32,000 bases of DNA, taken from positions 416,107 to 448,106 of the forward strand of contig NW_008806279.1 in NCBI RefSeq assembly GCF_000400465.1. The letters run 5' to 3'. This DNA is from Wallemia ichthyophaga EXF-994 (Eukaryota; Fungi; Basidiomycota). The translations under genes were made by a program, and so were the position numbers. Below the pieces are notes generated by a model. The model did not search any database, was not told the origin of the DNA, and saw only the letters and a list, made by a program, of their open reading frames with translations. Positions 1 to 32,000 of the stretch are shown one piece after another (positions within the stretch are counted from its first letter, which is position 1; each line of letters opens with the position of its first letter).

Positions 1-232
1 TTGTACGTGCGAGGCGTGCGGGAGCAGCAGTGGCAGGAAAGACACACTCGTAACCGCTCTTCAAGCACTGAGCACAAGGAGCTTCATGAGCGTCGCATTT
101 CCTCTTCCTGCGCCTGCACTGCTCACAGCTATCGCCATATCTGCGCTTCTGGTGGGAGGAGGAGTCTAGATCGAAATGGTTGTTGTGGGTGTCGTTGCTG
201 TGTATTTGATTAAAGCTCAAGCTGTGGCTCAT
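1..232 (-). CDS. Zn(II)2Cys6 fungal transcription factor, 5' part (runs off window start)
   Basis: Manual minus-strand translation from ATG at 232: MSHSLSFNQIHSNDTHNNHFDLDSSSHQKRRYGDS-CEQCRRRKRKCDAHEAPCAQCLKSGYECVF-PATAAPARLART. This is the canonical C-x2-C-x6-C-x6-C-x2-C-x6-C binuclear cluster. Not in the ORF track (no stop inside the window). Confidence 0.92.
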   Translation of the reverse strand, partial: MSHSLSFNQIHSNDTHNNHFDLDSSSHQKRRYGDSCEQCRRRKRKCDAHEAPCAQCLKSGYECVFPATAAPARLART

Positions 233-528
233 TGGCGAGCGAAAGACAGATAATTTCAATTATGAGTGATGGCCGGTGATGGTGATGAGCTAAGCCGGGT
301 TTCTGAAGAATTGCGCTGAGTTAGGGGGAGACTGGGTGAGTGAGAGATTGAGTGCGTATGAGCATTCTACAATCGATAAAACCCTATAAAACCCAGGTAC
401 CTTACAAATCTGCTCACTTGGAGACACCTGCCCTGGATCTTATCAAATGTCGGTATCTTTATCCGATTTCAAGTAAATTTATAATGTTTTCAAGTAAATT
501 TTAAGCAATCCAAGTAAACTCAAGTAAT

Positions 529-1094
529 TTACAACTTTTTGGATAAAACAAACGCGTCTCTAGAACCCTCCCCTTTAAGCCTCTTGTAATAATCCTTGAC
601 ATCTGCTTGAATTGAGAAGCCATTAGCTTTATAGAATTCTATAGCGTCATCATTCTCCTTCTGTACATGCATATAAACGCTATCGAGCTTCTTCCTCGGC
701 TGAACTTTATCACCTTTTATGATTGGCTCTGGATCGCTGACTGCAGCTTTGAGTATATGATTGAGCATGTGCCTCCCCAGTCCTTGTCTCCTGTACGGTG
801 CAAGTACAGCGAGTATCATGATATACAGCTTCCCGGCTTCCACCTTACAGCAGACGCTACCAACGGGGATATCATTATAATAAACCAATTTACAGAAATC
901 CTCGAGTTCTGGTGATTGTACTTGCTCATACACGCCATTTGAGTAGGGCACTTGGGTGGGTGTTTTAGTGGTAATACCCATGGCTCAAAAACCCACGCAC
1001 CTGGTAAGATTACCCCATTCAGTCTCCTCAGTGTACCGATATTCTGCCTTGTAACGCTTGCAAGATCCACGCGTGGTGATAGCTTAATGCTCAT
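529..1094 (-). CDS. NAA50: N-terminal acetyltransferase NatE catalytic subunit (GNAT), 2 exons
   Basis: Exon 1 1094-1001 (MSIKLSPRVDLASVTRQNIGTLRRLNGVILP), GTGCGT...CAAG intron 1000-951, exon 2 950-529 (VPYSNGVYE...YIMILAVLAPYRRQGLG...VYMHVQKENDDAIEFYKANGF...DYYKR). The acetyl-CoA motif RxxGxG and the overall pattern match Naa50/San. Confidence 0.9.
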
Positions 1095-1227
1095 TGTGCG
1101 GGTGTAAAGAGTTATCGGATATTCGTGGTTATTAAATATATTCCCGCTTTCACAGCATTCCACGCCTACATGCCTACGCGCCTATACGCCACCACTGTCT
1201 TCTTCCTACACCCACGACAACCATCAA

Positions 1228-1877
1228 TGACATCGAGTAAGTGATCCACCCACACAAACAATCATCCACGCTGATATCCCCAAAGTAGCTAAACGCCCTG
1301 TGGATCTCTTCTACGCCGTATTTCTCGCCATCCACCTCCCAATGACACTCGCTGTCGATCTTCAGTCACTCTACCCGCAACATCTCATCCCAGAACCGCT
1401 GAAGGAGCTCCTCCGCTTCTGGATTTCCATCTCCAACGACCCTATTCTCCAAGGCGGTGGCAGTGGCAGTCCCCTCTGGGCGTGGGCGCGTTCCTTCTTA
1501 GCTTTGGAGGCTGTAGGCCAGATTCCCATTTTTATTTTCGGCGCGTATGGGCTATATAAGGGTGTGTTACTTGATACTAAGACAAAAGCAACACACTCAC
1601 TCACCCACCAGGCTCTAGAAGCGTTCAAGTTCCCCTTCTAGTCTACGGCGTTTCCGCAGCTACCACCACTTTCGCCTGCTTGGCTACTGTGCTCGCTCTC
1701 CCCGTGCACGCTCCTCCTTTCCCTCCACCACTCACCGGCGCTTTGGCTCTGTCGCCGGAGCAGCGCACTATCCTCCTCGGCGCATACACCCCCTACCTCA
1801 TCATCCCCCTCTTGATAGCCTGCGATATGGCTGGCAGACTTTCGCGCAGAGGTTATCTGCACGAGAAGATGCTTTGA
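1228..1877 (+). CDS. EXPERA-domain membrane protein (TMEM97/sigma-2 receptor-like), 3 exons
   Basis: ATG 1228, GTAAGT intron to TAG 1289, then KRPVDLFYAVFLAIHLPMTLAVDLQSLYP...NDPIL...WARSFLALEAVGQIPIF. Second intron about 1561-1611, then GSRSVQVPLLVYGVSAATTTFACL...YTPYLIIPLLIACDM, stop 1877. Confidence 0.85.
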
Positions 1878-1931
1878 GGTGTCTTTGTCTATCTATATCT
1901 CCATTAATGCAAATAGCATGCATTTATTTAT

Positions 1932-4023
1932 TCACATGATACACCACGTCGCAACGCTAGCAGCAACTACGGCGCCATACGCTGTCAACGCTTGTCTGGA
2001 AGTGAGGCGCATAAGCCACGGTTTAGACACGCCACTAAACGTGAAATGGTCATCGTTCGGTATGAGCGTCTTCCACCAGTAATGCGTGTGTGAGCGGGGA
2101 TAAAGTGCAACGTTCTTTCCTGAATTTTCGTCCTGGTAGAAGGAGTGCGCTCCCCCATTCTCCCATATCATCCTGTAGCGTGTGTGAGTATACCAGTCAA
2201 CCCCACTAACAACCCACACCCACTCTTGGTGCTTCTCTCTGATCCACTGCTGGTACTCCCGCTCAGCACCCTCCGTCACGCGCACGCTACCCTTCTTCGC
2301 GCGTATTATTGGCCCTGCCAAGCGAATAATATAGTTGGCAGTGCATTCCGCTGTGAATAGCACCGAGTTGTGCCCACTCGCCGTGTTCGGACTGGCTGTG
2401 CCGAGGAGGAACAAGTTGGGAAATGGTGCTAGAGCCGTGCCTAAATACGCGCCCATATTAGATCTCCTCCAATATTCGCGTATACTGAGGCCGTTGCTGT
2501 GGAAATGCTCTGTGAATTTATTCGTAGTGGTGTCGAATCCGATGGCTATGGTTACACTTAGGTGAGTAGACTACTCCCATCTTCTAATATACCACCCACC
2601 GAATATTATCACATCCGCTGCCACTTCTGTTCCATCTTGCTTCACTACGCTTGTCGAAGTTATCCGTGCTGGTCGCTCAGCCACTAAGTCTATTTTTTCG
2701 GAATTGAGTGACTTGAGATATTCGTCATCATACACTCTCCGCTTCGCAAATATCTCAAAATCAGGAATGAGTGCATCGTGGTATTTGGCAGGCGCTAGGT
2801 TTTTCATGCTGATAAGGCGCCATTGTTAGATGAGTCTTGTGGGAAAGGGGGATATAAATGCAAACTTACTGATTCGCGGACTCTTCCATACGCGCCTTGC
2901 GCACTCCTTTGCCTTTCTCCGCGTACATAGCTATGAGCACACGGTTAGTGAAATAGCGCACCTCCAACACCTAACAACTTACCTGCGAAGTAATACTCTG
3001 TCGCAAAAAATATAAAGTTTCTGATAAAAGTGTGTATACTCGGTATATTCTCCGTCATCCACTGTATACGTGGATAATTGGCGAGATTGGGTGGTTTGGG
3101 TATATACCATTGCTTGCCACGCGCAAACTGCGTGAGAGATTTAACTTTGGGTGCTATCTCACTGCGTGTGTAGTAGTTAGGATAGGTGTTTTGTAATAAC
3201 GTCCTCCCCACGCTATGATCTGCGTTGCTGTACAAGCATTGCCAACGACGACGACATTCTTGTCCTGGTTCGCGTTAGATTGCGCATTCACAAGCTCGAA
3301 TTCTCACCGTAATATCAACGTTTTCGTCATAGCGCTGTGAACGCAACACTTTGCCGTTGAAGGTATCGACACCTGGTGTGTCAATAGGGCGTGGAGTGTC
3401 TTGATTTGGTGTGAGTGTGAGTTTAAGTGAATATAAATCCACAAACCTAAACCACCGTGTGCAGTGATAAGGATATTGCAAGTACGCTTGAACACTTCTC
3501 CAGTGCCATTATTCTTCACAGACACCGTCCAAATCTCTCGCGCCACATCGTAATCGGCATCGAGGATAGAATGTGAGAGGTATATATGATCACTCAGTCT
3601 GTGCTCCTTCACCACGTCCTGGATATACCTCTCTATGACTGGCTGGGTTGCCCACAGAGTGCTGCCCCAGTTACGCTGAGCGAATGAGAACGAGTAGAGC
3701 TGAATGGGTATATCGTTTGCACATCCTGGGTAGTTCTTTATATCCTTCTTAGCCAGCCACCAATATAAATATCAGCGCTATACACCTACGTTAATGTACC
3801 ACGTGCCACCAACTTGCTCCTCGCGCTCGCTGTATCGTGTGAGCATTATCACAGCCTGCTCTACAAATAACTCACTATATCTCAAATTCATCCGTCCGCA
3901 GTTCATGCTTGAGCTTGTGGCCCATAGCAACTCCCGAGATACCGGCACCGATTATTATTCTTCGCTGTGTTAGCCGAGTTCCCGCTCTCTACTTGCACGC
4001 CCTCACACTGCTGTGTCCGTCAT
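1932..4023 (-). CDS. Class B flavoprotein monooxygenase (Baeyer-Villiger/FMO-like), multi-exon
   Basis: Spliced segments: IIIGAGISG (FAD Rossmann), GGTWYIN|NYPGCANDIP (matches [AG]GxWxxxx[FY]PGxxxD), FNGKVLRSQRYD (fingerprint position), VVVVGNACTATQ (second Rossmann), VIIFG, GTALAPFPNLFLLG...SPNT..GHNSVLFTAEC. Start inferred at ATG 4023; internal exon boundaries approximate. Confidence 0.88.
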
Positions 4024-4418
4024 GGTAGTAGCTCACAACGAAATGCCATGTGGCAACCGGCCTAAAACTTCTCGAGATAGCCGATGCCGAGGCAGTTGCA
4101 GTGAACGATGAAAATGAATACATGGAATTTCTGTCTAATTGTGTGTGTGTGTGTGACTGGTTAGTCAAGGCAGGGCATATTGACCAAATCCGGGTGCAGA
4201 TGTAGGTGATTATGCATGATGTTTTCAAATATCTTCCACACAAGACGTAATCATGTGCAGTTATGCTACTCAATCTACTCATCTTCTGTATCAATGTCTC
4301 AATTTCTCAAACGGCTTGATATCTATCGATCGATGAAAAGATTATTCATTGTAGGTCCCTTTAAATTGATTCACGTGGCTAATGAGTTAAGAAAGAAAAA
4401 GCAAAACATCAAGCAGAA

Positions 4419-5823
4419 TTAAGGCGATATGAATGACTGTTCAGTGAAAGCAGTGCCTTGAACAGTGAGCTTGGTAGATTCGGCGACTCCTTCGGGGAGG
4501 TCCAATTGCAATTCTGTTGGATTGAGGTACTAGTTGTTTGTTAGCTGTGTTATAGTAGTCTATCGCAAATATTCACCTGATAAATGTACGGTTTCGTCTT
4601 TGCAAAGACGTGCACAGCCTTTCTAACGACGTATGGAATATGAGCGAGGAAGTCTACCTTCTCAATTAAACCCCTAGACACATCATTCTTCTCCTTGTAA
4701 TTCACAAGCATCTCACCGCGGATGGCTTTCTTGTTCTCGATAGCTGTACCACCCCAGACATATCTAACCTCCGAAGGCACAATGTACGAGGTTTCAGGAT
4801 CCTTGAGCGTGTTGCGATGCTCGGCGGCGGTTAAACCCTGAGGCATTTGGCCGGGGTAGGTGGTAGATCCCGTGACGGAGAGGAGCTTATCACCAGCGAC
4901 GAGAGCGCCTATGGTAACTTTGACACCACCACCGCCTTCAGTTCTGGTTGCAGCGCCGTAGCCTTCAGTGCTCTCGAACTCCATGAGAATTGATGCCACA
5001 CCGCCATGTTGATTGGATTGGAAGAGAGCAAAGTTCCAAGCGCGCGCGATAAGCTAATGGGAGTGTTAGACTAATAAAAATAACAGAGCTAGCCACTCAC
5101 ATTAGCTCTCATACCTTGGATGGCGTGTATGAAAGTACCGTGACCAATTGCGTCGACGAGCTTGCCTCTGACGATGACCTGACCTTCAGTGCGAACTCTT
5201 GGCCAAAATCTGTGCACAACGTAGCCGTCCCTCTTGTTGCTCGATTTGTCGTTACCGAGGGATGTGAAACCGCCGTTTGGACCGTTTCCGAGTTTGAAGC
5301 CGGAACAAGAGGCTGGGCGGATGAAATTGATAACAATTTGCACTTCATTATCAATTTTAGCGTTTATTCTGTAGCACTCATCTTGATTTGGGAGTTGTTC
5401 GTGGAGGATGGAGAACTGGTCAGCAGAGCAGCTACGACGATCGTATTTGTTGGTGGAGAACGAAGGAGGGCTGCTAAAGTTGTTTGCGCTGATAGATTTC
5501 CACAATTTCTGGCCAGTGGACGGCGTATAGAGCATGAAATTAAATTGGATTTGTGGGTACCAGAAACTGTAAGCGGTGAGTGGTGAGCGTGGCTAGCGTA
5601 TAAGTATCCAGACGCACCCAACATGTGAGTGCACTACTTGCACGCTCAAGCACTGCCCATCCTCCAGCACCGAGTAGAACGTCTGCGTCTCTGCAACGAA
5701 ATTAGAATTAATCGTCGCCCATTCCGTGTCTTCGGGTTCAAGCGGTCCGAAATATTCGCTGGATTCGAATTCCTCTGTCACTGGGTGCAGATTCTTTACT
5801 TTCTGAGAGCTGCCGAAGAACAT
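4419..5823 (-). CDS. SVF1: Survival factor 1 (Svf1-like lipid-binding protein), multi-exon
   Basis: MFFGSSQKVKNLHPV...FGPLEPEDTEW...AETQTFY...QVVHSHVG, DGYVVHRFWPR, FIHAIQGMR, GLIEKVDFLAHIPYVVRKAVHVFAKTKPYIYQ|YLNP..., ending TAFTEQSFISP* (TAA 4419-4421). These motifs are characteristic of the Svf1 family. Confidence 0.9.
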
Positions 5824-6006
5824 GGCGGTTGTGGTGAGAGATGTTGATGGCCGAGACGGGCGAGATGGAGATGTCCATAAACACGCAGACAACGCAGACG
5901 CCGCACACGCTGTTAGAATGTTTGAAAATTTACATTTCAATTTATTTTAATTGCTCTGCTCCTTCATCACTACGGCCATCTCTAAACGCACACAGCGCAC
6001 ACGCAC

Positions 6007-8808
6007 ATGCCGATTCCGCTGCCGTTACTCCCGCTCATCGCAGAGACTGTTTACTACTCCAGCAGACCTGCAATGGATCTCGATCCCGTCCCAGAGCCTG
6101 GCCGCTGGACCGAGCAAGACGCACGTCACACGCTCTACGCCTTATCGCGCGTCAATAGGGATTGGCACGATGAAGCAGGCAAGTTTCTTTGGCGCAGGCT
6201 TCACTTCAGATTGGCTGGTGGTTTTCTCTCTGTCGTTGACGTCGTCGCAGGCAAGCAGGTTGAGCAACTCCGGCAGCAATCTGATGAGATTATCAGATTG
6301 TCATCGCCACCGCCAGATCCTGTGAGACCAGAAGCTATTCTCCCAGACGGACCCACTCTGCCACGTCCCTACCGCCAATCCTCGCTTAGAATCGCATCTA
6401 TCCCCGAGTCTTCTGAAGACACGCGCAGTGCTCCTCCCGCACGCCCCACGCTCGACACCTCCCGCAACGCTTTCTCCCCGCCTTCTTTCACCAATGAACT
6501 CGCCACGCCCGTCACTTCCCCTCTTTCCACATCGCCGCCTGTCAGCTCACCGCTCAACGTCCCATCAATCAGCTCCACCTTCTTCGCCCATCCACCCATT
6601 ACCCAAGAAAACACTCCCCCTTCGTCCCGCTCGCAGTCCCCCTCAGGGGCCAACTCTCGTGGCCGGCGGCGTTTTCACGAAGGCCTCATCAGAACTGCTT
6701 CTGCCCATACCTCCTCTCGTGCGCGCAGCATGAGCCCTGCCAGAGACATGGACGTTGATGAAATGGTAAATGCTACCACTGAGGCGCTTAAACGGGAGTC
6801 TGAGAGCATCACGCGCACCCACAGTCCCGAAAAGCGTGGTAGGAAGTTCGACCGTGTTCGCGAACTCTCCGTCGAAGCCGAGCGACTCCGTAGTGCCAGC
6901 CCTGTCACTGTTAATCTGCACGAGAGCCGCCACAACAACACTATCGCTATTCGTGAGCCTAGTCCGGAGCGTGAAGGGCTAGCTGAGATGTGAGAGGGTG
7001 CTTTATGTCAATGAGTTGACCGCTAACTATCAGACTATTAATACAGGCGCGAGCAGAGTCCAGATGAGCATGATAATGCTTTGTGGGGGAGCAACTACAA
7101 CTCCACATGGCTCGATCCCTTCTGTCCAGTCACCGCAACTCCTTACCCTGCACGTCACATCAACCACATCTCCTTCACTTCTTTCCGCACAGCCGGCCTG
7201 AGGCGGTCTATAGCACAGGGCACCGAAGAGCGGTTCTGTACTCCGGAGCGTCTCGAGCGTCTCCTCGATGTATGTCGGGCTGTGCGGGGGTTCGGAGCGA
7301 GTGAGTATATGGATTCCGCGCTTAGTTTGCCAGTGCTCGAGTCCTTGCTTCTACGCGAGCCTCCCGCGCCGCAAACTCACCGTACACGACTGCGGCGAGC
7401 ATACTCCGTCCGTGACCCGCCCACGCAATCCACAGTTGACGACGAGGGGGCCAGTGGGAGTGGCAGTAGCAGTAGCAACCTTCACATCAACTCTTCCGGT
7501 GCGAGTCTCTCCCGTGCGAAATGTATTCCAGGTCGTTCGCTGCATGCTCTAGACCTGAGTGGATGTGTGAGCGCGACATTTTTCGACGCGTTGGAAGCAT
7601 TCGTCAACAAACACCTCTTTGCACGCCAATCGGATGCTTTTGATGAGCAGGCCGATGAGCGCTATCCTGACGATGTGCGCGCGCGCTCTCTAGCCTACAA
7701 GAGCACAGCACATGCGCATCACCGTCCCCCTTCCAACCCACACACTGGGCGCTACAGTGCATTACGGCGACTGAATGTATCCAATGTGGTGAATGTCTTC
7801 TCACCTACCTTGAAAACATTCGTATTGGCTTTCCCCGCTCTTACTCACCTCGATTTGTCGAATACACGCGCTACACCCGGACTCATACGTGCTTTGGCAC
7901 GCTCACCCACGCTCCGCTTGGAGTCTTTTGCTGCTGCCCGCTGCAAGAAGCTAGATGGGGACTGTCTCCTTCGTCTTCTCGTCGATTCTCCCGTGACGGA
8001 GAATCTACGCGAGTTGAATCTGTACGGCGACAGTGCGGTACCATCTCCACTAAGTGTGTATGAGTTGGATGTAATTCTGCGTCGTGCGCCCTGCTTCATC
8101 AGTGGAAATCTCCGTTATATAGATCTAGCCGGTGCGCCATTGACCAAAGAGATACTGTCGAAACTCGCCGCGCAGCCTCACCTCCGCAGTCTCGGTCTCG
8201 CCAATATCCCTCGTCTGCCTCTCGGCGCTGTGGCGGAGTTCATCAAGAACAAAGCGCCCGGTTGTGAGATAGTCGATCTCGCATTGTCTACACCAGAACT
8301 GGCTGTTATTCCGGGAGTATCATCAACTGTGCGCTCGGCAGTTCTCACGCTACAGACTAGTTTTATTAAGGTGCTCACTAATCCTCCCTTTCACTTCTCT
8401 CTCACGTCCCCATCTCCAGTAGAACAATCCCCACCGCCAACTGCCATACGCGTTATCGAACTTGGCGCTGAAATGCTCAATGCTCTACAGGGTGGCGCTG
8501 GCTCGTGGAGAGTAATTCGCTCGCGTGGTAGGAGAGGCTGGTATGTTGACGTGTCCACCAAACCACTCGAGGATGGCCTGCTTGCTAGGAAACTTGATAA
8601 GAGTGACCCTTGGAGACAGCAAATGGAGAGCTTGTCCCAGGCTAGAGGTAACGTTGCCTCCTACATCGGTTGGCATTCGAGGAAGATGGAGGTGAGTGGG
8701 TCGTATGTTCTAATACCACGCTAACAATCGCAGGTCCTCTCTGGTCAGGGTATGCTCGGGCGCGAAGATGGGCTATACGGCGTTTACGCCTATTCTACTG
8801 GTCTGTAG
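6007..8808 (+). CDS. Fungal F-box/LRR (RNI-like) protein with long Ser/Pro/Arg-rich insert, 3 exons
   Basis: Exon 1 from 6007 (MPIPLPLLPLIAETV...LYALSRVNRDWHDEA.KFLWRRLHF, F-box-like). LRR-type repeats LHALDLSGC, LRRLNVSNV, LTHLDLSNT, LRELNLYG, LRYIDLAGA. Intron about 8692-8733, final exon VLSGQGMLGREDGLYGVYAYSTGL* (TAG 8806-8808). Confidence 0.75.
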
Positions 8809-8979
8809 ATGAAGTTTATGATGAAGAGGAATACTCTATCTAGCCCACTTACTACCGTTCAATTCACTTGCATTAATACAAACACCGCAATAGACTATTT
8901 GTAGCTTAATACTTGAACACATTATATGACTACAATTATGTAATTCATGCGTTTCGTGTTTACGTTAGTGAGCATCCAT

Positions 8980-10319
8980 TTATTCAGCTGTGAACTGCAC
9001 TCTCTGTTAGCACACGCGCGCGTACTGAAGCCACACTGACATATGAGCAGTCATCCAAAGACCCGTGTTGTGCTACTGCAACTATTACTGGCTGATGGTT
9101 CGCAGATGAGTTGATACTGCACATGCGATAGGCACCAGCTGGAAGTCCTCTTGAGACTTGAGCAGACAACACACCGTTCTGTGCTGGTTCGTTGAGACCC
9201 TTGAAGAAGCTATTCTGGGTGAGCTTGAGATCAAGGCACTCATACACTCACGCGAAGTTTGCAGGGTCGAGTGGTTGCGTACTTTGCAAATTTGGAAGTT
9301 GCTCGACGACCTGGGCGTTGTGTGAGTAGACAGATCAATATAATACCACACTAACAACGTGGCTATGACCAATAATTTGACCGTTGTTGTTTGTGGTTTG
9401 CTGTTATTTGCGTGAGTGAGACATCGAGAGTTAACTCAAACACGCACTGGTGCAGCAAAGTAATTGGTGTTTGGGCTGTAGCTTGTTAGGCTGCCAAAAT
9501 CAATCAATTGAAACCCACTTGACAAAGTTACCAGCGTTAAGGTTGCGAATAGCCATTTGAATAGTGAAGTCCTGGTTAGCTTGCTGTGTGGTTGTTAGCA
9601 GATATGAGAGGAACAAAAACTCACAATTGTAGCACCGTTCTCTGGATTGACAAATTTGGCCGATGGCATTCTGTTTGTAGCAGCGATGACGCCGATTGGA
9701 ACAGGGTTGCATGAGCCGCCCTGCGAGTGGTGCTTTGTGAGTCTAAGCAGGTATATTAAGTCGCCAACTCACCCTAACTTGCCTGCCGTTCGTAAGTGGG
9801 AGGTCAGGCTCAGTGAGGCAGAAGTTGATAAAGTTGTTGGCGGAGGTGAGTGATGCAACCTGTCCAGCCTCTGCACCGCCTTCTTGTTGGCCATTCTGTG
9901 CCAAACCGGGCATGACAAGATCTGGATCAAGTTCTGTGGCCTTGTGAGCGGAAAAACTGCAAAAAAGAAAGCGAGACACACGGAGAGATTCTTGCGGGTC
10001 TTGGTTAATGTTGTTGTCATTGTTGTTGTCATTGTTATTGTCGTTATTACCGCCGTTATTGTTATTTCCACCGCCAGCGCCGTCGTTATCGTTCATACCG
10101 TTGTTGCCATTGTTGCCGCCGCCCTGTCTTTGTCTTTTAATATCATTAAAGTCTTTGAGCCTATTAAGTTGACGCCTGTGGGCTTTGCGGGGATATTCGC
10201 GCTAAAAATGTGTTAAAAAGCGTGGGAAAGAGATGATGACGCACATCATGTGTAGCAGCAGAGGAGGAAGCGAGCGTGACTATAACGAAAAAGAGTGTAA
10301 ATGCTTTTATAATTAACAT
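8980..10319 (-). CDS. Secreted protein: signal peptide, G/N/D-rich low-complexity region and conserved Cys-containing fungal domain of unknown function, multi-exon
   Basis: Exon 1 10319-10245 MLIIKAFTLFFVIVTLASSSAATHD, intron 10244-10202, then REYPRKAHRR...DIKRQRQGGGNNGNN..., NNFINFCLTEPDLPLTNGRQVR|GGSCNPVPIG...MPSAKFVNP, LPAGAYRMCSINSSANHQPVIVAVAQHGSLDDCSY|FTAE* (TAA 8980-8982). Confidence 0.8.
10003..10123 (-). repeat. Coding (AAC/GAC)n-type low-complexity tract (Asn/Asp/Gly)
   Basis: The + strand reads ttaatgttgttgtcattgttgttgtcattgttattgtcgttattaccgccgttattgtt..., encoding GGGNNGNNGMNDNDGAGGGNNNNGGNNDNNNDNNNDNNIN. Confidence 0.85.
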
Positions 10320-10410
10320 GATGGTCGTTCGAGTTGAAGGAACTAATTTAATTCAAGTCTTTTTAACCCCTACATGCACGACGAGGGTTCTTCTGTCTCA
10401 GGTACAAGTT

Positions 10411-11362
10411 TCAATTTTTCCTGAATTTTATTCGCCTACTAGAGCTACCGAAGGGATCTACTTTCTGGCGCGTGTTTGTTAATAGCGATCGCTTCAGATC
10501 CGTCGTCTTTGGCGCTGATCGCCGCCGCTGTTGTATCTGCTTGAAGTTGCGACTTTCCTTTACATCGCTCTCATCTTCCATCATTCGCATATCCTCTGGA
10601 AGTCCATACCTATCTTTCAGCTCCAAATTGCTCCGGTTCTCGGCATGCTCTTTCCGCCGTTCAACGCGATGCTTATCCCGCAGCTTCTGATTCATTGTAT
10701 ACGTATCAGACCATGTAGCTTCGTTGGCGTCTTCAATCTGCGTCAGTCTAGGCAACGCCTTTTTCTGCGCTTCTACTTGATTCGTGCCTTTCTCAACCGC
10801 TGCAAACGGATCTACCTCGGGTTTCTTCGATGGATCCGTTTCTAAAACCTTGTCAGTTGCGTGAGTAAAGTAAGTAAATACCCACCCATCGTAATAGTCT
10901 CGCCCTCTTCAGGCTCCCACTCTGCCTTCTGCTTGGCCCCTTCACTGACAATGTACCGTGTATTCTTGGGATCAGTCTGTATTTCAAACCAATGAGAGCA
11001 GAGGTGGCATTTGCATTTAAAAGCGTAGACGGGCGTAGAGTAATAATTCCCTATTTTTCTTTTCTCTGCGTTGTAGCGCACTCCCTGGGCCACATGCTTA
11101 TCGCATCCACCGCACCAAATATTAAATGGCAACTCAAAGCGGACAATGAGAATTCCCTTGTCAAGCTTGCGTGCTCTGTCTCCCAGACTGAAGCAGTGTG
11201 AATTGGCTTCTACGGCTTTTTTACTCCACCTACGCATGCTTCCCATGATACGCATTAAGACTGCATCTTATGAGCCGTGAGATAGTGAATAAGGTTCATA
11301 GCTCACGAGGAATGCTTCTTTGGATCATAATCTGGCGGGTAGTACCTATTAAAGCCTTGCAT
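10411..11362 (-). CDS. YJU2B: Yju2/CWC16-family splicing factor, CCDC130 type, 4 exons
   Basis: Spliced MQGFNRYYPPDYDPKKHSS|LNAYHGKHA|LGDRARKLDKGILIVRFELPFNIWCGGC...GVRYNAEKRKIGNYYSTP...KCHLC..WFEIQTDPKN..Y...G. Has the CxxC...CxxC zinc knuckle and the CCDC130-type N-terminus. Confidence 0.92.
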
Positions 11363-11399
11363 TGCGTATTCTCAGTGATGACGATCCTTATCAAAGATG

Positions 11400-13130
11400 G
11401 ATATTGCGTAAGGTAGGAGTTAAATTGCATGTAAAATATCATGATGATCAAAATCCTCTGCCATTTACATCTCATACCATTCTAGGAGCCCAATCTACTG
11501 CTAAAATCTTAAACACGCACAGAACGATAACACAAAGTAATCGCAGTACAAAGACATCATAATAGCTCCCTCTATCGACAGTCCAAATGCAAGCTGAATT
11601 CAGCAAGCATGTGTGCTGTTGACACCAATCTCCACCTTTTATATTCGCGCCTAGAATGGCAACTTTATCAACAACTGCGTAATACCACCGTGTGTCGAAG
11701 AAATCTGCGCAATATTACTATCATTCTGTAGCTGCTGGTTGTGAAAAAAAAGGGTGGGAATTTGCTAACGGTAACTTGTTTTGTGTAGCGCTCTGTAATT
11801 GTCTGACTGAATTTGACATGTAACAGAAAAAGGAAATTGGACTTACAATTAAGCCATCATAATATTTCGATCCTCGAGATACCAAAGAACAATCGCTCGT
11901 TTCTCTACTTTTATTGCATAACTTCTTAGAAATGCACCTGGTTAAGCCAAACCCCTGGTTTCAGAGTTGAGCTGACACCATTCTTTGTTGCAAAGATCGT
12001 TTTTCATATGCGTTTTATGGGCTGGAGTGGCCTTATGTTTCTCCTGAAGTAAGCATTGGCCCCTGTGGACGCTACGCGTCGGAAAACGTAATACGCGTCT
12101 AAAGGGGTAATTCTTGATATATTTGGGTGACTGAGACCTTCATCGGCCTTTCATAGCAGTCAGAGTTGGACGGCCGCTTTACATACCCCTCAACGCCATG
12201 GCGTGCTCCAAGGTGAACTCGAATCACCACTTCCGGACAACTTACAGAGCGCGAAATCAACACCGGAGATATAATTCCAACAACAACTACCAATTAACGC
12301 TTCGGGGCACCAAATAAGACTTTTTATTTGGAGAATTCCAAAAGTCGCGAATCGGCCAGTTGAGATCAGATCACTGCCATCTAGAAATCAAGTCGGCGGA
12401 TATTGGGTGGGTGGATAATGAAGGTTATTTAGAATTCTTGATTCTTCGTAAAGTCAATTGTGCTGTCATATCTCCCAGAATACTATTACTTGACATCGCC
12501 ATACACATCTTCCCATTTGGTTGGCCATTTGAGGTGAGTGCATACAATTACATCAAATGTTCTCTATAATTTAATCCCCGCGATGCAATAGACTAAGCAT
12601 CTAAACCACCTTTCCATCTAGTCAACTTGTCCTGAGATGCAAACTCGTACTGAGAGGCAATGCTAAGTTAGAGATAGCGCGATAGAGGTGACGTAAACAA
12701 AAATAACCATAAGAGCAGTACCAGATAGATAATCAAGTCACAACTTCTTATACATGTTCTCTATCGGCCGGTACAAGAGCTCCGGTAACACTTTTACTAA
12801 GCGAGGGTGAAGACCGGGAGAAGTATTGAAAACATCTGCAACATCTGTACATTAGCAAATACGCACAATATATCTCACGAGAATACCAGGTGTAATATGT
12901 TGTTTTGAGCATATCACTCTCTGCAGATGTAAATTCTCCGAGGCAGCAACCATGAGCGAATGGTTGAATGCATGATTGCGTGTGAGAAATTGAGAAGAAA
13001 TAGACAAGATTTACCTATGGCACATCTACCGCAAACATCACAAATCGTATACTTTCATAAGTGTCATACAAGAGCTGGAGCTGGAGCAAAAGTAATCAAT
13101 CGCATACAAGAAAGAAAACTTAGTGTAGCA
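11400..13130. other. Unresolved region probably holding one or more short multi-exon genes
   Basis: No long ORF, but good splice signals on both strands (+: GTAAGC 12049, GTGAGT 12534; minus: CTAAT...CAG ending 12845, CTAAC.TTAG ending about 12664, GTAAGT about 11846) and protein-like open segments. No consistent gene model could be assembled by hand. Confidence 0.35.
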
Positions 13131-13131
13131 A

Positions 13132-14527
13132 TCAGAGACTCTGAATCCACGCCCACTCATCGTCAACATCTGCTTCATTGATGCCATTGTGGTCGTGTTT
13201 TGGTGGCATAAGCAACTCCTCGAGTACCTGGAAAGCAGCGTTGCGCGAAATGCCATCGTGCCATGAGACACTCTTGCCTTGCAACTTGACATCGAATGTG
13301 TAAGGGCCGTATGGCACAGTCTGCGACTTGATGAGATCATACTCGACCTCACCGCCGTCTTCGAGCATGGTGCTAGCCTTGATCTTCTTGTGGAAGAGGT
13401 CGTCGTTGTCGGACTTAACTGACTTGGCTTGCTCACCCGATTGGAAGTCGACAAAGATGGCGTTGTTTGGGACAATGTGGTATTCAAGGAGATGTCTCAG
13501 AGCTCTGCTACCCATTGGAGAAAAGAAGAAGCCTAGAACTTTTGGTGGAAGTCTCTCAAAGGCGCTGTTGAGTGGTGCGTTGATGGTAAGCTGACCATTG
13601 CCCGTCTTACCGTCCAATGACAGGTCAAGCTCCTCTGCCAAACCCACCTTCTGGAGTGCTGATGTGAAGATGGAGAACTCTCTAGCGAAAATGAACAAGG
13701 CGTTGATTGCAGATGGTGGAGGGATGAGGACGTGGTCAAGGGCGTGGATGACAGCATTTGCAGACTGGATGTTCTGTGTCGAGATCTTTGCATAGTGATT
13801 GATGACTGTGGCTGGTGGCACATACTGCTGCTCAACCCGTAGTCTTTGACCTGCCCCGTTGAACGTATTTGGCTCTTTGAGGATGGTTTCGATAGTGCTA
13901 AAGTCGTGCAGAGTGTTGATATCTAGCTTCTGAGCTACTGTGTGGTACATAACAACAGCCTCGATAAATTTCTTGAGACGTCTCTTGCACTCGTCGTCTT
14001 CTTGCGTCATATCGACCTTATCAGCCATGGCGTAGAGCTTGCCCAAGACGCTAGGTACTGGGTCCTCCCAGATATCTGCGTTTAAGTAGGCATTTTTGTC
14101 GTCGTCGTTGTGCTTGTGCTTGTGCTTGTGGTCTGGAATGGCGTCATTGGTTGGAACAAAGAGGGTGAAATCCTTTTCGTCCTTAATGTGGTCGATTGCA
14201 GTTGGAGAGAACTTCTCTAAGATGGTTGTGAACTGAGTGGGTGATGTAAGCTGTGAGTCGTCTGTGACAAAGTGAAAATTTACACACCTTGCTGAATTTC
14301 TTAGGGTCGCCCTTGAGGATATCCCATGCGTTATCAGTGACTTCACTAGACCCAGCCAAATTGTCGATAGTTTCACCGTTATTGCCCAAGAACTCGTTGA
14401 GCCAGCCCTTGGAGGTGTCGACGAACTGGCGCTGGAGAGCGGCCTCCTCTGAGAAAATGGAGACTGGAAGGTGCAGTGCAGTTGCTGCTGACGCTGCAGC
14501 ACTTAGAATTGCAATACTTAATTTCAT
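13132..14527 (-). CDS. Secreted fasciclin (two FAS1 domains), 2 exons
   Basis: Signal peptide MKLSIAILSAAASAATA, intron about 14287-14234. FAS1 H1 FTLFVPTNDA, YH motif, H2 NAVIHALDHVLIPP. Second degenerate FAS1: LTINAPLNSAF, EYHIV, NAAFQVLEELLMPP. Confidence 0.88.
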
Positions 14528-14692
14528 TGTTTGTGTTAAAGAACAAGAGTTTTAGCCACGATCACACAGCTTGATTATGTGACGTTATCGATGACGCTGT
14601 CGATTTCCATTTTTCAAATTCAAATATATATTCATTTTACGCATTAGAAGTACACAAGTATATACATGTAAATATCCATTTAAACGAACATC

Positions 14693-16746
14693 TCACGAAA
14701 CGACGATACTTGCGACGTTGTTCTGACGCGAGCTGGGAGGTGAGTGAGTTTCTAGAGAGCACTCAAACGCAATAAAACCCACCTAAAGCCGGTATCTGGG
14801 TCGTACAGGTCTAATTTATCTATAGCATGGGTACCTTTAGCGAGAGCGAGGAAGTTAACGTGAACGCTCTGGCAGCTGCCCGGAAGAAGAGGGCCAATTC
14901 TAACGAGGTTCTCAAGTGGCACTACACCTACGCGTGTGCTTTCACTAGCAGCCCCGGACTCTGCCTCCTTTTCATTTTCATTCTCACCGAGCAGCCTCTC
15001 CTCCAACGACAGTCGCTGACTGCGCAGACCCATTTGGGACTGGGTATGCGATGCAAAATTGACAACGAAGCGTCTGGCGATAGTGCTATTATTGAAGAGA
15101 AACACTTCGACAGGGAAGATGTCGAGTGGTTTGATGGCGTGGGTGTGGGTATGGGTGAGAGAGGTGCGTATTCCTGGACTCATTATCGACGGTGAGCGCT
15201 GGTCCGCCCTGGCTGACCGTGTGGGTTTAAGGACAGACACGCTTAGCAGAACTGTTTCTTTCGACGAGGTTGCTGCGGTGCTGTCTGGCAACTCAGCCTC
15301 ACCCTCACTGTCACTATCACTATCACTCTCGCTCTCACTGTGTACGAGGCGAGCATGACTATTCCCTCGTCTATCCTTCGCAGCTGCCTCTTCCGCCGAG
15401 CGCTGCAGACTTGAGAAGGCGTATTTCTTATTTCCAGCCACCGGAGCTGCTTGAGGCACTAGGCGCGGCGCACTCCCGCTGCCAGAGCTAATCAAAGCAC
15501 TACTCCCCCAGGGCCTCTTGTCTATCAGTGCATTAGAGATATCTATCACACTGTTCCACTTCATCTCCAAAACTGGGTCAGTCAGTGTATTCGTCGGTGA
15601 GCAACTTTGTGTGCGTGTGCTTGTGCGTATGCATATGTGCACGTTGAATTTACGTTGCTTGGCGAGAGAGCGGTGACTACTGCGAGGGCGGTGAGGTTGG
15701 TGAGAGTTTGAAACCTCCTGTGTCGGTTGGAAGACAACGACGTAAATGAGGTTGACTTGTTCGGAAGCGAGGATCTGAATGGGAATAGCGCTATCGCCAT
15801 GAGCATGGCCATCACCGTTATCATTACCTTCAGCCCCACTCAAGTCATGCCTCCGCGCCACCAGCTCCACGTTATTCTCGACACTCGCCTCTTTCAATCG
15901 CACGCCAGCGTCGTGTATAAACAGAGCACGCGCGGTGCAGTTCTCCACTTCCAGTCCCAGTGCCAAGTGAGGCTGGTGAGAGTCGAGGAGAAAGGGTATA
16001 TTGACAGCGCGCATTCGGACACTGAGTGCAGATGAGATGGGTATATAAGTAGTGTCTGAGAGTGAGAGTGAGTGCAGCGTGTTTTGAGTGCCCTGGGTAT
16101 CTTGAGGTATATCGATGTTCTGATGCTTCTGCGGCATATCGGGAGCAATGTCCTCCAGCAGATTGATACTGTCCCAGCTGTCCCAGCTCTCTAGCAACTC
16201 GCTGTCTTTATCGGGGGTTTTGCGTGTGGGTGTGTTGGTGTTATCGTCAGCGTCGGCGTGCGCACCAGCAACGTCTCGATGGCTGCGCATATAAGTGATA
16301 TTGCACGTCAGCGCAGCTAGTGGATTGGAGATATTCATGCGCACGCGCACAGCGTCAACGTGGACAACCGAGGTTGCGATCCAGCAGGCCTTCTCACCCG
16401 CCGCTCCGTTCTCTCGCTGCAGGCCCCAAGCAGCGGTGGATTGGACGGAAGATACCAAGATTGGTGGCGTGTCCGTGTCGTCTGGCTGGCTATCGACGTA
16501 GCTGAGATGGACGGTGAGATGGAGATGGCTGAGCAGCTCCCAGACGCGGCATTCGTCCACCTCCCCCAACAACAACCTGACGACCACGCCTAGCCGTTCA
16601 TCTGTGTCGTTCGCCGTGAGATGAGATGGAAATGGGGAGATGGCAGAGCGCTACACACCGAAATATACATGCTTTGACTCGGCATCTACAGCGGCATGGA
16701 CACGTGCCGATGTGAAGACGTGTTCGAGCGACGTCATTGAGCTCAT
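14693..16746 (-). CDS. TRS65: TRAPP II-specific subunit Trs65-like, 3 exons
   Basis: Exon 1 MSSMTSLEHVFTSARVHAAVDAESKH, intron, DERLGVVVRLLL..., C-terminal Trs65-type block VVPLENLVRIGPLLPGSCQSVHVNFLALAKGTHAIDKLDLYD. Inferred last exon SSRQNNVASIVVS* (TGA 14693-14695). Confidence 0.75.
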
Positions 16747-16789
16747 GGCCGTTTGTGGATAAGGGTGATAATGGGTGGTGATAGCCGGG

Positions 16790-17959
16790 ATGGCTTGGAT
16801 AAACCCGATGAACACAATCAATAGGAGCGTCTTTGAGCCAAATCTGCAGCGCGATTACGGCCTACTTACAAGCAGCGTCAGTGGTACGCACGCCATCGTA
16901 ACCGGTGCGGCTGGCGGACTTGGTAAAGGGATAGTGGAGGAGTGAGTGCGGTACAGCCGTAAGCATAAGCATAGACTCACACTCACACTCATACTCAACT
17001 CAATCACAGACTTCTCCGCCACAACGCATCCGTCGTCGCTGCAGATATTGACACCCGCGCGCTGCACGCACTCCCACAGCACCCCAACCTCCACATACAC
17101 CACGTGGACGTCACGCAGTACGCGTCGCAGCTCGCCCTGTTCCGATACGCGCGCGCCACGTTCGGCAGGATAGACGCCGTGTATGCCAATGCCGGGATAG
17201 CGACGTCAGGCTATTTAGCCGATGTGGGTCAAGTGGGTGAACAAGGTAAGACCAAGGCTTAATGGCAGAATAGCACGCTAAAACCCGAGACAAATTCCAG
17301 ACACTCCAACACCCCCCGATCTGAATATTATCGACGTGAACGTCAAAGGGGTGCTATACACAACGCACCTTGCCGTGCAAGCATTCCGGGAGGATAAGCG
17401 GAGTAATGCTCGTGGCGGTATTGGCACCAATAGCAAACCCCACACGCGCCATCCCTCCATCATCCTCACAGGCTCATTCACCTCCTTCCTCTCGTCGCCC
17501 TCCACACCCGCGGCATATGCAGCGTCGAAACACGCCGTGTTCTCGTTGATGCGCTCACTCGCCACGACAGGAGAGTACGAGGGCTTTCGGTGCAATCTCG
17601 TGTGTCCATGGTTCACGCCCACGGCCATGGTCGAGTCGTCTGTGCGCATCCTGCTGACTGGCATTGGGATGGCCGCGGCAGAGCCCGTGGTGCGCGCATT
17701 CCTTATCGCTGGTATGGACACCTCCCTTACTGGTGCAGCTCTCGTCATCGATACGGACGGCCTGTTTGTGATTCCTGATACGACAATAAACTCTCACTGC
17801 GCTCAAGCTTTCAGAGATCGCTATTTGAGTGTGTTGAAAATGCAACATGCCGCACGTGTGTATCGCACCCCACTTATATTGACAGGTGGTTTACTCACCG
17901 TGCTGTCACTGGCCAGCGGTGTCTCGTATGTCCTGCGATTCCTTAGAAAGTGCAAGTGA
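16790..17959 (+). CDS. Short-chain dehydrogenase/reductase (classical SDR) with C-terminal hydrophobic anchor, 3 exons
   Basis: AIVTGAAGGLGKG (TGxxxGxG), VDVT, RIDAVYANAGI, VNVKG, catalytic YAASK (YxxxK), CPWFTPT, C-terminal ILTGGLLTVLSLASGVSYVL. Start ATG 16790 (alternative 16809). Confidence 0.9.
16972..17008 (+). repeat. (ACTCAC)n-like microsatellite in SDR intron 1
   Basis: gactcacactcacactcatactcaactcaatcac directly before the 3' splice site CAG. Confidence 0.7.
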
Positions 17960-18022
17960 AGTGCAAGTGTACTGTTCTACTAATATTGTACCAATGCATT
18001 CAATAAATACATTCACTTTAAT

Positions 18023-19049
18023 CTAGTCATCATCGCTGCTATAATCATCGCTGTCCTCATCATCGCCTTCACCAGACACTGGACCAACATCGAAGAGCTG
18101 TCTGGAGGGTTGAGCGGGTGTGCGACGTGGCTTAAAGTCATTCAAGTCGCACAAGTCATCGCCAAGCTCGTTTTCTCTCTCCATATCCAAATCTACATCC
18201 ATATCGCCATCCCATATAAGAATATATGGCGGGAGGATGTTATACCTTTTAGCGAGGCGAGAAATACGCCGCGCAAGACCCGTCTCAGACTCACATACGA
18301 GAAACATATCTCGATGGTTTGAGTAAAAGTGAGCGATGATTCTTGCTAGTTTCCGCAGGCAGCTTTTTTGGGTTTCTTGGGTGTCTGGTGTGAGTGCATC
18401 TAGTGCATCTAGTGCATCTAATAAATCTGATGAGGTAATCAGACATACGTCTGCCACTACGCTGTTGAGGTTGTGTAACGAGTATTCTAATGCTGAGCAT
18501 GAGGTGGTACGATTAGTGGAGTGTGCCACACAAACCAACGCATTCGTCGTCGTCGACTGATCCACTCTCATATCACCACACTCGCAGTAATCCTGCATCA
18601 GAGTCATCCAGGGAGTATTTATGTCCGTAGCCATACTTCTGATATGCTCGCTTATCCACGTTTCTTGAGTTATGTTTCCAGGCACGGGCAGTGTGTCTAC
18701 ATCATTCCTCTTTTTAAGGAGGTAATTGAGTTGTTGGCGTGGACTATCATTGGACATGTAGCTACCTTGGGCATTTTCGAATGACTGCGTTTTCCGTGAG
18801 CATGTGGTGAGCATTCGTCGCAGCACTCACATCGCGACGCATTCCCTTCCGCACTCGCAGCCTATTCCTGAGTTTTATGTCTGCGAGTTCTTTATCTTTG
18901 CCTGTCTCCCCCACATTGTCCCGCTCTCTCTCCCGCTCATTCACGCTCCTCTCAGCGCTGTTGTCACATCGCCGCTGCTGGGATTTGAGCTTCTCATGGC
19001 TTTTCCTGGGCTGGATTGTATCTCCGTGGCTGCTGCTGTTGCCAGCCAT
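18023..19049 (-). CDS. MOB4: Mob1/phocein family protein, phocein (MOB4; fungal MOB3) type, 2 exons
   Basis: RLRVRKGMRRD, intron, ...QQLNYLL...WISEHIR...TPW..L...C..GDM...LVCVAH...CSALEYSLH...CLRKLARIIAHFYSNHRDMFLVCESETGLARR. This is the phocein pattern (cf. RRxYRIFAHAyfhHRxxFxxxExET). Start uncertain (19049 MAGNS or 19145). Confidence 0.75.
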
Positions 19050-19185
19050 CGCGGTAGTGGGTATAGCAACAGCAACAGGCGCTGGTGTTCGATTGGAAGT
19101 GCGTAAGGAAGATGATTTAATTTTTATTTTTAATTCCGATTCCATTCTTCTTCATCGTTCGATAACAAGGTGTTGATCGACGACG

Positions 19186-20401
19186 ATGACGACAAAGACG
19201 GGTGAATGTGGGTGCTGCAGCAAGCGGCACCAGCGGCTGATTTGCACAAGCTGTCTGAGTGAGTGATGGGTGTATTTCCAGATGTGAATGTATTCACACC
19301 CACAGACAACACGCTCAGCGACGCACGCCACACGCAGCATTCAGCCAAATCAACCATACGCTCACACCGCCAGAGCAGCTCTGTCGTGGCGTTCGTCGCT
19401 GCCGTGAAACAACGCCGGCGGGAAGATAGCGATGACGTAGTTATCATGCACAGGCAGCTTTGTGCGTTGATTGGGCGCGTCAAACAGACTCAACAGGCAA
19501 ACAGAGAGGGTGTGTTGTGTGTTGGGTGTGTATCCATACTCACATTCACTCTTCCACTCTAGTCCACTCGCAAATTACCATTAAACGGAATAACATTGCC
19601 AGCCGACGACGTAATCTAGACAAAGTGGCTGATATCGTCACTTATAATACACCTTCTCCCACCACCCACTCCTCCGCCGCTCTCTCGGATTTACAAGCTA
19701 GCCGACGCGTGTTGGCATCCGAATGTCTCAATATCTTTGGTTTGCAGGGGCTCAGCAGTGGCGGGACAGAGTTGGGGGGCGTGCTAGTACCGCCCCTGAA
19801 CCGATTACATGGTATGTACATGATTGCACGCAGGCACACTACCCTCACGCACCACACAGCACTCCCGCACACACACCTCATCTACACCACTGCCATCCTT
19901 ACCCAGCTCCTCCACCACCTCTCCAACTACCTCAGTCTGCCGCTGCCATACAACAGCGTGCGCGTGTATACCTTCCAGCCGACGCTATTTCTCTCAGAGA
20001 GTAGGAGAGTGTTCATGTGCGATCACGCTCACAATCATAATCACACTCACTCTCACACTTACAATCAGCACCCCCACTCCATCCCCTCCATACACGCCCT
20101 CAGCATGCTCATTTGCAATCTCACCTTCTTACTCAAAGTCGTGGGGTTTCCTATCGAGCTGTCCAATGTGGCCTTTGCGGTGAACATGCTGTCTCGCTTG
20201 GCAGAATCACCCCATCTAGGGGCCACCAGCTTCGGCGACAGCTGTGTTAATCCGCTAACTCACTTGACCTTACCTGTAACCCTCTCAGCTATCAAAGACA
20301 TTCTCTATGGTAGTAAGAGCATCAAGAGCGGTAAGAGCAGCAGTAGCAGCAGCAGCAACGAGAGCAACAACAGCGAGGACCAGTGGGAGGTAGTTGACTG
20401 A
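19186..20401 (+). CDS. ATG14: Atg14/UVRAG-family PI3K complex subunit with N-terminal Cys motif, multi-exon
   Basis: Exon 1 MTTKTGECGCCSKRHQRLICTSCL (paired CxxC motifs typical of Atg14), GTGAGT intron to CAG about 19305, a coiled-coil segment, then SRRVLASECLNIFGL, ILTQLLHHLSNYLSLPLPY, LSMLICNLTFL (ATG14 domain style). Confidence 0.7.
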
Positions 20402-20592
20402 CGCTTCCGGCATTACTTCTAACACTGTATTATACACTTATGTATCCATTACTTGACAATATCAGTGAGTGTGAGCAAGAATAATAAGCAGGTGTTGAAT
20501 CCTAGCGAGATGTGCAATATACGTAGATGTTGAATGACTTTTGTTTCATGTTAATTTAATATCCTGTCTGTCGCAAATCCAATGCAATACAT

Positions 20593-22084
20593 TTAATGCA
20601 GAATACGCGTGAGGATGTTATGTCTAGTCGAAGAGATCCTGTCAAATATTGATCCAATATCAACCTCGCTAACATCAGTAACGTCAGCCATAAGATAAGC
20701 GATGCCGTCTCTTGAATCTGAGTACTGCTTGCTAACGTTAAAGTGACCAGTGTTTTCATCTGACAGGATAGTGTTAATTTCCTTGAGCACACCCGGTTCA
20801 TCTTTGTGCACGTGCAGTATCCTCGCCTGACGGTTTTCACCCTCCTTTGGTTTAACCGGTATTCTAAGATCCACTTCAGGGAACTGAACGGCGTTGATTG
20901 AGGTACCGTAGGTGAGGTACTTAAACAACGCGGTACCTACTTCAATTCCGATCATGCGCTGTGCCTCCTCGGTGGAACCACCGATATGAGGTGTGAGGAT
21001 GAGGTTAGGGCATTGACGGAGTTTGTCAGCGAATGGGCCGAGCTCTTTGCCAGTAAACAGCTCAGCTCCATTACCCTTAGGTTCAGTGGGGTAGACGTCA
21101 ACAGCAGCCCCAGCGAGGTGCTTCGAGTTGAGAGCCTCCGCCAACGCCTCCAAATCTACCACCGTTCCACGAGCATTGTTGAGGAGATAAGCGCCTTTGC
21201 GCATCTGCGCGAGCTCCTTTGCACCGATCATGTTCTTAGTTTCGGGCAGTTCTGGGACATGCAACGTGACAAAGTCAGACGAGGACAGCAGCTGCTCGAG
21301 ACTGTCCACCTGTCTCGCCTGACCAAGTGGCATGATAGGTAGGACATCGTAATAGAGCACACTCATTCCCATAGCCTCAGCGAGAACTGACAACTGACTA
21401 CCGATGTGACCGTATCCGACAATACCGAGCGTTTTACCACGTACCTCCCAGCAGCCGGAGCTGACCTTGTTCCAAATTCCCTGCTTGAGCTCGTTGGTCC
21501 TGTCGACGTACTGGCGCGAGAGGGCAATAACTTGAGAAATGACGAGTTCAGCAACAGAGCGAGAATTTGCGTAAGGGGAGTTGAATACACAGATTCCAGA
21601 CTCGGCAGCAGCACCGAGATCGACCTGATTGGTTCCGATGCAAAAACAACCGACGACCAACAACTTGGAGGCAGCCTTGATGACTTTGCTGGTGAGCTTC
21701 GTCTTACTGCGAATACCGATAGCGTGATAATGGCCGATACCAGCGAGCAATTCCTCTTCTGACCACGCTTTGGCGAAGTGGTCGACGTGGAATCCAGCTT
21801 CGCGGAGTTGCGCCGCTGCGCCCTGGCTGACGTTCTCAAGGAGGAGAATACGCAGCTGTTCAGTCTTGAATGGCTGATCAGACGCTGGTTTGTACTGCTC
21901 CAGTGCAGCTGCGAGGATATTCCTATTGACGAGTGCTTTCGGCGATGCAGAAGATGCCTGCGGTGGGTGTGAGCGGTGGCATCTGAATATCACATCTGCC
22001 ACTCACGGCATCTACTCTGCTCGCTCTGACGGCGTCATGGGGACTGCCCGAACGCGGCGTAGGAATTGGAATAAATTTAGTCAT
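20593..22084 (-). CDS. SER3: D-3-phosphoglycerate dehydrogenase with C-terminal ACT domain, 2 exons
   Basis: Exon 1 MTKFIPIPTPRSGSPHDAVRASRVDA (ATG 22084), 49-nt GTGAGT...CCGCAG intron, ILLLENVS, GIRSKT, GCFCIGTNQVDL, NSPYANSRSVAE, GIVGYGHIG, LLNNARG, TPHIGGSTEEAQ, ACT HKDEPGVL. Confidence 0.96.
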
Positions 22085-22409
22085 TTTCTGGTGGTCGAGA
22101 GAAGCACGCAACACTCAGCATTTCGGGGTAAAATCGGTGACTCGACGTTGCTGAAAATTATCATTTATTCTGTGTACATGGCGGCTAATGAAATTGCTAT
22201 CTAGCACCCTCTTTCCCTCCTTTTTCCGCGCTTTACTTTGCTTCGAAGCTGGGCGACAGAGAACAATCCCTGACGGTAGAGCACGCAGCGTAAATATATG
22301 TAAACGCAATTAAAAACATAGTCATCCACTGGAATGCACCTTCATGCGCAGTCTGTCATGCGTAGTCTTCGCGATTTCATCTCCGCTGCTTACGGATCCA
22401 GCCACTTTC

Positions 22410-22441
22410 TATAAACGTTTAAGGGGACTATAAAGGGGACT
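22410..22441 (+). promoter_or_regulatory. Putative promoter of the micro-peptide gene: two TATAAA and two AAGGGGACT (STRE-like AGGGG)
   Basis: tataaa 22410-22415 and 22429-22434; aaggggact 22421-22429 and 22433-22441; located 45-75 bp upstream of ATG 22487. Confidence 0.35.
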
Positions 22442-22486
22442 GGTGTGTGGACTACAGCTTGCACACACAACACACACAACACAATC

Positions 22487-22665
22487 ATGCACATCTATCT
22501 GTCCAACTTGCTCTTCCTCTTGGTTGCAGCATCTGCAGCAGCAGCACCAGTAAGTAGACTGAAGCGAGTTCATCATCGGGACACCCCCACTCACACACAC
22601 AGACTCGACGCGACGAAATCAAGCCGCAAGTGCCGCAGAATTCATCCGATCTGTTCAATTTGTAG
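22487..22665 (+). CDS. Small secreted peptide precursor (41 aa), 2 exons
   Basis: Exon 1 22487-22549 MHIYLSNLLFLLVAASAAAAP; intron 22550-22602 (GTAAGT...CTCAC...ACAG, 53 nt, phase 0); exon 2 22603-22665 TRRDEIKPQVPQNSSDLFNL*. Confidence 0.65.
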
Positions 22666-22676
22666 TATAAAGCAAC

Positions 22677-24049
22677 TCATTTGACTCTATCCAATACTTT
22701 CAAACAAAGCGCTTCTAATCCGTCCCTGGCGTCTGATTTGGGTAGCCTATGCAGCGCACTTTTAGCCTTATCTATATAACTAGCAGCCAATTCAGCTGTT
22801 TTTGGCATCCCGTTTGATTTTGCAACTAGCGCTTTAGCCTGTAAGAGAAGAGGTTATGTGAGTATCAGTCTGAGTCTGTGAGCTTTAAACCGCCCAATCC
22901 AAAACTCACATTTTGCACATCACCGGGATGTTTGAATTTCCGTTTGATCATGGTCCCCATCTCGTCGCCGAGTTCGCGCCATGCGAAAAGCGCAGGTGCA
23001 GTGGCCAATCCGAGCTGCATATCTGCACCTTCACCAGGCTTGCCTAAGTCAGCGGAGGGGGTGTAATCGAGAAGATCGTCGACGAGCTGCAGCGGGGTGT
23101 GAGCTAGTCATCGCAGTGAAGCTGATCAACCCACTTGGAAAGCCATTCCGAGATTCCTGCCGTAATCGTAAGCAGCGTCTTTGAGATACTCGCCCTGTGC
23201 CCAATTCTCATTCACACCCACACCGCCCAGACACACGGCAGCTCTTGCTGAGTGGCTGATAAGACTCGCTGTCTTAAGGTAAGTTTTGGCGAGGTATCTC
23301 TGGAAAGCCTCATCTACAACGGTATTTAGGTCGTTGGAACTCGACTGATACGTCTCGTTGAGCTGCTCTACCTCGCCTTGTACGAGATTCGCAATAGTCG
23401 CTCCGACCAACTCGGCCACTTCGAGACTGCGCAAGCGTGCGAGCATAATACTAGCACGTCCAAGAAGGAAGTCACCTGCAAATATAGTCAACTTGTTGCC
23501 GAAATGCACAGGTGCAGATGGAGCGCCTCTGCGAGTGTCTGCATCATCGACTACATCGTCATGCAGTAGACTGGCTACGTGGATCATCTCAACTATCTCC
23601 GCAAGCCGCCTCTGCGTAGGAAGTACACCATCTTGGCCGCGCTGGGAAATGTCGTTGTGGAAAGAGGGGTTGGTGTCGTGTAGGATGGATTGCGGGGCTA
23701 GTGGATCGTTGACGAGAACGTTTATAAGATGTTTAGGGGTGTTGTAGTGTGGTGACAGGTTCGCAGTTGCTTGCGCCATTAGCAGTACAATCGTCGGACG
23801 GAGATGCTTGCCGGGTGCTTCAAAGTAATATTTGGATAAAGTGTCTAGCTGACGGAGATTGCTGCCGAGATTCATTTTTATGTTGGTCGTTAAACCTTTC
23901 AGTTCCTTCCCCACTAGAGTGAATGGATCGACCGTTATGGGCGAGCTGGCTTTGTGTGCGGCGGCTGCTCGTGCTAGAGACGCAGCGGTGGTCCATGAGT
24001 ATCCGCGTGGTGTACTAACTGCTATAGAAGCAGCCCTTCTGTTTATCAT
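22677..24049 (-). CDS. COQ1: Mitochondrial trans-polyprenyl (hexaprenyl-type) diphosphate synthase, 3 exons
   Basis: Mitochondrial-style presequence MINRRAAS..., GKHLRPTIVLLM, EMIHVASLLHDDVVDDADTRRG (FARM), GNKLTIFAGDFLLGRAS, KTYLKTASL, GRNLGMAFQ|LIDDLLD (SARM), GLATAPAL, ending LDRVK* (TGA 22677-22679). Confidence 0.95.
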
Positions 24050-24139
24050 GGATGTACGTGGAGAAGGAAGGCAATGGCCGTGTACGTGTATAAACAACGT
24101 ATCGATTCGAATTAAATAACAAAATGATGGAAATGCTCT

Positions 24140-25361
24140 TTAGAAGATGGTGGGTACAGCTCTCCTCTCCTGTGGAGCTGACTGGGCTATACACTCAGAC
24201 AGCCAAACGATATTCCTCACTTCCTGCTCCTTAAGTTTGAAATAGCTGTAGAATGGTGCGTAATTGAATTGCTGGAGGAATGTTTCCTTGTTAAGAAGGA
24301 CATCATGAGCAAAAAATCTATCTTCGAGCGAGTTATTGTGATCGCTGTCCGTGTTATTCGACGAGAATCCATCAAACATGTGGTAATACTCCGGAATAAA
24401 CTCACAAGCTGCTCTGACTTGATCAAAATCTTCAGCTCTAGCTAGTGCATAGGTGCCTGCAGGGTATAATCTACCAAATTGAGGATATAAAGAGTTGCGC
24501 ATTTCCTTTGTCAACTCTGTATTAAAGCTGTTGAGCGTGATGTTTATTGATCTCCTGTCAGCTTCAAATGAGAGTAATTTAGCCATAATAGACGCAGTCG
24601 GATCACCTAATGATTGAGAAAAGTCGTAAAAGTCTTCCAAATACGCTTTGTAGACTGAATTTCTTATAATTTCGATATTCAAGTCATCCAAATCAGATGC
24701 ACTTAGGCAGCTTCTGAAGTACGGAGCTAGAGGGGTTTCAACGAGTACAGATTGATAAAGCTCTTCTACATTGGTTGCTACGCAGAGAGCGGACATAGCG
24801 TCGAATTTGCCGAGTGGGTGACACCTATCGAGAAGTTCGTGGGTGTCTCGTTCATGTAAAGTGCCAGTGATAAGGAGAATAACGTTATCGATCATGTAAG
24901 AGTAAGTCATGTAGTCTAAAAAAGTGGATAGAGGCTCAGATGCGTTTGATTTGACGTAATTGAACTCATCGACGAGCGTTTGAGATGATTTCTGTGATAT
25001 TGTGGAAGTGGACTGGGAATGTTAGCGGATACTTTTGAGCTGGATTGAACCCACCAATGGAAGCGTTTCATTGGATAGAAAGTTGCCATAATCTGTGGCA
25101 CTCAATTGCATTCTCAAGTCTACGCGTGAGCTGGATAAGCTGTGGCCACGACGAAAGCAAACTCAACTCACCCTCCAAGTTATCGCACTGCTGTAAGTTT
25201 GAGTAGTTCGATTGAGTGAGTAGTCCCGCCTTATATCCCCTGATAATTCCCTCCAAATATCCATTCTGAACCTGATGATTCTATCAGCTACTACTGCTAC
25301 TGCTATTCCTCTTATCCACACGCACATTAAAGAATAACATTTCACTGCCTAATACGCTCAT
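24140..25361 (-). CDS. VMA6: V-type ATPase V0 subunit d, multi-exon
   Basis: [12 protein letters not shown]|[33 protein letters not shown]..., [84 protein letters not shown]. Confidence 0.97.
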
Positions 25362-25480
25362 TTTTAATTTTTATATTTCAATTGATCTTGGTTGTTTGAG
25401 TTGAAGGTGGTGAGATATCGGTTGATCCTCTACCATCATCATCAATCGACGCACAACGCACAACCCACAAATCACTAGAG

Positions 25481-28400
25481 ATGGACGATAATTTGTACGA
25501 CGAATTTGGTAATTACCTGGGAGATGACCTCGATTCTGATGAGGACGATGAGGATCAAGAGATGGTCCGCTCACAGCCAGCCCAGCCAGCCCACGCTCCT
25601 TTAGAAGGCTACGACGATGACGAGGATGACGACCCCGAAATCGCCGCTCAAAACGATCTTCGCATCTCCACTGTAGCCCAAGTTGACGGTGAGATTCCCA
25701 TCTCTCTTTCATCTACCTATCTCATCCACTCACTCAGCCAACCCACAAAACCAAGTAGTCTTGCACGAAGACAAGCGCTATTATCCTTCTGCTGAGGAGA
25801 CTTACGGGCCAGACGTTGAAACCCGCGTCGAAGAAGAAGACACTCAGCTCATCTCGGAGCCAATCGTCCAGCCAATCAAAGAGAGAAAGTTCCAAATCGT
25901 GGAGAAAGATCTCCCTGAAACCCGTTTTGATAGAAATTTCATGGTCGACTTAATGTACTACCCAGAAATGGTTAGAAACGTCGTCGTTATCGGCCACCTC
26001 CACCACGGCAAGACATCACTCTTAGATCTCCTCACTTTCCAAACTCACAAACTCATTTGGAATGCAGATGCCCCTGAAAGATACACTGACCTTCATAAAC
26101 TTGAACGCGCAAGAGAAATTTCAATAAAATCTACTCCAATGTCCTTTGTCTTGGAATCCACTATCGGTAAATCTATCCTAGTAAATGCAATCGACACTCC
26201 AGGCCACACGAACTTCGTTGACGAGGTGGCAAATGCTACTAGACTCGCTGATGGTGCGATCGTGGTGGTCGATGTTGTAGAAGGAGTTATGGCAGGCACT
26301 GAACTGTCCTTAAAACATATTCTACAGCAAGGACTCAAGCCTGTCTTAGTACTCAACAAGATGGAACGCCTTTTCTTAGAACTCCGTTTGCCTCCCTCAG
26401 AAGCTTATTTCAAGGTGAAACGCACGATTGAGGAGGTAAACAGTGTTGTTTCAAGCGTCATCCCCGACGAGAGCTCGCGTCTTTCTCCAGAACTCGGCAA
26501 TGTCGCTTTCGCTTCAACAGACATGCACTGGTCTTTCACCCTCCAGTCCTTCTCACAGATGTATGCAGATACCTTTGGTTCATTCGATGTAAACGCATTC
26601 GCTGCTCGCCTCTGGGGCAATATCTTCTTCGATGCTGAGAAGAGGAAATTCGTCAAGAAAGCGCCACAAGGCTCGCCACGCTCATTCGTACACTTTGTCT
26701 TGGAGCCTCTTTATAAGCTTTATACGCAGGTGAGTTGGTGAACAAGCAGTTTAAATTTACTTGACTAACTTTACAGGTGATTGGAGAAGATGTCAGCGAT
26801 CTCGCCAACACTCTAGCCGGACTGGGTATAACACTTAAGCCATCTGCGTACAAAATGGATGCACGCCCATTGCTCAAACTTTGTCTCGACCAATTCTTCG
26901 GTCCATCTACAGGCATCGTCGATATGCTCCTCGAACACATACCGTCAGCAGCGGAAGGGAACGCCACCAAAGTGTACAGACACTTCACAGGACCTCTCGA
27001 CACTCCACTTGCGCAGGGCATGCTCGCTTGCGACAGCAAAGCGCCAGCGGTGATACACGTAACGAAGCTGTATACGACTGTCGATGCGCAAGGGTTCCAC
27101 GCATTCGGCCGTGTGATGTCGGGACGCGCGCGCGTCGGCGATAGCGTCAAAGTGCTCGGTGAGGGATATTCGGTCGAGGATGAGGAGGATATGGCTACAG
27201 CGACGATTGAGGATGTGTGGGTGAGTGAGGCGCGCTACAAAGTTGCTGCACAGGAAATCCCAGCAGGCTCTTGGGTGTTGTTAGGTGGAGTGGACGATTC
27301 GATCGTCAAGACTTCGACAGTGGTATCGAATGCCGTTGCAAGTCCAGACGAACTACACATCTTTAGGCCGATAGCGCATATTACGGAATCTATTCTTAAG
27401 GTCGCTGTCGAGCCGCTCAATCCACCTGAGTTGCCAAGGTTACTCGACGGACTGCGCAGAGTCAACAAGAGCTATCCGCTGCTGACTACTAAAGTGGAAG
27501 AAAGTGGTGAGCATATCATTCTCGGGACGGGTGAGATCTACCTCGATTCAGTTCTTCATGACCTCCGTACCCTCTTTGCAGAGATCGAGATTAAGGTGAG
27601 CGACCCTGTCGTGAAGTTCTGCGAAACTGTCGTCGAAACCTCGGCCATAAAGTGCTATGCCGATACACCCAACAAGAAGAACAAAATCACTATCATCGCT
27701 GAGCCTCTTGAAAAGGGCATTGCGGAGGACATTGAGAAGAGACGTGTGGGGATGTGGATGACCAACAAGGAAAGAGGTAAATTCTTTCAAGATAAGTATG
27801 GTTGGGATGCTCTCGCCAGCAGAAGTATATGGACATTTGGTCCTGAAGAAGATGGTCCGAATGTGTTGATCGACGATACTCTGCCATCGGAGGTGAGCTA
27901 ATTGTCTCGTTTAGAATAACACCCCCACTAATCTAGTTCAGGTCGACAAGGTGTTACTGGGGAATGTGAAAGAATCCATCAAACAGGGATTCCAATGGGC
28001 AGCACGCGAGGGTCCATTAGCAGATGAGCGTAAGTGGGAGTAACATAGCGACCAACATACTTTACTGACAAACTTCAGCACTGCGTGGGGTCAAGTTCCG
28101 CATAATGGATGCACAGGTAGCCGAAGAGCCCATCTACCGTGGTGGAGGGCAAATGATACCTACAGCGCGTCGTGTCTGCTATTCAAGTTTCCTGATGGCG
28201 ACACCGCGGCTGATGGAGCCAGTGTACTATGTCGAGATGCTCACCACCGCCGAGAGTGTTCCACTCGTGTACCAGCTGCTAGCGAAACGTCGCGGACATG
28301 TGACGAAAGATGAACCTAAGGCCGGCTCTCCGCTGTATGTTGTCAAAGCACTCATACCGGTGATGGATGCGAACGGATTCGAGACGGACCTCAGGACCCA

Positions 28401-28650
28401 GTCAGCTGGTACGGCATTCGCGTTGGAAATTTTCGATCATTGGGCTATTGTTCCAGGCGATCCTGTCGATAGCGGCATACAGCTCAGACTGCTCGAACCA
28501 GCTCCTGCTCAACATCTTGCTCGCGACTTCATGCTCAAAGTTAGACGTAGAAAGGGCCTCGGTGATGGTCAGAACCTTATGGCGAAATACCTCGACGATG
28601 ACTTCGTTCTCAATATCGTGGCTGCTGGAAAATCTGACCTGCTGTTTTAA
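25481..28650 (+). CDS. SNU114: U5 snRNP 116-kDa EF2-like GTPase, 5 exons
   Basis: [14 protein letters not shown] acidic N-terminus, [24 protein letters not shown]1 [71 protein letters not shown]. Introns about 25690-25738, 26730-26776, 27893-27941, 28030-28078. Confidence 0.98.
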
Positions 28651-28898
28651 TCTTTCTCACCCCCTTTCAGTCTAACTTACTGACCTAAGTTATTTAAAAG
28701 TAATACATTGCATACACTTCACGCTTTACACTCAATACTTGGCCTTCTCACTTTTCACTCGCTCATACCTTGCTACGTATCTATATCTCTAAGGTATCAA
28801 TTGTCCAGCATTTATCGAAATCTTTTAGTCTTTACAATCATAAATATAGGTCTTAATGAAATTTAATAGTGCTATCTTTTCTCCCGTACAGACACTGA

Positions 28899-29558
28899 TT
28901 AGAAGTGGTCGTGTTGCTCATCGTGGTGCATGTCGTGGTGACCATGGCCATGCTCTTTATCGCCGTGGTGATCGTCGTGGTGGCCGTGGTGACCGTGGTG
29001 TTGTGGCTCACCTCTCTTGTGGTGCTCTTGTTCGCGGTGACCGTGGTGATCGTCGTGGTGACCGTGGTGACCGTGGTGTTGTGGCTCACCTCTCTTGTGG
29101 TGCTCTTGTTCGCGGTGACCGTGGTGATCGTCGTGGTGACCGTGGTGACCGTGGTGTTGTGGCTCACCTCTCTTGTGGTGCTCTTGTTCGCGGTGACCGT
29201 GGTGATCATCGTGCTTTCCGTGCTTATCATCGTGCTTTCCGTGCTTATCGTTCATTTCTTTTCTTTGTTCGTTTAATTTTTCACCCCATTCTTGACGTTT
29301 GTGGTGGTATTCGTGAGGGTATCCGTGGTGTCCGTGGTGCTCTTCGTGACCATATCTTTTGAGGAGGCCATCGCCGTGGTCATTGTCTTGCTTATGTCCT
29401 GAGCCAGCAGAGGCGTCCTTAGTGTTAACGTGATAGTTACCATCCTTGCCGTGTACATTGGTGTCCTTTGTACCAGCGTTGTGGCCAGAGTGGTCACTAA
29501 TTGGTCTAGCAGATGCAGCTGCGATGGTTGCGACTAATGCGAGTGTTTGAAGTTTCAT
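28899..29558 (-). CDS. Secreted His-rich Kex2-processed repeat protein (KEP-like peptide precursor), intronless, 219 aa
   Basis: ATG 29558: signal peptide MKLQTLALVATIAAASA; five KR sites; repeat GEPQHHGHHGHHDDHHGHREQEHH-KR twice plus a variant third copy; no Cys. Confidence 0.85.
   Translation of the reverse strand: MKLQTLALVATIAAASARPISDHSGHNAGTKDTNVHGKDGNYHVNTKDASAGSGHKQDNDHGDGLLKRYGHEEHHGHHGYPHEYHHKRQEWGEKLNEQRKEMNDKHGKHDDKHGKHDDHHGHREQEHHKRGEPQHHGHHGHHDDHHGHREQEHHKRGEPQHHGHHGHHDDHHGHREQEHHKRGEPQHHGHHGHHDDHHGDKEHGHGHHDMHHDEQHDHF
28963..29213. repeat. 78-bp coding tandem repeat, about 3.2 copies
   Basis: ctcacc recurs at 29007, 29085 and 29163 (period 78). Only two mismatches seen across the array (28983, 29208), both at synonymous third positions. 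An adjacent 21-bp duplication lies at 29205-29246 (KHGKHDD x2). Confidence 0.95.
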
Positions 29559-29907
29559 TTCAGTTGTTTGAGTTGTAGGAAAGAGAGGAAGAAGTAAACA
29601 ACGCTTTATATCATTCATGTAGAGAATTGTCCTCATAATTCATCGGCCATTCCTAACTTATCTGCAGCGAGAATGTGATCACAGATGAAATGGAGAATGA
29701 AGTTACGTTACACGTTCCAATTTGGCCGTGTATCTGGAAGAAATCACGCGTTGCTCGCGCTGTAAGCGTCAAACTTTATAAAATTTCCAGAACAACTCAA
29801 TTTAGAGTTGACTCAAGTGATCGTCTGCTATCGTTGCAACATCCAACACGTAAACGTAAATGGTAAGCGTGGAGGGGAGTATATTGAGGAATTTCGCTTA
29901 AAGACAC

Positions 29908-31878
29908 ATGCAGAGCAATAAGGCTATTGATCCTGAAAAGTTATTCGCGTTGGAGGAACGCGTCGGTAAAGGATCATTTGGTGAAGTCTACAAGGGGTGA
30001 GTGGGGATCGCTTGTATCGCATCATCACACCCAACAATCGCTACAGGTACGATAAGCGCAATAACTCTCAAGTCGCTGTTAAGATAATAGACTTGGAATC
30101 CGCCGAGGATGAAATAGAGGACATACAAGAGGAAATAAACATATTATCACAAATGGACTCTAAATTCGTTACAAAGTATGTCGGATTGTTGTTTTGTTCC
30201 TTCTAACACGCGCAGATACCACGGCTCATACTTGAAGAAGACTCACTTATGGATTATCATGGAATTCTGCTCAGGTGGCAGCTGCTCTGAGCTCATGAAG
30301 CCCGGCTTGATTAAAGAGGAGTTTATTGCTATCCTTATACGTGAATTACTTTGTGGTTTACTTTACTTGCACAATCAAGGTAAACTACACAGGGACATCA
30401 AAGCAGCAAATGTTCTTTTAAACTCATCTGGCGATGTAAAGCTGGCTGACTTTGGTGTAAGTGGTCAACTCACCTCCACAATGACAAAGAAGAATACCTT
30501 CGTTGGTACTCCTTATTGGATGAGCCCTGAAGTTATCAAACAATCTGGCTACGATCACAAAGCTGATATCTGGTCTTTGGGTATCACTGCTATCGAATTA
30601 GCTCAAGGTACTCCCCCATATGCTGATCTACACCCTATGAAAGTTCTCTTCTTGATACCCAAAAACAGCCCTCCTTCTTTGGACGGCAATTACTCTAAAC
30701 TGTTCAAGGAATTTGTCAGCTTATGTCTACAAAGAGACCCCAAAATGAGACCAAGTGCGCGAGAATTGCTTAAGCACAAGTTCATAAAAGGCGCTAAAAA
30801 GACTTCTCATCTAACAGAGCTGATTGAGCGTTTAGATAGATTCAAAATGGCAGGTGGTCTCTCGAAGTCTGCGAATAAGGGTGATATGCTCGTCGATCAA
30901 AATACTCTAGGTGGACAATCTGAGGACTTGTGGGATTTTGGTACTATTCAGGGTACACAGAGAGGGGGATTTGCACCACAATCCATACGCAATCAACCAG
31001 TTCCACCGCTGCCAACAGACATACCACCTCCAACTCAACAGAATATGCAAGCGTATAATCAGGCTTATGCTCCACAAATACACCATAAAGACTACGCTAG
31101 AACAGCACAAACAAATGAAAAGGAGACCAAACTTAACGAAAACGACATGCTTCGGTCTACATCTCGTATGACAATCGAGGATGGAGTGACAAACCGCTCC
31201 TACAGATCAGGCAGTACTCTGCGGGCAGGTCTCGTGAGAGATAGGGAAATGAAGCAGAGCAAGGAGCGTGATCCACTGCATAATCTCAGCAACAAGCCAT
31301 CGCCATCACCATCACCCACCAAATCCACAATGGGATACGTGGATACGCTTAAAGGTGGTAAGGCTGCTGCTGGTGGTGGTAGGTCAAGCACAGCTTCTAC
31401 TTATAGAGATCTGCCACCGATTCCCAAAGATGTAAAATCTCCAGCCCAAAACAGCATACTTAACACGCCTGACTCATTTATAGGCTCACATAGGAGTGAA
31501 TTGTTGCCAACAGCTGCTACATATGACAGTCCAGTTATTTCAGATGGTATTGGTCCTGGCACGGACAGTATGGCGAGTAGACAGCCACCGCCAACACCAT
31601 ATTCATACCAAGATGATCAAAGCATTAATAGGAGCGATAGTGGAATGACATCGGAGAGCACAGTGGAGTATGATGAGCAAATTCTGGAGCAGAGGACAAT
31701 GCTGGACGCAGTTGTACACCCGGTGCTAGACACAATAACGCGCAAGGTAGATACTGTTGACGCGAATATGGCGGTAAATTCACTCAAGAATGCATTTGAT
31801 ACTGCCGAGGGATTGATACCTGGACTGACGAATTATTTTATATCTGAAGTGGTTGAGTCCGTCGAGAGGGATGAATGA
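29908..31878 (+). CDS. Ste20-family GCK-III Ser/Thr kinase (STK24/25/MST3-like; Kic1/Sid1 group), 3 exons
   Basis: [30 protein letters not shown]|YD...[35 protein letters not shown]|YHGSYL..., [57 protein letters not shown]-terminal helical tail ([24 protein letters not shown]) resembles the PDCD10/GCKIII dimerisation region. Confidence 0.93.
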
Positions 31879-32000
31879 ATATCAAACAATGAAACACGTA
31901 GTGTCTTGTATAATTATGTCTTAGAAAATAAAATGATTTTTATTTAACTGGAATCTGACCTTCCTTTTTGGGTGGAATGGATTTAGCATTTGCGTCGATA

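Follow-up and report, generated by a model that had tools for sequence, protein, structure and literature searches.

Fungal Kex2-processed repeat proteins (KEPs) have been catalogued by the thousands, and only a handful of them have a known function, i. e. as pheromones, repellents, one cytolytic toxin or RiPP toxins. The class has been defined operationally by a signal peptide, at least four fragments delimited by KR or RR, at least three similar fragments, and no less than 15% of the length made up of repeats (Le Marquer et al. 2019, PMC6339444). Besides the members of the catalogues (Le Marquer 2019, Umemura 2020), the class includes the alpha-factor precursor, Rep1 of Ustilago maydis and the Ece1 precursor of Candida albicans, which share a signal peptide, a leader that ends in a dibasic site and tandem modules separated by KR; a di-His motif occurs in the Umemura KEP types G-3 and G-8. 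Both Wallemia species that have been covered were counted as KEP-rich, and neither of them appears on the sheets of species without maturation proteases (PMC6339444).

His-rich proteins are the second group of described systems with which the protein presented here has to be compared. It is well established that clustered His residues bind Zn, Cu and Ni, as in IMAC tags, histatins, Hpn and HRG. Pra1, the zincophore of C. albicans, is folded and carries a defined Pfam domain; its gene and that of its partner, the ZIP transporter ZRT1, are arranged divergently. The members of the DELD family of Serendipita indica (Dld1) are small secreted His-rich basidiomycete proteins with reported metal-ion binding: they are helical, with alternating His and Ala residues and a C-terminal RSIDELD motif, and they do not consist of KR-delimited repeats.

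In a 32-kb stretch of the genome of Wallemia ichthyophaga EXF-994, hereafter called the window, we have analysed a gene that resembles both groups. The open reading frame at 28899..29558 on the minus strand encodes 219 amino acids, and its translation agrees exactly, apart from the number of modules, with the initial annotation of this DNA (Table 1). The same start Met is used in the NCBI models of other W. ichthyophaga strains. A longer open reading frame begins at 29636; since this extension starts upstream of the TATAAAG box and is not conserved in the relatives, and since the box is located 46-52 nt upstream of the ATG at 29558, we take the latter to be the true start. The N-terminal 68 codons have a dN/dS of 0.05-0.33 with saturated dS in the comparison with three other Wallemia species, and the frame is that of a genuine gene. 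The His codons are strongly biased, with 58 CAC versus 3 CAT as compared to 93 versus 45 in the neighbouring open reading frames (Fisher P = 9e-6), which is compatible with selection for efficient translation.

Table 1. Features of the His-rich repeat gene and its promoter region; positions are those of the window, residues those of the encoded protein.
Feature	Position	Strand	Remark
Intronless complete CDS, His-rich secreted repeat protein (secretion predicted)	28899..29558	-	219 codons and TAA stop at 28899..28901
Signal-peptide-like N-terminus, residues 1-17 (MKLQTLALVATIAAASA)	29508..29558	-	predicted cut after Ala-Ser-Ala
Conserved N-terminal domain, residues 18-66 (RPISDH..HNAGTKDTNVHGKDGNYHVNTKDASAGSG..GDGLL), and first dibasic site K67-R68	29355..29507	-	alignments A1, A2
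Module 2, YGHEEHHGHHGYPHEYHH then KR, residues 69-88	29295..29354	-	if cut, new N-terminus Xaa-Xaa-His
Module 3, QEWGEKLNEQRKEMND(KHGKHDD)2HHGHREQEHH then KR, residues 89-130	29169..29294	-	only predicted helix
Two identical 26-codon units, GEPQHHGHHGHHDDHHGHREQEHH-KR, residues 131-156 and 157-182	29013..29168	-	78/78 nt match
C-terminal variant unit GEPQHHGHHGHHDDHHGDKEHGHGHHDMHHDEQHDHF, residues 183-219, 16 His	28902..29012	-	no hydrophobic tail
Divergent intergenic promoter, common to STE20 kinase gene	29559..29910	.	alignment A3, four Wallemia species
TATAAAG box	29604..29610	-	alignment A3
Conserved 16-nt block TTATGAGGACAATTCT	29623..29638	-	alignment A3

The protein had been described as a series of five KR-delimited modules: the five KR sites are present, but the modules are six in number, arranged in the order of Table 1, with the third running from QEWGEK to REQEHH. 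The signal peptide and the lack of a transmembrane segment were judged by heuristic residue criteria. The signal-like segment has a Lys at position 2 and a hydrophobic core of 11 residues, TLALVATIAAA, whose Kyte-Doolittle values average 2.17; the positions -3 and -1 of the predicted cut are occupied by small residues, the segment is kept in all orthologues, and beyond it the protein is strongly hydrophilic. The proposed pair of identical 24-mers with 11 His residues was borne out, and the identity extends to every nucleotide of the two units. They are part of a tandem repeat array at 28963..29213 with a period of 78 bp, 3.2 copies and 98% matches (TRF score 488); the 78-bp repeat encodes GEPQHHGHHGHHDDHHGHREQEHHKR, and the array is the sole tandem repeat with a TRF score of at least 100 in the window.

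In-silico cleavage at KR and RR uses five sites and yields six fragments, as compared to a KEP threshold of at least four. The similar fragments are the two identical 24-mers and the C-terminal variant, which has the same first 17 residues, i. e. three, the permitted minimum; the three 26-residue units account for 78 of the 219 residues, or 36%, with the threshold at 15%. Thus, the KEP architecture suggested initially holds under the operational definition (PMC6339444), with the signal peptide assigned heuristically. The KR pairs are enriched: five of the ten Arg residues are preceded by Lys (P = 0.00025 by shuffling, and P = 0.002 with the identical pair of units counted once). As for the known KEPs, no fold is predicted. 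The AlphaFold2 single-sequence model has a pLDDT of 52 and is too disordered for a meaningful fold search; its only helix comprises residues 83-106 (29241..29312, pLDDT up to 86), and the rest is coil. The mature protein is predicted to be intrinsically disordered.

There are also clear differences to the known KEPs: the Wallemia cargo is acidic with 30-46% His, the repeat sequence is not conserved within the genus, and many unit borders in the relatives are Gly-Pro-Arg instead of dibasic. The precursors of ustiloxin- or dikaritin-type RiPPs are alike in being KEP-like, but the units of the Wallemia protein are much longer and have no Tyr-centred core, and there is no DUF3328/UstYa or tailoring gene at the locus. 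The latter point had been made for the adjacent genes, and it can be extended to about 8 kb at the syntenic loci and to the scanned open reading frames of the window: in W. hederae, W. mellicola and a fourth Wallemia species the precomputed Pfam lists of every called gene within about 8 kb were inspected, and in the window ten open reading frames of at least 180 amino acids were subjected to Pfam scans. Over the same range there is no ZIP-type or other metal transporter next to the gene. The KEP architecture and the identical repeat copies in one protein, which resemble alpha-factor precursors, might suggest pheromone-like or other signalling peptides that act via a receptor, as has been proposed for many basidiomycete KEPs. 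We consider such a role highly improbable: the sequence and length of the peptides vary across species and strains with composition alone being kept, the KR sites are not followed by XA/XP dipeptides of the STE13 type, and 46% His is atypical of a receptor ligand.

The orthologues were located through the kinase neighbour. In W. hederae, W. mellicola and the fourth Wallemia species, the gene is found in the same slot and orientation, between SNU114/EFTUD2 and the STE20 kinase. The flanking genes had been correctly named for the window, where SNU114/EFTUD2 ends at 28650 (+) and the STE20/YSK kinase gene starts at about 29911 (+); in all four species the kinase gene is the divergent neighbour. 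The idea of a lineage-specific insertion was based on the lack of introns and on the position between housekeeping genes, and it has to be abandoned: the orthologue occupies the same syntenic position in three other species, and the intronless state, which we could confirm for the W. ichthyophaga copy, is derived, as the orthologues have one or two introns. Two of the orthologues are longer than the window protein (501 and 388 amino acids). It is an old gene of Wallemia, and it appears to be single-copy and genus-restricted. In alignment A2 the first 68 residues comprise 29 invariant columns; alignment A1 as a whole has 31.

Downstream of the N-terminal domain, the conservation is of a different kind. 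The QEWxEE(L/I)N motif of module 3 is kept in four species, the counterpart of module 2 is His-rich in all species, and the C-terminus of the W. hederae protein (...HEHGHF) is alike. Across the genus, the proteins contain 27-35% His, 14-20% Gly, about 19-20% Asp plus Glu and no Cys, with GRAVY values of -2.1 to -2.5, and the repeat sequences of the His-rich arrays differ between the species. Since the composition is kept while the repeat sequence differs, the role is more likely to be one of bulk physical chemistry than of receptor recognition. Within W. ichthyophaga, the number of KHGKHDD units differs between strains, and strain E3P86 has one further KR-delimited His-rich module; an 81-nt stretch of this strain may be either exon or intron. 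The family provides a clean natural case in which composition is kept while sequence, repeat number, type of cleavage site and intron number turn over.

This turnover might also be taken to indicate a drifting low-complexity orphan without specific function, with the His-rich array being a CAC-rich minisatellite that expands and contracts inside an open reading frame by chance. Indeed, strains of W. ichthyophaga differ in the copy number of the repeat and in module content, the short-read assemblies break in the array, and three more frames besides the His frame are open across the repeat. Still, we can give this possibility hardly any credence, as the gene has kept its locus in at least four species, between which dS is saturated, the His frame and the His content have been kept despite complete turnover of the repeat sequence, the dN/dS of the N-terminal domain is well below 1, and the CAC codon bias is strong.

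Conservation of the KR sites in the orthologues had been proposed as a check of the peptide precursor idea, and the result is mixed. At the first dibasic site R68 is invariant and the preceding residue is K or R in 5/5 sequences, and the second site is KR in 3/4 species, with RVR in W. mellicola, and the remaining sites are kept for the most part; the protein of W. mellicola, however, contains no more than three canonical dibasic sites, and most of its repeat units terminate in Gly-Pro-Arg rather than Lys-Arg. W. ichthyophaga has KR at the repeat borders, W. hederae has both KR and GPR, and in W. mellicola GPR prevails. By sequence, KR-delimited short peptides are thus not a constant of the family unless Pro-Arg is cut as well. 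Experiments have shown that Pro-Arg, more precisely Gly-Pro-Arg, is a secondary site of Kex2 that is no longer cut in a kex2 disruptant (PMC6624476). If KR, RR and PR are counted together, all three orthologues are converted to peptide arrays, mostly of 16-28 amino acids, and the N-terminal pieces outside these arrays are longer (20-52 amino acids). With only three canonical dibasic sites and an RVR in W. mellicola, the release of short peptides throughout the genus would rely on the less efficient cleavage at Pro-Arg. Moreover, Kex2 leaves some KR uncut even in unfolded substrates, and this counts against full processing (PMC6624476). Several modules open with Gln immediately after the dibasic site, and pyro-Gln N-termini have been observed on basidiomycete peptides released by KEX2 (PMC9769878).

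The protein could also be a largely uncut secreted or cell-wall polyampholyte with incidental dibasic sites, or with a first cut only that removes an N-terminal pro-piece, which would form a hydrophilin-like water-retaining, pH-buffering or metal-cross-linked matrix in the thick wall of xerophilic or halophilic fungi. Hydrophilins, reportedly defined by Garay-Arroyo in 2000, are said to have more than 6% Gly and high hydrophilicity and to be induced by water deficit. The Gly contents and GRAVY values of the Wallemia proteins fall within this composition, and two His-rich stretches of 127 and 148 amino acids in the W. mellicola protein are unbroken between dibasic sites. The family is limited to one xerophilic genus, disorder is predicted for the chain, and with a pI of about 6.5 its large charge swing falls exactly within the range of the His pKa. 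We nevertheless regard the uncut polyampholyte as unlikely: KR is statistically enriched and placed at the module borders, in 3/3 species the last residue of the repeat units is Arg, preceded by K, R or P at P2, and the protein has no GPI signal, PIR repeat or Cys for a covalent attachment to the wall. Moreover, the complete list of genes with differential expression between 10% and 30% NaCl (Table S6 of PMC3849046) does not include the protein, although the gene may not have been predicted in the annotation used there.

The mature protein is extremely rich in His: it contains 30.2% His as compared to 3.1% in the neighbouring open reading frames, has no Cys and has a pI of 6.5. It carries a charge of about -9 at pH 7 and of about +47 at pH 5, and the predicted peptides are acidic (pI 6.0-6.3, net charge -2 to -8 at pH 7.4). 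The products had been compared to histatins and HRG, and with respect to composition this is appropriate: histatins, HRG, Helicobacter Hpn, Plasmodium HRP2, plant shepherins and the His-rich dehydrins are alike in His density, HH and HxH motifs, disorder and pH-dependent charge. The comparison fails in other respects, as there is no homology, the Wallemia peptides are net acidic rather than cationic, and kingdom and biosynthetic route are different. By analogy with the His-rich metal binders, binding of Zn, Cu and Ni would be expected for the Wallemia peptides. Cleavage would in addition create specific N-termini: module 2 would begin with YGH in W. ichthyophaga and with FGH in W. mellicola, both Xaa-Xaa-His, and the W. 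hederae units begin with Gly-His. Xaa-Xaa-His and Gly-His N-termini are classic Cu(II)/Ni(II) sites.

With Pra1, Aspf2 of Aspergillus and Zps1 of yeast, the Wallemia protein would share secretion, His-rich segments and a proposed capture of metals outside the cell. In contrast to these proteins, it has no Pfam domain, and its divergent partner is the STE20 kinase and not a ZIP transporter. From the DELD proteins it differs by the lack of the RSIDELD motif, the Ala-rich pattern and the DELD fold.

The same peptides might serve in competition. Anionic Gly/His-rich peptides that become cationic at acidic pH or are active as Zn/Cu complexes, like histatins, plant shepherins and insect Gly/His-rich antifungals, could be directed against competitors on substrates of low water activity. 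The peptide charge of -4 at pH 7.4 would change to about +7 at pH 5, the modules turn over rapidly between species and strains as expected for arms-race genes, and other bioactive peptides are made from precursors of KEP architecture (PMC9769878). Yet, at neutral pH the peptides carry a net negative charge, they have no hydrophobic or amphipathic segments, with ILVMFWC making up only 5%, and searches of Pfam, protein and PDB sequences revealed no similarity to known antimicrobial peptide families. An antimicrobial role is in our view improbable.

We lean, still tentatively, towards a genus-restricted protein of KEP architecture whose His/Asp/Glu-rich peptides would chelate Zn, Cu and Ni outside the cell. 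Metal binding itself is probably a property of these peptides. It has to be kept in mind that the clearest purifying selection concerns the N-terminal domain, which is not His-rich; this counts against the explanation, as do the lack of a recognised metal-responsive promoter element, the lack of an adjacent metal transporter and the absence of the protein from the above list of genes with salt-dependent expression. In a possible scenario, the signal peptide of 17 residues would direct the precursor to the ER and be removed after Ala-Ser-Ala. In the late Golgi, kexin would cut behind the five Lys-Arg pairs and Kex1 would trim the basic residues, resulting in the conserved N-terminal piece of 49 amino acids, an 18-mer (YGH...), a 40-mer with an amphipathic helix, the two identical 24-mers and a 37-mer tail. 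The same logic would apply to W. hederae and W. mellicola, with Gly-Pro-Arg as an extra or substitute site giving rise to the arrays of short His-rich peptides. In the cell wall or the medium, these imidazole-dense and carboxylate-rich peptides would act as multidentate chelators that scavenge or buffer Zn2+, Cu2+ and Ni2+, and the charge flip between pH 7 and pH 5 would make metal binding and release pH-dependent.

If this explanation is correct, a poly-His KEP would add extracellular metal handling to the functions of KEPs and would be a purely peptide-based counterpart of the protein zincophore Pra1. It would also be among the few Wallemia-specific secreted gene products, and since Wallemia is the most halophilic and xerophilic fungal genus, it would be a candidate for an adaptation of the cell surface. 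If the peptides are inert, the finding shrinks to another uncharacterised low-complexity KEP. More specific, and rather doubtful, is the idea of a ribosomally encoded peptide metallophore: by rapid repeat turnover, a KEP cassette would deliver many poly-His/carboxylate peptides per translation event, the Kex2 cuts, including those at Gly-Pro-Arg, would create the high-affinity N-terminal Cu/Ni sites, and docking or re-uptake would fall to the conserved N-terminal domain or to the helix module. As a variant of this idea, the peptides might cross-link the unusually thick cell wall via metal coordination. A metallophore of this kind would be a strategy of metal acquisition or buffering that is not known from fungi, and it might reflect adaptation to low-water-activity substrates.

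In the promoter region shared with the kinase gene, inspection by eye for Zap1-type (ACCTTNAAGGT), PacC (GCCARG) and Mac1/Cuf1-type elements revealed no convincing match, and Rfam and tRNA scans of the window gave no matches. For the window protein and the W. hederae and W. mellicola orthologues, no Pfam family besides noise was found at E values up to 10, and PDB sequences contained no match to the window protein. The C-terminal unit has no hydrophobic tail and thus no GPI-anchor signal; the readings as a GPI-anchored or a PIR-type wall protein were rejected for the lack of a hydrophobic C-terminus and of a Pfam match. In the literature, we found no paper that links Wallemia to His-rich proteins and none that prints any of four diagnostic peptide strings.

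Neither the window protein nor the proteins reconstructed for W. hederae and W. mellicola had an exact match in the protein collection, a word-indexed search with the full protein returned truncated W. ichthyophaga entries only, and the profile of the N-terminal domain had no match in the JGI metagenomes. In a HMMER search of 1.84 billion representative proteins, the 2137-aa match P0123 was rejected as summed low-complexity repeat similarity. The one real distant match, P0124, was found only via the N-terminal domain. A word-indexed search with the profile of this domain returned P0124 alone; this search missed known Wallemia proteins and is thus unreliable for the family. Finally, the distant homologue P0125 has an RR-delimited module, which is repeated.

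The histidine-rich gene lies among ordinary genes; the order in the window is fasciclin protein, Trs65, Mob1, 2-hydroxyacid dehydrogenase, polyprenyl synthase, V-ATPase subunit d, SNU114/EFTUD2, the His-rich gene and a STE20/YSK kinase. It converges with SNU114 and diverges from the kinase; 352 bp separate its start codon from that of the kinase. The initial annotation described a signal peptide followed by five KR-delimited modules: This is accurate on the translation but not on the module count, as five KR sites give six modules. The 78-bp array in this gene is the sole repeat that scores at least 100 in the 32-kb window, and its two full units are identical (78/78 nt). Three other frames are also open across the repeat, yet it is the His frame that codes: the start resembles a signal peptide, this frame is annotated in other W. 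ichthyophaga strains, and over the first 68 codons the comparison with three other species gives dN/dS values of 0.05-0.33 at saturated dS. The open reading frame might be extended upstream to an ATG at 29636; however, this ATG precedes the TATAAAG box and relatives do not share the extension, which makes the ATG at 29558 the start codon.

Features of the His-rich gene, its relatives and the surrounding window
Feature	Location	Strand	Details
Open reading frame	window 28899..29558	-	219 codons, uninterrupted, TAA stop
Signal-peptide-like start	window protein	-	MKLQTLALVATIAAASA
N-terminal domain	window protein		RPISDH...GDGLL, then KR
His-rich module	window protein		YGHEEHHGHHGYPHEYHH, then KR
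Lys/His/Asp module	window protein		QEWGEKLNEQRKEMND(KHGKHDD)2HHGHREQEHH, then KR
Repeat unit	window protein		GEPQHHGHHGHHDDHHGHREQEHH-KR, two copies
C-terminal unit	window protein		GEPQHHGHHGHHDDHHGDKEHGHGHHDMHHDEQHDHF
Tandem repeat	window 28963..29213		78-bp period, 3.2 copies, 98% matches, score 488
TATAAAG box	window 29604..29610	-	
16-nt block	window 29623..29638	-	TTATGAGGACAATTCT, just upstream of TATAAAG box
W. hederae orthologue	L002 6122..7674	-	501 aa
W. mellicola CBS 633.66 orthologue	L003 6387..7652	-	388 aa
Orthologue of a fourth Wallemia	L004, Logan assembly	-	gene cut by contig end
Distant homologue P0124 and variant P0125	L005 340..654 and L006 47..361		ENA metagenome contigs, 28% GC
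In-frame stretch, strain E3P86	L007 3455..3535		81 nt, GTTAGG...GCCAG
GC-rich region	window 6007..8724		GC 0.56-0.58 (window mean 0.486)

The only close database matches are partial W. ichthyophaga "hypothetical proteins" of 146-185 aa (P0001, P0002), and the full-length protein was not found in a collection of 15 billion sequences. These entries are truncated because the short-read contigs of several W. ichthyophaga assemblies, including L001 and the strain E3P86 contig L007, end inside the 78-bp repeat. Orthologues were found by searching with the kinase and retrieving the loci of its orthologues: In three other Wallemia species, the slot between SNU114 and the kinase holds a His-rich signal-peptide gene on the minus strand. 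This refutes the earlier idea of a lineage-specific insertion. The gene is indeed intronless in W. ichthyophaga, as had been stated, but this is a derived state. Full gene models for W. hederae and W. mellicola were rebuilt from the annotated spans and lengths. The W. hederae gene has one 47-nt intron, the only solution, at the matching FEHGH position, and the W. mellicola gene has two near-identical introns of 49 and 50 nt (GTAAGT...GATAG). Each of the latter lies inside one copy of a ~440-nt internal tandem duplication, so the intron number rose along with the repeat.

Beyond the genus, HMMER run exhaustively against 1.84 billion representatives gave a single credible relative, P0124 (variant P0125), and no Pfam family, PDB sequence relative or JGI metagenome relative was found for the protein. 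P0124/P0125 lack the His-rich array. Both have a signal peptide and the N-terminal domain, and in addition an RR site and QFNPEEEKKHEVVGKKKEDEDH, which occurs once or twice as an RR-delimited module. Their contigs are far more AT-rich than any Wallemia locus examined here. A KR-QEDEEKKHAVVGKKKEEEDHQHH module matching QFNPEEEKKHEVVGKKKEDEDH is present twice in W. mellicola and also in W. hederae, and has been lost in W. ichthyophaga.

The signal peptide is conserved. Also conserved are a domain of ~50 aa, HNAGTKxTxVxGxDGNY(Q/H)VNTKxxSAGSG...DDGxxL(F/L), the dibasic pair behind it (invariant Arg preceded by K or R, five of five sequences), a His-rich module of ~18 aa, the KR-QEWxEE(L/I)N segment that forms the predicted helix, and the Lys/His/Asp stretch. 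The N-terminal domain, the best-conserved part, may act in ER export as a pro-region, like that of alpha-factor, or may instead be the functional core of an older family represented by P0124. A drifting orphan without function is, in our estimate, very improbable. The repeat array is not conserved: The GEPQHHGHHGHHDDHHGHREQEHH-KR unit of W. ichthyophaga corresponds to GHGHEEHH...HGPR alternating with GFGGEHHGHH...HGPR-ALKR in W. hederae and to GF(E/K)GEHHEHGHEHGPR units of 16-18 aa in W. mellicola, where the whole protein has just three dibasic sites and RVR stands at the site-2 position. Variation extends to the strain level. E3P91 has one KHGKHDD unit fewer, and in E3P86 there is one more KR-delimited His-rich module, GEKHGHHGHEHYDEHYDEHRGHDGHH, followed by an additional in-frame stretch just before the GEPQ repeats. 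This stretch may encode a non-His module (ELGGETFVKNQVDNDMIDAEQSREHGAR) or be an in-frame intron; under either reading it is a structural polymorphism within the species.

Kex2-processed repeat proteins (KEPs) are a known kind of protein, defined by a signal peptide, no transmembrane segment, at least four KR/RR fragments, at least three of them similar, and a repeat coverage of at least 15% (PMC6339444). With six fragments, and three similar units making up 36% of its length, the predicted window protein qualifies as a KEP by this operational definition. Lys precedes five of the ten Arg residues (shuffle P = 0.00025; 0.002 when the duplicate unit is counted once). W. ichthyophaga and W. sebi are KEP-rich for their secretome size, with six KEPs each, and neither is among the species lacking KEX2, KEX1 or STE13 (PMC6339444); for W. 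mellicola, eight KEPs were counted (Umemura 2020). The window protein may already be in these catalogues, uncharacterised. That units in the relatives end in Gly-Pro-Arg need not contradict the cleavage model: Komagataella Kex2 cuts Met-Gly-Pro-Arg in secreted gelatin, a cut that is gone in the kex2 disruptant, and Pro-Arg is accepted as a secondary site (PMC6624476). In-silico cutting at KR, RR and PR gave 6, 23 and 15 fragments for the three orthologues. The N-terminal pieces span 20-52 aa; past these, the His-rich units measure 26-37 aa in W. ichthyophaga, and in W. hederae and W. mellicola most have 16-28 aa. In several modules, Gln is the first residue after the cleavage site, and pyro-Gln N-termini are found on KEX2-released basidiomycete peptides (PMC9769878). 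Since some KR pairs in unfolded chains escape Kex2 (PMC6624476), processing of the window protein is something we infer. A mostly uncut, hydrophilin-like or wall-matrix polyampholyte is an unlikely alternative that nevertheless deserves weight. The mature protein has a GRAVY of -2.46, and a single-sequence AlphaFold2 model (mean pLDDT 52) is coil save for one helix, residues 83-106 (YHHKRQEWGEKLNEQRKEMNDKHG).

The mature window protein contains 30.2% His (3.1% in neighbouring ORFs), 14.4% Gly, 19.8% Asp+Glu, no Cys and 5% ILVMFWC, with a pI of 6.5 and a calculated net charge that goes from -9 at pH 7 to +47 at pH 5. This composition is held across the orthologues (27.5-34.7% His, 14-20% Gly, 19-20% Asp+Glu, no Cys, pI 6.4-6.6). 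Composition that persists while the sequence turns over points to a bulk chemical property rather than a receptor ligand, and signalling peptides are thus highly unlikely. With 30-46% His and interspersed carboxylates, peptides can coordinate Zn2+, Cu2+, Ni2+ or Co2+, and they buffer and switch charge around pH 6; metal coordination, buffering and charge switching would seem to be the only chemistry that such a composition obviously offers. Our favoured model, held tentatively and at somewhat under even chances, is that of Kex2-processed extracellular metal-chelating peptides. Cleavage would expose Xaa-Xaa-His N-termini in W. ichthyophaga (YGH) and W. mellicola (FGH) and, in W. hederae, six N-termini that start with Gly-His; the two motifs are well known as high-affinity sites for Cu(II) and Ni(II). 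The Xaa-Xaa-His position is not kept in all four species. A dedicated zincophore is disfavoured since there is no Pra1-type domain in the window protein or its orthologues, no adjoining ZIP transporter and no recognisable metal-responsive element in the promoter. That the same peptides act as antimicrobials is improbable in our view.

In the searchable library, no paper linked Wallemia to His-rich proteins or printed a diagnostic string of the family. Secreted fungal His-rich motifs have been noted elsewhere without characterisation, for example in Rhizophagus (motif 19) and in the DUF3328-linked KEP types G-3 and G-8 with their di-His. The combination of an acidic poly-His cargo, units ending partly in KR and partly in GPR, and a conserved leader domain in a family confined to a single genus appears to be an undescribed variant. 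Nothing yet shows more than an uncharacterised low-complexity protein that is predicted to be secreted; it offers a specific candidate, simple to test, for a peptide metallophore or for an adaptation of the cell surface in the most halophilic fungus.

His codons in the window gene are strongly biased (58 CAC to 3 CAT; neighbouring ORFs, 93 to 45; Fisher P = 9e-6), also in the non-repeat part (15 to 1, P = 0.04). This bias fits selection for efficient translation, with repeat expansion contributing. In the promoter, W. ichthyophaga, W. hederae and the L004 species all keep the 16-nt block, which is not clearly conserved in W. mellicola. The block is a candidate regulatory site that no factor is known to bind. 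Also shared is an ACGCGT (MCB-like) motif close to 29748. Elsewhere in the window, the GC-rich region contains two long plus-strand ORFs without Pfam match, which encode Ser/Pro/Arg-rich products of 328 and 547 aa.
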